A stretch of DNA of 64,000 nt from Terriglobia bacterium (GTDB lineage: Bacteria > Acidobacteriota > Terriglobia > JAJPHL01 > JAPKYU01): assembly GCA_965223005.1 (NCBI GenBank), contig CBDCVK010000010.1, positions 1,019,656-1,083,655 on the forward strand, given 5' to 3'. The notes under the pieces were generated by a model, which did not search any database, was not told the origin of the DNA, and saw only the letters and a list, made by a program, of their open reading frames with translations. A program made the translations under genes and the position numbers. Of this stretch, positions 1 through 64,000 are shown one piece after another. The first letter of the stretch is position 1. Each line of letters opens with the position of its first letter.

Positions 1-737
1 CTGTGGCTGGCGATGACCGGGGCCTGCGTCACCTCCAAGGCGTCGTAGAAGGTTCGGTCCGAGACGTGGGATATGTCCACCATCATGCCCAGCCGGTTCA
101 TGCGAGCGACGATGGCGCGGCCCTTCTCGTTCAACCCGCGCTTGCGGCCGGCATCGCCGGAGGAGCCGGCCCAGGAGGTGGAAATGGACCAGGTGAGGGT
201 CATGTAGCGGACACCCAGCCGGTAGAAAACGTCGAGCACGCGCGGCTTGTCTTCGATGGCGTGTCCGCCTTCAACACCCATCAACGCGGCCAGCTTGCCG
301 GCGGCATGAACGCGGCGGATGTCGTCCGCCGTGCGCGCCAGCTCCAGCTCGCTCGAGTGGCGCTCCACCTGGTCCAGCACGGCGTCAATTTGCGTCAGGG
401 CCTGCCGCAAGTAATGCGGCTTGTAGCTGGGGCGCACCCAGATGGAAAAAAAGACGGCATCCAGGCCACCCTCGCGCATGCGGGGCAGGTCCAGATGGCC
501 GTCCGGGTCGCGGAGGCTCAGGTCCAGGTTCTCTTCCACCAGGCGCTTCGTGGTGTCGGCGTGGGTGTCAATGACGATTGCGCGGCGGTGAATCTGTCGC
601 GCCTGGCTCAGGCTGTCCCTCGGTTGCGGATTGCGGACTTCAGGTTTCGAATTTCGCGTTTCGGATTCCGGATCTGCTGGGCGGCAGGCCAGAACAATGA
701 GCGCCAGGAGGAATAAAAGGACAACGGACCGAATCAT
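1..737 (-). CDS. Membrane dipeptidase (peptidase M19, renal-dipeptidase family) lipoprotein; 3' end runs off the window
   Basis: Hand translation of the minus strand from ATG (rc of 735-737) gives MIRSVVLLFLLALIVLAC (lipobox) ... AIVIDTHADT ... VGVEGGHAIED ... MTLTW ... VDISHVSDRTFYDALE, which is typical M19. It has no stop inside the window, so it is absent from the ORF track. The listed plus-strand ORF 3..716 is its antisense shadow. Confidence 0.7.
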   Translation of the reverse strand, partial: MIRSVVLLFLLALIVLACRPADPESETRNSKPEVRNPQPRDSLSQARQIHRRAIVIDTHADTTKRLVEENLDLSLRDPDGHLDLPRMREGGLDAVFFSIWVRPSYKPHYLRQALTQIDAVLDQVERHSSELELARTADDIRRVHAAGKLAALMGVEGGHAIEDKPRVLDVFYRLGVRYMTLTWSISTSWAGSSGDAGRKRGLNEKGRAIVARMNRLGMMVDISHVSDRTFYDALEVTQAPVIASH

Positions 738-1000
738 TCGGTGAACTCCACCTGCTGCCCGAGCTCCTGGATCAGGGCGTCGGCCACTTCTTCGGCGGTG
801 CCCGGCCGTTCCTGTTTCGGCGTCCAGTTCCACTGATTCAGATAGTCGTCGGTGCCGGCCAAGCCTTCCCTCATGGCGATCTTGTCAATCTCTTCCTGGA
901 ACCGGCCGGGCATGGGCCGCGACAGAGTTCTCTGGCCCTCGGCGGACACCTTCACCTGCGCCGGGATATGCTTCCAGTAGAGGATCTGGTATTTCGCCAT
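734..1000 (-). CDS. Small conserved hypothetical protein (88 aa), last gene before the dipeptidase
   Basis: ORF MAKYQILYWKHIPAQVKV... overlaps the dipeptidase start by ATGA-type coupling and follows the pterin-binding methyltransferase. Family not recognised. Confidence 0.45.
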   Translation of the reverse strand: MAKYQILYWKHIPAQVKVSAEGQRTLSRPMPGRFQEEIDKIAMREGLAGTDDYLNQWNWTPKQERPGTAEEVADALIQELGQQVEFTE

Positions 1001-1008
1001 ATGTTTCC

Positions 1009-2061
1009 CTACCCAGCGGTGACGGGCTCCAGTTCCCCCTTGCGGTAGGCGCGGAGGAAGTTCTTACAGTTCCGGTCGTGCCCTGTCAGCATGTCCTGGG
1101 CCAGCTGATAGGGCCGGGAACTCTTGTCTGCCGAGAACACCCGGTTCAGATCGTTGCCCACGGGGTCCACGATGCCGCTGTCGGCGCCTGCTTCCACGGA
1201 GAGATTGATGAACGCCTCGTTGATCAACCGGCGGCAAGGGAGGCCGAACGACACGTTGCTCAAGCCGCCCGTCAGGTGAATCTTCTCGCCGTACTTCTCA
1301 CGCAGCTGGCGGATCGCCTCCAGGTAATGGTTTCCGAACTGACCGTCCACCGAGATGGGGAAGACCAGGCCGTCCACATAAAGGTCCTCAATGGGGAGGC
1401 TCTTAGCCAGGGCGGTATCGATCACCTGGGAAGCGTTGGCCACTCGCTCCTCGGTGTTTTGGGGCATGCCGCTGGAGCCAGAGGCCGTGACGATCACCGA
1501 CAGGTTGCGCTCCCGGGCCAGGTCCAGTGCCTCCAGCCGTTCCAGCGAGGCGGAGTTCAGCATGGCCCGGCCTGTGCTCCCCGAGCAGGCCTGAATGCCG
1601 GCGCGAATGGTGTCCAGATTGGAGGAATCAATCGAGAGCGGCACCGGCGCCAGCGGTTCGATGGCGCGCACCAGCCAGCGCATCGCTTCGAACTGTTTGT
1701 CCGGGTAGAGGGAGACCTCGTCCACGTTCAAGTCCAGGAAGTCCGCGCCGCCTTTGAGCTGCCGCGTCATCAGCGCGCGCAGGTACTCCATTCCTTCGGT
1801 GGCGGCGGGCTCGCCGCCCGACATGGCCGCCCTCACCGCGATGGCCACGTGCTTGACGCGCCCCTCCTCATAGTCCTGCTGGCTCTTGACCTGTTCCGGG
1901 ATGATCAGGTAGCGGGTTTCTCCGCTCGCGCTGGTGTAGCGGACCGCCTCCTCACCGCTGGGAGTGGTGGTGACTAGCTTGCCAGCGCGGCGCAAGACGC
2001 GGGTCGTGTGGATGTTTTCCCCGATGACAACGAATTCCTTGTTCAAGTCTTGAGGTTTCAT
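1009..2061 (-). CDS. Pterin-binding methyltransferase, likely methyl-THF:corrinoid methyltransferase (MT2; MtvA/CmuB/AcsE-like)
   Basis: 350 aa. FVVIGENIH near the N-terminus and a GLSNVSFG motif are typical of the DHPS-like pterin-binding fold (MetH/AcsE/MtrH). 4-nt overlap with the upstream MTHFR gene. Confidence 0.8.
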   Translation of the reverse strand: MKPQDLNKEFVVIGENIHTTRVLRRAGKLVTTTPSGEEAVRYTSASGETRYLIIPEQVKSQQDYEEGRVKHVAIAVRAAMSGGEPAATEGMEYLRALMTRQLKGGADFLDLNVDEVSLYPDKQFEAMRWLVRAIEPLAPVPLSIDSSNLDTIRAGIQACSGSTGRAMLNSASLERLEALDLARERNLSVIVTASGSSGMPQNTEERVANASQVIDTALAKSLPIEDLYVDGLVFPISVDGQFGNHYLEAIRQLREKYGEKIHLTGGLSNVSFGLPCRRLINEAFINLSVEAGADSGIVDPVGNDLNRVFSADKSSRPYQLAQDMLTGHDRNCKNFLRAYRKGELEPVTAG

Positions 2062-3605
2062 TGTTCCTTTGGTTTCTTAGGGGCGTTATGGTCCCGCTCG
2101 AGGAAGGCATTGGCCCAGGCGCTGGTGCCTCGCAGCGCTCCATTGCGGAAGACCACGGGCCGGTCGAGCATCTGCTCCTCCTCGCCATAGGCCTTCAGAC
2201 GCTGGTAGGCGCGGCTCCAGATGCACTCCTTCTCCCCGACTTCGCACAGGCCCTGCCGCGTTCCTCCGCAGGGACCGTTGCGTTGGTTCTTCACGCATTG
2301 CGACTCGGGACAGAGGTAGGCGATGTCCGGGAGGGAGCAGTCGCCGCAGTCCTGACAGTCGAAGGCTAGGATTTTGAATGCGTGCTCGGCCGTGTGCAGC
2401 GCCTTGCGTATCCGCGGCGATCCCTCCACCGACTGGTAGAGCGCCTTTCCCGCCCGGAACCCCGAGGAGCCCTGCTCGAATAGCTCCCCGTGCACCAGGC
2501 GGTTGAGCCGGTAGGAGAGCGGCGCGCCGGCCGGCGAGGCTTTCGAGCGTAAGTACTCGCGGTTGACCTCCGAGGAACTGAGGCCCGTCTTTGGATCGGG
2601 CTCAAAGTAGTAGAACTCGTCAGGCTGGGCGAAACGAATCTGGCGGGCAAACTCCTTCCAGTCATTGTCGCCGAAGCTGTCCCAGATCTGGAGGATCCGC
2701 TCGTAGTCTTCGAACCGCAGATGCCCCCCCAGGTAGACCCCCCGATAGCCGAGTCCCCGGGCGATGGCGCACTGCTTGGCGGCGAACTCCAGGAAGAATG
2801 CCTTGCCCTTGTCGGGCGAGGCTCCCTGCTCCTCGGCCAGCCCCAGCAGTTCATCGGTGATCACGGCGCCGGGAATCCGGCCAGCGTGAAAGAAGCGTGA
2901 GGCGGGGGTGCTGAGGACGTAGACATTGCACAGAACGGGCACCTGGAGTCCCTTCAGCGCCATGTAGCGCAGTAACTCATCCTGCTTTCGCGCGTCGTAG
3001 CCGATCTGGTTGATGATGAAGCGGGCGCCGGCCTCGACCTTCTTGGCCAGCTTAAAGTACTGCGGCATCACCTCGCCCTCATAGCGCTTGTGGTTGTTCA
3101 CCACCGCGCCGAGGAAAAATTTGGTCCCCTCCATGTGGGAGTACATTTGCAGCAAACCGACCGAATCCGTGTCAAAGACAGGGGCGGCCTGGCCCTGGTA
3201 GCCGGTCACCGGGTAGTCACCGGACAGCGTCAGCACATTGTGGAAGCCTTCGCTCGCCAACTTCCAGCCGCGGCTCTCCAGCGCGTTGCGGTTCCAATCC
3301 TTGCAAGAGAGGTGAATGATGACCTCCTGGCCGCGGGAGATCAGGTCGGTGCCCAAGGTGTCAGCGCTAAGCATCGCGCTCCCGCCCGGGTTGTCCGTGA
3401 TGCTGAGGGCATGGAAGCGCGGATGCTCGGCCAGCAACCGCGCCATTTCCAGAACGCGGCGGCCGCTGCGCTCGATGATCAGACCGCGGGAAGTCACCAG
3501 CTCGACCACAATGAGGAAGCTGGAGGTTTCCTCCATCTGGTAGCGGAACGTTCGCTTGCTCCAGGCACCGGAAGTTGGCCGCGTGGGCCCGGGAGATGCG
3601 CTCAC
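2058..3605 (-). CDS. metF: Methylenetetrahydrofolate reductase (MetF-like) fused to a MetV-like Cys-rich C-terminal domain
   Basis: 515 aa. The N-terminal ~300 aa resemble the MTHFR TIM barrel. The C-terminus carries CQDCGDCS...CPESQC...GPCGG...C, a cluster typical of the MTHFR C-terminal (MetV) zinc-ribbon domain. ATGA overlaps with both neighbours. Confidence 0.75.
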   Translation of the reverse strand: MSASPGPTRPTSGAWSKRTFRYQMEETSSFLIVVELVTSRGLIIERSGRRVLEMARLLAEHPRFHALSITDNPGGSAMLSADTLGTDLISRGQEVIIHLSCKDWNRNALESRGWKLASEGFHNVLTLSGDYPVTGYQGQAAPVFDTDSVGLLQMYSHMEGTKFFLGAVVNNHKRYEGEVMPQYFKLAKKVEAGARFIINQIGYDARKQDELLRYMALKGLQVPVLCNVYVLSTPASRFFHAGRIPGAVITDELLGLAEEQGASPDKGKAFFLEFAAKQCAIARGLGYRGVYLGGHLRFEDYERILQIWDSFGDNDWKEFARQIRFAQPDEFYYFEPDPKTGLSSSEVNREYLRSKASPAGAPLSYRLNRLVHGELFEQGSSGFRAGKALYQSVEGSPRIRKALHTAEHAFKILAFDCQDCGDCSLPDIAYLCPESQCVKNQRNGPCGGTRQGLCEVGEKECIWSRAYQRLKAYGEEEQMLDRPVVFRNGALRGTSAWANAFLERDHNAPKKPKEQ

Positions 3606-5233
3606 GGCTTCCCTCCGAACGCCGCAGGCATGGGCTTAAACTGGCAGCCCTCGACAAAGACGTCAAAAAAGTCGGGGGTCGTTTCCAGCTCAATGTGCTC
3701 GATGCCTTTGACCAGTTCCTCGATGGCGCGGCGCTTGCGCCGCGACAGCAGGATCTGCCGCGCTCCGGCCACCGCGGCGTTGCCTACCTTGACGACGCGA
3801 TCCTCGGGCACCGGCGCCAGGAACCCGATCTCGACGGCATGGCCCACGTTGACGTAATTCGCGAAACCACCGGCCAGGTACAGCCGGCTGATGTCAGCCG
3901 GACGCACACCGAACCGGCGCAAGGCGATGTACTGGCCGCAGTAATTGGCGGCTTTGGCCTGCGCCAGGTTGCTGGCGTCTTGCCGCGAGAAGGTGATGCC
4001 CTGCTCGGGCACGATGGGGAGCTCGTACTGCTTCTTGGCAAAGACGCCTTTCGGCGTCATCAGCCCATGCCGGCGCAGCTCGGCGAGTAGATCGATCAGA
4101 CCCGAGCCGCAGATTCCCTTCGGCGCGGCGTTGCCGATGGTCTGGTAGTCCCAGGTATTGCCGCTCAGCCGCAGCGCCTCGATGGCTCCGTCGCCGGCGG
4201 TCATGCCGTACTTGATGAGCCCACCCTCAAAGGCTGGACCCGCCGGGCAGGAAGTGGCCAAAAGCCGGCCGGCATGGCCCACCACTACCTCTGTATTGGT
4301 GCCCACATCCACCAACATGACCGGGTCGCGTTGGGAGGCGATATCGATCGCGACCAGGTCGGCGAGGGTGTCCGCCCCCACGTGGCTGGCCACCAGGGGA
4401 GCCCCCACGACACGGGCCTTGGGATGCGTCAGCAGGCCCAGGCGGTGAGCCAGCTCGGTCAGCGCCGTCGTTGTGCGCTGCCCGGCCAGGTATTCGTGCT
4501 CGACCAGCGACTTGTAGGGTTTCTGGCCGATGGACTGCACGTCCAGATTGAAGAACAGGTCGCGCATCGTAGAGTTGCCGACCAGAATGGCCTCGTAAAT
4601 CTCATGGCGCACGATTCCCAGTGTCTGACACATCGCCCGCAGCTCGTAGTTGACTGCCGTGATCACACTCTTGTGGAGTTCACCCTGGAATGGGCCGGAA
4701 TCGTAGGAGATGCGGTGCATGATGTCGCTGCCGCCGAAGCGCTGAGGGTTCTCCAGCGAGCCCAGGCAGGCGACCGCGCCCGTCTCCAGGTCCACGAGCT
4801 CGACAACAATGGTGGTGGTACCCAGGTCAATGGCCAGGCCGTAAAGGTGGCCGCGGTAGTGGTCAACCACCTCGCCGTCGTAGAGGACTTTGTCGCCGGC
4901 GCGGGTGACCAACGGATCCAGTTCAACTGCGGTGGCGGCGGAACTGGTCAGAATCTGCGGGCGGCGGCGGAGCAGTTCGAACGCAACGTCAATGTCGGGA
5001 TCTTCGACCACCGCCTGGCAGGCCAGCCGGTAGTTCTCCCGCAGGAACTCTTCCGCCTCGGTGCGCGGACATAAGGCCTCCACGCCGCGCTTGATTTCCA
5101 CGATGCATTCGTGACAGATGCCGCTGCGGCCGCAGGAGGTGGGCACCTGCACGGCGAGATCGTCGGCATAGTCGAAAACGGTGCGGCCCCGCTCCAGGCT
5201 GCAGCGGCTGCTGTCATAGGAGATGTGGGCCAT
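3602..5233 (-). CDS. RACo-type reductive activator of corrinoid proteins (N-terminal 2Fe-2S ferredoxin domain plus ASKHA ATPase)
   Basis: 543 aa. N-terminus has SCGRSGICHEC...C (plant-type ferredoxin Cys pattern); the body has the ASKHA motif LAIDLGTTT. ATG at rc 5231-5233. Confidence 0.8.
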   Translation of the reverse strand: MAHISYDSSRCSLERGRTVFDYADDLAVQVPTSCGRSGICHECIVEIKRGVEALCPRTEAEEFLRENYRLACQAVVEDPDIDVAFELLRRRPQILTSSAATAVELDPLVTRAGDKVLYDGEVVDHYRGHLYGLAIDLGTTTIVVELVDLETGAVACLGSLENPQRFGGSDIMHRISYDSGPFQGELHKSVITAVNYELRAMCQTLGIVRHEIYEAILVGNSTMRDLFFNLDVQSIGQKPYKSLVEHEYLAGQRTTTALTELAHRLGLLTHPKARVVGAPLVASHVGADTLADLVAIDIASQRDPVMLVDVGTNTEVVVGHAGRLLATSCPAGPAFEGGLIKYGMTAGDGAIEALRLSGNTWDYQTIGNAAPKGICGSGLIDLLAELRRHGLMTPKGVFAKKQYELPIVPEQGITFSRQDASNLAQAKAANYCGQYIALRRFGVRPADISRLYLAGGFANYVNVGHAVEIGFLAPVPEDRVVKVGNAAVAGARQILLSRRKRRAIEELVKGIEHIELETTPDFFDVFVEGCQFKPMPAAFGGKP

Positions 5234-5237
5234 CTTT

Positions 5238-5273
5238 GCTCAGGAGGTTCCCGGGGCTCAGGAGGTTCCCGGG
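5238..5273. repeat. Perfect 18-nt tandem duplication gctcaggaggttcccggg x2 immediately upstream of the RACo start codon
   Basis: 5238-5255 equals 5256-5273. Lies in the 41-nt spacer between the small Cys ORF and RACo. Confidence 0.9.
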
Positions 5274-5274
5274 G

Positions 5275-5517
5275 TCAGGCAGTTTCCCACGCCTTTCGGT
5301 AATCCAGCTTGTCGTCGCTGGCGCACACGGGCAGCTCCCCAGCCTGCTTGGGCTTGCGCTTGTTGCGGCAGCCAAACTGCGCCGTGCATTGGTCCAGGCG
5401 GTTCTTGTAAGGGCAACGCCGGAGAGACAGCTCGTCGGCGTGCGCCGCGATCCCCGTCAGGATTTCGGTGAGCCGGTCCAGGCGTTTTTGGTACTCGTGT
5501 TGGTCGATTTTCTCCAT
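5275..5517 (-). CDS. Small Cys-containing hypothetical protein (80 aa) inside the corrinoid operon
   Basis: The ORF exactly fills the 300-nt gap between the corrinoid-protein gene and RACo. It has 4 Cys; no family recognised. Confidence 0.35.
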   Translation of the reverse strand: MEKIDQHEYQKRLDRLTEILTGIAAHADELSLRRCPYKNRLDQCTAQFGCRNKRKPKQAGELPVCASDDKLDYRKAWETA

Positions 5518-5533
5518 GCCGTCGCCCTAGAGT

Positions 5534-6283
5534 CTAGACCGGCACCCCCATCAGCCGCTTGGCTAGCGCGACGCAGGCCATCGCGTCCTTGCCGTAACCG
5601 TCGGCTCCCATGTCGTCGGCAAAGTCCTGTGTGACAGGCGCGCCGCCGACCATGATTTTCACGTTGTCCCGCAGGTCGGCGTCAATAAAGGCTTCGATCG
5701 TCTTGCCCATGTTGGGCATGGTGGTGGTCAGCAGCGCGGACATCCCCATCAGGGGGGCCTCGTGCTCCTCGACGGCCTCAATGAACCGGTCCGCCGAGGT
5801 GTCCACTCCCAGGTCAATCACCACAAAGCCGGTGCCTCGCAACATCATGATGCACAGGTTCTTGCCGATGTCGTGCAGGTCTCCTTTGACGGTGCCCATG
5901 ACCACCTTGGCAATGGGCTTAACGCCGGAGGCCGACAGGATGGGCTCAATGTAGGCCATGCCCGCCTTCATTGCCCGAGCGCAGGCCAGAACTTCCGGCA
6001 CAAAGATGAAGTTCTCCCGGAACTTGATGCCGACAATCCCCATGCCGGCAATCAAGCCGTCGTCCATCACCTCCAGCGCCACGGTCCCTGCCTCCAGCTC
6101 CTCTTTGGTCAGTTGATCCACCGTGCCGTTGTCACCGTCAATCAGCGCCGCCGCGATGGTCTGCATTTTCGGCCTGACCTTCGCGAAGGTGTCAATCATG
6201 CGCTGCCGCTCTTCGGGACGCTCGATGTACTCTTCGATCTCCTGCCGGATGAAGTCGTTGGAAATGTCGCTGAGCTCCGCCAT
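5534..6283 (-). CDS. Cobalamin-binding corrinoid protein (MtvC/MtaC/CmuA-C-domain-like)
   Basis: 249 aa with an N-terminal helical cap and a Rossmann-like B12-binding domain containing the DxHxxG motif as GDLHDIGKN. Confidence 0.85.
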   Translation of the reverse strand: MAELSDISNDFIRQEIEEYIERPEERQRMIDTFAKVRPKMQTIAAALIDGDNGTVDQLTKEELEAGTVALEVMDDGLIAGMGIVGIKFRENFIFVPEVLACARAMKAGMAYIEPILSASGVKPIAKVVMGTVKGDLHDIGKNLCIMMLRGTGFVVIDLGVDTSADRFIEAVEEHEAPLMGMSALLTTTMPNMGKTIEAFIDADLRDNVKIMVGGAPVTQDFADDMGADGYGKDAMACVALAKRLMGVPV

Positions 6284-6304
6284 AGTGTGTTCCTAAGCCC
6301 GTTC

Positions 6305-7342
6305 CTAGTTGGCCGAGGCGTGCTGCCGGTGCCACTCGCGCACGGCCCCGGGAATCTCCTTAAGGTTCTCGACCGTAGTCTGCAGCGGGATGGCGCACTC
6401 CGGGCCCACCAACTGCACGCCCGCGTCCAGGTTCTTCCAAACCTCTTGCCGGACTTCCTCAGGGCCCCTCGAATACAGGATCTCCGGATTGTTGATGTTT
6501 CCCACCAGCGAGATGCGGTTCTTCATGATCGCCATCGATTCGGCGGGGTCGTTCTTGGAATCGTAGTGAAACGCCGCGAATCCGGTCTGCGCAATGTACT
6601 CCATGCGGTCCAGCGTGCGGCCACAGATGTGCATAATCAGCGGAATCGGAATCCGCTCGGCAAACTCGATGTGCATGTCGCGCAGGTAGCGCCGGTAGTA
6701 CTCGCCGCTGACCAGGTCGCCGGTGGCGTGGTCGGGCAGAGTCAGGGCATCGGCGCCCGCTTCGATCTGGGCCAGGCCAAAGTCAATGGTGACCTGCTTG
6801 AGTGCCTCCAGGCACTGCATGGTCTTGCCCGGATCATCCAGCGACAGCAGCAGAAACGGCTCCACGCCGAAGCAGTGGTAGGCCAGCGACCAGGGTCCCA
6901 TCGTCTTGCCGACGATCGCCACCTCGTCGCCGAACTCTCGGCGCAGAATCTTGATGGCCTGGATCACGCACTGCATGTCGGGATGCTTCAGCACGTCCGC
7001 GGGAATCCGGATGTCTTCCGGCTTCTCGAAGATCGGCTCGCGCATTTTCACCGTCGGCCAGTTGTCTTTCTGCTCCCACTGGATCTTGCAGCCCAGTGCG
7101 GAAGACTCCTGAATGATGCTGAAGACCGGCATGATGGTGTCGAAGCCGAACTCGGTGTGTCCGGTGGCGGCCAGCCGCGCCATCAGTTCCGGCTTGCGGT
7201 TGGCGTCCGGGAAGGGTGCGTCCACCAGATCCATCATCTCCACCGTGGCCACCGAGGTGGGGTTGCAGACCGGCGTGCGGTCCACCGGCTCGCGGCGCAA
7301 GGCGGCCAGCACGCGCTGGCGACTCGTCATTGGTCCGACCAT
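6305..7342 (-). CDS. Uroporphyrinogen-decarboxylase-family methyltransferase (MtaA/MtvB/CmuA-N-like), probably the substrate:corrinoid methyltransferase MT1
   Basis: 345 aa. Length and overall similarity fit the URO-D superfamily methyltransferases that pair with corrinoid proteins. Confidence 0.75.
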   Translation of the reverse strand: MVGPMTSRQRVLAALRREPVDRTPVCNPTSVATVEMMDLVDAPFPDANRKPELMARLAATGHTEFGFDTIMPVFSIIQESSALGCKIQWEQKDNWPTVKMREPIFEKPEDIRIPADVLKHPDMQCVIQAIKILRREFGDEVAIVGKTMGPWSLAYHCFGVEPFLLLSLDDPGKTMQCLEALKQVTIDFGLAQIEAGADALTLPDHATGDLVSGEYYRRYLRDMHIEFAERIPIPLIMHICGRTLDRMEYIAQTGFAAFHYDSKNDPAESMAIMKNRISLVGNINNPEILYSRGPEEVRQEVWKNLDAGVQLVGPECAIPLQTTVENLKEIPGAVREWHRQHASAN

Positions 7343-7363
7343 CTCCTTCTCCTCTCTTTCCCT

Positions 7364-8044
7364 CTACGCTTTTTGCTGGCTCGGCGCGACCAACTGGCCG
7401 CGGGAGGCAGCCGCCTCTTCTTCGCGCAACACCGCGCGCAGGTTCAAGGTGCGAACCAGCAACAACCCGACCAGCGCATCGTGGGTCTGCCCGCAGGGGA
7501 ATGCCACCCGGTCGGCGCTGCCTTCCACCGGCGACATCTCGGCCAGCTTCCGGAATCCGGCTGCGATGGCTTCCACCCGCTTAGACTTGTCTTCCTCGGG
7601 CCCGTCTGCCGTTACCTGGTAGACCCCCGCCCCCAGGCTCGCCACGACGATGTTTCGGCCCGATCGTTTGTCAAAGGCGCGGAGCGGCTTCGGTTCGAGC
7701 GCCGGGGTGGAGGGCAGCTTGCATGCCTCCAGAAAACCACGCTTGGCCCCAGCCTGGTGCGCCGAGCCACAGGAGAAGCGGAGCCGAACGTCCGTCCGCT
7801 CCGCCCCCGCCAGGTTCTCGAGCGCCCGGGCCACAAATTCGATTCGTTCGCGAACGCCTTCCAGCCGGCTGTAGCTGTGCACCAAGTATTCCGGCTGGTG
7901 ACCGCCATCCTGGCGATAGAGAGCAACGGTGATGTCCTGGCAATGGGGATCCATCGGGACCAGTTCGACGCGTTTACCCAGATCCAGCGTTAGGCCCATA
8001 GTCAGGATCCTCCTGGCAGAGAGTGCCGGCCGGCAGGGAGTCAA
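7364..8044 (-). CDS. Hypothetical protein leading the corrinoid-methyltransferase operon (true start may be the internal Met at 7999)
   Basis: 226-aa ORF with no recognisable domain. It sits directly upstream of the URO-D-family gene with a 21-nt gap. Confidence 0.4.
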   Translation of the reverse strand: MTPCRPALSARRILTMGLTLDLGKRVELVPMDPHCQDITVALYRQDGGHQPEYLVHSYSRLEGVRERIEFVARALENLAGAERTDVRLRFSCGSAHQAGAKRGFLEACKLPSTPALEPKPLRAFDKRSGRNIVVASLGAGVYQVTADGPEEDKSKRVEAIAAGFRKLAEMSPVEGSADRVAFPCGQTHDALVGLLLVRTLNLRAVLREEEAAASRGQLVAPSQQKA

Positions 8045-8152
8045 GCCGGAAGGGAATCAGGTTTGACATCCTGCCTGCTTGTCTGCTAAGCTGACACTTC
8101 AGTATACCCCAGTTGGCAGCAAGCTGTAAAGCCCCAGGAAGGTGTCAAGCCG

Positions 8153-8971
8153 ATGGTTGAGTCTCTCCAGCCAGTCGCTCGCAGGTTGCTCAGCGAGGGT
8201 ATCGTCGAGCAGATCACCGCTATGATTGCGCGCAACGTGTTCCAGCCGGGCGACCGCCTCCCCTCCGAGAAGGAGCTCTGCCGGCAGTTCCGGGTGGGCC
8301 GGACCTCGGTTCGGGAAGCACTGCGGTCGCTCTCGGTGATGGGGATCCTGGAATCGCACGCGGGCGAAGGAACCTTCGTTTGCCTCAACCCGGGCCGCTA
8401 TCTGGAGCGGGCCTTTCAGTGGGGCCTGCTGCTGGACCGCAAGGTAGTCGAGGACCTGGTGGAAACCCGGTTGATGCTGGAGTCGCAAACGGCCGATCTG
8501 GCTGCCCAGAAGGCAACGAAGAAAGACCTGAGCGACATCGAAGTGGCCCTTCAGGGCATGGAGAAATCGCTGGCCGATCCGGAGAAATACCTGGAAAGTG
8601 ACCTGCGGTTCCACCTGGGCATCGCCCGGGCGACGCAGAACTCGATCCTACACAACCTGCTGACCACCATCCGGGGCTATCTGCAGGCCTTTATCCGGGA
8701 GACCCTGGCGTCTTCCCCGGCCAGCGACTCGACCCGGCGAGCCGCTGTTTCCCTCGCCGAGCACAAGAAAATCTTGCGAGCCCTCAAGAAAGGTGACCCC
8801 GAGGAAGCGCGGCGGGCCATGACCGAGCACATCGTTTCCTCGCGAGACGATCTGAGGAAGCATCTGTCGAACCGTCCCCATGCGCGAGACCGCGACGTTG
8901 TTAGTCTTCTGCCCCGACCAGAAGGGGCTCGTGGCCAGGATTTCCGGGTTCATCTTTCGCCACGGCGGTAA
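8153..8971 (+). CDS. GntR-family transcriptional regulator (FadR/FCD subfamily)
   Basis: N-terminal wHTH (PSEKELCRQFRVGRTSVREALRSL) plus an all-helical FCD domain. Divergent from the methyltransferase operon. RBS aggaagg upstream. The 3' tail overlaps purU by 92 nt. Confidence 0.8.
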   Translation: MVESLQPVARRLLSEGIVEQITAMIARNVFQPGDRLPSEKELCRQFRVGRTSVREALRSLSVMGILESHAGEGTFVCLNPGRYLERAFQWGLLLDRKVVEDLVETRLMLESQTADLAAQKATKKDLSDIEVALQGMEKSLADPEKYLESDLRFHLGIARATQNSILHNLLTTIRGYLQAFIRETLASSPASDSTRRAAVSLAEHKKILRALKKGDPEEARRAMTEHIVSSRDDLRKHLSNRPHARDRDVVSLLPRPEGARGQDFRVHLSPRR

Positions 8972-9734
8972 CATTCTGGACGCCGACCAGCACACGGATC
9001 TCGAGACCGGGGTGTTTCTGGCGCGGATGGAATGGGATCTGGAGGGGTTCGAGATCCCGCGCGCGCAAATCGCCGCGCGTTTTCAGCCGCTGGCCCAAGA
9101 ACACCAGATACAGTTCGAGGTCCACTTCAGCGATGACGCTCCGAAACTCGCGATCTTCGCCTCCGGGATGCTGCATTGCCTCCAGGATCTGCTGCTCCGG
9201 CACCGGGCCGGCGAGTTCCAGGCCGAGATCGCAATGGTCCTCAGCAATCATCTGGAGGCCAATGCGGTGGCGCAGGAGTTCGGAATCCCGTTCCTTCACT
9301 TCCCCATTACCGCGGCCAGCAAGAAGGAGCAGGAGGCCAGGGAGATCGACGAGCTGCGGGCCAGAGGAATTGACCTGATCGTGCTGGCCCGCTATATGCA
9401 GATTCTGAGCGAGGATTTTGTCGCCGCCTTTCACAACCGGATCATCAATATCCACCATTCCTTTCTTCCGGCCTTTGCGAGGGGCCAAGCCTACCACCAG
9501 GCTTTCCAACGTGGGGTGAAGCTGATCGGAGCCACCTCTCACTACGTGACAATGGATCTGGATGAAGGTCCGATCATTGACCAGGAGGTCGTGCGCGTGA
9601 GCCATCGTGACTCAGTCCAGGATCTGATTCGCAAGGGGAAGGATCTGGAACGAGTGGTTCTGGCCCGCGCAGTGCGCCTGCACCTGGCTCATCGGGTGTT
9701 GACTTACGGGAACAAGACCGTTGTTTTCGACTAA
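8880..9734 (+). CDS. purU: Formyltetrahydrofolate deformylase
   Basis: 284 aa. N-terminal ACT domain (LLVFCPDQKGLVARIS, cf. E. coli PurU ICPDQKGLIARIT) plus a formyl-transferase domain (HHSFLPAF, SHYVT). Confidence 0.85.
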   Translation: MRETATLLVFCPDQKGLVARISGFIFRHGGNILDADQHTDLETGVFLARMEWDLEGFEIPRAQIAARFQPLAQEHQIQFEVHFSDDAPKLAIFASGMLHCLQDLLLRHRAGEFQAEIAMVLSNHLEANAVAQEFGIPFLHFPITAASKKEQEAREIDELRARGIDLIVLARYMQILSEDFVAAFHNRIINIHHSFLPAFARGQAYHQAFQRGVKLIGATSHYVTMDLDEGPIIDQEVVRVSHRDSVQDLIRKGKDLERVVLARAVRLHLAHRVLTYGNKTVVFD

Positions 9735-9842
9735 GCCCCGGGGCCTACCACCCTCCTTAACGCACGGCTGCGGATGATCAGTTACGCCTTGTTTGGTAGC
9801 TTCCTTCCGCTATAAAATAGGGCGCTCCCCGGGGAGGACATT

Positions 9843-10373
9843 ATGGGTGCCGCACTGACTGCAGGATTGTCCAGGCTGGTTGATGAAGCCGGCAAGTCCG
9901 GAGGGGGTCTGTCCGGGCAGGTTCTGGAAAAAATTGTCGCCGAACTCGCCAAGGCCTTCCATGTAAAATTGGACGAAGTGGCCGTTTTGCACCTGACCCA
10001 CGGCGGCTCCTTGCTTTCCTTTATTTATCCGTTAAAGCTGCAAAAAGTGGGCAACATCCCGATGACCAGCACCTCCTCACTAGCGGTGCGGACCGTGCGC
10101 GAGAAGCGGCCGGAAATGATCAACAATTTCCCCGCCCAAAAACACCCGACAATTTTTGAGGCCATCGCACTGAGCGCCGAGACCAAGGGCAGCCCCATTC
10201 AGAAGATTATGAGCGCCCCCTTGGTGGTGGATGGCAAGGCGGTAGGGGTGATCCAGGTCTCTCGCAAGGGCAAGACCGCCCCGGCATCGGGTCCTGATTT
10301 CACCATCAAAGACCTTACCACTATGATTTCCGTGGCCGGGGTACTGGCGAAGGCTTTCAAAGGCGCCAAGTAG
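9843..10373 (+). CDS. GAF-domain protein
   Basis: 176 aa, GAF-like fold. Candidate promoter TTGTTT-16-TATAAA about 30 nt upstream. Confidence 0.45.
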   Translation: MGAALTAGLSRLVDEAGKSGGGLSGQVLEKIVAELAKAFHVKLDEVAVLHLTHGGSLLSFIYPLKLQKVGNIPMTSTSSLAVRTVREKRPEMINNFPAQKHPTIFEAIALSAETKGSPIQKIMSAPLVVDGKAVGVIQVSRKGKTAPASGPDFTIKDLTTMISVAGVLAKAFKGAK

Positions 10374-10393
10374 TCGGTCCCACCTCTCAGGTC

Positions 10394-11089
10394 TCAGCTC
10401 TCAGGTTTCAGTACCTGCGTCAGCCAGCCAACGATGGTGTCCAGCGCTTCGGTGTAGACCTGTGTCTGCGGCCGGCCGCGGACGCGGAAGGAGTGGTCGC
10501 CGTCCTCAATCCAGACCAACGTGGCACGGCGTCCGGGCCCACTGCCGGCGAGCCGTTCGACGACCGGGACCAACAAATCCCTTTGGGCAAAGGCATCTCG
10601 GGTCCCGGACAGGAATAGCATCGGGCAGCGAATGGAGTACAGGTGCTGGTCCCGGATCTGCTGCGGCCTGCCGAGCGGGTGGAGCGGATAACCTAGAAAC
10701 ACCAGCGCGTGGGCGGGGTAGCCGGCGGCGACCAGATGGGAGGCGATGCGCCCGCCCATGGACTTGCCGCCTAGCACAATTTTCGGCTCTCGAGGGGCAG
10801 GCACCTTCGCTTGCCCGCGCGCGAAGTCGGCCGCGGCACGATAGCAGGTTTCCAACAGTGGCCGGCGGTCTGGCAGGTTCCGTTTGGCTTCCTTGTAAGG
10901 GAAATTGAAGCGCACCGCCAAGCAGCCGCGCTCAGCCAGGCCGTCGTGGAACACCCGCATGAACTCGGAATCTATGCCGCTGCCCGCGCCGTGGGCAAGC
11001 ACGGCGACGGTGCGTGAGGCGGGCTCTCCGGCCAAGGCCGCCGAGACGCGCTCGGCCCCGGGAACCGCAATGGTGACCCGCTGTTCCAA
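10394..11089 (-). CDS. Alpha/beta-hydrolase (dienelactone-hydrolase/KANL3-like)
   Basis: 231 aa with the nucleophile elbow GGKSMGG and a C-terminal EDGDHSF. Confidence 0.6.
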   Translation of the reverse strand: MEQRVTIAVPGAERVSAALAGEPASRTVAVLAHGAGSGIDSEFMRVFHDGLAERGCLAVRFNFPYKEAKRNLPDRRPLLETCYRAAADFARGQAKVPAPREPKIVLGGKSMGGRIASHLVAAGYPAHALVFLGYPLHPLGRPQQIRDQHLYSIRCPMLFLSGTRDAFAQRDLLVPVVERLAGSGPGRRATLVWIEDGDHSFRVRGRPQTQVYTEALDTIVGWLTQVLKPES

Positions 11090-11197
11090 TGGCTCGCGGC
11101 CAGGGAGGGGAAAGGGGGATTTTCCCCAGCGAGAGGTCGCAGCACGACGCTTCAGAGCATGACTCTGCGCGTCCTTCCGCGACCCAACGGTGAGAAG

Positions 11198-11482
11198 CTA
11201 CTTCCTGCTCCTGTTGACTGCGGCTTTCAGTTCGGCGCCGGGCGCGAACTTGGCCACGCGCCGGGCGGCGATTTTCAGTGGCCGTCCGTTCTGTGGATTG
11301 CGTCCGGTGCGCGCCTTGCGGTGAGAAGTGGAAAAGGTGCCAAACCCGACCAGGGTTACCCGGCCTCCCTTCTTGAGAGCGCCGGTCACACCTTCTACCA
11401 GCGCGTCCAGGGCGCGGTTGGCCTGCACCTTGCTGATGCCAGCATCGTTCGAAACCCGCTCAATCAAGTCTCCCTTATTCAT
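11198..11482 (-). CDS. hup: HU-family nucleoid DNA-binding protein
   Basis: MNKGDLIERVSNDAGISKVQANRALDALVEGVTGALKKGGRVTLVGFGTF...GRNPQNGRPLKIAARRVAKFAPGAELK. RBS aggagg upstream. The track ORF carries a spurious 36-aa N-terminal extension. Confidence 0.85.
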   Translation of the reverse strand: MNKGDLIERVSNDAGISKVQANRALDALVEGVTGALKKGGRVTLVGFGTFSTSHRKARTGRNPQNGRPLKIAARRVAKFAPGAELKAAVNRSRK

Positions 11483-11530
11483 GAAGACATCCTCCTGGTT
11501 TGTTGCAGCGGTAGAGCAGATTGCGGCGAG

Positions 11531-11539
11531 TTTATAGCA
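11531..11539 (-). promoter_or_regulatory. Extended -10-like TGCTATAAA upstream of hup
   Basis: rc of tttatagca, about 50 nt upstream of the HU ATG. Confidence 0.3.
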
Positions 11540-11642
11540 CCCACCCCGCACCTTGTCAACCAAAGAAATCGGTGGCGCGATCGCTGCCATCAGGCCAGCG
11601 CCTGCTTGCAGCCAAGAGGGTTCAAGAGCAATCAGCGCATTG

Positions 11643-12329
11643 TTACGGCTTGCGGCCGGAGATGGAGGGCGGCCGGCCGCGAAGGGCGTCGTCCAGGCTG
11701 ACTTCGAAATACATCAGCGGCTGTGAGTTGTGGGCCCAGACAAGCTGGGTGAGGTAGAGCTTGGAACCGGACAGCCAGTCCCTACCACTCCCGATCTCGA
11801 AGTAGAAGAAGCCGCTGGCCGTGGACTCCGGCGGCAGCAGGCGCATGTTGAACTCGTGAACCAGCACTTCCATGACTATGTTTGCCCGTGACCCGCCGGG
11901 TAAGCGCGGCAGTGGGTAGGGCACCGTTCGGCGCGGCTGTTTCCCTTTCCCCGTCAGCCGTTGAACCACAACCCCCGCCGGGGTGGGCTCGATCTTCTGC
12001 CGGTCCCTCGTCAGCAATTGCACCAAAAGGTCATCCAGGCGCACCGTCTTGTCCGTCGTGTTGGCAATCACCACCAGCACCGGCAGGATGCCCGCTTTCG
12101 CCAGATTGTGCTTTCCGAAAACCGGCTTGGCTTTCTGGCGGGTCTCGAACGGTTCGGCGGCCGCGATTAACCCCTCGTGCGCGTCGCGTGCCGGATAGGC
12201 CTCCGCGGGCTTGGCACGGAACGCCAAGCGCTCCTTCTCGCCGGCCACAGCGCCACAGGCCCACAGCGCCACTCCCAGCAAGGCAACCCAACCGCGAATC
12301 CTTAGCCTGGGCCGCCGGTGTCGAGTCAT
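11643..12329 (-). CDS. Secreted hypothetical protein
   Basis: The internal Met gives MTRHRRPRLRIRGWVALLGVALWACGAVAG, a signal peptide. No known domain. Confidence 0.4.
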   Translation of the reverse strand: MTRHRRPRLRIRGWVALLGVALWACGAVAGEKERLAFRAKPAEAYPARDAHEGLIAAAEPFETRQKAKPVFGKHNLAKAGILPVLVVIANTTDKTVRLDDLLVQLLTRDRQKIEPTPAGVVVQRLTGKGKQPRRTVPYPLPRLPGGSRANIVMEVLVHEFNMRLLPPESTASGFFYFEIGSGRDWLSGSKLYLTQLVWAHNSQPLMYFEVSLDDALRGRPPSISGRKP

Positions 12330-12453
12330 CAACCAATTATGGGAACGGGACGTTAGTTCAGCAAGATAGAGTTGCTCGGCAAGATATAATGGGGACCGGA
12401 CCGGTAGAACAACCATTTTCGCCAGTTTCCGTTTTACCCTTCGCTCGGAACAG

Positions 12454-13803
12454 ATGTATCTTCTCTACAGTTTCCTGCTGGCCCTGGCTGCCCTGGTGAT
12501 GTTCCCTTACTTTCTGGTGCAGGGCCTGCGCCACGGAAAGTATCTGGGCAGCCTCCGCGCGCGGCTGGGCTGGGTGCCGGAGACGGCCCGCACCCCAGGA
12601 GACGCGCTGTGGCTCCATGCGGTTTCCGTGGGAGAAGTGCTGGCCTGCCAGAGCCTGCTGGCCGGGCTCAGGCGGCGTTTCCCGCAGCGGCCCCTGCTGG
12701 TTTCCACCACCACTGAGACGGGGTTTCGCACGGCGCAGCAGCGACGGGAAACTGGGGCGCTTGAAGCCGATGGCATTTTCTACTGCCCCTTCGATTTTCG
12801 CTTTTCCGTGCGGCGGGTGCTGCGGCGCGTGCGGCCGGCGTTGCTCTTGGTGGCGGAAACCGAGTTCTGGCCAAACCTGTTCCGGGAAGCCTCCAGGAGC
12901 GGAGCTCGAGTGGTTGTGGTGAATGCGCGGATCTCCGATCACTCATTTCCTGGATACCGCCTCTTCCGCCTTTTTGTCCAGAAGGTGTTGAACCAGACGA
13001 CGCTGCTGCTGGCGCAGTCGGAGGTAGATGCCGAACGCCTGCGGCAGCTGGGTGCGGATCCGCCGCGCGTCCGGGTTGCCGGAAACTTGAAATTTGATCG
13101 GGAAGCTGCCGCTCCGCTGCCGCCTTGGCTGGACCGGCAGCTCAGCCGCTGGACTGCGCCGGGGGCTCTGGTAGCCGGCAGCACCGCCGTTGGTGAAGAG
13201 GAAATTGTTCTGGCGGCGTTCCAGCGACTTCGCGCGCAGCGGCCCGCGTTGCGCCTTCTGCTGGCCCCGCGTCGCCCGGAGCGGTTCGAGGAGGTGGCGG
13301 AGTTGATCGAGGCCCGCGGCTTCCGTTTGGCACGCCGCTCGCGGCTCACCTCGGCGCCGGCCGCAGAGCCAGACGCGGAGCCAGATGTGGAGATTGACCC
13401 GGAGGCAGCCGTGCTGCTTTTGGACAGCGTGGGCGAGTTGGGCGCCGCCTATCGGTACGCCACCGTCGCGTTTGTGGGCGGCAGTTTGGTGCCCCACGGC
13501 GGGCAGAATATCCTGGAAGCGGCGCAGTTTGCCCGTCCGGTGGTAGTGGGTCCATACATGCAGAATTTCCGGGACATTACGCACGCATTTCGCGCGGCAG
13601 GCGCGTTGCGGCAGGTCGCTTCGGGCGCCGAATTGTCCCCCGCAATCGAGCAGCTTTTCGCCGATCCCGTTGCCGCGGCGGCGATGGGTCAGGCCGGCCG
13701 CCGGTTGCTGGAGGCCAATCGCGGCGCCACCGAACGGGTGCTCGAGGCTGTGGCCGCGCTGCTGCCAGCGCCGGCTAAGGTGGCCGTGGGGCGGACCTTA
13801 TGA
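12454..13803 (+). CDS. waaA: 3-deoxy-D-manno-octulosonic acid (Kdo) transferase
   Basis: 449 aa with an N-terminal TM anchor, LWLHAVSVGE and the GT-B fold of KdtA. Confidence 0.85.
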   Translation: MYLLYSFLLALAALVMFPYFLVQGLRHGKYLGSLRARLGWVPETARTPGDALWLHAVSVGEVLACQSLLAGLRRRFPQRPLLVSTTTETGFRTAQQRRETGALEADGIFYCPFDFRFSVRRVLRRVRPALLLVAETEFWPNLFREASRSGARVVVVNARISDHSFPGYRLFRLFVQKVLNQTTLLLAQSEVDAERLRQLGADPPRVRVAGNLKFDREAAAPLPPWLDRQLSRWTAPGALVAGSTAVGEEEIVLAAFQRLRAQRPALRLLLAPRRPERFEEVAELIEARGFRLARRSRLTSAPAAEPDAEPDVEIDPEAAVLLLDSVGELGAAYRYATVAFVGGSLVPHGGQNILEAAQFARPVVVGPYMQNFRDITHAFRAAGALRQVASGAELSPAIEQLFADPVAAAAMGQAGRRLLEANRGATERVLEAVAALLPAPAKVAVGRTL

Positions 13804-13819
13804 GCGTGCTGCTGTGGCT

Positions 13820-14863
13820 ATGAGTGTAGTGCTGTGGCCGGCGGCACGTCTGTGGTCGCTCGCCGCGCGCACACGTGTCCGCCTGTACGCTTCGGGCACC
13901 TGGCGCCAGCAACGGCTGGACCGCCCGGTAGTCAGCGTCGGCAACCTCTCGGCAGGCGGAGCGGGGAAGACCCCGTTCGTCATCTGGCTCTTCTCCGCAC
14001 TGGTGGAGCGCGGTCTGAGACCGGCGGTGCTGACGCGCGGCTATCGGCGTCCGGCCGGAGGGGAAACGCTACTGTTCACTCGCGCAGGCCACGGTGCCGC
14101 ATGGCCGCCGGACGCTGTGAGCGCGGGCGACGAAGTACAGGTGATGCTGCGGCATGGGCTGGCACCTGTTGGCGTTGACGGGAACCGCCTCCGGGCCGGA
14201 CGAGCACTGGAAGCCCAGGGCGCAGTGGACGTACACCTGCTCGATGACGGGTTTCAACATCTGGCACTGGGCCGGGACCTAGACATTGTGCTGGTGGACA
14301 GCACCCGCCCACCGTGGGAGGATGACCTGCTACCGGCTGGGCGGCTGCGAGAGTCACCTTCGGCCTTGGGACGTGCTGGAGTTATCGTGTTAACCCGGGT
14401 GCAGGATTGGACGGCGAGAGGGCAGCTGGAAACGCGCCTAAGAGGCGTGGCGCCGCAGGCCGAGATTTACGGGGCGCGCACGCGCCTGACGGCCGACGTT
14501 GGCGCAGCCGAGCCTTCGGTTCCAAGCCTCTCATCTGCGTCCTCGCAGCCTGCTCTGGCGTTTGCGGGTGTAGGCAATCCGAGGGCCTTCTTCGCCGACC
14601 TTTGCTTGGCGGGGTTTCGGGTCGTGGGCACGCAGCCGTTTCGCGACCACCATCGCTACACGGCGCGCGACCTGCGGCGACTCGAGCAGCGCGCCCGCCA
14701 GGTGGGCGCCGAAGCGCTCGTCACCACCGAGAAGGACGCCGCCAATCTGTCCGACTCCTGCCGAAACGGGCTGGAGCTGCCACTGCGGGTCGTGGGAATG
14801 GAGCTGGAGGTGGAACAGGGGGCCGCGCTGGTAGATCGCGTCGCGGGGTTGGTGCGTAAATGA
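13820..14863 (+). CDS. lpxK: Tetraacyldisaccharide 4'-kinase
   Basis: P-loop VVSVGNLSAGGAGKTP. ATG at 13820 lies just after the waaA stop; the track ORF begins 150 nt earlier, inside waaA. Confidence 0.8.
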   Translation: MSVVLWPAARLWSLAARTRVRLYASGTWRQQRLDRPVVSVGNLSAGGAGKTPFVIWLFSALVERGLRPAVLTRGYRRPAGGETLLFTRAGHGAAWPPDAVSAGDEVQVMLRHGLAPVGVDGNRLRAGRALEAQGAVDVHLLDDGFQHLALGRDLDIVLVDSTRPPWEDDLLPAGRLRESPSALGRAGVIVLTRVQDWTARGQLETRLRGVAPQAEIYGARTRLTADVGAAEPSVPSLSSASSQPALAFAGVGNPRAFFADLCLAGFRVVGTQPFRDHHRYTARDLRRLEQRARQVGAEALVTTEKDAANLSDSCRNGLELPLRVVGMELEVEQGAALVDRVAGLVRK

Positions 14864-15921
14864 GCCGGCTGGTCGAAGCGCGGAGAATCCTGGTGCGGGC
14901 CACCAACTGGGTGGGCGATGCGGTGATGACTCTGCCGGCACTGCGCGAGCTGCGCCGAGCGTTGCCGGCTGCCCACATCACCCTGCTGGCCCGGCCCTGG
15001 GTCAGCACCGTCTTCGAGCGAGAAGCTGTCGCTGACCGCCTGCTGCTGTATCCCAGCAATGGAAGCATGGGCTGGCGCCAGACCGCCGTCGCGCTGCGCA
15101 CGGAGCGCTTCGACGCGGCGGTGCTGTTCCAGAACGCTTTCGAAGCCGCTCTGCTGGCCCGCTGGGCGCGGGTTCCGGTCCGCTGCGGCTACGCCCGCGA
15201 CGGCCGGTCCTGGCTGCTGACCCACGCGGTCCCGGTCCCGCGCCAGGACGAGATTCCTGCGCACGAGTGCTACTACTACCTGGAGTTGCTGCGGCGCCTG
15301 AACGTGCTGCCGGAACTGCCGCAGGTCTCCCAGATCCTGCTGGCCCGACTGCCCTCGCGAGAAATTGGCCGCGACAAGCTGGTGAGCTTTGGTCTGCCTG
15401 ACGCCTTTCGCGGTCCAGTGATCGGGATCAATCCGGGAGCCATGTTTGGTACGGCGAAGCGTTGGTTCCCGTCGCGGTTCGCCGCGGTGGGACAGGCCCT
15501 GGCCGCGCAAGGCGCGGCCGTGGTCCTGTTCGGCGCTGCCTCGGAACGCAAGCTGGCTGAGGAAGTGGCCGCCACCGTTGGCCCGGCGGCAGTTTCCACC
15601 GCTGGCCGCACGAGCCTGAGCGAATTTCTCGAGCTGGTGGCAGGCTGCGATCTGTTTCTGACCAACGACACCGGCACCATGCATCTGGCCGCAGCGGCCG
15701 GCGTTCCGGTGCTGGCGATCTTCGGAGCCACGGACGAAGTGGCCACCGCCCCGCTCGGCCCTTGTGTCCGGATCATCAAGAAGCCAGTGCCGTGCAGCCC
15801 CTGCAAGCTGCGCGATTGTCCCATTGACCATCGCTGCATGAGCGGCGTGGAGACCGAGGAGGTGCTGGCTGCCGCGCAGCAGATGCTGGGAGAACCCAGT
15901 CTTCGTCGAGGCCATGCCTAA
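14860..15921 (+). CDS. GT9 ADP-heptose:LPS heptosyltransferase (WaaF-like)
   Basis: 353 aa GT9 fold. 4-nt overlap with lpxK. Confidence 0.7.
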   Translation: MSRLVEARRILVRATNWVGDAVMTLPALRELRRALPAAHITLLARPWVSTVFEREAVADRLLLYPSNGSMGWRQTAVALRTERFDAAVLFQNAFEAALLARWARVPVRCGYARDGRSWLLTHAVPVPRQDEIPAHECYYYLELLRRLNVLPELPQVSQILLARLPSREIGRDKLVSFGLPDAFRGPVIGINPGAMFGTAKRWFPSRFAAVGQALAAQGAAVVLFGAASERKLAEEVAATVGPAAVSTAGRTSLSEFLELVAGCDLFLTNDTGTMHLAAAAGVPVLAIFGATDEVATAPLGPCVRIIKKPVPCSPCKLRDCPIDHRCMSGVETEEVLAAAQQMLGEPSLRRGHA

Positions 15922-15933
15922 TTCACCCTTGCC

Positions 15934-17055
15934 TTGTCCGGGTTCAAAAGGAGCAGCGAACCGTTGAGCCAGGAAAAGCCAAGTACGTATCTGGAGATTC
16001 TCGAGCGCTTCCCCGCACAGACGGTGTTGGTGGTTGGCGATCTGGTGGCCGACGAGTTCGTGCTGGGCGAGATTTCCCGGGTTTCGCGGGAAGCCGCAGT
16101 GCTCATTTTGAAGCACCGGCAGACGCAGATTCTGCCTGGTGGCGGCGCCAACGCGGCGTATAACCTGGCCGATCTCGGGGCCAAGGTGATTCCAGTGGGG
16201 GTGGTTGGCGACGACGACGCCGGGCGGGCGTTGCTGGAGTGTTTTCGCAAGCGCCGCGTGGAAACACGCGGCGTCGTGGTGGCGCGCGAATTGACCACCA
16301 CCACCAAGAGCCGCGTTCTAGCTGGTACAGTGCACGGCAGCCGCCAGCAGGTAGTGAGGATTGACCGCGAGCCCGCGCAGCCGGCCTCCCCGGCCCGGCG
16401 GGCGGAGGTCCAGCGGCGCGCACTGCGCCTGGGGCGCCGGGCAGACGCCGCTCTGGTCTCCGACTACGGCTACGGCGCCACCTCTCCGGAACTGGCCGGT
16501 GCGCTGGGCGCTGCCCTCAATGGCCGTCCGGTGACGATTGATTCGCGCTTCGACCTGCTGAAGTACGCCGGAGCCACCGCGGCCACGCCGAATGAGCCGG
16601 AACTGGAAGAGGCGTTTCACGCGCGCATCGGCGCCGACACGCACAAGCTGGAGCACACGGCGCGAAGCGTGCTGCGCCGGATGCGGCTCGAGGCCCTGCT
16701 GGTTACTCGCGGGCGGCACGGAATGGTGCTGTTTGAGCCGCGCCGCCGCCCGGTGTACATCCCCGTCTGGGGCTCTGATGAGGTTGCGGACGTGACCGGG
16801 GCCGGCGACACGGTGATTGCCACCTTCACCCTGGCCCTGGCCGCCGGCGCCAGCTTTGAGCAGGCGGCGCGGCTGGCGAACTTTGCGGGCGGCATTGTGG
16901 TCATGAAGCGCGGCACGGCCACCGCAACCTTGGAGGAACTTCGAGAGGCAGTCACGAGCAGGGAAGCGCTCGGCCCGGCAGTGCCGGACAGGGGCCGGAC
17001 AGGGGCCGGGCAAGGGCGGGGCAAGGGCCGGGCAAGGGGAGATGAACACAGCTGA
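15934..17055 (+). CDS. hldA: D-glycero-beta-D-manno-heptose-7-phosphate kinase (RfaE domain I) as a stand-alone gene
   Basis: PfkB/ribokinase fold (ADVTGAGDTVIAT). The C-terminal ~25 aa are a Gly/Arg-rich tail encoded by 12-nt tandem repeats. Confidence 0.8.
   Translation: MSGFKRSSEPLSQEKPSTYLEILERFPAQTVLVVGDLVADEFVLGEISRVSREAAVLILKHRQTQILPGGGANAAYNLADLGAKVIPVGVVGDDDAGRALLECFRKRRVETRGVVVARELTTTTKSRVLAGTVHGSRQQVVRIDREPAQPASPARRAEVQRRALRLGRRADAALVSDYGYGATSPELAGALGAALNGRPVTIDSRFDLLKYAGATAATPNEPELEEAFHARIGADTHKLEHTARSVLRRMRLEALLVTRGRHGMVLFEPRRRPVYIPVWGSDEVADVTGAGDTVIATFTLALAAGASFEQAARLANFAGGIVVMKRGTATATLEELREAVTSREALGPAVPDRGRTGAGQGRGKGRARGDEHS
16984..17040. repeat. 12-nt tandem repeat (~5 copies, degenerate) at the hldA/hldC junction
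   Basis: ggccggacaggg / gccggacagggg / ccgggcaagggc / ggggcaagggcc / gggcaagggg. Confidence 0.7.
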
Positions 17056-17536
17056 CAAATTCGTGGGCCGCGTGCGAGCGCGCGAGCTTGCGGACCAGGC
17101 GCGGGGCGACGGGCGCCGCCTGGTGCTGGCCAACGGCTGCTTTGACCTGCTGCACGCGGGCCATGTGCGTTACCTGCAGGGCGCGCGAGCCTGCGGCGAC
17201 CTGCTGGTAGTGGGCATTAACTCCGACCGAAGCGTGCGCGCTCTGAAGGGCGACGGGCGCCCGCTGATGGACCAGCAAGCGCGCGCTCGCATGGTGGCCG
17301 CCCTGTCGGCGGTGGACTGGGTCGTCATCTTCGACGAGCCAGACGTGACCGCGCTGCTGAGGGAACTGCGCCCGCAGGTCCACGCCAAAGGCACCGACTA
17401 CACCTCCGAGACCGTGCCCGAGCGGGAGACGATGCGCGCTCTGGGCGGCGAGGTCGCCATTGTCGGCGACGCCAAGCACCACTCGACCCGCGACCTGATC
17501 AGCCGCATCGTGAAGGCGCAAGACAGTACGCAGTAG
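17042..17536 (+). CDS. hldC: D-glycero-beta-D-manno-heptose-1-phosphate adenylyltransferase (RfaE domain II) as a stand-alone gene
   Basis: 164 aa with the cytidylyltransferase signature NGCFDLLHAGHVRYL. Confidence 0.85.
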   Translation: MNTADKFVGRVRARELADQARGDGRRLVLANGCFDLLHAGHVRYLQGARACGDLLVVGINSDRSVRALKGDGRPLMDQQARARMVAALSAVDWVVIFDEPDVTALLRELRPQVHAKGTDYTSETVPERETMRALGGEVAIVGDAKHHSTRDLISRIVKAQDSTQ

Positions 17537-17608
17537 GCGGTAGGCAGGTGGGAGGCTAACTGTGCGGCTGGTACCTGAAACCTGGAACCTGACACCTGGC
17601 TTGGTTCG

Positions 17609-18661
17609 ATGCAAAGGATCTTGATTCTGCGCCTGGGCTCGATGGGCGACATTATTCACACGCTGCCGGCAGTGGCCACGCTGAAGCGCGGCTTCCCCGA
17701 TGCGGAGATTGATTGGGTGGTGGAAGGGCACTGGGCGCCGCTGCTTGAGCGCAATCCGTATCTGGCCCAACTGCACCGGCTGGAAACACGCTCCTGGAGG
17801 CGGCGGCTGGCCGCAGCCGGCACTTGGCGCGCCTTGCTGGGGAGCGTCAGCCGGCTCCGGCGCCGGGGCTACGATTGCGCGCTGGACTTTCAGGGCCTTG
17901 TCAAGTCGGCCGTAGTGGGGCGCCTGAGCGGCGCGGTGTCGGTGGTGGGGTTCGGCCGTGCTGAATTGCGCGAACGGGCCGCCGCCCTGTTCTACACAGC
18001 GCAGGCGAGTCCCCCCGCAGACGGGCGTGCTGCCCACGTGGTGGAGCGGAACCTGGCGCTGGCTGCCGCGGTGGGAGCCAAAGAACCGGTGATGGAGTTT
18101 TGCTGTACGCCCGCCCCGGAAGCCGTGGCAAGCATGCGGGCGGCGACGGCCGGCTCCGCCGGCCTGCCCAGCCTATCCCACGTGCCACGCTACGCGATCG
18201 TGAGCCCTTCGGCCGGTTGGGCCGCCAAGCGCTGGCCGGAGGAAGCCTATGCAGGCCTGGTGTTACGCCTCCGCCGGGAGCTGAGCTTGCGGGTAGTGAT
18301 TCATTGTGGCCCCGGCGACGAGCTGATCGCCGAACGAGTGGCGGAACTTGCCGCCGACGCCCGACCCCTGCTGCTGCGCCCTTCGCTGGGCGAATTGATG
18401 GCTTTGGTGCGCGAGGCGGCGCTGCTGGTGGCGGGCGACACCGGTCCGTTGCATCTGGCCGCTGCCTGCGGCACGCCAGTGGTGGCGGTCTTCGGCCCCA
18501 CTGACCCGGCGCGCAACGGCCCCTTTTCTACAGCCAGCCGCGTGGTCCGGGCCGAGGACGCGTCGACCACCTACTCGCGGGCCGCCGACCGGCAAGCCAT
18601 TCGCAGTGTCACGGTCGAGCAGGTGTTTCGTGCCGCGGACGAGCTGCTGCAGGCCCGATGA
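17609..18661 (+). CDS. GT9 heptosyltransferase (WaaC-like)
   Basis: 350 aa GT9. LILRLGSMGDIIHTLPA N-terminus as in heptosyltransferase I. Confidence 0.7.
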   Translation: MQRILILRLGSMGDIIHTLPAVATLKRGFPDAEIDWVVEGHWAPLLERNPYLAQLHRLETRSWRRRLAAAGTWRALLGSVSRLRRRGYDCALDFQGLVKSAVVGRLSGAVSVVGFGRAELRERAAALFYTAQASPPADGRAAHVVERNLALAAAVGAKEPVMEFCCTPAPEAVASMRAATAGSAGLPSLSHVPRYAIVSPSAGWAAKRWPEEAYAGLVLRLRRELSLRVVIHCGPGDELIAERVAELAADARPLLLRPSLGELMALVREAALLVAGDTGPLHLAAACGTPVVAVFGPTDPARNGPFSTASRVVRAEDASTTYSRAADRQAIRSVTVEQVFRAADELLQAR

Positions 18662-19203
18662 GTTGGAAGCGCTACGCCGAATTGGCTGCCCGCATCCGTG
18701 TCCCCTGCGGATTCCTGCTGGTGGCCGTCTATGCGTTCTTTACGCAGCCCAGTCCAAAACTGCTGACTCTAGGCGCGGCCGTGGCGCTGGCGGGGATTGC
18801 TCTGCGGGCGTACGCTGCCGGGCACCTGGAGAAGAATCTTCGGCTGGCAACTTCGGGACCCTATGCCTACTCACGCAACCCCCTCTACCTGGGCTCCGCT
18901 CTCGTGGCGCTGGGGTTCGCCCTGGCCGGAGGAGTCTGGTGGTTGGGACTGTTGTTGACGTTGTTCCTGGTGACGCTGTACCTGCCAGTGGTGAGCGAAG
19001 AAGAAGCGCATTTGGCCAAGCTGTTTCCCGAGTTCCGTGAGTACGCAGCGGCAGTGCCGCGATTCTGGCCCAGGCGGCCTGTCCGGGTCGAAAGGTCCGC
19101 CTCAAGCAGCTTCCGCTGGGCCTTGTATTCGAAGAACCAGGAGTACAATGCGTTGCTGGGCTATCTGCTTGGCATTGCGTTGCTGCTTTGGAAGCTGCTC
19201 TAG
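18658..19203 (+). CDS. Isoprenylcysteine-carboxyl/phospholipid methyltransferase-family membrane protein
   Basis: 181 aa, multi-TM, ICMT/PEMT-like motif SGPYAYSRNPLY. 4-nt overlap with the preceding GT9 gene. Confidence 0.55.
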   Translation: MSWKRYAELAARIRVPCGFLLVAVYAFFTQPSPKLLTLGAAVALAGIALRAYAAGHLEKNLRLATSGPYAYSRNPLYLGSALVALGFALAGGVWWLGLLLTLFLVTLYLPVVSEEEAHLAKLFPEFREYAAAVPRFWPRRPVRVERSASSSFRWALYSKNQEYNALLGYLLGIALLLWKLL

Positions 19204-19254
19204 TCGCCTGACTGGCTCATTCCGCTGTGCTGCCATGGTGCAGCCGCGGCACTT

Positions 19255-20067
19255 GTGGCAAAGGCTCACTCGATGACCCACGGCAACTGGGCGAAACTCG
19301 TTGGAGCGACACTTGCAGCAGCGCTACTGGGGGCGCTTGCGGCCTGGCCTCAGGCCTCCGGCCTTACCTCCGACACTACCGTTCCGTTCCCTTCGGGGGA
19401 GGTCCTGCGATACCGCATTTCGTGGCGGTTGTCCCCAGCTGGGGAAGGTCGCATCCAGGTTGAGGGCCATAGCCCAACCGACGGGCTACCTTACTGGGAA
19501 GCCACGGTCAAAGCCGCCTCCAATGGCTTTGTCTCCAAGTTGTTCCCGGTCAACGACACGTTGATTTCCCGCTTTGATAACGGGGCGATGTGTTCTCAAT
19601 TCCTCCTCAAGACCCTGCACGAAGGCCGCCGGCACCGCTCCATCCGCATTGACTTCCAAAAGGAGCGCCAGATGGCAGTGCTGGAGGAAACCGACCCGAA
19701 CCACGGCCGCCTGGTTCGTCAGGCCGAGAACTCCATCCCCAAATGCGCTTACGACCTAGTCTCCGCACTGTTCTACGTGCGTTCGCTGCCGCTGGTGGTC
19801 GGCCGGACCTTCCAGGTACCCGTCAACGATGGGTCTAAGACCCTGCCCATCCAGGTGGAAGTACAGGCCGAGGAAGAAGTGAGGACCGGCGCGGGGGACT
19901 TTCCCGCCATCCGTGTCGAACCCACAATTGTGGGTGGATACTTGTTCCAAGGAAGAGGCCGCTTGCACATCTGGTTCAGTGACGATCCCCAACGCCTCCC
20001 AGTTCAGATACGGGCCCGCTTATGGGTGGGCACCATCACCGCTGTCCTGGAAGAAATCGAACGCTAG
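19255..20067 (+). CDS. DUF3108-like exported protein
   Basis: 270 aa with a signal peptide and beta-rich body. Confidence 0.45.
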   Translation: MAKAHSMTHGNWAKLVGATLAAALLGALAAWPQASGLTSDTTVPFPSGEVLRYRISWRLSPAGEGRIQVEGHSPTDGLPYWEATVKAASNGFVSKLFPVNDTLISRFDNGAMCSQFLLKTLHEGRRHRSIRIDFQKERQMAVLEETDPNHGRLVRQAENSIPKCAYDLVSALFYVRSLPLVVGRTFQVPVNDGSKTLPIQVEVQAEEEVRTGAGDFPAIRVEPTIVGGYLFQGRGRLHIWFSDDPQRLPVQIRARLWVGTITAVLEEIER

Positions 20068-20214
20068 AAGATCGTCCCATTGCCGGGGGAGTTGGCCTAT
20101 GTTCATTTCGCCCTATGGCCGAGTTCGTCCAAAACATGACTGGTCGGATGTATACTTGCGGCCACCAGAAGCCGAAAACGGAAATCCTGGCTTAAGCCCT
20201 CAAAGGAGCGAGAC

Positions 20215-21090
20215 ATGCCATTCTGCTCTAACTGTGGTTCGCCGATGGAAGGAAACTTCTGCGCCAAGTGCGGGACGCGCACGGGGTCGACCGCCACGGC
20301 GGGCAGCCCGCCCCCGGCAGCGACCCCCATGACCACCACGTCCGGCCCGGGGGCGCCGCAAAAGAAAAAGGGACCTCTGTTCTGGATCCTGGTGGTGGTG
20401 GCGGCACTTTTCGTGCTTACCAGCATCGCTGTCATTGGCGGCGGGTTGTTCGTTGCTCAGAAGATCAAGCAAGCCGGCTTCGATCCGGAGCTGGCAGAGA
20501 AGAACCCGGGGCTGGCGGCGGCCAAGATGATCGCCGCAATGAACCCTAACGTGGAAGTGATCTCTACCGACGAGGACAGCGGCACCGTCACCTTGCGGGA
20601 TAAGAAAAGCGGCGAGACCGTGACGATGAATTTCGAGGACGTTAAGAAGGGCAGGATTGTCTTCGAAGGAAAAGGCGGCGAGAAAGTCGAGATCCAAGGG
20701 CAAGGCCAGGGCTCCTCCGAGTCGCTTCGTGTAGACTCCGCTGAGGGCTCCATGGTTTTCGGCGCCGGTGCCGGCAAGCTTCCAGCCTGGTTGGCCGCTT
20801 ATCCGGGAGCTGAGGCGACCGGTGGCGCGACCATGCAAGGTCCGGAGGGCGAGGGTGGAACGGCAGGGTTCAAGACCGGCGACTCCCCCGAGCAGGTTGC
20901 CGCGTTCTACGAGCAGCAGCTCAAACAAGCCGGGATGAAGACGACCAAGAACGTCATGGACCAGGGTGGAGGGGTCAAACTCATCAGTCTGCACGGCGCC
21001 GATGACGCCAGAAAGCGAACCGCCACCATCGTGGTTACCGTCACCGACGAGGGCACGGCCGTCGCTGTGACCCACCAGAGCAAGAAATAG
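20215..21090 (+). CDS. Zinc-ribbon / single-TM membrane protein
   Basis: N-terminal CSNCGSPMEGNFCAKCG zinc ribbon, then a Pro-rich linker, a TM helix (FWILVVVAALFVLTSIAVIGGG) and an extracytoplasmic Gly-rich domain. Confidence 0.5.
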   Translation: MPFCSNCGSPMEGNFCAKCGTRTGSTATAGSPPPAATPMTTTSGPGAPQKKKGPLFWILVVVAALFVLTSIAVIGGGLFVAQKIKQAGFDPELAEKNPGLAAAKMIAAMNPNVEVISTDEDSGTVTLRDKKSGETVTMNFEDVKKGRIVFEGKGGEKVEIQGQGQGSSESLRVDSAEGSMVFGAGAGKLPAWLAAYPGAEATGGATMQGPEGEGGTAGFKTGDSPEQVAAFYEQQLKQAGMKTTKNVMDQGGGVKLISLHGADDARKRTATIVVTVTDEGTAVAVTHQSKK

Positions 21091-21112
21091 CGCCGCCTCG
21101 TCCCTGGAATTC

Positions 21113-21670
21113 TTATTTGAAGGCGTCGCCACGATCGCAAACGGCCTCGCCTTTGACCGTCACCTGCGCTCGATCTTCTTTGCCTTCACTCTTGTCGTAC
21201 GCCGTGAACTCGAACCGGACCTTGACCTGGTCGCCGAACTCGAGAAACTCCGCCTCTCCTTGCGTGTCATGGGAGAAAAGCATTCTCGGTCCGGTAAACG
21301 ATCCCCCCAGCGTGTTCTTCCTGTTCAGATAGCTAAATTGCACGGGATACTTGCCCGGCTTGGGGTCAAACTTTCGCGAGAAGAACAGGTTGACGCCGTA
21401 CGTCCTCTTCAGCCGCTTGACCGCCGCGGGCGAGGAAACCATGTTCAACGCCCAAATATTGCGCCGGTTCTTGATCAGAGTAGCCGTTGCGTCATCCACA
21501 GCCACAGTCACGTCGCCTGCGACCTCGAAGTACGTGGATGATCGCTGGGCGGGCGGCGGGGAGCTGGCGCTCGCGGACGGGCGCGCGTATTGCGAGCCCT
21601 GCGGCGAGCCGTCGGATTGACAGCCAATAAAGAGCCCGAACAGCACGAAGACGAGAAAGGACTTGCGCAT
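21113..21670 (-). CDS. Lipoprotein, hypothetical
   Basis: MRKSFLVFVLFGLFIGC lipobox; 185 aa. Confidence 0.5.
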   Translation of the reverse strand: MRKSFLVFVLFGLFIGCQSDGSPQGSQYARPSASASSPPPAQRSSTYFEVAGDVTVAVDDATATLIKNRRNIWALNMVSSPAAVKRLKRTYGVNLFFSRKFDPKPGKYPVQFSYLNRKNTLGGSFTGPRMLFSHDTQGEAEFLEFGDQVKVRFEFTAYDKSEGKEDRAQVTVKGEAVCDRGDAFK

Positions 21671-21903
21671 CTGAGGCCTCCGACCAGGAGGCTACCGGAG
21701 CCTGGCTCGTGGGTCAATCCAAAGCAGCCTGCGGGCTGTCGCTCAGCCAGGTCAGGCAGAGCGTGCGAGCAGGCGTTTGCCAGGACTTACATGGACGTCG
21801 CTGGTCCCTCCCGCGTCCAACGCGAAAAGCTTTCAGCAAGCAAGGCAAGCCAACTACGACACCGTGGCGAAATGCACGTTACACTTGGGCGCCGGAGGCA
21901 AAG

Positions 21904-22227
21904 ATGAGTCAACAACGAACCGTGATGCAGGAGATTGCTCCACGCCTGGCGGAGCTGAGCACCCAGGTATTGTTCGGCGACATTTGGGAACGTCCGGGCC
22001 TGTCCAAGCGCGAGCGCAGCCTGATTACCGTGGCGGCGCTAACGGCCCTTTACCGCACCGATCAACTGCGCAGCCATGTCCGGAGGGCTCTGGCAAATGG
22101 GGTCACGAAAGAAGAGATCGGCGAGGTCATCACCCACATGGCTTTCTACGGAGGGTGGCCCACAGCGGCCAATGCGGTTCAGGTGGCCAAGCAGGTGTTC
22201 GACGAGGCCGGACCGGGCAATCCCTGA
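21904..22227 (+). CDS. Carboxymuconolactone-decarboxylase-family protein
   Basis: 108 aa from the internal ATG at 21904. CMD-family pattern ...RERSLITVAALTALYRTDQLRSHVRRALANGVTKEEIGEVITHMAFYGGWP. Confidence 0.65.
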   Translation: MSQQRTVMQEIAPRLAELSTQVLFGDIWERPGLSKRERSLITVAALTALYRTDQLRSHVRRALANGVTKEEIGEVITHMAFYGGWPTAANAVQVAKQVFDEAGPGNP

Positions 22228-22583
22228 CGGCCCGTTACTGCCACCGCGCAGGGCAGGCGTCAATCTCCCGATGCCGCGCGTGGGGAAGGGTCTTCCCGCC
22301 TTCGTGGCCGGAACCTCGCGGGGTAGTCGGCTGCCGAGTGCAGGCGGCGCTTCGCGCCCCTTGCACATGATTGCCTGCGCCGCTCGGCCTCGCCCCCGAG
22401 CCTCAGCACAATACGTTTCCGACCCGTGCGGTGGTCCCTCCGGCCGAATCCATATGTTCAACGCCACCCCTTCGCCCATGACCACCTACGAAAGCTGACT
22501 GTAGCAAAGCAGCTTCCGTTGCTCCATCCACGCCGGCGGCGAAAAGCGTCGCGCGGCCTGCCGTGATAAAATAGAAAGAAGAG

Positions 22584-25472
<2,889 letters not shown>

Positions 25473-25663
25473 CCCCCAAGGCTCAGAGGCCCCGGCCCCG
25501 GTTCCCGTTTCCCGCAGCTGTCCATCTTTCCCAAAGCCGCGCGCGTCTTTGCCGAAGCTTTCCCGAAGCTGGCCCGAAACTGAAGATTGGCACAGGCGTG
25601 GACGCTTGTCGCCACTTCTGCTAAATTGCAATAAGTAGTCGGAAGGAGCACTCAACGGGCGCA

Positions 25664-26881
25664 TTGGCCAGCAAGCAGAAGCACCTGGTGGCGCTGGACG
25701 CAGGCAGCGTCAAGACGTGCGCGCTGGTGGCCGAGGTCACGGCCACCGGCAAGCTCAGATGCCTGGCGCTGGGACGGGTCGAATCCAGGGGCTGGCGCAA
25801 GGGCCTGATCATCAATCTGGACGCGGTTGTCTCTTCCATCCGCAGAGCTGTTGAACAAGCCGAGCACGCCATCGGCGCACCAGTGGAAAGCGCGGTCATG
25901 GGTTTGGGGGCCTCCCAGCTGAAGGGGGTCAACAGCCGGGGGGGCATCAACATTTCTTCCCGCCATCGAGAGATACAGCGCGAGGATGTGCGCAAAGCGG
26001 TGGAGGTAGCCCGCACGATCCCGCTGCCGTCGGATTGCACCGTGTTACACGTCGTGCCCCAGGAATTCTTGCTGGATTCCCAGGATGGCATCCGCGACCC
26101 GGTGGGGATGATCGGGGGGCGGCTGGAGGTCAACGTGCACATCGTAACGGCCGCCTCCGGCGCTGTTACCAACCTGGTGACTGCCGCGAACCGGGCCGGC
26201 TTAGTTGTGGAGAAGACCGTGCTGGAACCGCTGGCCGCCTCGGAGGCCGTGCTAAACAGTGATGAGCGGGAGCTTGGGGTGGTGCTGGTGGACATCGGGG
26301 CCGGTTCGACGGATGTAGTAGTCTTCCGCCAGGGGGCACTCCAGCACTGCGTCACCATTATGATCGGAGGTGATCATTTCACCAATGACATCGCAGTCGG
26401 CCTTCGTACCCCCATCCCCGATGCGGAGAAGATCAAACGCAGCTTTGGCGTGGCAACTCACCTGCTGGCCGGAGAAAACACTTCCATTGAGGTGCCCAGC
26501 GTGGGCGACCGGCCGTCTCGGCTGATGCCCCAGCGCGCTCTGGCCGATATCCTGGAGCCGCGCGCCCAGGAAGTGCTCACCCTGGTACGGGACGAGTTGC
26601 GTCGCGTGGGTCTGGAGCGACAAGTGGGTGCGGGGGTAGTCTTGACCGGCGGCGGCGCCCGACTGGCGGGGATGTGCGACGTCGCCGAGGAGATTCTGGA
26701 CGTTCCAGCCCGCATCGGCCTACCGGCTAAACTGGATGGCGGACCAGAAACACTGGAGCACCCGGCCTACGCCGCACTGGTCGGCTTGTTGTTCTTCGCC
26801 CAACGCGTGCGCCAGCGCCAAGAATTCCAGCGGACGGGCCTGGGACCCCGGATTCGGACCTTTTTCGCGGGCAAAGGATAG
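25664..26881 (+). CDS. ftsA: Cell division protein FtsA
   Basis: 405 aa actin-like ATPase with [17 protein letters not shown] and [16 protein letters not shown]. Confidence 0.9.
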
Positions 26882-27008
26882 GAGAGCGGAGATTGCGGAC
26901 AGTCAGCTGACAAGACAAAGACACAAAGAGACGCAAGTGCATGAAGATTTTGTTTGTGTTCCTGTGCTCTTTGTGTTGTTTCTTGACTTCGGGCCCCGAG
27001 TTGGCTCT

Positions 27009-28223
27009 ATGGACGAAACCATCAAATTCAGTTTTGGCGACGAACCGCGTGGCGGCGCGCGAATCAAGGTGATCGGGGTCGGCGGGGGAGGCGCCAACGC
27101 CGTCAACCGCATGATCTCGGTGGGCATGGAAGGCGTGGAATTTTTGGTGACCAACACCGACGCCCAGGCTCTCCGCCAGTCGCAGGCCCCGGTGAAGTTG
27201 CAGATTGGCTCCAAGCTCACCAAAGGACTGGGAGCCGGCGCCAACCCGGACCTTGGCCGCCGGGCCGCGCTGGAGGATACCGATAAACTGATCGAAGCGC
27301 TGGAAGGCGCCGACATGATCTTCGTGACCACCGGCTTGGGCGGCGGCACGGGTACCGGCGCTGCGCCCATTGTCGCTTCGCTGGCCGGCGAACTGGGCGC
27401 GCTGGTAGTCGCCGTCATCACCAAGCCCTTTCCCTTTGAAGGCAAGCGCCGCATGCAGCAGGCCGAGGAAGGACTGGGCGCGCTGGCCGAAACTGTGGAT
27501 ACCGTCATCACCATCCCCAACGAACGCCTACTGTTGCTGGACCACGGAACCAGTTTCTTTGAAGCTTTCCACATCGCCGACGACATCCTGCGCCAGGCTG
27601 TGCAGGGCATTAGCGACATCATCACCATTCCCGGCATCATCAACCGCGATTTTGCCGACGTAAAGGCGGTGATGCAGGGAATGGGCTACGCGTTAATGGG
27701 AACGGCGGTGGCCTCGGGGGAGAACCGGGCAGTGGAGGCGGCCAACCGCGCCATTTCCAGCCCGCTGCTGGAAGATGCCTCGATCCAGGGAGCCAAAGGC
27801 ATCCTGATCAACATCACCGGCTCCAGCGACCTAATGCTGCACGAGGTCCATGAAGCCTCCTCCATCATCCACCAGGCGGCGCACGAAGACGCCAACATCA
27901 TCTTCGGCGCGGTGCTGAATGATCAGATGAAAGACGCGGTCAAGATTACCGTGATCGCCACTGGGTTTCGCTCGGAAACCGTCGGTGGACGGAGCGCCGC
28001 AGCGGTTGCTACCACCGCGGCGAAGGCCACTCGAGCGCCCGAGGAGGCCTCGCCTCCTTCGCCGCCTCCGATTCGCACGGCCTCTCCGATGCCCGCGGCC
28101 CCGGTGTCCAAGGGCCAGGACGCGCGCCGGGAGGAATTAGTGCACCAGCTCGATGGAGAGTTTGCCGAAGACGACCTGGATGTGCCCGCGTTCCTGCGCC
28201 GCAAGAAACCGGCTCCGGAGTGA
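27009..28223 (+). CDS. ftsZ: Cell division GTPase FtsZ
   Basis: Tubulin signature GGGTGTG and [14 protein letters not shown]. Start at the internal ATG 27009; the track ORF adds 91 spurious residues from an alternative start. Confidence 0.9.
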
Positions 28224-28284
28224 GAGGGCAGCGGTCGACGTTCCTCCTGTCCAGCAGTTCCAACTCAAGCACAGAAGGAAGAAT

Positions 28285-29067
28285 TCAAGAAACCGAAAGC
28301 ATGTAGCGTTCAATGGAACGGGCGCGGCCGGTGGCTTCATCGGCGTCAAGGATCACTGCAGCAAGGCGCACATCGCCCCGGGCCGGCTCAAAGCGGACCG
28401 GCATGTGGGTGAGGAATTTTTGCAGAGCGATCTGGTGGTCTACGCCGATCACTGACTCGTAGGGGCCGGTCATCCCCACGTCGGTGATGTAGGCAGTGCC
28501 GCCGGGCAGTACGCGCTCGTCGGCGGTCGGCACGTGCGTGTGCGTGCCGATGACTGCGGTGACCCGCCCGTCGAGGAACCAGCCAAACGCCTGCTTCTCC
28601 GAGCTGGCTTCGCCATGGAAGTCCACGATACGAATGCGGCACTCGGCCGGCAACCGGGCCAGCTCCGCTTCGGCGGTTCGGAAAGGGGAATCGAGCGGCT
28701 CCATGAAAACGCGCCCGATCAGGTGCAGCACGGCATAAGGAACACCGGCCTGCGTCTGGCCACAAAAGAGTCCGCGCCCCGGCGCCTGGCACGGGTAGTT
28801 GGCACCCCGCAGCAGCCGCGGCTGCTGACCCAAATAGTCCAGGATTTCCTTCTTATCCCAGACATGGTTGCCGGTGGTCATTACCTCAATGCCTAGTTGA
28901 AACAGTTCTTCGGCCAGCCGCGGCGTGATGCCAAAGCCGGCAGCGGCATTCTCGCCGTTGGCCACGACCAGGTCAATTTTCTTGTTGGAAACGATGTCGG
29001 CCAGGTAATCAGCCACCGCCTTGCGGCCGGGACTGCCGTAAATGTCACCGATGAACAGGATTCGCAT
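28285..29067 (-). CDS. YmdB-like metallophosphoesterase (TIGR00282 family)
   Basis: MRILFIGDIYGSPGR...GNH...GTHTHV, a calcineurin-like fold. Confidence 0.8.
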   Translation of the reverse strand: MRILFIGDIYGSPGRKAVADYLADIVSNKKIDLVVANGENAAAGFGITPRLAEELFQLGIEVMTTGNHVWDKKEILDYLGQQPRLLRGANYPCQAPGRGLFCGQTQAGVPYAVLHLIGRVFMEPLDSPFRTAEAELARLPAECRIRIVDFHGEASSEKQAFGWFLDGRVTAVIGTHTHVPTADERVLPGGTAYITDVGMTGPYESVIGVDHQIALQKFLTHMPVRFEPARGDVRLAAVILDADEATGRARSIERYMLSVS

Positions 29068-29152
29068 GATGGGAAGGTGTCAGGCCTTAGGTTTCAGATG
29101 CCAGGTGTCAGCCGGGAACGAAGGCGTCGGCGCCAGACCACGGACACCTGTC

Positions 29153-29509
29153 TCAGACGGCGGTTTTGCGGAGTTCGGTGTCCAGCAAGCGGCTGAACTC
29201 GGCGCTTTTCTCGCTCACTGCCGCCAGCAGCGCTTCATGCAGGTTTTTCAGGGAGTGATACTCGTCGGCAATGTGGAGCGCAGTGAGCACGGCCACCCGA
29301 AGCGAGTCCACGTCCCGAGTTTTTCCGGCGATCGCCCGCATGCGGGTGTCCACGTACCGGGCCAGCCGTTCCACCTGTTCCGGGTCAAAGTCGGTGCCCG
29401 GACGAATGTGGTAAACCTGATCGTAGATGACAACGCGAATTCCAGAAGTTTCAGCCACGGATTCGCCTTCTTTGCTGCCTGGTTCGCTTCCCCTGCTCAG
29501 CCCGTTCAA
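29153..29509 (-). CDS. zapA: Cell division protein ZapA
   Basis: ~100-118 aa. IRVVIYDQVYHIRPG followed by a helical tail. Lies downstream of pheST as in Firmicutes. Confidence 0.6.
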   Translation of the reverse strand: MNGLSRGSEPGSKEGESVAETSGIRVVIYDQVYHIRPGTDFDPEQVERLARYVDTRMRAIAGKTRDVDSLRVAVLTALHIADEYHSLKNLHEALLAAVSEKSAEFSRLLDTELRKTAV

Positions 29510-29539
29510 GGCAGGCGGCCGAAAGCGCGGGTCGCGCTA

Positions 29540-29830
29540 TTATCCGCCAGTTAGCTCCTTGGTCAATGAGTCTATCTGCCGCAGCAATTTTTCAACTCGC
29601 CGACGGACCTCTTCGCGCTCCTTGTGGGCTTCGGCCAGCTGCCGGCGCAGGGTTGCAACTTCCGCATCGTGCCCGGCCATCTCGGCGCGCACTTGTGCCG
29701 TCGTGGTTTCCGCCGCTTGGCGCGCCTGCCGCATCTGAGTCAGCAGCCGGATGGTATGGACGATCCGTTCCTCGAGCTCCTGGAGCTGCTCTAGAGTCTG
29801 CCGCTCGCCGCCAGGGGTCGTTTGGGCCAT
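29540..29830 (-). CDS. Coiled-coil protein, ZapB-like
   Basis: 96 aa, entirely heptad-like (LEQLQELEERI...LRRQLAEAHKEREE...). Confidence 0.4.
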   Translation of the reverse strand: MAQTTPGGERQTLEQLQELEERIVHTIRLLTQMRQARQAAETTTAQVRAEMAGHDAEVATLRRQLAEAHKEREEVRRRVEKLLRQIDSLTKELTGG

Positions 29831-29833
29831 TTC

Positions 29834-31909
29834 TCATCTGTCCAGTTTAGGTTTCAGTTGCTCGGTCCGCAGGGTGGCGCCCAATTCTTGTTCCAGGGCG
29901 GCGCCAATTGCCCGGCTCCACTGGTTAACCTCAGAATCCGACAGCGTTTGCTCGAGGCGCTGGAACACCAGCCGCAAGAGCAGGCTGTACTTGCCTTCCG
30001 GCACCGCCTCGCCGCGGAAGATCTCCACCGGCCGAATCTCGGCCAACTCCGGGATGCCCGGCCTTCGCGCAGCCTGCGCTACTTGCTCGAATGTAACACC
30101 GTCAGGAAGCAGCAAGGAAAAGTCCCGATCCACTGACGGCACGCGGGGCAAGGCTTCGTAGCGCGGCCGGCGCAACGGGCGTCCCCAGAGACGGTCCAGG
30201 AATAGTTCCGCCACCAGCACCGGCTGCCGCCACTTACGCGCAGCGGCGATCTTGGGGTGGATTTCTCCGAAACGCGCCACAGTTTCGCCATCCATGATCG
30301 CCTGCGCTGCCCGTCCCGGATGATAATAGTCCACGCCCGCGCCGGAATCAAAAGAAAGCCCGCGCTGCTCAAACCGCTCCAGCAAAGTTTCGACGTCCCC
30401 TTTCAGGTCATAGAAGCCGAGCTCGCGCGCCGGCGCGTGGACCGACGGCTCGTCGGCCGGCCCGGACGCGGCCAGGCACAGCACCGGCGGCTCCTGGTAA
30501 CCCTCGTCGGTTTCCCGGTAGATCTTGCCGATTTCGAACAGCCGGATCCGCCGCTGGCCGCGATTCAGGTTCCACTCCACGGCGTTCAGGGCTCCGGGGA
30601 CACTGGAGGTGCGCAGCACGCTGGCTTCCTCGCTGAGCGGATTCGCCAGGCGTACAGGCCGTTGCCCGGAGAATTGCCCGGCCTCGCGCAGCGAGATCAG
30701 GCTGAAGCAGATGGTTTCACTATAGCCCAACGCGCGTGCGGTTTCCCGCATGGTGCATTCTGCATCCCAGTGGGGCGCGCGACAGGACACCCCGGTCCAG
30801 ACGGGCAGGCGGTTGGAAAAGCGTTGGTAGCCGAAGTGACGCGCCACTTCTTCGATCAGGTCAATTTCGCGCTCTACGTCCAGCCGGAAACTGGGCGGCA
30901 GCGCCGTCCATCCCTCGGTGCCGTCGGCTGGCGCCACTTGGAAGCCGAGACGGCGCAGGATGCGCTCCACCTGTTCGGAAGGGACCGCTTCGCCCAGGAT
31001 GCGGTCCAGTTCGCGCCGGCGCAGAGTGATCGGGGAGCGTGGTTGCCGCGCCGGGTAGACGTCGAGCAGCCCCCGCAGGATCTCCCCACCCGACACGGCC
31101 GAGATCAACTCGGCGGCGCGGTCTGCGGCCAGGCCGGGAATGGCCGGGTCGGCGCCACGCTCAAAGCGGTGACTGGCCTCGGTGTGCATCCCGAACTGTT
31201 TGGCTGTCTTGCGGATCGAACGCGGCTCAAGCCAGGCGCTCTCCAGCAGCACATTGCTGGTGCCCTCACGGATGCCGCTCTCCAATCCGCCCATGACCCC
31301 CGCAATGGCCACCGGACGCTCAGCGTCGGCGATGACCAAGTTGTGGGGCGCCAGCTCGCGTGTCACTTCATCCAGCGTAGTCACGGTTTCGCCGACCCTC
31401 GCGCGCCGAACGATAATCTTGCGCCCGGCCAGCCGATCCAGATCGAAGGCGTGGAGCGGATGCCCCAGCTCCAGCAGCAGGTAATTAGTGACGTCGGTGA
31501 CGTTGTTGATCGGGCGCAACCCGGCTGCTTCCAGTCTTCGAGCCAACCATCCGGGGGATGGACCCACCTTCACGTCCAGGATGACCCTCGCCGAGTAGCG
31601 CGCGCACAAGTCGGCGTCGGCGATTTCCACCGAAGCGAACGAAGCCGCGGACCGCTCGCCCTCCTTCGGCACGGCCTGGTAGGGCTTGAGGTCGCGATCG
31701 TAGATGGCTGAGGCTTCCCGCGCCACCCCGTAGTGATTCATGGCATCGGGGCGGTTGGTGGTGATATCGGTCTCCAGCACCGTCTCACCGTTGTCCGTGC
31801 TGGCGAGGGAATCAATGGCGATGCCGGCCATCGTCAGGTCTTCTGCCAGTTGCCGGTCCTCGACCGGAATGTTCATGAACTCGCGCAGCCAGCTGGAGAC
31901 CAAGAGCAT
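29834..31909 (-). CDS. pheT: Phenylalanine--tRNA ligase beta subunit (short form lacking the N-terminal tRNA-binding domain)
   Basis: 691 aa with B3/4, B5 and FDX-ACB domains. Immediately follows pheS. Confidence 0.9.
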   Translation of the reverse strand: MLLVSSWLREFMNIPVEDRQLAEDLTMAGIAIDSLASTDNGETVLETDITTNRPDAMNHYGVAREASAIYDRDLKPYQAVPKEGERSAASFASVEIADADLCARYSARVILDVKVGPSPGWLARRLEAAGLRPINNVTDVTNYLLLELGHPLHAFDLDRLAGRKIIVRRARVGETVTTLDEVTRELAPHNLVIADAERPVAIAGVMGGLESGIREGTSNVLLESAWLEPRSIRKTAKQFGMHTEASHRFERGADPAIPGLAADRAAELISAVSGGEILRGLLDVYPARQPRSPITLRRRELDRILGEAVPSEQVERILRRLGFQVAPADGTEGWTALPPSFRLDVEREIDLIEEVARHFGYQRFSNRLPVWTGVSCRAPHWDAECTMRETARALGYSETICFSLISLREAGQFSGQRPVRLANPLSEEASVLRTSSVPGALNAVEWNLNRGQRRIRLFEIGKIYRETDEGYQEPPVLCLAASGPADEPSVHAPARELGFYDLKGDVETLLERFEQRGLSFDSGAGVDYYHPGRAAQAIMDGETVARFGEIHPKIAAARKWRQPVLVAELFLDRLWGRPLRRPRYEALPRVPSVDRDFSLLLPDGVTFEQVAQAARRPGIPELAEIRPVEIFRGEAVPEGKYSLLLRLVFQRLEQTLSDSEVNQWSRAIGAALEQELGATLRTEQLKPKLDR

Positions 31910-31996
31910 GGATCGTTAGTCCGGGGCCTAGAGTCCAAGGTCCAAAGCCGCAAGCCGCTCAACCTTGGGCCTTGGACTTTAGACGTTGGACCCTGT

Positions 31997-33088
31997 TTAG
32001 CGGAACTGTCGCAAGAATCTCAAATCCCCCTGGAAGAACAGTTGCAGGTCGTCAATGCCATAGCGGAGCATGGCACACCGTTCGACCCCCATGCCGAAGG
32101 CAAAGCCGGAATATTTCTCGGCGTCATAGTGGACGAAGGGATACAGTGCCGGGTCCACCATGCCGCAACCGAGTAGCTCAATCCAGCCCGAGTGCTTGCA
32201 GAGGCGGCAACCGCGGCCGTCGCAGCCGATGCAGGAGATGTCCACCTCGGCGCTGGGCTCGGTGAAGGGGAAGAAGCTGGGGCGGAAGCGAGTCCGCACG
32301 TGCTCGCCGAAATAGCACTTCAAGAAATGGTCGAGCGTGCCTTTTAGGTCGCAGAAGGTGATGTGAGTATCCACGGCCAGCCCTTCCACCTGGTGAAACA
32401 TGAAGGAGTGCGTGGCGTCGGGAGTATCGCGGCGATAGACCTTGCCCGGGACAATCACTCGCAGCGGGGGTGGCTGCCGCTCCATGGTTCGAATCTGCAC
32501 GGGGGAGGTATGCGTGCGCAGCAGGTAGTCGCCGCTGACGTAGAGTGTGTCTTGTACATCGCGGGCCGGATGGCCGCGCGGGATGTTGAGAGCTTCGAAG
32601 TTGTAGTAGTCGCTCTCGATCTCCGGCCCCACTTCCACCGAGTAACCCATGGAGAAGAAAATCTCCTGGATTTCCTCCAACGCCACCTGGACAGGATGCC
32701 GCGCACCGGGCGTGCGGCGCACGCCCGGCAGGGTGATGTCCAGGCGCTGGGCGGCCGGCAGGGCCGCCTCCTGCGCCGCTTCCAGTTCCCTGCGGCGGGT
32801 TTCCAGCGCCTCCCCAGCGTACTGCTTCAGCTCGTTGAGCAGCCGGCCGACGGAGCGCTTCAGCTTCGGGACCACCGGCTTAAGCCAGTTGTCGTTGGCC
32901 GCAGTCAGAATGCCCCGTTTGCGTCCCAGCCAGCGCACGCGAAACTGCTCACCGTCGTCCGAGGCGGCGAGGTCGCGCAGTTCGCGGTCCATCTGCTCGC
33001 GCAACTTCTGGAAGAGCCGAGCGACTTCGGCTTCCTCGTGCACTCCTAGCTGGTCGAGCTTGCGGCGGACTTGCTCGTCAATTGGCAT
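31997..33088 (-). CDS. pheS: Phenylalanine--tRNA ligase alpha subunit
   Basis: 363 aa with class II aaRS motifs (FRPSFFPFTEPSAEVD, GCGMVDP). Confidence 0.9.
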   Translation of the reverse strand: MPIDEQVRRKLDQLGVHEEAEVARLFQKLREQMDRELRDLAASDDGEQFRVRWLGRKRGILTAANDNWLKPVVPKLKRSVGRLLNELKQYAGEALETRRRELEAAQEAALPAAQRLDITLPGVRRTPGARHPVQVALEEIQEIFFSMGYSVEVGPEIESDYYNFEALNIPRGHPARDVQDTLYVSGDYLLRTHTSPVQIRTMERQPPPLRVIVPGKVYRRDTPDATHSFMFHQVEGLAVDTHITFCDLKGTLDHFLKCYFGEHVRTRFRPSFFPFTEPSAEVDISCIGCDGRGCRLCKHSGWIELLGCGMVDPALYPFVHYDAEKYSGFAFGMGVERCAMLRYGIDDLQLFFQGDLRFLRQFR

Positions 33089-33180
33089 GGAAAATCAGCT
33101 CAGGTGGCATGGAGAATCAGACCAGGAATTTGCTGTGGCCCCTGCCAAGCTGAGGCGCGGGGAAAGCAGGCGTGCCGCGG

Positions 33181-33738
33181 CTAATCCTTGGTGCTACGTT
33201 TGCGAGGCGGCGCGGGTTTTCGCTTGGCCGCCGGAACTTCGCCAACCGACGAGGGTTTTCGCTTGGCTGCCGGAGCTTGGCCAGCCGGCGTGGGTTTTCG
33301 CTTGGCTGCCGGAGCTTGGCCAGCCGGCGCGGGTTTTTGCTCGGCTGCCACGGCTTCGCCAGTAGGCGGTGCTTTTCGCGGTGCTGCCAGAGCAGTGCGG
33401 GCTTGCTCGGCAAGCGTGGCAAAGCCGGGAGCATCCCGAACTGCCAGGTCGGCCAGAATCTTGCGATCCAGTTCCACCCCGGCCAGTTTCAGGCCGTGGA
33501 TGAACTGGTTATACGTAAGTTGATGCTGGCGGGCAGCGGCTCCAATGCGGACGATCCACAAGGAGCGGAATTGCCTCTTCCGCTGGCGGCGGTCCCGGTA
33601 CGCATACCGCAGTCCCTTTTCCACCTGCAGCCGGGCCGCCCTGAAGAGTTTGGACTTCGTGAGGAAATATCCGGAGGCCCGCTCGAGGATCTTCTTGCGC
33701 CTCTGCCGGCGCTTGCTTCCTCTTTTTACTCTGGGCAC
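33181..33738 (-). CDS. rplT: 50S ribosomal protein L20 with a ~65-aa Lys/Ala/Pro-rich C-terminal repeat extension
   Basis: [24 protein letters not shown]... is canonical L20. The tail has about four [13 protein letters not shown] 13-aa repeats, encoded by a 39-nt tandem array. Confidence 0.9.
33213..33370. repeat. 39-nt tandem array (~4 copies) encoding 13-aa repeats in the rplT tail
   Basis: gggttttcgcttggctgccggagcttggccagccggcg(t/c)g repeats with period 39, starting at 33213, 33252, 33291 and 33330. Confidence 0.85.
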
Positions 33739-33759
33739 TGGGTTGCTCCTTTTGACTGT

Positions 33760-33954
33760 CTACTGCCCAAGCATGCGCGCCACGCGTTTGGCCTCAGCTC
33801 CCTCGACCAGCACTGCCGTTCCCAGCTTGCGCTTCCGCTTGCGCGATTTCTTGCTCAAGATATGACGCGCAAAGGCGTGGCGCCGCACCACCTTGCCGGT
33901 TGCAGTCTTCTTGAAGCGCTTACGAGCGCCCCGATGCGATTTCAATTTCGGCAC
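33760..33954 (-). CDS. rpmI: 50S ribosomal protein L35
   Basis: [25 protein letters not shown]... Confidence 0.9.
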
Positions 33955-34056
33955 CTACACACCTCAATCGGTTAGGGTGATGAGTTCAACGAGCAATGAG
34001 TGAAACCCGATGGCGTGCCGAGCCTGCCTTAACTCATGACTCTTCACTCAAACTGT

Positions 34057-34623
34057 TTAACTCTTAACCTGCCCGGCAGACTCGGAGGATTGCGGCCGGG
34101 ACTGCTGCGCCTGCTTTTTCGGGGCCAGAATCGCGATGATGGTATGCCCTTCCATGCGCCCGCGACTCTCGACCATACCCAGGCCCGAGATGTCCTGAAT
34201 CAAGCGCTCCAACACCTGCCGTCCGATGTTGGAGTGGGTGATCTCGCGACCGCGAAACACGATGACCACCTTGACCTTGTCCCCTTCCGTGAGAAAGCGC
34301 GCGACATGGTTCTTCTTGAACTGGTAATCGTGCTCATCCACGTTGGGCCGGAACTTGACTTCCTTGACCACCACATGATGCTGGCGCTTGCGAGCCTCGT
34401 GTGCGCGCTTGCTCTCCTGGTAGAGGAACTTGCCGTGGTCCATGATCCTGCACACGGGCGGCTGTGCAGTGGCCGAAATCTCTACCAGATCCAGGCGCTG
34501 CTGGCGGGCGATCTTGATTGCCTCGCTGGGAGGCATGATGCCCAATTGCTCCCCGGAATCGGAAATGACGCGTACCTCACGGGCACGGATGCGCTCGTTG
34601 ATACGGTTCGGGCGTTGGGCGAT
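34057..34623 (-). CDS. infC: Translation initiation factor IF-3, probably starting at a non-AUG AUC codon
   Basis: Extending the track ORF upstream in frame gives I-AQRPNRINERIRAREVRVISDSGEQLGIMPPSEAIKIARQQRLDLVEIS, matching the conserved IF3 N-terminus. The reading frame opens right after an in-frame TAA. The only plausible start is ATC at rc 34621-34623, 6 nt after aaggagg. Confidence 0.8.
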   Translation of the reverse strand: MAQRPNRINERIRAREVRVISDSGEQLGIMPPSEAIKIARQQRLDLVEISATAQPPVCRIMDHGKFLYQESKRAHEARKRQHHVVVKEVKFRPNVDEHDYQFKKNHVARFLTEGDKVKVVIVFRGREITHSNIGRQVLERLIQDISGLGMVESRGRMEGHTIIAILAPKKQAQQSRPQSSESAGQVKS

Positions 34624-34697
34624 AAAAATCCTCCTTTACTAACCGTGGAAACAGGGATTCCTGCGCTGGCCGGCCGCGGCCGCCCCCAGGGAAGCCG

Positions 34698-34706
34698 ACA
34701 GTATAG
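34698..34706 (-). promoter_or_regulatory. Extended -10 element TGCTATACT upstream of infC (inside the thrS-infC spacer)
   Basis: rc of agtatagca, about 75 nt upstream of the AUC start. Confidence 0.35.
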
Positions 34707-34777
34707 CACAGCGCGACTTCGCTGGGCGGGGATGGAAACAGTTGTTTTCTTCCACTGTTTTCATCCGGCGGGCGTTC

Positions 34778-36718
34778 TCATTCTGCTGGAACCTTGCGCT
34801 CGACCAGCTCCTGTGTCTCGGCGATGAACTGCTCCAGGCTGCGGCTGCCCAGGTCGCCGTGCCGCCGGTTCCGGACGCTGACGGTGCCCTCCCGCGCCTC
34901 CCGGTCGCCCACCACCAGCATATAGGGGACCTTCTGCAGCTGCGCCTCCCGAATCTTGAAGCTCACCTTCTCGTTTCGCTCATCGGGACGGGCGCGTAGC
35001 CCGGCCTCCTTCAGGCGGGCCGCCACCCGCCGGCCGTAGTCGTGGTGCCGGTCGCTGATGGGCAGCACCACAGCCTGCACCGGGGCCAGCCACAGCGGGA
35101 ACGCCCCGGCGTAGTGTTCCAGTAGCACGCCGAAGAAGCGCTCCACCGCCCCGTACAGGGCACGGTGCACCATCAGCGGCTGGTGCGGCTTGCCATCCTC
35201 AGCGATGTACTCGAGCCCGAAGCGGTGGGGCAGCGTAAAGTCAAACTGGATGGTGCTGAGCTGCCACGGGCGGCCCAGCGCGTCCAGCAGCTTCAGGTCA
35301 ATCTTGGGGCCGTAAAAGGCAGCCTCGTCGTGCATGATCTGGACGGAGATGCCACGCTCCTCTAGTGCCTGGCGCAACGCGGTTTCCGCCAGACGCCACT
35401 GCTCGGGGGTGCCGTCGTACTTACCCGAGGCGCCGTCATCCCAGGTGGACAGCTCCACCTGGTAGCGTTCGAAGCCGAAGGTATCGAGCACGTGGAGCGC
35501 GAAATCCAGGCAACCCACCACTTCGTCTTTGATCTGCTCCGGAGTGCAAAAGATGTGCGCGTCGTCCTGGGTGAAGCCGCGGACGCGGAGCAGCCCGTGC
35601 ATCACTCCGCTGCGCTCGTAGCGGTAGACCGTTCCCAACTCGCCGAACCGGACCGGCAACTCGCGGTAACTGCGCAGTCGATCCTGGTAGATGAGGATGT
35701 GGAAGGGGCAGTTCATCGGCCGGAGCTGGTACTGGGCGTCCTCCAGCTCCATCGGGATGAACATGTTCTGGGCGTAGAAGTTGGTGTGCCCGCTCTTCTT
35801 CCACAGGTCCAGCCGGGCCACGTGCGGCGTGTACACCAGGTCATAGCCATGCTTCAGATACTCGTCCCGCATCCAATCTTCCATGATCTTGCGGACCAGG
35901 CTGCCCTTGGGATGCCAGAAGATCAGTCCTGGCCCGGCGGCCTCCTGGACGCTGAACAGGTCCAGCTCGCGTCCCAGCTTGCGGTGGTCTCGCCGGCGGG
36001 CCTCCTCCAGCCTGGCCAGATACTGTTCCAGCTCCTTGCGGGTGTAGAAGCTGGTCCCGTAGATGCGCTGCATCTGAGGGTTGTGCTCGTCGCCCTTCCA
36101 GTAGGCGCCGGCAACGGACAGCAGCTTGAAGGCCTTGATCTTGCCGGTCGAGGGAATGTGCGGCCCGCGGCAGAAATCAATGAAGTTCGGCCCCAACGTG
36201 TAGCAAGAAAACACATCTTCGGCCTTCTCATTGATCAGCTCGCACTTCATCTGCTCGCCCATCCCTGCAAATTTCTTCAGACCCTCTTGCTTGGGGAATA
36301 GCAACCGGTCGTAGGGGAGATCCTTCTCGACCAGTTCCTGCATCTTCTTCTCGATCCGCTCCAGGTCCTGCTCGGTGAAGCGCTCGGAACGCTGGAAATC
36401 ATAGAAGAATCCGGTGTCGGTGGGCGGGCCGATGCCCAGTTTGGTTTCCGGGAACAATTCCAGCACGGCGGCGGCCAGCAGGTGGGCGCTCGAATGGCGG
36501 TAGACTTCCAGTGCCTCTGGGTCTTTCTCGGTCAGGATTCGAAGCCGGGTATCCTGCTCCAGCGGGCGCTTCAGCTCTACCAGATTCCCGTTGACCTGGG
36601 CCACCAGCGCGGCCTGAGCCAGCCGTGGGCCCAGCGAGCGGGCTACCTCCAGAGGGGTAGTGCCCTTTTCGCAATCCTGCCCACTGCCGTCGGGGAGAGT
36701 AACCTTGATCGTCGCCAT
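34778..36718 (-). CDS. thrS: Threonine--tRNA ligase
   Basis: 646 aa with TGS, editing and class II catalytic domains plus an anticodon-binding domain. Confidence 0.9.
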   Translation of the reverse strand: MATIKVTLPDGSGQDCEKGTTPLEVARSLGPRLAQAALVAQVNGNLVELKRPLEQDTRLRILTEKDPEALEVYRHSSAHLLAAAVLELFPETKLGIGPPTDTGFFYDFQRSERFTEQDLERIEKKMQELVEKDLPYDRLLFPKQEGLKKFAGMGEQMKCELINEKAEDVFSCYTLGPNFIDFCRGPHIPSTGKIKAFKLLSVAGAYWKGDEHNPQMQRIYGTSFYTRKELEQYLARLEEARRRDHRKLGRELDLFSVQEAAGPGLIFWHPKGSLVRKIMEDWMRDEYLKHGYDLVYTPHVARLDLWKKSGHTNFYAQNMFIPMELEDAQYQLRPMNCPFHILIYQDRLRSYRELPVRFGELGTVYRYERSGVMHGLLRVRGFTQDDAHIFCTPEQIKDEVVGCLDFALHVLDTFGFERYQVELSTWDDGASGKYDGTPEQWRLAETALRQALEERGISVQIMHDEAAFYGPKIDLKLLDALGRPWQLSTIQFDFTLPHRFGLEYIAEDGKPHQPLMVHRALYGAVERFFGVLLEHYAGAFPLWLAPVQAVVLPISDRHHDYGRRVAARLKEAGLRARPDERNEKVSFKIREAQLQKVPYMLVVGDREAREGTVSVRNRRHGDLGSRSLEQFIAETQELVERKVPAE

Positions 36719-36861
36719 GTCCGATTCGTCTGAATGCGCGTAAGCCCCTTAAGGTATCAAAGATCGCCTGGCATGCGAAGTAGGAGGCACCCGCCGCCGG
36801 CGCTTCCGATCGGCATTGGCCAGGTATGATATAAGCTCCACGTTGCCGGCCTGAGCGTTCT

Positions 36862-38418
36862 ATGTTTCGGAAAGTGTTGATTGCTAATCGTGGCGAGATC
36901 GCGGTGCGCATCCTCCGCGCCTGCCGGGAGATGGGTATCGCAACCGTAGCCGTCTACTCGGAAGTGGACCGCGCGTCGCTTCACGTGCTGCGCGCCGACG
37001 AGGCCTACTCCATCGGCCCGGCGGCGGCCCCGGAAAGCTATCTGCGAATTGACCGCATCCTGGAGGTAGCCAAGCGGTCCGGCGCCGAGGCCGTCCATCC
37101 CGGCTACGGGTTCCTGGCCGAGAATCCGGAGCTGGCGCGAGCTTGCGAAGCGAGCGACATCGCGCTGGTTGGCCCTAGCTCGGCGGCCATGGATCTGATG
37201 GGCTCCAAGACGCGCTCCCGCCAAGCGATGAAGGCCGCTGGCGTCCCGGTGGTGCCCGGCACCCACTCGAGCGTGGAATCCACCGAGCAGGCGGCGTCCG
37301 TGGCTGCTGAGCTGGGCTACCCGGTGATGGTGAAAGCGGCGGGCGGCGGCGGCGGCAAGGGCATGCGTCTGGTTCAAGACGCTGCCGGATTGCCCGCGGC
37401 CTTCCGTGATGCGCGCTCGGAAGCGTTGAACGCCTTCAATGATGCGGAAGTGTACCTGGAGAAGTACCTGGAACGGCCGCGCCACATTGAAATTCAGGTG
37501 CTGGGCGACCTGCACAGCAATCTCGTGTATTTGGGCGAGCGCGAGTGCTCCATCCAGCGCCGCCACCAGAAGCTGGTGGAGGAATCCCCTTCCCCGCTCG
37601 TGGACGAGCCGCTGCGCAGGCGAATGGGGGAAGCGGCAGTCCGGGCGGCGCGTGCCGCCGACTACTGGAACGCCGGCACGGTGGAATTCCTGGTGGACCG
37701 CAATCGCAATTTTTATTTTCTTGAGATGAACACCCGGCTCCAGGTGGAGCACCCGGTCACAGAGATGGTTACCGGACTGGACCTGGTGAAGCTGCAACTG
37801 GCGGTAGCGGCCGGCGAGCCGCTCCCGTTTACCCAGAAACAGGTGCTGGCCGGACGGCATGGCGCGGCGCTCGAATGCCGGATTTACGCCGAAGACCCCG
37901 ACAATCAGTTCTTTCCTTCTCCCGGCATGATCACCGAGCTGGTCGCTCCGGGCGGGCCGGGGGTGCGCGAGGATAGCGGCGTCTACCCCGGCTGGACGGT
38001 ACCGGTCGAGTACGACTCACTCATCGCCAAGCTCATCACCTGGGGCCGTGACCGCGGTGAAGCCATCCAGCGCATGCGCCGCGCCCTGGACGAATATTTC
38101 ATCGCGGGCATCAAGACCACCATTCCGTTTTTCAAGCGCCTGCTGGAAAATCGGGAGTTCGTGGCTGGCGAGTTGGATACCGGCCTGCTGGACCGGCTGC
38201 AGGCGGCCGCGCCGACCTCCGATCCAGGCAGGACTGCGGACCTTGCCGATATCGCCCTGATCGGTGCCGCGCTCTATGCCGCCGGGCGCAACAGTCGCGG
38301 GAATGGGCAAGGGCAAGGGAATACGTCACAGCGGGATTCGGGGTCGCGGACGAGCGCCTGGAGGCAACAAGGCCGACATGAGCTCATGCGCATCCCGGTT
38401 TTCAGATCGCGCAAGTAA
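36862..38418 (+). CDS. accC: Biotin carboxylase (AccC-type) with a ~70-aa disordered C-terminal extension
   Basis: MFRKVLIANRGEIAVRI... ATP-grasp fold, GGGGKGMR. No BCCP or carboxyltransferase gene adjacent. Confidence 0.85.
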   Translation: MFRKVLIANRGEIAVRILRACREMGIATVAVYSEVDRASLHVLRADEAYSIGPAAAPESYLRIDRILEVAKRSGAEAVHPGYGFLAENPELARACEASDIALVGPSSAAMDLMGSKTRSRQAMKAAGVPVVPGTHSSVESTEQAASVAAELGYPVMVKAAGGGGGKGMRLVQDAAGLPAAFRDARSEALNAFNDAEVYLEKYLERPRHIEIQVLGDLHSNLVYLGERECSIQRRHQKLVEESPSPLVDEPLRRRMGEAAVRAARAADYWNAGTVEFLVDRNRNFYFLEMNTRLQVEHPVTEMVTGLDLVKLQLAVAAGEPLPFTQKQVLAGRHGAALECRIYAEDPDNQFFPSPGMITELVAPGGPGVREDSGVYPGWTVPVEYDSLIAKLITWGRDRGEAIQRMRRALDEYFIAGIKTTIPFFKRLLENREFVAGELDTGLLDRLQAAAPTSDPGRTADLADIALIGAALYAAGRNSRGNGQGQGNTSQRDSGSRTSAWRQQGRHELMRIPVFRSRK

Positions 38419-38441
38419 AGCTCCGTCGTCGGTTTCTCTCT

Positions 38442-39203
38442 ATGGCTCCTGAAAGTTCTTCTCTGAAGGGGCGGGTGGCGGTGGTGACCGGAGCCAGCCG
38501 CGGGCTGGGCAAAGCTATGGCTGCAGCGCTGGCCGAAGCCAACGCCTCGGTGGTGCTGGTCAGCCGAGACCTCCAGACGCTGGAAAGAGTGGCGGGCGAA
38601 CTGGCCGGCGGCGCGCGCCACCTCTGCTGCGCGGCCGACGTCGGGGACCCGGCCGGTGTGGACACGCTGGCCTCCCGCGTGCTGAACGAATTTGGCCGCG
38701 CCGACATCTTGATTAACAACGCCGGGACCGTTAGTCGCAAGACGCTCGAAGAATCTCCTTTCGAGGAGTGGCGGTCGGTCATCACCACAAACCTGTTCGG
38801 CCCCATGCTTTGCTCGAAAGCCTTCCTGGCGCCAATGGTCCGGCAGTCTTATGGGCGCATCCTGAACATTGCCTCCATCATGGCTCACATCGCAATGCCT
38901 GGACGCACCGCCTACTGCGCCAGTAAAGGTGGGTTGGTGGCGATGGCGCGGTCGCTCGCTCTTGAGTTAGCCCCACACGGCATCACCGTGAACAGCATCA
39001 GCCCAGGCCCGTTTGTCACTGAAATGACCCAGCCGCTGCGGGAGGACGCAGTTAAGAACCAGGAGTTTGTCAGCAAGATTCCGCTGGGGCGCTGGGGCCG
39101 GGGAGGCGACATCGGCCCTCTAGTCGTGTACATGGCCTCCGAGGCCTCCGGCTTCATCACCGGCACCGACATCGTGATTGACGGCGGCTGGACAGCTAAC
39201 TAG
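38442..39203 (+). CDS. SDR-family oxidoreductase (FabG-like)
   Basis: TGASRGLG...NNAG...Y..SK catalytic tetrad pattern. Confidence 0.8.
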   Translation: MAPESSSLKGRVAVVTGASRGLGKAMAAALAEANASVVLVSRDLQTLERVAGELAGGARHLCCAADVGDPAGVDTLASRVLNEFGRADILINNAGTVSRKTLEESPFEEWRSVITTNLFGPMLCSKAFLAPMVRQSYGRILNIASIMAHIAMPGRTAYCASKGGLVAMARSLALELAPHGITVNSISPGPFVTEMTQPLREDAVKNQEFVSKIPLGRWGRGGDIGPLVVYMASEASGFITGTDIVIDGGWTAN

Positions 39204-39308
39204 CGGCCCGCTCATAGCTTGCAGTCACCCGCGCGGAACGCCTGCTGGAGAGCTACGAGCCACAAGCTGCCGCCCACGGCGTGCAAGCTACGAACCACAG
39301 GCCACAAG

Positions 39309-40463
39309 CTACGGGCTAAACTGCGCGGAAGTCTTGGCTGGAGGTGCTGCGGGAAGGCTGCTGCCAGGAAAATAATAGCCCGGGCGGGTGCGCACCTTAA
39401 CTTCAGGCCGATCCACGACCACCCTGATGCGGTGAAAGCCGGCCTGGTTGAGATTGTTCGGGCGGTAGGTAATCAGGTACTGGCTGCGCAGTTCTCGAGA
39501 AATCTCGCTCACCGCTCGCTCCACCGCACGACTGGAGAACCCGTCCAGGAGCACCGCGCCAGTCGATTTGGCAAATGCTTCCAACGGGTGATCCCAGAAG
39601 ATGTTCTTCACGCCATGGAAGGCTTCCACCAGCAGGTTGCCAATGTTGACGGTGGGGCCGGTCGCCAGTTCCATAGAGGGCGTCGGCGGGATCCCGGGAA
39701 TGGTGCCGGTGGCCCCTGGCGGGAAGCGCGAGGGAGGAGGTGGGGGTGGTTTCCGGGTCAATTGGGCGCGGACCGTGCTGAGTCCCACAGCATAAATAGA
39801 GATATTGGCCCGTTGTGCCTCCTGCATCACGAACCCTAAGTTCGCCTCACTGCCCATGTCGCGGCTTTCCGCAATAGCCAGAACCACTTTGCGCCGTCCC
39901 AGGGGACGAGTGCTGAGCATGGACAGGGCACGAACCATCGCATCGGTCAGCCGCGACTGCGAGCTGCCCGGCTTCAGATCCTTGAACACTTTCTCCACCC
40001 GTTCCGGGTCGCGAGTAAAGTTCTGAACCACCTCTACCCGGTGATCAAACCTAATCAGGGCGGCCTCGTCATTTTCTCCGAGCAGCAGATTGGTGAACAG
40101 CGGTGCCGCCTTCTTCACCTGGGGAAGCAAAGGTTCCACCCGGGAGCTAACGCTAAGCAGGATGGCCACTGAAAGCGGCATCTCGGTCAACTGCACTTTG
40201 ATCTGCTGGCGAATCGTGTTGTCGAACAGCAGAAAGTCTTCCGGCCTCAGGTTCAGTACGAATTCGTCGTACCCGTCGGTGACGGTGACCGGAGCCATTA
40301 CCTCGGTTACTCCGACGCGGAAGGTGGGGATCCGCTGTTGGCTGTCTGGTGGTGGCGCCGCGGTTGGCGGCTTCGCTTCTGTGGGCGGTGTTTGCGCCGC
40401 AGCCGCCGCAGCCAATGCTACGCAGAGGCACAGCAGGGAGGGTAGCCGCCAGAAGCACTTCAT
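39309..40463 (-). CDS. Secreted VWA-domain protein (acidobacterial VWFA-related family)
   Basis: Signal peptide MKCFWRLPSLLCLCVALAAAAAAQ, a von Willebrand A fold and a poly-Pro linker. Confidence 0.6.
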   Translation of the reverse strand: MKCFWRLPSLLCLCVALAAAAAAQTPPTEAKPPTAAPPPDSQQRIPTFRVGVTEVMAPVTVTDGYDEFVLNLRPEDFLLFDNTIRQQIKVQLTEMPLSVAILLSVSSRVEPLLPQVKKAAPLFTNLLLGENDEAALIRFDHRVEVVQNFTRDPERVEKVFKDLKPGSSQSRLTDAMVRALSMLSTRPLGRRKVVLAIAESRDMGSEANLGFVMQEAQRANISIYAVGLSTVRAQLTRKPPPPPPSRFPPGATGTIPGIPPTPSMELATGPTVNIGNLLVEAFHGVKNIFWDHPLEAFAKSTGAVLLDGFSSRAVERAVSEISRELRSQYLITYRPNNLNQAGFHRIRVVVDRPEVKVRTRPGYYFPGSSLPAAPPAKTSAQFSP

Positions 40464-40597
40464 CCCGACTATTCTACATTCATTTCGAGTGGGGTGCACC
40501 TAGTTGCGGTGGGATTGATCGGCCAGGCGGGGGCGTCGCCGGCCCTGGGAGCTCATTGCGCTGCCTCTGCGCCAGCTGCGACAGGGATTTTTCCTGC

Positions 40598-40625
40598 TTG
40601 AAACGTCAGGACGAGCGCTTAGACT
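40598..40625 (+). promoter_or_regulatory. Candidate sigma70-type promoter TTGAAA-16-TAGACT upstream of the SBP56 gene
   Basis: ttgaaa cgtcaggacgagcgct tagact, about 110 nt before the start codon. Confidence 0.3.
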
Positions 40626-40736
40626 ATACTCCCTTTGCCGGCGTGCCTGCGGGCAGCTTCCAGCCGCGCAGGGCACGCCAGGGGCTTCTGATCGTCGCGC
40701 AAAGCGAATGCAAATCCCGGAAAAGGAGAGCGAACC

Positions 40737-42131
40737 ATGGCACTCTTGAAACCTGACCCAACGTTTTACCCTTCCCCCAAGATGGCGATGCAGGCGCCAG
40801 CTGAAAAGCTGGCCTATCTGGCCCTGCTCAATCCGAAGCACAAAGGCCAGCACGACGCTATCGCGGTGGTGGATGTCGACCCTAAATCATCTAGCTATAG
40901 TCAGGTAGTTGGCCAGGTGGAGATGCCCAAAGCAGGCGATGAGCTTCACCACTTCGGCTGGAACGCCTGCAGCGCCTGCCTGTCCCCCTACGCGCCGCAT
41001 GCCCATCTGGAACGGCGCTACCTCGTCGTTCCGGGCCTTCGCTCCTCCCGGATTCACGTCATTGACACGAAGCCTAACCCCCGGAAGCCGAAGATCGTCA
41101 AAGTGATTGAGCCGGAGACATTGGCGAAGCGCACGGGCTACAGCCGGCCGCACACGGTTCACTGTGGTCCGTGGGGTATCTACGTCAGCGCGCTCGGCTC
41201 ACCGACCGGCGAAGGGCCCGGCGGTGTCTTCATGATGGACCAGGACAACTTCGAGGTGCTGGGAAAGTGGGAGTTGGACCGTGGCCCCCAGTACCTGGCC
41301 TATGATTTCTGGTGGCATCTGGGCTACGACGCCATGGTCACCAGTGAGTGGGGCACGCCGAACATGATCGAACAGGGTGTGAACCCAGAGATCTTGCTCA
41401 AAGGTGGTTATGGCCACAAGCTCCACATCTTTGACTTAAACAAGCGGCGTCATCTGCAGGAGCTGGATTTGGGCGCCGAGTATCAGATGGCCTTGGAGCT
41501 TCGACCGGCCCACGACCCCACCAAAGCTTACGGTTTTCTGGGCGTGGTGGTCTCGCTCAAGGATCTTTCAGCGTCAATCTGGTTGTGGAACCTGGAGAAC
41601 GGCAATTGGGGCGTGCGCAAGGTCATCGAGATCCCGGCCGAGCCAGCCGATCCGGACAAGCTGCCGCCGATGCTGAAAGACTTCAAGGCGGTGCCGCCGT
41701 TGGTGACCGACATCGATCTCTCTCTGGACGATCGCTTTCTCTACGTTTCCTGCTGGGGGACGGGTGAGTTCATCCAGTACGACGTGACGGATCCGTTCAA
41801 CCCCAAGAAGACCGGCTCGGTGCATCTGGGTGGCATCGTGCGGCACGCAGCGCACCCCAAGAAGCCCAAGCAGGCGCTGAATGGCGGGCCGCAGATGGTC
41901 GAAGTGAGTCGCGATGGCCGGCGGATCTACTTCACCAACTCTCTCTATGCTTCATGGGACGAGCAGTTCTATCCGGAAGGCATCCGAAGCTGGATGGTGA
42001 AGCTGAATGCCAAGCCGGAGGGTGGCATGGAGATTGACCCGCGCTTCTTCCTGGAGTTCAAGGAGTTGCGCAGCCATCAGGTCCGCCTGGAAGGCGGCGA
42101 CGCTTCCTCGGACTCTTACTGCTACCCATGA
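40737..42131 (+). CDS. Selenium-binding protein 56 / methanethiol oxidase homologue
   Basis: 464 aa. Collinear with human SELENBP1 along its whole length (VVDVDPKS, DELHHFGWNACSAC, FWWH, DIDLSLDDRFLYVSCW, NGGPQM, YFTNSLY...WD.QFYP). No signal peptide, so predicted cytoplasmic. Confidence 0.85.
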   Translation: MALLKPDPTFYPSPKMAMQAPAEKLAYLALLNPKHKGQHDAIAVVDVDPKSSSYSQVVGQVEMPKAGDELHHFGWNACSACLSPYAPHAHLERRYLVVPGLRSSRIHVIDTKPNPRKPKIVKVIEPETLAKRTGYSRPHTVHCGPWGIYVSALGSPTGEGPGGVFMMDQDNFEVLGKWELDRGPQYLAYDFWWHLGYDAMVTSEWGTPNMIEQGVNPEILLKGGYGHKLHIFDLNKRRHLQELDLGAEYQMALELRPAHDPTKAYGFLGVVVSLKDLSASIWLWNLENGNWGVRKVIEIPAEPADPDKLPPMLKDFKAVPPLVTDIDLSLDDRFLYVSCWGTGEFIQYDVTDPFNPKKTGSVHLGGIVRHAAHPKKPKQALNGGPQMVEVSRDGRRIYFTNSLYASWDEQFYPEGIRSWMVKLNAKPEGGMEIDPRFFLEFKELRSHQVRLEGGDASSDSYCYP

Positions 42132-42781
42132 GCGAGGGGGCGTCGTGGGCCTGGCCCGCCTTGCTCCTGTTGGGCGCCTACCACGGCATTAATCCGGGCA
42201 TGGGCTGGCTGTTCGCCGTCGCACTCGGGATGCAGGAGAAGAGCCGTGGAGCCGTCTGGCGGGCTTTGCCCCCCATTGCCCTGGGTCACGGTGTGGCGAT
42301 CGGTCTGGTGCTGCTGGTCGCCGGGCTGGTCCAGGTGGTCGTGCCGCTGGCTTACCTGAAAATTCCAGTCGCCCTGCTCTTGTTTGCTTTCGGCCTGTAT
42401 CGCTTTTTGCGCGGTCGTCACCCCCGGTGGGGCGGAATGCAGGTCGGGTTCCGCGACCTCACCATCTGGTCCTTTCTGATGGCCTCGGCTCACGGCGCCG
42501 GCTTCATGGTGCTGCCGGTTCTGCTCGCGATGCCTTCCGGAGAGGCCGCCGGACACTCCCTCGGGGGCCATCATCTCGGGGCGAGCGCCTTCCAGGGACC
42601 GTTGACAAGCCTGCTGGCGACGCTGGTTCACACCCTGGGCTATTTGCTTGTCACAGGACTGGTGGCCTGGCTGGTCTATGAGAAGCTCGGGCTGGCTCTG
42701 TTGCGGAAAGCCTGGCTGAATCTCGACCTGATATGGGCCTTCTCACTGATGGCGACCGGCTGCCTGACACTGTTGATCTAG
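42128..42781 (+). CDS. Six-TM membrane protein, possibly a NicO/RcnA-like metal transporter, translationally coupled to the SBP56 gene
   Basis: ATGA overlap with SBP56. Two internal repeats carry HGxNPG and AHGAG motifs, plus a His-rich loop (GHSLGGHHLG). Confidence 0.45.
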   Translation: MSEGASWAWPALLLLGAYHGINPGMGWLFAVALGMQEKSRGAVWRALPPIALGHGVAIGLVLLVAGLVQVVVPLAYLKIPVALLLFAFGLYRFLRGRHPRWGGMQVGFRDLTIWSFLMASAHGAGFMVLPVLLAMPSGEAAGHSLGGHHLGASAFQGPLTSLLATLVHTLGYLLVTGLVAWLVYEKLGLALLRKAWLNLDLIWAFSLMATGCLTLLI

Positions 42782-42815
42782 CAGGGTGCTTCATCCAACT
42801 GCATCCAGCAAACTG

Positions 42816-43193
42816 CTAGTCGAGGATTGCCGTGCCCCAGGGGTTGTCGATCACCAATCGCCACGTCCCATCCGGTTGCCGTCGTGCAACGTCGGAGCTC
42901 GTCCCCGTCATGGTCAAGGGTTTGCCGTCCGGCCCGGTACCGTTCAGGGTCCACTTGACCAGTGACAGCGCGAGGTCACCGGCCGTGATCATTTCGCTTT
43001 TCTCCTGCGTCAACTTTGGCTTCATTCCCAGGAAGGCGCCCAGTGCCTCGCGCAGGGCGGCCATGCCGTGCGCCGTCTTGCCAGGCTCGGCGACAAGCGC
43101 GGCATTGGGCTCGTAGAGGGCCAACGTGGCATCGAGATCGCCCGCGTTGAAGGCGCGAAAGAATGCGTCGAGCAATGCTTGTGGAGTTGTCAC
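42816..43193 (-). CDS. SnoaL/NTF2-like protein
   Basis: LLDAFFRAFNAGDLDATLALYEPNAA is typical of SnoaL-like polyketide-cyclase folds. Start trimmed to GTG at 43193 because the longer track ORF runs through the tRNA gene. Confidence 0.45.
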   Translation of the reverse strand: MTTPQALLDAFFRAFNAGDLDATLALYEPNAALVAEPGKTAHGMAALREALGAFLGMKPKLTQEKSEMITAGDLALSLVKWTLNGTGPDGKPLTMTGTSSDVARRQPDGTWRLVIDNPWGTAILD

Positions 43194-43229
43194 TGACAGG
43201 CTTTCCTCCTCATCGTGTTTGTTAGGCAG

Positions 43230-43322
43230 TGGCGGTGAGGGAGGGATTCGAACCCCCGGTCCCGGGGCTACCAGGACAGCCGCTTTCGAGGCGGCCCGAT
43301 TAAACCACTCTCGCACCTCACC
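43230..43322 (-). tRNA. tRNA-Ser (anticodon CGA), 93 nt, with a long variable arm and encoded CCA
   Basis: rc reads GGTGAGG-TG-CGA-GAGTGGTTTAA-TCG-G-GCCGC-CTCGAAA-GCGGC-[21-nt variable arm with a 7-bp stem]-GGGGG-TTCGAAT-CCCTC-CCTCACC-G-CCA. All stems pair and the T-loop is canonical. Confidence 0.85.
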
Positions 43323-43347
43323 GCAAGGCGGGAACGGGCAGTCCGGT

Positions 43348-43806
43348 TCAGGAAAGGCGTTTCTGCTGAAAAAAGCTGCGGATCAACTCCGCGCATTCAG
43401 CGCTAAGAACCCCACCGGCGACCTCCACCCGGTGGTTCAGTCGGGTATCATCGGCCACCTGGTAGAGCGACCGAACCGCCCCGGCCTTGGGGTCGTCGCA
43501 GCCGTACACCAACCGTGCCAAGCGCGCCTGCACGGCCGCCCCGGCGCACATAACACACGGTTCGATTGTAACATACAGCGTACATAGGGGCAGGCGGTGG
43601 TTGCCCAGCCGCCGAGCGGCTTCGCGCAGTGCCAGGATTTCGGCGTGCGCCGTGGGATCGCGATCGGTGATGTTGCGGTTGTGGCCGCGTCCCACCACCT
43701 GGTTTTCCGAGACCACCACCGCTCCGACCGGGACCTCTCCTTCCCGCAGGGCGGCTTCGGCTTCCTCCAGCGCCAGGCGCATGAATTGCTCATCCACAGC
43801 TGCCAC
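43348..43806 (-). CDS. tadA: tRNA adenosine(34) deaminase
   Basis: HAEILALREA ... TIEPCVMCAGA, the CDA zinc motifs. Confidence 0.85.
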   Translation of the reverse strand: MAAVDEQFMRLALEEAEAALREGEVPVGAVVVSENQVVGRGHNRNITDRDPTAHAEILALREAARRLGNHRLPLCTLYVTIEPCVMCAGAAVQARLARLVYGCDDPKAGAVRSLYQVADDTRLNHRVEVAGGVLSAECAELIRSFFQQKRLS

Positions 43807-43898
43807 TCCAGGATTCTAGCGCGGCGGCCGCAGACATGGCGGGGAAAAGCGGGCCCCTCGCTGCGCTCGGGATGACAAAGGGAGCGGTGGGGGGAGCC

Positions 43899-45297
43899 TC
43901 AGAGGCGGTATTTCTTGGCGTAGTGGCGGAAGGAGCGGTAGCTCATGTGGAGCAGTTCAGCGGCGCGCGTGCGAACGCCACCGGCGCGCTCGATCGCCGC
44001 TTCAATGTAACGGCGCTCCAGTTGGGTGATGTGCTGTTCCAGGTCCAGACCTGCATCAGGCAGAGAAGGCAGCGGGGAGGGGACGGCGGAGCCGTCGCCG
44101 CTGGCGGCGGCCGCCACCCCTTGCGGCGCGACCCCGGAGACGCGTTCGGGCAGCGTCCACACCGCAACCTCCTCGTGTTTCTCCAGGGCGACGGCACGCT
44201 CCAGGGCGTTTTCCAGTTCCCGCACATTGCCCGGCCAGTCGTACCGTTCCAGGCACTTCATGGCCGGCTCGTCAATCTTGTGGACCGGTTTGTTCATCGC
44301 CCGAGCAAACTTCTTCAGGAAGTGGACGGCCAGCAGGCGGATGTCCTCGCGGCGCTCTCGGAGCGGCGGCAACTCCACCGGGATGACACTGATGCGGTAG
44401 TAGAGGTCCTCACGAAAGGAGCCTTCCTGGACGCGTTGGTGAAGGTCCTTGTTGGTGGCCACGATCAGGCGCACGTCTATCGGCACCTCCTCGCTGGCCC
44501 CGATCGGACGCACCAGCCGCTCCTGCAACACACGCAGCAGCCTCACTTGCATCGCCAGGCTCGTCTCGGCGATCTCGTCCAGAAACAGGGTGCCGGTGTC
44601 AGCGTACTCAAACAGCCCCTTCTTATTGGTGGTGGCTCCGGTGAAGGCGCCTTTGACGTAGCCGAACATCTCGCTCTCGAGCAGTGTTTCGGGGAAGGCG
44701 CCGCAGTTGACCGAGACAAACGGGCGGTCCCAGCGGCCGCTGGCGGCGTGAATGGCGCGGGCCACCAGTTCCTTGCCGGTGCCGCTCTCGCCGGTGATCA
44801 GGATGGTGCTGTTGGTGGGGGCGACGGTGGCCACCAACTCCTTTCAACGCCTTGATGGGCGGGCTCACCCCCAGCAGGCTGTCCAGGCTCTTGCGCAACT
44901 CGCGCTTGAGCGCACGATTTTCCTGCCGCAGGCTGCGATCCTCGACTCCCCGGGCCACAGTGACCCGCACTTCGTCCACCAAGTTGGGAGTCTTGATGAT
45001 GTAGCGGAAGGCGCCCAGGTTCAGGGCTTGCACTGCCGAATCCACCGAGGCATAGGCGGTCACCAGGATGACCAGGGTCTCAGGCTGGGTCTCGCGGACG
45101 TGTTGCAGGACATCCAGGCCGCTGCCCTGCGGCAGTTTGATGTCGGTGATGACGATGTCGTATATGTTGGAGAGCAGTCGGCGATGCGCCATCTCCAGCG
45201 AGGTGACCGTTTCCACCCGGTGCCCCTGCTTGCGCAGGGCGATATCCAGCATTTCGCAGATGGATTTCTCGTCATCCACCACCAGCAGGTGGGCCAT
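43899..45297 (-). pseudogene. NtrC-family sigma54-dependent response regulator (REC + AAA+ + Fis HTH), interrupted by a +1 frameshift
   Basis: The REC domain (MAHLLVVDDEKS...) and the AAA+/HTH part ([21 protein letters not shown]) lie in different frames. The junction is at ...[12 protein letters not shown] | (E)[23 protein letters not shown]. Observed aaaggagttgg versus expected aaagagttgg implies one extra G near 44838-44842. Confidence 0.6.
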
Positions 45298-45300
45298 GGC

Positions 45301-47032
45301 TCACTCGGTTGCGGCGCTCCGCGTATGCGCGAACGGAATGGATCCGGGCTCGGAGGCACGAGGAAGGTTCGGTTTCCCCAGGGTCAGCGGAAGCTCCAGC
45401 TGGAACACCGAACCTCCTTCGGGTACCGATTCGACCCCGACCGTTCCCTGGTGCGCCGTGATGATTTCATACACAATCGCCAACCCCAGGCCGGTGCCAT
45501 TGGTGAAGGCGGACTGGAACGGCTCGAAGATTTTTCCCGGAAGGGCCGGGCTCAGCCCGACACCGGTGTCGTGGAAGCGGATCACGCCATGCCCGTCGGC
45601 GCGGACCGTTTCCACCTTCAGCTTGCCGCCCTCGGGCATGGCCTTCAGCGCGTTGTCGCAGATATTCCAGAAGACCTGCTTGATGGCGTCGAGATCCACC
45701 TGGGCCACCAGCGGCTCGGCCACAAAGACGCGCTCGAAGCGGATGCGGCCCGCGTCGGGATGGTTCTCCAGCAGGACCAGTGTTTCTTCCAGCAGCCCAT
45801 GCAGGTCAGCCGGGCGAAACTCATAGCGGCGTTCCCGGGAATAGCTCAGAAAATCGGAGACGATGCGATCCAGGCGCTGTGACTCCTTCACGACGATCCC
45901 CACCAGTCGCTGCTGTTCACTGGGGAGCGAGCCCAGGGTGGAAAAGACCTTGATGGAGCCGGCGATCGAGGTCAACGGGTTGCGAATCTCGTGGGCGATG
46001 GCGGAAGCCATGCGGCCCAGTGCCGCCATGCGCTCCTTCAGCCGGACCTCTCGCTCCAACCGCTTCAGTTCGGTCAAGTCCTGAAAAAAGTAGACGTGCC
46101 CCTGCGAGGCATGTCCCTGTCCGCTGCTGTCAGGCCAGGTGAGCTCCGACACGCTCACGCGCAGGTATTTCTCCTGCCCGCCGGGAGTGAAGATCTCGAC
46201 CTCCTGTGCCGGGGCATTCAGCGATAGGCGAGCGAATTCCGGCAGCACCTCCGCCAGCGGCCGACCCACGGCGGCAGCAGGCGAGCGCTCCAGGGTCAGC
46301 GCGGCGGCCCGGTTCAACAGCAGTACGCGTCCCCCCAGGCCGGTGGTCACCAGCCCGCCGGCCATGCTGTCAATCACGTTCTCGTTGAACGCCTGCAGGT
46401 TCTCCAGCTCGCCGCTGGCGGCCTGAAGCCGGGTGCCAGTCTTGCGCAGGTTCTCCACCAGACTGCTGGAAAGGTAGGCCATCGCCAGGAAGGCAAACAG
46501 GTTGGTAAAGATTCGCACCTGCAAGTCCTGCAGCTCCGGCGTCATTTCTGAAAGCGCAAGGAGAAAATCCTTCAACTCGTTATACAAGGAGAGTTCCAGC
46601 GTGGCCCCGGCCAGAATGAAGCTGAGGCTGGCGACCAGGTACGTCCCCGCCCTCGACAGCGAGATAGCCGCCAGGATGATCACCAGCGGGTAGAGGAAAA
46701 AGTAGGGGCTGCCCACCCCCCCGCTGAAATGGATGACCGCCGTAATCATGCAGATGTCGCAGATGATCTGCAGGTAGGACTGCATGGTGTAGTCGGTGGA
46801 GAGTTTCAGCAGCAAGCTGAAGAAGATGGTCAGCGCATACCAGAACAGGACAGTGAAGACGAACCATCGGACCGGGATCTGAGCCTGGGTTAACTGCGCC
46901 ACCGCCAGTTGGATGCATCTGAGCCTGGGTTAACTGCGCCACCGCCAGTTGGATGCCGAGCAGGAACGTAATAATGACGATCCGGACGCGGATCAGCCAC
47001 AGCAACCACTGCCTCTGATTTAGCGCTTCCAT
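45301..47032 (-). pseudogene. Membrane sensor histidine kinase (NtrB/AtoS-like, PAS + HisKA + HATPase), disrupted by a 40-bp perfect tandem duplication near its 5' end
   Basis: True N-terminus MEALNQRQWLLWLIRVRIVIITFLLGIQLAVAQLTQAQ (ATG rc 47030-47032) is in a different frame from the body MAQLTQAQIPVRWFVF... Deleting one copy of the 40-nt repeat (46877-46916 = 46917-46956) restores a single ORF. H-box MASAIAHEIRNPL. Confidence 0.6.
46877..46956. repeat. Perfect 40-bp tandem duplication within the histidine-kinase 5' region
   Basis: atctgagcctgggttaactgcgccaccgccagttggatgc occurs twice back to back. Confidence 0.95.
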
Positions 47033-47050
47033 CCCCGAGCGATCGCGGCC

Positions 47051-47059
47051 ATTATAGCA
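47051..47059 (-). promoter_or_regulatory. Extended -10 element TGCTATAAT upstream of the histidine kinase (very short leader)
   Basis: rc of attatagca. The same GTGCTATA core recurs upstream of infC and hup. Confidence 0.35.
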
Positions 47060-47187
47060 CCCGAGGCTACGGGATGTTGCCGTCGGCTACCTGTGGTAGC
47101 CGGAAGTGTAGCGCATTCCAATTCCTTGCAAGCTGTTCTATCATTAGGAGAAAACTGCCGATCTCCGATGAAGCTCTGGAGGTTTGA

Positions 47188-47796
47188 ATGAACGCACTAG
47201 CCTCTGTTCACACCCTGGTGGTGAGCCAGAAAAAGGAATGGGGAGAAATTCTCAGTGGTTTTGAGACGAGAAACCGCTACGTGATTCTCTCGGAGCTGGG
47301 GGACGAGCTCTACTTTGCGGCAGAAGAGAAGGGCTCCCTGTTGCTCCGTTTGTTTCTTAAAGCCTTGAGGCCCTTCACCATCATCGTGACGCGCACCGAC
47401 GGCAGCGTTGTCCTTCGACTGGAACGGCCCTTCCGCTTCTACTTCCACAAGATCGACGTGCGTGACGCCCAGGGAAGGTTGTTAGGGACTGTGGACCGCG
47501 AATTTTCTGTGGTGCGGCGGCTCTACCGGGTCTCCGACGCCACCGGAAACGTGACCTGCCAGCTGTACGGACCCATCCTTCACCCGTGGACGTTTCAGAT
47601 CCGTGAGCGGTTCGGTGACATTGAGCAAGAGTCGGGCAAGATCACCAAGAGATGGAGCGGCGCCCTGAAGGAGGTCTTCACCGCTGCGGACAACTTCGCC
47701 ATCGAAATGCCTCCTGGCAAAAGTGTAGAGGCTAAAAGTGTGCTCCTGGGCGCAGTCTTCTTGATCGATTTTATCCACTTCGAGAGGCAGGGATAG
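47188..47796 (+). CDS. Phospholipid-scramblase-family (PLSCR/Tubby-like) protein
   Basis: C-terminal ITKRWSGALKEVFTAADNFAIEMPPG...AVFLIDFIHFE matches the scramblase signature K.W.G...E.FTDADNF.I.FP...FLIDFM.FE. Confidence 0.7.
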   Translation: MNALASVHTLVVSQKKEWGEILSGFETRNRYVILSELGDELYFAAEEKGSLLLRLFLKALRPFTIIVTRTDGSVVLRLERPFRFYFHKIDVRDAQGRLLGTVDREFSVVRRLYRVSDATGNVTCQLYGPILHPWTFQIRERFGDIEQESGKITKRWSGALKEVFTAADNFAIEMPPGKSVEAKSVLLGAVFLIDFIHFERQG

Positions 47797-47838
47797 GTTC
47801 GAGAGGAAGGATAATTTCGAGAGACAGGGATAGGCCCG
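47776..47838. repeat. Three degenerate ~19-nt tandem repeats ttcgagag(g/a)(c/a)agggata(g/a)(g/t) at the scramblase 3' end
   Basis: cttcgagaggcagggatagg / ttcgagaggaaggataat / ttcgagagacagggatagg. Confidence 0.6.
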
Positions 47839-48007
47839 GCAGGGTCAGCCCTGGGCGCGATGGGTCGCTCAAGCCGTCAGGAGACCTCCAGCCCGGCACT
47901 TCCTCCGCTCGAAGCGAACGCTTCTCCTCTTACCGAGCGGTTCAGCTACCCCGCAGGCAATCGATGCGCCTCGATCCCCCGCACCATTGCCCCCAACAGC
48001 CGCAGCG

Positions 48008-49513
48008 TCAGATCGGAGTGCAGACCGACTTCACTTCGGTGTACGCCTCGAGCACTTCATGTCCCATCTCGCGCCCCCATCCGGATTGTTTGTATCCGCC
48101 GAAAGGCAGCGCCGCATCAAAGATGTTGTAGCAGTTGATCCAAACGGTGCCCGCACGGAGTTGAGAAGCAATGCGGTTTGCCTTTTGAATATCGCGGGTC
48201 CATATGCCTGCCGCTAATCCGTAGATCGTGTCGTTTGCTTGCGCAATGAGTTCATTTGCGTCACGAAACGGAATGGCAGTTACTACCGGGCCGAAGATTT
48301 CCTCTTGGACTACCTTCATTCTTTCGTTGGTATTCACCAACACTGTCGGCTTTACAAAATATCCCTTCTCGCCGAGCCTGCTGCCTCCAACGACTGCCTT
48401 GGCTCCTTCTGAAAATCCGGATTCCAGGTAACCGCAGACCCGATTCAATTGTTCCTCGGAAACCAGGGGGCCCATATCAGTGGAGGACTCCAAACCAGGG
48501 CCGACATGGATTTTTTGGGCTTGTTCGGCGATGCCTTCCACCACCTTGTCAAATGATCCTTTCTCGATGTACAGCCGGGACCCGGCAGAGCAGCACTGAC
48601 CGTGGTTGAAGAATATTGCGCTCGCCGCGCCAGGAATCGCGGTTTGCATATCAGCATCGTGCAACACAACGTTCGGCGATTTGCCGCCAAGTTCCAGAGA
48701 GACCTTCTTGAGATTTCCGGTGGCCGCTTGAATGATCAGCTTTCCTACCTCGGTGGATCCAGTGAACGCAACTTTATCCACTTTCGGATGAGCGGCTATC
48801 GCTGCGCCAGCCGTTTCTCCGTATCCTGGAACGATATTGACAACTCCGTCAGGGAATCCTGCTTCCTGAATCAGTTCGCCGAGTCGAATAGAGGTGAGAG
48901 GCGTCTGCTCGGCCGGCTTCAAGACCACCGTGCAGCCAGCCGCCAGCGCCGGGCCAAGCTTCCAGGCGGCCATCAAGAGCGGGAAATTCCATGGGATGAT
49001 CTGTCCAACAACCCCCACCGGCTCGCGCAGGGTATATGCGAGGTATTTCACGCCGGGGGTGTAGGGGACAGAAATTGGAATCGTATTTCCTTCGATCTTT
49101 GTCGCCCACCCGGCCATATAGCGAAATAGGTCGACCGCAAGTGGTACGTCGGCGGCGCGGGCAACTTTGAGCGGCTTGCCATTGTCCAGAGACTCGAGTT
49201 GAGCGAACTCTTCCAGATTCTTTTCTAGGAGATCAGCGAGCTTCCAAATGAGACAGCCGCGCTCCGAGGCAGTGAGCCTTGACCACGGCCCGGTGTCAAA
49301 TGCAGCCCGGGCCGAGTTAACTGCGCGATCGATATCCTCTCGGTCTCCCTCGGCAACCTGGGAAAGAACTTCTCCGGTCGCCGGATTATAGGTTGCAAAT
49401 GTCTTTCCCGACGCAGATTGCACCCACTTTCCATTGATGAGCATCTTTTGAGTTGTTGAAACAAAGCGGGTTACCTTGTCATCCAACTTATGGGTTTGCG
49501 TGGCAGTGGCCAT
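48008..49513 (-). CDS. NAD(P)-dependent aldehyde dehydrogenase
   Basis: 501 aa with LELGGKSP, catalytic Cys GQCCSAGSR and EEIFGPV. Confidence 0.9.
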   Translation of the reverse strand: MATATQTHKLDDKVTRFVSTTQKMLINGKWVQSASGKTFATYNPATGEVLSQVAEGDREDIDRAVNSARAAFDTGPWSRLTASERGCLIWKLADLLEKNLEEFAQLESLDNGKPLKVARAADVPLAVDLFRYMAGWATKIEGNTIPISVPYTPGVKYLAYTLREPVGVVGQIIPWNFPLLMAAWKLGPALAAGCTVVLKPAEQTPLTSIRLGELIQEAGFPDGVVNIVPGYGETAGAAIAAHPKVDKVAFTGSTEVGKLIIQAATGNLKKVSLELGGKSPNVVLHDADMQTAIPGAASAIFFNHGQCCSAGSRLYIEKGSFDKVVEGIAEQAQKIHVGPGLESSTDMGPLVSEEQLNRVCGYLESGFSEGAKAVVGGSRLGEKGYFVKPTVLVNTNERMKVVQEEIFGPVVTAIPFRDANELIAQANDTIYGLAAGIWTRDIQKANRIASQLRAGTVWINCYNIFDAALPFGGYKQSGWGREMGHEVLEAYTEVKSVCTPI

Positions 49514-49697
49514 TGCCTTTCCTCCTTTATGTTGAAACGCTCACAGGGGCGCCTCCAGCCAGATAAAGAATGCGTGAACCCTGGCGCGGACCCCATTTAT
49601 TACGCCCCCCAGTCCTGAATTGCAAGGGAAATGGTCAGCCCAGACGGGATACTGAGAACGCCAGAGTGCTCACTCCAAGGGCCTACCTCGGCAGGTT

Positions 49698-50549
49698 CTA
49701 TTTGGGGTGCTTGGTGCGGATGGCCTTGGCGCGGGCTTCCAGCTTGGCCGCCTCACCATCATCGCGCTTCGTCTTGCGTAGCATCTTGGCGTAGTTCTCC
49801 AAGATGGTGGCCACCTTGGGATGCTGCGGTCCTAAGGCGTTCTCAGAAATCGCCAGTGACCGCTTATAAAGCGGCTTAGCCTCTTCGTGCGCGTTGTCGT
49901 TGTAGTAGAGGAACGCCAGGTTGTGGAGGCTCTGACCCACGTCCAGATGCTGCGGCCCAAGGGCCTTCTCTCGGATGGCCAGCGCGCGTCGGTAGAGCCC
50001 CCCGGCCTTGCGGTATAACGTCGCGCGACTGGTCTGATCCCGCGCGCGCCCGCCCATATCGTGATACAGCTCCGCCAGGTTGTCGATGCTCTTGGCCACG
50101 TCTGGATGTTGCTCCCCCAGGGCCTTCTCCCGGATCGCCAACGCTCGTTGGTAAAGCGGCTCGGCTTCTTTGTACTTGTCCTGGGCACGATAGAGCGCCG
50201 CCAGGTTGTTGAGGCTTCGGACCAGGTCCGGATGCTCCTCTCCCAGGGCTTTTCCTTTGATCGCCAACGCACGTAGGTAGTGCGGCTCGGCCTTCGCGTA
50301 CTTTCTCTGCGCTTGGTAGAGCGCCGCCAGGTTGTTCAGGGTTGTGGCCAGGCGGGGGTCTTCCTGGCCGAACTTTTCCGCCTCCTTGAGTGCAGCCACC
50401 CATTGTTTCTCAGCTTTGGCGTACTGACCACTTCGGTAAGCCTTGGCGCCGGCCATGATGTACTTCTGCCATGCGTCGCCTTGGGCCACAGCAAAGGCAG
50501 CCAAACACAAGATTGCCAGCAGCAGCCATGAAATTCTTGTTCTTGTCAT
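49698..50549 (-). CDS. Secreted tetratricopeptide-repeat protein (kinesin-light-chain-type TPRs)
   Basis: Signal peptide, then six or more repeats of ...LNNLAALYRAQ.KY..AEPLY.RALAI.EKALG..HPDV.... Confidence 0.75.
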   Translation of the reverse strand: MTRTRISWLLLAILCLAAFAVAQGDAWQKYIMAGAKAYRSGQYAKAEKQWVAALKEAEKFGQEDPRLATTLNNLAALYQAQRKYAKAEPHYLRALAIKGKALGEEHPDLVRSLNNLAALYRAQDKYKEAEPLYQRALAIREKALGEQHPDVAKSIDNLAELYHDMGGRARDQTSRATLYRKAGGLYRRALAIREKALGPQHLDVGQSLHNLAFLYYNDNAHEEAKPLYKRSLAISENALGPQHPKVATILENYAKMLRKTKRDDGEAAKLEARAKAIRTKHPK

Positions 50550-50773
50550 ACTGGTCTCTAGTCTCCTTAACTGTACGAGGGCCGGTCTTCAGCTCCCCTC
50601 AGACGATGATACAACTATTTGGAAATCCGCGGATAGCCTGTATTTTGGAATCCGGATAGCTTGGCCGAAGCTTCCGTTTCAAACCAGCCCTGCATCCTCC
50701 CTCAACTCACACACAGCCATTTGCAAAGGCCTGACTCCGTGCACTGTTTGACATTAGCCCGGGGGCAAGGATA

Positions 50774-51175
50774 TTGTGCTCGGGCTCGCCGCTGGCTGGG
50801 CGGCTGGAACAGGCTGTGGAAGCGGAACTGGAGCGTCGTGGGGAATGCTTGGTCTTTCGCGTCAAAGGAGACATGCGCCTATGGAGCCGTCCCGAGCAGG
50901 CAGAGAGCCTGCTGGAGAAGTTTCGCTCGGGGCTGGGCAATCCTCCGGCACAACTGGTGCTGAGCCTGGGCGGTGTGACTCAAGTAGACACGCGGGGGAT
51001 CATGGCGCTGGCTTCGGTGCTGGAGGAATGTTCCAAGCGGAAGATTGAACTGAAAATCGTGATGCCCTCCGGGGTGGCCGCCGAGCCGATGCGCTACGTG
51101 CGCATCTTCGCGCCATGGCCTTCATTTCCCAACGAAACGGCAGCCTTGCAGGCAGTGGGCGCACCGCCCCCGTGA
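50774..51175 (+). CDS. STAS-domain protein (anti-sigma-factor-antagonist-like); start uncertain
   Basis: LVLSLGGVTQVDTRGIMALASVLEECSKRKIELKIVMPSG fits the SpoIIAA-like fold. Confidence 0.4.
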   Translation: MCSGSPLAGRLEQAVEAELERRGECLVFRVKGDMRLWSRPEQAESLLEKFRSGLGNPPAQLVLSLGGVTQVDTRGIMALASVLEECSKRKIELKIVMPSGVAAEPMRYVRIFAPWPSFPNETAALQAVGAPPP

Positions 51176-51199
51176 GCGTGGCGGGCCTGCTGGAATAGC

Positions 51200-51367
51200 T
51201 CAACACTCCGCGCTGGCCTCGGTTTGATCAAACTGGCGGAAGCTGCACTTGGGGCAGGGCGGCAGCAGTTGTCCCTTCTTCAAGCTTAAGACGTTGCCGC
51301 ACTCGCCGCACTTGTAATTGGCGTCTGCCGGCGTCGTTTGAAAACTGGAAAGTCGTTCGGTTTCCAT
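51200..51367 (-). CDS. Small zinc-ribbon protein (55 aa from the internal Met)
   Basis: METERLSSFQTTPADANYKCGECGNVLSLKKGQLLPPCPKCSFRQFDQTEASAEC has two CxxC pairs. Confidence 0.4.
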   Translation of the reverse strand: METERLSSFQTTPADANYKCGECGNVLSLKKGQLLPPCPKCSFRQFDQTEASAEC

Positions 51368-51586
51368 CGAGACTCCTTGTGCTTCGGGGATTCCACCTCG
51401 GTCTGCGCTCCCGGACAGGCTCCCCGGCCAACGCCCCCAAAGGCGCGAACAGTCCAAAGGCGCGAAAAGTAAAGATACACTTGACCGGTTTGCCTTGTAT
51501 TAGGTTAAAGTATTCGGTTCCAAGGTTGCCAGGTTGGATGGAACTCAAGGCCTGATGTTTCCCGACTCGAGCGAGGATATCTTACC

Positions 51587-52375
51587 ATGGCGCTAGCGTT
51601 GGCCCTAGTGTTGGCCCTGATCACCATTTCCAGCATGCTTGTGTTCGCCGGGCAGTACTGGTGGTTTCCCGTGCTGGCCTCCGAACACGGGGGCGCCATT
51701 GACCAGCAGATCGTCTGGACGTTCGTGCTTTGCGGCGTCATTTTCTTCGCGGCACAAATCGGGCTGGGATGGGTGATCTTCCGCTACCGCGCGCGGGGCC
51801 AGCAGACCCAATACTCGCACGGCAGCAACCGGATGGAAGTGGCCTGGACGATAGCCACCGCCATCATGTTCATCGGGATCAATCTGCTGGGGCAGAAGGT
51901 TTGGGCCGAGCGCTACTTCGCCAGTGCGCCGCGCGGGGCTATGCAGATTGAGGTGGTGGGCCAGCAGTTTGTCTGGAACATTCGCTACCCGGGCCCGGAC
52001 GGCAAGTTCGGCCGCACCGACATCCACCTGGTGAACGATGCGGCCGGCAACCCCTTGGGCCTGGATGACACGGATGCCGCTGCCGGCGATGACATTGTGG
52101 TGCCGACTATGGCGGTGCCCATCAACCGCCCGGTGGAGCTGATCCTGCGCTCCAAAGACGTGACCCACAGCTTCTTTGTGCGCGAGTTGCGGCTCAAGCA
52201 AGACACCGTGCCGGGCATGGTGATCCGCGCGCATTTCACTGCCACCCGGGTCGGCCAATACGAGATCGTCTGCGCCGAGCTCTGCGGCCTGGGGCACTAC
52301 AAGATGCGCAGTTTCCTGGATGTGCTTTCGGAGCAAGACTATGAGAAGTGGTTGGAAGAACGAGCAGTTGAGTAA
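51587..52375 (+). CDS. coxB: Cytochrome c oxidase subunit II (aa3-type; no fused cytochrome c)
   Basis: Two N-terminal TM helices and the CuA site H...CAELCG.GH.M. Confidence 0.85.
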   Translation: MALALALVLALITISSMLVFAGQYWWFPVLASEHGGAIDQQIVWTFVLCGVIFFAAQIGLGWVIFRYRARGQQTQYSHGSNRMEVAWTIATAIMFIGINLLGQKVWAERYFASAPRGAMQIEVVGQQFVWNIRYPGPDGKFGRTDIHLVNDAAGNPLGLDDTDAAAGDDIVVPTMAVPINRPVELILRSKDVTHSFFVRELRLKQDTVPGMVIRAHFTATRVGQYEIVCAELCGLGHYKMRSFLDVLSEQDYEKWLEERAVE

Positions 52376-52412
52376 CGGCCGGAGGGGCCGGCGGGGCTAA
52401 GGAGGACCAGCG

Positions 52413-54157
<1,745 letters not shown>

Positions 54158-54158
<1 letters not shown>

Positions 54159-54802
54159 TGCCGGTTGCTTCTGAAACTGTGGAGAAAGTTCCGGGCGTCG
54201 GGGGACGTGGCCCGCGCGACGGCGGCTTCGGTGATGAAGGAGGCCGTGCCGGTCCCCAACCCAACCGGCGCGTCTACCGCACGGGTATCTGGATTGCCCT
54301 GGCGCCCATCATGATGATGTTTGTCGCCTTTTCCAGCGCCTACATCGTGCGCCGCGGCCTCGGCAGGGACTGGCAACCTCTGGAGCTGCCTGCCATCCTG
54401 TGGCTGAATACGGCGCTGCTGGCAGCCAGCAGCCTGGCCCTGGAGCGCGCTCGCGATTGCTTGAACCGCGGGCTGCGAGACGGGTTTAGCCGCTGGTGGT
54501 CGGCGACCACAGCCCTAGGCGTGGCGTTCCTGCTCGGCCAACTGGGTGCATGGTGGCAACTGACGGATCGTGGCGTCTATCTGGCCAGTAATCCCAGCAG
54601 CTCGTTCTTTTACTTGTTGACGGCCACTCACGGCCTGCACCTACTGGGCGGGGAAGTGGCGCTGTTGTATGTGGCCTTCCAGGCGGCGCGCTCGGGAGTG
54701 GGTCCGGCCCCGCGCACCGCGGTGGACGTGAGCGCCGTCTACTGGCATTTCCTGGGCGGCTTGTGGGTCTTCATCTTTTTGCTGCTTCTGGTTTGGAGGT
54801 AG
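54158..54802 (+). CDS. Heme-copper oxidase subunit III-family protein (first of two)
   Basis: 214 aa multi-TM. TGATG overlap with coxA. Subunit-III-like helices (YWHFLGGLWVFIF). Confidence 0.65.
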
Positions 54803-54808
54803 GGAAAA

Positions 54809-55432
54809 TTGTCTGACGCAATAGCACAAGCTCGGGCGGAGATTTGGGGCGGCGGAGTACGCCCCTATGCCGTGCCCTCCAAGAAGCTGGGCATGTGGCT
54901 GTTCATCATCTCTGACTCACTCACCTTCTCCGCGTTATTGGTTACCTACAGCTACGTGCGCCTGGCCAGCGTTGACTGGCCCACCCCGTTTCATGGCTCC
55001 AGTATCGCGCTGGCCAGTGTCATGACCTTTTGCCTGCTGTCCAGCAGCTTGACCATGGTGATGGCGGTTGCCGCTGCCCATCAGGACCGTCGCAAGCAGG
55101 CCGCGCGGTGGCTTTTCGCCACCATCGCGGGCGGCCTGGCGTTTATTGTTCTGCACGTGAATGAGTGGCTCGGTCTGATCCATGAGGGGATGACCCCGTT
55201 CAGCAACCCGTGGGGTACGCCCTTATTCGGAGCCACCTTCTTTGCCCTGACCGGCCTGCACATGACCCACGTCGCCATCGGTGTGATTTACCTGACGATC
55301 GTGGCCCTGGGGTTCCGCGCCGGTCGCTGGAGTGGAACGGACGTGGAGGTCAGCGGGCTGTACTGGCATTTTGTGGATTTGGTCTGGATGTTCATTTTCC
55401 CGCTCGTCTACTTGATGTCGACCAAGATCTAG
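54809..55432 (+). CDS. coxC: Cytochrome c oxidase subunit III
   Basis: 207 aa with LTGLHMTHV...GLYWHFVDLVWMFIFPLVYL. Confidence 0.75.
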   Translation: MSDAIAQARAEIWGGGVRPYAVPSKKLGMWLFIISDSLTFSALLVTYSYVRLASVDWPTPFHGSSIALASVMTFCLLSSSLTMVMAVAAAHQDRRKQAARWLFATIAGGLAFIVLHVNEWLGLIHEGMTPFSNPWGTPLFGATFFALTGLHMTHVAIGVIYLTIVALGFRAGRWSGTDVEVSGLYWHFVDLVWMFIFPLVYLMSTKI

Positions 55433-55451
55433 CGGGCAGGGAAGGAGGAAT

Positions 55452-55763
55452 ATGAGCGCGCATAGCGAGGAGCACGCTGGAGCCGGGAACAAGCTGTATT
55501 TGTTCGTCTGGGGCTGGCTACTCGGCCTCACCGCGGTGGAGATATTCCTCGCCTACCTGCAGATGCCGCCGGTACCGATGCTCACCCTGCTGATGGGCCT
55601 CTCCATCGTCAAGGCTGCCCTGATCATGGCCTACTTCATGCACCTGCGCTTCGAGCGGCTGCGGTTGGTGCTGACGTTGGTGCCCGCGCTGGTGATCACC
55701 ATCTGCCTGCTGTTCGTGTTTTACCCCGATAGCCTCCGCATCCTGGAGTTGGGCCAGCCGTGA
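55452..55763 (+). CDS. Cytochrome c oxidase subunit IV (prokaryotic CoxD-type)
   Basis: 103 aa, three TM; LFVWGWLLGLTAVEIFLAY resembles bacterial subunit IV. Confidence 0.55.
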   Translation: MSAHSEEHAGAGNKLYLFVWGWLLGLTAVEIFLAYLQMPPVPMLTLLMGLSIVKAALIMAYFMHLRFERLRLVLTLVPALVITICLLFVFYPDSLRILELGQP

Positions 55764-56053
55764 CCTTTCCTCGTGCCCTCGCGCTCGCTGTCCTGCTTCT
55801 GGCGGTCACTGCTGCCCCGGCCGCCGCGCAGTGCGCCATGTGCTACAGCACGGCCGCGGCCCAGGACTCGGAGGCTATAAAGGCACTGAACCTGGGTATC
55901 CTGGTCTTGCTGATTCCTCCTGTGGCCATCATGGTCGGCATCCTCTTGCTCGCCTTCCGCTACCGCAACTCCGATCACACGAAAGCGGAACAGACTCGCT
56001 CTCCTCAGCCCTCGCGGAAATCGTTTCAGGTGGTCTCCTCACCCACCGTCTAA
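55760..56053 (+). CDS. Small exported/membrane protein ending the cox operon
   Basis: Signal peptide plus CAMCY, then a TM helix. 4-nt overlap with the upstream gene. Confidence 0.35.
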   Translation: MTFPRALALAVLLLAVTAAPAAAQCAMCYSTAAAQDSEAIKALNLGILVLLIPPVAIMVGILLLAFRYRNSDHTKAEQTRSPQPSRKSFQVVSSPTV

Positions 56054-56102
56054 TCGCGCGTCATTGCGGCACGGTTCCCTCAGTGCTCGAAGGTAGGAGA
56101 AC

Positions 56103-56840
56103 ATGCTGCTGAACTTGGAGACAGATGCATTGCTCGTCGTAGACGTGCAGCCTACTTTCATGCCCGGTGGCGGCTTGCCTGTGGCGGAGGGCGATCAGGT
56201 CGTGCCAGTGGTGCGGAAACTGATGCAGCGCTTCCCGACGGCGAGCCGCTTCGCCACCAAGGAACAGCACCCTCGGGGGCATATTTCTCTGGCCAGCTCC
56301 TATGTCGGCTCTGCCCCAATGGCGCTGCTGACGGGGGCCACGGTCGCCACCTGGACCGACGCTCGGCATTGCCTTGCCCCGAACGCCCAGTTCACGCTCG
56401 CCGATTTGAAACAATACCTCAGCCAGGTGCAGGTGCAGATGCTTTGGCCCGATCATGCCCTTGCCGGCACGGCGGAAGCGGAACTGCACCCGGCGCTTTC
56501 GGAATCGGAATTCGCCTTTGTCCAGGTGAAGGGTATGGACCCGAAGTGCGACTCCTACAGCGGCTTTTTCGACAACCTCCGGCGTCCCAAGAGCCTGGCC
56601 GACCAGCTCCGGCAGAGCGGCATCCGACGTTGCTTCTTCGTGGGGTTGGCGTTCGACTACTGCGTGGGCTGGTCGGCTGAAGGGGCGGTATCCGAGGGCT
56701 TTGAAGCGGTGGTCGTTGAGGATGCGACGCGAGCGGTCAGGTTTCCCACCGGAAGCGTCGACAAGATGCGCGCCTCCTTCCGCGAGAAAAACATTGCCGT
56801 GGTGCGCTCGGCCGACCTCAAGATGTCCACCGTGGGCTAA
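56103..56840 (+). CDS. Isochorismatase-family cysteine hydrolase (nicotinamidase-like)
   Basis: ALLVVDVQPTF ... catalytic Cys in FFVGLAFDYCV. Confidence 0.65.
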   Translation: MLLNLETDALLVVDVQPTFMPGGGLPVAEGDQVVPVVRKLMQRFPTASRFATKEQHPRGHISLASSYVGSAPMALLTGATVATWTDARHCLAPNAQFTLADLKQYLSQVQVQMLWPDHALAGTAEAELHPALSESEFAFVQVKGMDPKCDSYSGFFDNLRRPKSLADQLRQSGIRRCFFVGLAFDYCVGWSAEGAVSEGFEAVVVEDATRAVRFPTGSVDKMRASFREKNIAVVRSADLKMSTVG

Positions 56841-56864
56841 CTTTACCTTTGCCCGGAGGGCGCG

Positions 56865-59018
56865 ATGAAGGCAAGAAGAGTCTTTCTATTTTTCAGTTTA
56901 CTTCTCGTCAATAGCGAAGCAGGAATTTCCGGTCAAGCTGGTTCAGGCCCACACCTGGGACAGTCTATCTCCGTAGATGTCGCGAAGAATCTGGACCGGT
57001 TGATCGCCGAAGAGGACACAGATGGCGACAAGAAAATTACAGTTGAAGATACTTATGTAAAAGAAGAGGAACGTGGAGATAAGCGTTTTTGGCTCTTGTC
57101 GACAACCGAGAAATGCTACGAAGTGATCGGAACATATTATTTGTCCAACTTGCTCCAGGAACTGAAGCTGGCCCAGGAGGCTGGATCTCAGCACGCACAA
57201 ATTGAGTTTCAGAAACTCTTTGAGAGTCCTGTCCGGCGAGTTTCCCGCTCCATTCGTGAACTTTACTGGGATGGCCTGACGAGGCGCGTCGATGAGAAGA
57301 ACCTTGAGCAGGCCTTAAGGGACGAGAAAGTTACAGGTAGCGGGTTGCACTACCTATATGTGCCTGCTGGGGATCCGGAGGCCTATGAGTACTTTTCGAA
57401 GGTGGCCGAGCAGCAACCAGACCGTCGGCTGCGGGTGGAGCGCCTGCCGAGGCGGATCACACCACAATACGTCAGACAAAATCTTGAAGGCAGACATGGG
57501 CTTTTGTGCCTGGCGCTGGAAAGGACATCAAAAGGTGAGCACCGCGGAGTTCCGTTTGTGGTGCCGGGAGGGCGTTTTAATGAAATGTACGGCTGGGATA
57601 GCTACTTTGAAGCGCTAGGTTTGCTGGAAGATGGCCGCGTCGATCTAGCGAAAGCCATGGTGGACAATTTCGTTTACCAGATTACTCATTATGGCAAGAT
57701 CCTGAATGCCAACCGCACCTATTACCTCACGCGTTCCCAGCCTCCTTTTCTTACCTCGATGGCGTTAGCGGTCTACGATCGCCTGCCAAAGAGGACCGAA
57801 ACCAAGACCTGGCTCAAGAACGTTCTTCGAGCGGCAATCAAGGACTACTACACGGTGTGGATGAGCAAACCACGATTAACCGAGACTGGGCTCAGCCGTT
57901 ACTACGGGAGTGGCCTCGGACCACCTCCGGAAGTCGAAGAGGACCACTTTGATGCGATCTACAAACCACATGCAGATCAACGCAAGTTGGACGTGCGAGC
58001 ATTCGAGAAGAAGTATAACGCCGGTGAAATCAGAGTCCCGGAACTGGACGAGTTCTTTGTTCACGACCGATGCGTCAGGGAATCGGGACACGACACAACC
58101 TACCGCTGGAGTTGGGACGGAGATCGCTGTGCTGATTTTGTCACAATCGACCTCAATTCGCTCCTCTATAAGATTGAGGTAGATATAGCAAACACGATAG
58201 AAAAGGAGTTCGGTGGGACGCTGAGGCGAGCCGACGGTTCTGTCGAGACCAGTTCGATTTGGGGTAGACGAGCAGCAAAACGTAAGGTTCTCATCAACAA
58301 GTACCTCTGGAATAATGAGCGAGGCATGTTTTTCGACTATGACTTCAGAAATAAGAAAAAGCAGCATCTCTTTGTGAACGCCACCACGTTGTATCCTCTC
58401 TGGGCCGGCTTGGCATCTCCGGACCAGGCGAAAAAGGTTGTGGAAAACGCCTTGCCGATGCTGGAACAGGCGGGGGGCATCGTAGGTTCAACCAAGGAAT
58501 CGCGCGGTCCACTCTCGGAGTCTCGACCGGCGCGCCAATGGGACTATCCCAACGGATGGGCACCACATCAGATGTTGGCCTGGCGTGCGTTGTTAAATTA
58601 CGGCTTTAATCAAACTGCGCAACGTGTAATTTACCGCTGGTTATACACAATTACCAGAAATGCGGCAGATTATAACGGGACAGTTCCAGAGAAACTGGAT
58701 GTGATCACAAGATCGCATAAGGTCTTTGCGGAGTATGGCAACGTGGGAGTGGAGTTTGCCTATATTACGAAGGAAGGCTTCGGCTGGATGAACGCATCCT
58801 ACCAAGTGGGACTTAGACTTCTCTCGGCGGATCTACGGATGCATCTGGAGCGGCTTGTTCCTCCTGAGTGGCTCTTGCCTTTCTTCAATATTCCCACAAG
58901 CTCTCAGGGCATCTCCCACCCGGCATATCCCCACCACCGTTTGCCGGGCAGCTTTTTCGGAATAAGTGGCTTTAGAAACTCAATCGACTTTTCAAGTCCC
59001 TCTTTGACATCAAAATAA
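56865..59018 (+). CDS. treA: Alpha,alpha-trehalase (GH37) with a signal peptide and a neutral-trehalase-type Ca-binding motif
   Basis: GH37 signatures PGGRFNEMYGWDSYF and QPPFLTSM. DTDGDKKITVED matches the DTD.D.QIT.ED motif of fungal neutral trehalases. The gene is markedly AT-richer than its surroundings. Confidence 0.85.
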   Translation: MKARRVFLFFSLLLVNSEAGISGQAGSGPHLGQSISVDVAKNLDRLIAEEDTDGDKKITVEDTYVKEEERGDKRFWLLSTTEKCYEVIGTYYLSNLLQELKLAQEAGSQHAQIEFQKLFESPVRRVSRSIRELYWDGLTRRVDEKNLEQALRDEKVTGSGLHYLYVPAGDPEAYEYFSKVAEQQPDRRLRVERLPRRITPQYVRQNLEGRHGLLCLALERTSKGEHRGVPFVVPGGRFNEMYGWDSYFEALGLLEDGRVDLAKAMVDNFVYQITHYGKILNANRTYYLTRSQPPFLTSMALAVYDRLPKRTETKTWLKNVLRAAIKDYYTVWMSKPRLTETGLSRYYGSGLGPPPEVEEDHFDAIYKPHADQRKLDVRAFEKKYNAGEIRVPELDEFFVHDRCVRESGHDTTYRWSWDGDRCADFVTIDLNSLLYKIEVDIANTIEKEFGGTLRRADGSVETSSIWGRRAAKRKVLINKYLWNNERGMFFDYDFRNKKKQHLFVNATTLYPLWAGLASPDQAKKVVENALPMLEQAGGIVGSTKESRGPLSESRPARQWDYPNGWAPHQMLAWRALLNYGFNQTAQRVIYRWLYTITRNAADYNGTVPEKLDVITRSHKVFAEYGNVGVEFAYITKEGFGWMNASYQVGLRLLSADLRMHLERLVPPEWLLPFFNIPTSSQGISHPAYPHHRLPGSFFGISGFRNSIDFSSPSLTSK

Positions 59019-59887
59019 TCGCACTCCATCTCGATCGAGAGGGCCCCTTCGTAGCCGACGAACTGCAAAGCCGATAGGAAGTCGCGCCAGAACAGCTGGT
59101 CGTGGCCCCACCCGACCAGCGCGAACACCCAGGAACGCCCACCAGGTGTCATATGGGACGCGGGGTCAAGGAGGCCTTGTACTGCCATTCGGCCACGATC
59201 AAAGCGAATATCTTTGACGTGAACGTGAAGGATTGCATCGGACAAGAACTTGACCACCTCGATCAAGTCCATGCCCTGCACAAACAGGTGCGACGGATCC
59301 AAGTTGCAACCGATCACCGGTCCAACCGCCTCGCGCAGCCTCATCAGCGTCTGCGGGGAGTAGACGAGATCACAGAGCTGGGGCTCGACCGCCACCTTGC
59401 AGCCGTGGTCCTCAGCAATCTTTCCGTGTTCACGCCAATAGGGGATCAGGCGCTGTTCCCACTGCCAACGCGTAATGTCGTGGCTGAAGGTCTTGGTAGA
59501 GTCGGCGACCCAATAAGGGGTCGTCTCCCCGGGACCAGCCTCTGGAAGACCGGACAATACCACCAACCGGTCGACACCAGCCGCTTCCGCCAGTCGGCAA
59601 ATCTCACGGAACCCCCGGGAGTACGCCTCCGCCACCTTCTTGTTGGGCGACAAGGGCTCACCATGCGCACAGAACGCGCTTATTTCCAGCCCGTGCTGTT
59701 TGAGCTTATCCAGCCATCGGTTCAGCTCGCCTTTGTCCTTGAGAAGCTTTTCGGTGTCGCAAAACTTGCGTGCGGGCTCTTCCAAAACCCCAACCTCAAT
59801 CGTCTGCACGCCACGCTTCTGGAGGAAATCCAGCGCCTCCTCGAACTCAAAGCACAAAAGAAAAAAGGTATTGACGCCAAGTTTCAT
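58904..59887 (-). CDS. Sugar-phosphate isomerase/epimerase (xylose-isomerase-like TIM barrel)
   Basis: From the internal Met MKLGVNTFFLL... The 3' end overlaps the convergent trehalase ORF by ~115 nt. Confidence 0.6.
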   Translation of the reverse strand: MKLGVNTFFLLCFEFEEALDFLQKRGVQTIEVGVLEEPARKFCDTEKLLKDKGELNRWLDKLKQHGLEISAFCAHGEPLSPNKKVAEAYSRGFREICRLAEAAGVDRLVVLSGLPEAGPGETTPYWVADSTKTFSHDITRWQWEQRLIPYWREHGKIAEDHGCKVAVEPQLCDLVYSPQTLMRLREAVGPVIGCNLDPSHLFVQGMDLIEVVKFLSDAILHVHVKDIRFDRGRMAVQGLLDPASHMTPGGRSWVFALVGWGHDQLFWRDFLSALQFVGYEGALSIEMECDYFDVKEGLEKSIEFLKPLIPKKLPGKRWWGYAGWEMP

Positions 59888-59911
59888 ACGAACTTCCCTC
59901 CGAAAGGGTCG

Positions 59912-59960
59912 CCAGGCTGATGGGCCGGGTTGATGGCCAGGTTGATGGCCAGGTTGATGG
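59912..59960. repeat. 12-nt tandem repeat ccaggttgatgg (~4 copies) upstream of, or in the N-terminus of, the TIM-barrel isomerase
   Basis: Encodes HQPGHQPGHQPG in the extended minus-strand ORF. Confidence 0.75.
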
Positions 59961-59991
59961 GTGGTGGCACCCTTTGCCGCTTCTTCATTTC

Positions 59992-60879
59992 TCACCCGAT
60001 GCCGATTTCGCGCAGGTAAGCACGTGTCCGCTTGGCGATGGGTAGCGGTTTATCGAACGCCGTCGGATACATGTCCTGTTCCACAATCGCCCAGCCGTCG
60101 TAAGCAATCTCCTGCAGTGCATCGCGATAAGCGACAAAATCTACCATCCCTTGGGCCGGTTCGCAAAAGATGCCCATTTCGGTGGCCTTGTTCAAGGGTA
60201 TGCGTTCTGCCGCCACTTTCGCGCGGATCTGGGGGTCAATGTTCTTCAGGTGCATGTACCGGATCCTAGCGTGATGTTTCCTCAGAAAAGCAACAGGGTC
60301 TCCCCCGCCATAGGCATGGTGACCAGGGTCCAAGCAAAGGGAAACGCGCTGCGGGTCAGTCTGTTCCAAAAGGGCTTCGATCTGGTGCTCATGCTGGACA
60401 TGGGTCTCGACATGGGGATGAAAAACGAGGTCCAGCCCAAAGCGCTCGTGGACCAGATCGGCCAGTGTCTGTGTCGTATGGATCAACCTCTTCCATCCGT
60501 CTTCGTCAAGACGGCTCGGGCCCGTCGGCTTGCCGGTGTGCAGATCGATGTAGACGTCGTCGAGGAGCATCACATATTTTCCGTCCACACCCGCCATCAT
60601 TGCACCCACTTTGAGCGCCTCTTCTTTTATGACTGGCCACAACGCCGGATCTTCCAGCGGTAGCATCACGTCGCATGCGACTGCCTTCAGATTTCGCCGT
60701 TCCAGTTCCGGGCGAAGAATCTTCGGATCCGTGGGCAGATAGCCGTACGGGGCAAGTTCGATCCACTCATAATCTGCCTGGATGAGTTCATCCAGAAATC
60801 GCTGCCAAGGGATTTGTTTAGGATCGCTGGCAAAGTTAACGCCCCACGAGCAGGGTGATGAGCCGATTCTGACTTTCAT
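59992..60879 (-). CDS. Sugar-phosphate isomerase/epimerase (xylose-isomerase-like TIM barrel; IolI/inosose-isomerase-like)
   Basis: 295 aa AP-endonuclease-2/XI-like fold (HPHVETHV, LDPGH). Confidence 0.65.
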   Translation of the reverse strand: MKVRIGSSPCSWGVNFASDPKQIPWQRFLDELIQADYEWIELAPYGYLPTDPKILRPELERRNLKAVACDVMLPLEDPALWPVIKEEALKVGAMMAGVDGKYVMLLDDVYIDLHTGKPTGPSRLDEDGWKRLIHTTQTLADLVHERFGLDLVFHPHVETHVQHEHQIEALLEQTDPQRVSLCLDPGHHAYGGGDPVAFLRKHHARIRYMHLKNIDPQIRAKVAAERIPLNKATEMGIFCEPAQGMVDFVAYRDALQEIAYDGWAIVEQDMYPTAFDKPLPIAKRTRAYLREIGIG

Positions 60880-60968
60880 GATGTTAATTGCGTCGCGCCG
60901 ACCGGCCTCCTACCATGAGGAGGGTGCTGTCACCCGTTAAGGCGAACCGAGTTCGTCGTGCCCCTACA

Positions 60969-61754
60969 TCACGTCGTGTGCTTGGCCTGGCTGGCTCTTT
61001 TCCAGGTGGCGGCGAGTGGTTCGATTTCGCTTCCCACGATCACCCAGGACGCGCCTTGCTTGATGGCGTCCGGCACGCCGTCAGGCGAGGAGACCAGAGC
61101 GCCATAATGGACACCTCGTTGGCGACAGACCTTGCGAACGTGCTCAACCAACTCCCGGAATCGCTCATGGTGGGTCTGCCCAGGAATCCCCAAATCAAGC
61201 GACAGGTCGGTTGGCCCGATCATCACACCATCGACGTCGCCCCCATCGACGTCGCCCAAAGATACGAGTTCATCCAATCTGCGGATGGCCACCTCCGACT
61301 CGACCTTCAGAATCAGAGAGATTTGCTTATCGTAGTCGGCGACCTCCTCGGCAATGGGCCGAGCCGCGTATAGATTGTGACCGGCCGTACCACACCGGCC
61401 CCGCTTGCCTTTGGGAGGATGGCGCACCGCAGCGATCGCCCGTGCCACGTCGTCGGTCGTTTCGACGTGAGGGAGCACGATGCCGGACGCGCCGGAATCC
61501 AAGGCATGATCGATTGCGTGGTAGCTGATGTCCTTTGTGGTGACCAGCGGCGCCATGCCGGTGAGCCGCGCGACCTGCGCGAGGTCGTGAATGGTTTCCG
61601 GATTATGGGGGCGGTGCTCCACGTCAAGCATGACAAAATCAAGACCGGCGGCGGCGGCGATCTCGATCGTTGCAATGTCGGTGCTGTACAAGATCATGGT
61701 GCCGACGGCCACGCCACCAGCCTGCCATATCTTTTTGAGAGGATTCACGTCCAT
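60969..61754 (-). CDS. HpcH/HpaI-family 2-keto-3-deoxy-acid aldolase
   Basis: 261 aa (DFVMLDVEH, MIGPTDLS). Contains an in-frame 15-nt duplication (GDVDG x2). Confidence 0.7.
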   Translation of the reverse strand: MDVNPLKKIWQAGGVAVGTMILYSTDIATIEIAAAAGLDFVMLDVEHRPHNPETIHDLAQVARLTGMAPLVTTKDISYHAIDHALDSGASGIVLPHVETTDDVARAIAAVRHPPKGKRGRCGTAGHNLYAARPIAEEVADYDKQISLILKVESEVAIRRLDELVSLGDVDGGDVDGVMIGPTDLSLDLGIPGQTHHERFRELVEHVRKVCRQRGVHYGALVSSPDGVPDAIKQGASWVIVGSEIEPLAATWKRASQAKHTT

Positions 61755-61976
61755 TTGGTCAACCAGCCTATTCGCAGTTCAATTTACCCGTTATCGCCTC
61801 GACTCGTACGACCAAAACATCGACGATCTCGGGGCAAACGCATCTTAGGCTCCTCTCAGCCGCCCGTCAAGCAGCTCTTCGTCGGATCGCCGGCCGATGG
61901 AAACCCAAATTCATGCTGGTTCCTGCGCCAGGGCATATAATATAGGCTGGAAGTTAGCATCGCCCCAGGAGAGTAA

Positions 61977-62690
61977 ATGATGAGTGTGCAACTTGAGTTC
62001 GTCGGCCACGCTTGCTTCCGGCTGTGGGAAAATGGCCGTCCCGTCCTTGTCACCGATCCGCTCCGCTACGAACAGTTGGGTTTGTCCGATCCGGGAACGC
62101 GGTTCGAAGCCGACACCGTGATTGCCAGTTCATTGACGGACGAGGCGCATTCTAACATCGGGCTCGTGAAAGGCAGTCCCCGCGTGATTAACGCGCTCGA
62201 TGTGGCCCAGGGCAAGACCAAGGCGAAGATCAGCGGGCAACCGGTTCTCACGGCTCAGGCCCGCGAAGATCCCAAGCACCCCGAACACGAGCCCATGGAC
62301 AACGCCCTGTACGCGTTCAAGTTTGGCGACCTGTGGTTTGTCCACATGGGCGACGTCGGTCCCCACCAACTGCCGCACGACCAGCTGGCGCCTTTCACGG
62401 GGCACTGCGATGTCCTTTTCGCGCTCACGGGCGAGCAACTCACGCCGAAACACGAAGAGCTGGACTCCTGGATCGATCTCCTCAAACCGAAGTGGCTCGT
62501 GCCGATGCACTACAACATCCCGCCGGTGTCGTTCGAGATGTCCAAGATCGACGACTTCATCGAGCACCGAGCCGATGATCCTGTTTTCTTCGTGCGCCAC
62601 CACACGGTCGAGTTGCCACTGCCGACACCGAAGGAGGGCCGACCCACGATCGTCGTGCTCGACCCCTCGGCGTACCAGCGGTCGGGGTAA
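61977..62690 (+). CDS. MBL-fold metallo-hydrolase (UlaG-like)
   Basis: FVGHACF, HMGD, PMHYN beta-lactamase-fold motifs. TATAAT about 40 nt upstream. Confidence 0.6.
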   Translation: MMSVQLEFVGHACFRLWENGRPVLVTDPLRYEQLGLSDPGTRFEADTVIASSLTDEAHSNIGLVKGSPRVINALDVAQGKTKAKISGQPVLTAQAREDPKHPEHEPMDNALYAFKFGDLWFVHMGDVGPHQLPHDQLAPFTGHCDVLFALTGEQLTPKHEELDSWIDLLKPKWLVPMHYNIPPVSFEMSKIDDFIEHRADDPVFFVRHHTVELPLPTPKEGRPTIVVLDPSAYQRSG

Positions 62691-62970
62691 AGGAACCGGT
62701 GGATCGACCGAAGGTCTCCGCGTCATCATCATGGTGACGAGAATGGCCTGTCTGCCCGTGGTTGTTTGCTTCTGTGGTCGCACTGGCGTCCGGTTGAGGC
62801 AAAGGGCTGGCATTGATTCGTAGAGGGATTGTCCCCGAGCATCCAGAGGCGGTTCCTTCCCGGGTTCGAGCTTCGGGCCTCCCGGCCAGGAGCATAGGTA
62901 AATTTTCAACTCTTCAAGTCTTCAAGTCTACAATTACGTCCTGGTATAAAAGATTGCTGGAGGGAGCTTT

Positions 62971-64000
62971 ATGACGATTGCATTCGCCCGTCGTGCGGCA
63001 ACTTGCCTGCTCGCGGCTTTTCTTTTGGCGGGGACAGCACGCGCCGGGGAGCCCGACTCGGAGGCTCAAACATTTCCCTACAATGACGTGCGGAGGAAGC
63101 TGGAAGAACATCAGGTCCGTATCCGGGAACTGGAACGCCTGCTGAAGGAACAAGAACGTCTGCTGCGAGCCCTGCAACAACAATTGGCCGAGCAGCGAAC
63201 CCACTCGGCGTCGGGGCCGCGCTCGGCCTCGGCCTCAGAACCACTCGGGCACGGCGTAACCGCCCAGGAAGAGGTGAACCGCACATCCGGGGAGGTGAAT
63301 GCCCCGGCTAAGTCGCTCGCGCCAGTACGGTCCGACGTGCAAAAGCCTGCGGAAGCTCAACACGAGCAAGAGAAGGCATCGCCGCTCACCGCTGGATGGA
63401 CCGGCAGCCACCCCTACATCCGCAGTGCCGACGGTGATTTCACCATGCAGTTTGGAGGCCGCATGCAGTTTGATTGGCGCAGCCACACTGGAGAGGTCAC
63501 CCCGGCAGGGACGTTCTTAATCCGCCGAGCGCGGCTGGAGGCGGAGGGGCAATTGTTTAAACACTATGAGTACAAGGTGCAGGCCGACTTCGCAGAGGTC
63601 GGCACCACGCTGCTGCGCGATGGGTTCCTGAACATCAACTACATCAAGCCTTTCCAGGTCAAGTTTGGGCAGTTCAAGGCCCCCTTCAGCCAGGAGCAAT
63701 CGCAATCGTCGAAATACATGGATTTTGTCGAGCGCTCCAGCGTCAACAACCTGGCGCCGGGTCGCAGTCAAGGTCTGATGATCCACGGGGAAGTGACCGA
63801 TGGTGTTTTCCAGTACGACCTCGGTGCCTTCAACGGGCGCGGCGTGCTGTTGAGGGCGACGGCCACGACGCCCGAGACGTTCTTGCGCTTGCGCTTCACC
63901 CCCTTCAAGAAGGGGGGGGGGCCAATCCCGAAGAACTTCAGTTTTGGCGGTGCCGTGTCGCAAGGGCGCAACCGGGGCGGACTTAACTTCGGCGGACGCA
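62971..64000 (+). CDS. Phosphate-selective porin O/P-family outer-membrane protein (partial; runs off the window)
   Basis: Translated by hand, codon by codon: signal peptide, a coiled-coil segment, then FLIRRARLEAEGQLFKHYEYKVQADF and NINYIKPFQVKFGQFKAPFSQEQ, typical of OprO/OprP. No stop in the window, so absent from the ORF track. Contains an in-frame run of 10 G. Confidence 0.75.
   Translation, partial: MTIAFARRAATCLLAAFLLAGTARAGEPDSEAQTFPYNDVRRKLEEHQVRIRELERLLKEQERLLRALQQQLAEQRTHSASGPRSASASEPLGHGVTAQEEVNRTSGEVNAPAKSLAPVRSDVQKPAEAQHEQEKASPLTAGWTGSHPYIRSADGDFTMQFGGRMQFDWRSHTGEVTPAGTFLIRRARLEAEGQLFKHYEYKVQADFAEVGTTLLRDGFLNINYIKPFQVKFGQFKAPFSQEQSQSSKYMDFVERSSVNNLAPGRSQGLMIHGEVTDGVFQYDLGAFNGRGVLLRATATTPETFLRLRFTPFKKGGGPIPKNFSFGGAVSQGRNRGGLNFGGR

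Follow-up and report, generated by a model that had tools for sequence, protein, structure and literature searches.

A predicted Sec-exported trehalase of the Nth1 kind in an uncultured Terriglobia lineage, probably acquired from another bacterium

A stretch of 64,000 nucleotides from a Terriglobia bacterium (phylum Acidobacteriota), referred to here as the window, encodes a GH37 trehalase of the two-domain kind known from yeast Nth1. We read it, with a probability of roughly 0.78, as a Sec-exported, periplasmic alpha,alpha-trehalase that belongs to a large bacterial family and was gained laterally from another bacterium. Reviews of bacterial trehalose breakdown list TreA and TreF as the only GH37 enzymes (PMC10969515), and a 2024 review sets the regulation of Nth1, including its Ca2+ binding, apart from prokaryotic trehalases as unique (PMC10847541).

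Domain architecture, active site and predicted export

The trehalase gene is a working gene under purifying selection (dN/dS 0.18–0.22 against two syntenic relatives). Its features and those of the adjoining genes are, in window coordinates:

56103..56840, plus strand: isochorismatase/nicotinamidase-family gene, upstream of the trehalase gene (GC 62.9%, host-like)
56855..56859, plus strand: Shine-Dalgarno sequence GGAGG, 5 nt 5' of the trehalase ATG, read directly from the sequence
56865..59018, plus strand: GH37 trehalase ORF, one reading frame of 717 aa whose tail is not conserved (GC 51.3%, GC3 0.57)
56865..56921, plus strand: predicted Sec-type signal peptide, residues 1–19 (MKARR, core VFLFFSLLLV, NSEA, then G20)
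56970..57254, plus strand: N-terminal Ca2+-binding domain, residues ~36–130, homologous to the Ca2+-binding domain of Nth1 (aligned to Nth1 residues 100–~195)
57015..57050, plus strand: EF-hand-like loop DTDGDKKITVED, residues 51–62 (D51-T-D53-G-D55-K-K57-I-T59-V-E-D62)
57207..58868, plus strand: GH37 catalytic domain, residues 115–668 (PF01204, signature motifs, fold match)
58092..58094, plus strand: codon of D410, predicted catalytic acid (ESGHD motif)
58689..58691, plus strand: codon of E609, predicted catalytic base (PEKLD motif)
58878..59018, plus strand: lineage-specific C-terminal read-through, residues 672–717 and stop codon, antisense to the AP_endonuc_2 3' end
58904..59884, minus strand: xylose-isomerase-like TIM-barrel gene (AP_endonuc_2), convergent with the trehalase gene

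An earlier sequence-only reading of this DNA had called the product a GH37 trehalase of the Nth1 kind, and this assignment holds: PF01204 matches residues 115–652 at 490 bits (cut-off 21), and the Nth1 structures align with the protein end to end, over residues 36–668, at 638 bits. GH37 enzymes are marked by the signature motifs PGGRFxExYxWDxY and QWDxPxGWAPxQ, which occur here as PGGRFNEMYGWDSY (residues 234–247) and QWDYPNGWAPHQ (residues 558–569), with residues that are invariant in a 23-member alignment. D410 and E609, invariant in the same alignment, were matched to D478 and E674 of Nth1 by counting positions in the pairwise alignment. A catalytic role of Nth1 D478 was reportedly described by Alblova et al. 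2017, and Nth1 E674 we take to be the catalytic base, hence the role given to E609. By analogy with these enzymes, the window protein likely hydrolyses trehalose to glucose.

The AlphaFold model of the trehalase is of moderate quality (pTM 0.77, mean pLDDT 72.8), with low confidence near the second half of the Ca2+ loop and near both catalytic residues. As modelled, the fold is an (alpha/alpha)6 barrel, and the top Foldseek match is 5n6n_C, which is Nth1 with its Ca2+-binding domain (677 columns, TM 0.76/0.78). The target TM in Foldseek is 0.86 against the Nth1 entries 5jta, 5m4a and 5nis, versus 0.61–0.64 against E. coli Tre37A.

The Ca2+-binding loop reported in the earlier reading is present at residues 51–62, where it matches D114–D125 of Nth1 residue for residue inside a full-length alignment (E 1e-190). 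The domain model for the neutral trehalase Ca2+-binding domain, PF07492, scores 23.8 bits (E 3.7e-5), just under its curated cut-off of 25. Far from falling in a non-conserved stretch, the loop ranks with the best-conserved regions of the family: D51, D55, T59 and D62 are invariant and T52, D53, K57 and I58 are conserved in at least 90% of the 23-member family alignment. We presume that the loop residues of Nth1 are Ca2+ ligands and carry this role over to D51–D62. By extension from the yeast and Schizosaccharomyces pombe enzymes, the window trehalase would be dependent on Ca2+.

Ahead of the loop, the signal peptide proposed earlier is borne out as a predicted segment at residues 1–19, by hydropathy and by conservation in relatives. 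A charged n-region is followed by a hydrophobic core of 10 residues (Kyte-Doolittle 10-residue maximum of 3.12, at residue 6) and a small-x-small (AxA-like) site, and both the hydrophobic segment and the AxA-like site are kept in the syntenic relatives; the model places a helix at residues 4–15 and a low-confidence linker at 12–31. Signal-peptide-like segments occur in about 19 of the 23 clade members, some of them with lipoboxes. In a few clade members (P0021, P0062 and P0105) the N-terminus is not hydrophobic; their starts may have been called wrongly, or these proteins may truly be cytoplasmic. A Tat signal was considered from R4-R5-V-F-L and rejected in view of the R-G of the relatives and of a short, very hydrophobic core. 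On this heuristic reading of the N-terminus, the trehalase is probably exported to the periplasm.

The two-domain plan of the protein equals that of Nth1 and a few family members have no obvious signal peptide, as would be expected of a cytoplasmic, Ca2+-switched regulatory trehalase acting on internal trehalose stores in the manner of Nth1 or TreF. We hold this to be improbable in view of the N-terminus just described, kept in close relatives, of the lipoboxes in several homologues, and of the missing phospho-regulatory tail. Where Nth1 has an N-terminal tail of ~95 residues that carries PKA sites and motifs for 14-3-3 binding, the window protein has a signal peptide instead; more generally, the fungal representatives carry long hydrophilic extensions with RRxS just upstream of the Ca2+-binding domain, and the bacterial representatives do not. 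Compared with the cytosolic, switched Nth1, the window protein is probably extracytoplasmic and constitutive.

Relation to bacterial and fungal trehalases

The E. coli enzymes TreA and TreF have the GH37 catalytic domain in common with the window protein, and with TreA it also shares an export signal and probably the conversion of external trehalose to glucose; unlike the window protein, TreA and TreF have no Ca2+-binding domain. The alignment of TreA (Tre37A, 2jf4) begins only at residue 201 of the window protein and reaches a weak 162 bits, and the protein does not nest within ordinary TreA. The NCBIfam models miss their cut-offs widely (TreF 210.5 bits vs 512; TreA 205.1 vs 941 and 195.9 vs 560), in agreement with the earlier view that the enzyme is unlike TreA/TreF.

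Its own family consists of bacterial proteins named 'trehalase family glycosidase', which have the same Ca2+ loop and in most cases carry a signal peptide or lipobox. This enzyme type is encoded in at least 560 bacterial species genomes, with hosts that include Terriglobia, cultured Flavobacterium, Ignavibacteria, Pirellulales and Bdellovibrionota, and family members (from Flavobacterium, Ignavibacteria, Terriglobia, Nitrospira MAGs and others) share 47–85% identity. We examined 80 bacterial species loci from these at least 560 matches and saw the pattern DTDxDKKITxxD in 79; all clade members but one (22 of 23) have a PF07492 match at E<=0.01. The loop also occurs in a GH37 group of Myxococcaceae type that is more distant, and to the N-domain of this group the N-domain of the window trehalase is homologous with a probability of 96.8% (hhalign). 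As judged from these comparisons, the combination of a Ca2+-binding domain with a GH37 domain is common in bacteria and not a fungal speciality, and the earlier description of the loop as eukaryote-type, a hallmark of fungi, has to be abandoned.

Nth1 of Saccharomyces cerevisiae (5jta, 5nis, 5m4a, 5n6n) and Ntp1 of S. pombe show the same order of an EF-hand-like Ca2+-binding domain followed by a GH37 barrel, and they have in common with the window protein the loop D-x-D-x-D/N-x-x-I-T-x-x-D, the catalytic Asp and Glu and both GH37 motifs. Behind the loop, the window protein has 6 residues more than Nth1 (YVKEEE...RGDK), an insertion typical of its own bacterial subclade. In a neighbour-joining tree from a quick alignment (608 columns, 100 replicates), the fungal enzymes, from a chytrid, microsporidia, Basidiomycota and Ascomycota, form one clade (bootstrap 92), and the window protein falls outside it, in a separate and purely prokaryotic clade (bootstrap 99). 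The backbone bootstraps of this tree are 1–43, so the deep order of fungal and bacterial enzymes is supported neither way.

A recent transfer into the host bacterium from a fungal or other eukaryotic donor would agree with the low GC content of the gene, with yeast Nth1 as the source of all best solved-structure matches (638 bits) and with the literature, in which the Ca2+ loop appears as a fungal trait (PMC10847541). The positions in the tree run counter to such a transfer, as does the identity of the window protein to more than 100 prokaryotic clusters (61–85%) compared with that to the fungal representatives (only 40–52%). The signal peptide and the Shine-Dalgarno sequence are, moreover, bacterial features common to the bacterial clade, and the window protein bears no trace of the fungal RRxS/14-3-3 tail. 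We therefore hold a eukaryotic donor to be very improbable.

For the family as a whole, it is possible, at somewhat less than even odds in our estimate, that an old, diverse and mostly exported bacterial GH37 family, a third class in bacteria next to TreA and TreF, was the source of the fungal enzymes; it would have passed once to stem Fungi and gained the phospho/14-3-3 tail there. If the fungal enzymes did arise from bacteria in this way, the window gene may be one laterally moving member of this third GH37 class.

Base composition, gene neighbourhood and lateral origin

The trehalase gene has a GC content of 51.3% versus 62.5% in the rest of the window, a gap of 11 points, and is the GC minimum among all stretches of 2154 bp in the window (mean 62.1%, sd 3.1%). 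The former estimate by eye of ~50% GC against ~65% around the gene was close for the gene itself and too high for its surroundings; the gene, the lowest stretch of its own length, is compositionally foreign to its host. This deficit sits mainly in third codon positions: GC3 is 0.57, the lowest among window ORFs of at least 200 aa, versus roughly 0.72–0.86 in credible neighbouring genes. In other family members the gene GC fits the genome, and in 36 other hosts (32–69% GC) it follows the flanks (r = 0.986, slope 1.02) with a maximum deficit of 2.2 points, whereas the window gene lies 11 points lower and has in addition a 46-residue read-through tail. The syntenic relatives have trehalase genes of 52–53% GC versus flanks of 59–60%.

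Divergence along the locus is mosaic. The block of isochorismatase and trehalase genes is 81–89% identical to the related locus L082 and the flanks are mostly 93–99% identical, with a dS of 0.44 in the block versus 0.07–0.22 in the flanks (2–6 times the flanking synonymous divergence); the upstream isochorismatase gene shows the same raised divergence from relatives as the trehalase gene. Across phyla, proteins from MAGs of Nitrospira, Nitrospinota and Hyphomicrobiaceae share 63–68% identity with the trehalase, about as much as the host SecA shares with other orders within its class (64–66% to the nearest named relatives, Terriglobia, Bryobacteraceae and Acidoferrum).

An old, vertically inherited gene, with a GC content lowered by selection on the gene itself (amino acids, expression or mRNA structure), would be found at the same site in related genomes, as is the case for several of them, at 80–85% protein identity and in the same order as the SecA identities (95, 90 and 89%); nor are there mobility genes beside the trehalase gene in the window. 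We nevertheless judge vertical residence to be unlikely, given a family without intrinsic low-GC bias, a deficit mostly at GC3, the similarity across phyla, and a more distant relative, L167, that has the cox and isochorismatase arrangement and no trehalase gene. L167 (2x coverage) provides no clean empty site because its downstream genes differ too, and a metagenome scan for empty sites with the isochorismatase as query returned only relatives of at most 58% identity, none of them syntenic. As signs of mobility beside the trehalase gene in the window, no integrase, adjacent tRNA or significant flanking repeats were found; the sole tRNA found in the window lies at 43230–43322. Insertion sequence genes were seen in relatives only, downstream of the trehalase gene.

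An assembly chimera, or a contaminant fused to the acidobacterial contig, has a negligible probability in our view. The related contigs are indeed long-read metagenome assemblies, some of them with frameshifted copies, as in the split products P0121/P0122 and in L167 with its 2x coverage, but the isochorismatase-trehalase and trehalase-AP_endonuc_2 junctions recur in the independent assemblies L081 and L082 (flanks 90–99% identical), and an identical 717-aa product is recorded from another contig, 3.13 Mb long.

Taken with the tree, the sequence comparisons support a lateral gain of the trehalase gene with another bacterium as the likeliest source: given the prokaryotic clade and the closer prokaryotic identities, the transfer is most simply read as one from bacterium to bacterium. 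Of the inter-domain or distant transfer proposed earlier, the lateral origin is retained, and neither the tree nor the identities give any sign of a fungal donor.

Proteins of the family end at PPEWLF-xx*, with a stop that is kept in L081 and lost in the window and in L082, and the 3' region of the window gene additionally has a deletion of ~135 bp. The resulting read-through tail (pLDDT 26–37 in the AlphaFold model) is probably unstructured and without function, and it is overlapped by the last 115 bp of the AP_endonuc_2 gene. At the other end, a gap of 24 nt between the isochorismatase stop and the trehalase start makes co-transcription of the two genes likely. Promoter and terminator scans returned signals at chance level only, an Rfam search over 50–64 kb of the window gave no match, and no trehalose/glucose transporter or regulator was found adjoining the trehalase gene.

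Proposed role and wider meaning

In the mechanism that we propose for the exported, laterally gained enzyme, the Ca2+-binding domain (residues ~36–130) would pack against the (alpha/alpha)6 barrel (residues ~115–668), with D410 as the putative acid and E609 as the putative base. Ca2+, being free outside the cytoplasm, would fix the Ca2+-binding domain in an orientation that stabilises the active-site lid, whereby the enzyme would be constitutively active and not switched. The enzyme could then split external trehalose, with fungi, plants, arthropods or other bacteria as the source, and the two molecules of glucose would be taken up, which is the role of TreA in E. coli. The donor may have been a bacterium of about 50% GC and the recipient an uncultured Terriglobia lineage of the Acidobacteriota, with an acquisition that would predate the divergence of the sampled relatives and later shuffling among these relatives by recombination.

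The trehalase is an ordinary catabolic enzyme, and its wider significance is therefore modest. The Ca2+-binding module appears to be standard in a bacterial trehalase family of hundreds of species, including culturable Flavobacterium, so that bacterial members may serve as tractable systems for the role of the Ca2+-binding domain without the 14-3-3 layer, and the family bears on the origin of the fungal enzyme. The gene probably gives its host, an uncultured acidobacterium of soil type, a means of harvesting external trehalose.

A trehalase resembling yeast Nth1

The 717-aa product of the reading frame carries a GH37 trehalase domain (490 bits, Pfam) and a neutral-trehalase Ca2+-binding domain that scores 23.8 bits, slightly below the cut-off of 25. 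A GGAGG (56855–56859) lies 5 nt upstream of its ATG and 24 nt downstream of the preceding gene's stop. The relevant features are as follows.

56103–56840, + strand: isochorismatase/nicotinamidase-like gene, host-like GC
56865–59018, + strand: trehalase open reading frame, 717 aa, from the reading frame in the sequence
Residues 1–19, + strand: Sec-like signal peptide (MKARR, VFLFFSLLLV, NSEA, next G20)
Residues 51–62, + strand: Ca loop, DTDGDKKITVED
58878–59018, + strand: trehalase read-through tail, 46 extra codons, family stop lost

The top four matches among solved structures were all Nth1, the neutral trehalase of S. cerevisiae (607–638 bits, best E 1e-190), and the three constructs with the Ca domain align over residues 36–37 to 668 of the window protein. 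In contrast, the periplasmic TreA of E. coli reached 162 bits in an alignment that begins only at residue 201, and scores against the NCBIfam TreA/TreF models were far under their cut-offs. Counted through the structure–sequence alignment, D51–D62 correspond to Nth1 D114–D125, which bears out the Ca-binding motif claimed by the sequence-only reading, and D410 and E609 correspond to D478 and E674. We take the latter two to be the catalytic pair of Nth1, reportedly from the work of Alblova et al. in 2017. An AlphaFold model built from a 23-sequence alignment (mean pLDDT 72.8, pTM 0.77) had as its top Foldseek match 5n6n_C, an Nth1 structure with the Ca domain included (TM 0.76/0.78 across 677 columns).

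A bacterial family and its calcium loop

At least 8000 matches to the window protein were found in a search of 5.8 billion proteins, and the best 120 of these were all 61–85% identical to it; the few named sequences among those 120 are from Nitrospira, Nitrospinota, Acidobacteriota, and Hyphomicrobiaceae MAGs. Scanning one genome per prokaryotic species gave at least 560 confirmed relatives, from which 80 loci were taken for closer study, including Terriglobia, Pirellulales, Ignavibacteria, Kryptoniota, Elusimicrobiota, Riflebacteria, Bdellovibrionota, and many cultured Flavobacteriaceae (among them Flavobacterium pectinovorum, F. hibernum, and Salinimicrobium marinum). The Ca loop, chiefly DTDGDKKITI[ED]D, is encoded by 79 of the 80, the sole exception being a truncated match. 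Across the window protein and its 22 close homologues (alignment A1, 23 members), D51, D55, T59, and D62 are invariant, as are both GH37 signature motifs, D410, and E609; T52, D53, K57, and I58 are kept in at least 90% of members, and PF07492 is matched by 22/23. The loop had been thought a eukaryote-type site, but its presence in nearly all of the 80 bacterial loci and its conservation in the alignment indicate a conserved trait of a large bacterial family rather than a eukaryotic insertion.

A neighbour-joining tree (608 columns, Kimura distances, 100 bootstraps) was calculated from these 23 proteins, 45 representatives of a 50%-identity library, and yeast Nth1. Fungal sequences (Borealophlyctis, a chytrid; Mixia; Pichia; Pseudomassariella; Amphiamblys, Nematocida, microsporidia) formed a single clade with Nth1 (bootstrap 92), apart from the distinct prokaryotic clade of the window protein (99). 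The entire Nth1-like group had a bootstrap of 83, and inside it the branches that order the bacterial lineages and the fungal clade had values of 1–43. The tree gives no sign of the proposed inter-domain transfer into this genome, and a recent fungus-to-bacterium transfer appears excluded on it.

A homologous N-domain also occurs in a more distant GH37 group that includes a member named Myxococcaceae (hhalign probability 96.8%, E 2.4e-10), and the sequences suggest that the Ca domain predates the Nth1-like clade. This group (library proteins P0247, P0251, P0286, and P0287), with an EF-hand-like N-domain, lies outside that clade and joins TreA-like sequences (bootstrap 74); the name Myxococcaceae comes from one cluster member of P0286. 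Immediately following the Ca loop, the window subclade also carries a 6-residue insertion (residues 63–72, 57051–57080) that ends in a conserved R-G-D-K/R (…YVKEEERGDKRF…; A1), is absent from fungal and most other bacterial sequences, and is modelled by AlphaFold with low confidence.

Composition and history of the locus

The trehalase gene is indeed AT-richer than its neighbourhood, with 51.3% GC vs 62.5% in the remaining window, the minimum among the window's 2154-bp stretches (mean 62.1%, sd 3.1%). The deficit is located at third codon positions, where GC3 is 0.57 vs about 0.72–0.86 in credible neighbouring genes, the lowest among window ORFs of at least 200 aa. A second compositional outlier, an aldehyde dehydrogenase gene (48008–49513, − strand; GC 54.8%, GC3 0.60), is syntenic in the related long-read contig L082. 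At 36 other bacterial loci (flanks 32–69% GC), trehalase GC follows flank GC (r = 0.986, slope 1.02), differing from it by −2.2 to +5.1 points, so the family has no built-in low-GC bias and the window's 11-point deficit is an outlier. The earlier claim of horizontal acquisition therefore holds on composition. Trehalase GC is 7 points below the flanks in the syntenic relatives and 8.5 points below in one nearer outgroup; other nearer outgroups have hosts of about 53–55% GC. The trehalase is as close to genes from other phyla (63–68% identity) as the host SecA is to its counterparts in other orders of the same class.

The window encodes SecA, PheT, ThrRS, and a cox operon, and the nearest named SecA relatives (64–66% identity) are from Terriglobia, Bryobacteraceae, Bryobacterales, and 'Candidatus Acidoferrum'. 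The host belongs to the Acidobacteriota and is uncultured. In the related long-read contigs L081 and L082 the trehalase occupies the same position, preceded by the cox genes and a gene of the isochorismatase family. An assembly chimera is excluded, since the junctions are identical in independent assemblies. Downstream, L082 has the same two AP_endonuc_2 genes and HpcH aldolase, and in L081 these are replaced by five transposase genes, so the neighbourhood appears structurally plastic. The downstream region is rich in IS elements in the relatives (L081 12340–19797; L082 19693–22100). The more distant L167 (COX4 90%, isochorismatase 79% identity) has the cox and isochorismatase arrangement, and trehalase was not detected in it at 2x coverage; with different downstream genes as well, L167 does not represent a clean empty site. 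Neither a tRNA nor repeats nor an Rfam family were found flanking the trehalase, and no trehalose transporter or regulator lies nearby.

Nucleotide identity to L082, mostly 93–99% in the flanks, falls to 81–89% exactly across the isochorismatase and trehalase block (56126–58876), where dS is 0.44 vs 0.07–0.22 across five flanking genes, so the history of this block reaches further back than that of the DNA around it. It would fit recombination among diverged relatives following an older acquisition. The mosaic boundary is sharp (56103–58876 compared with L082 9235–12012), and lesser dips occur at 54326–54925, 46826–47125, and 59792–60091. The trehalase dN/dS of 0.18–0.22 indicates purifying selection. 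The isochorismatase-like gene is 79–100% identical inside its own clade and at most 66% beyond; its best named relatives (48–58%) are mostly Patescibacteria (Uhrbacteria, Parcubacteria, Doudnabacteria), plus Binatia.

Termini, export, and predicted function

The family C-terminus, PPEWLF-xx-stop, is retained in L081, and the normal stop (PPEWLF-ER*) is lost in the window and L082. With a further ~135-bp deletion relative to L082, the window ORF extends by 46 codons, antisense to the convergent AP_endonuc_2 gene at its 3' end (58904–59884, − strand; overlap 115 bp). This tail is predicted to be unstructured (pLDDT 26–37), and the stop loss may be real or a long-read error.

The N-terminus includes a hydrophobic segment in about 19/23 A1 members, several of which carry lipoboxes, whereas fungal homologues have long hydrophilic extensions with RRxS directly upstream of the Ca domain. 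R4-R5-V-F-L (56874–56888) resembles the RRxFL of a Tat signal, but close relatives carry R-G here and the peptide has a short, strongly hydrophobic core; Sec export is predicted to be more likely.

In yeast, 14-3-3 binding and Ca2+ orient the Ca domain, which stabilises the active-site lid (PMC9523730). Compared with Nth1, the bacterial family keeps the Ca domain, lacks the 14-3-3 tail, and is predicted to be exported. A review of bacterial trehalases recognizes only TreA and TreF in GH37 (PMC10969515), a 2024 review sets Nth1's calcium-involving regulation against prokaryotic trehalases (PMC10847541), and an evolutionary survey from 2026, which treats all GH37 enzymes together, describes transfer between prokaryotes as extensive (PMC13237430); our literature search found no description of bacterial Ca-domain trehalases. 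Judged from sequence comparison, the gene is best read as a laterally acquired member of a widespread, uncharacterised bacterial variant of the Nth1 type. The observation behind the sequence-only reading thus stood, as did lateral acquisition; the eukaryote-type Ca site and the inter-domain source did not. The significance of the window trehalase is modest. In the simplest reading it would be a Ca2+-stabilised, constitutively active periplasmic enzyme, functionally similar to E. coli TreA (PMC10969515), that would convert external trehalose to glucose.
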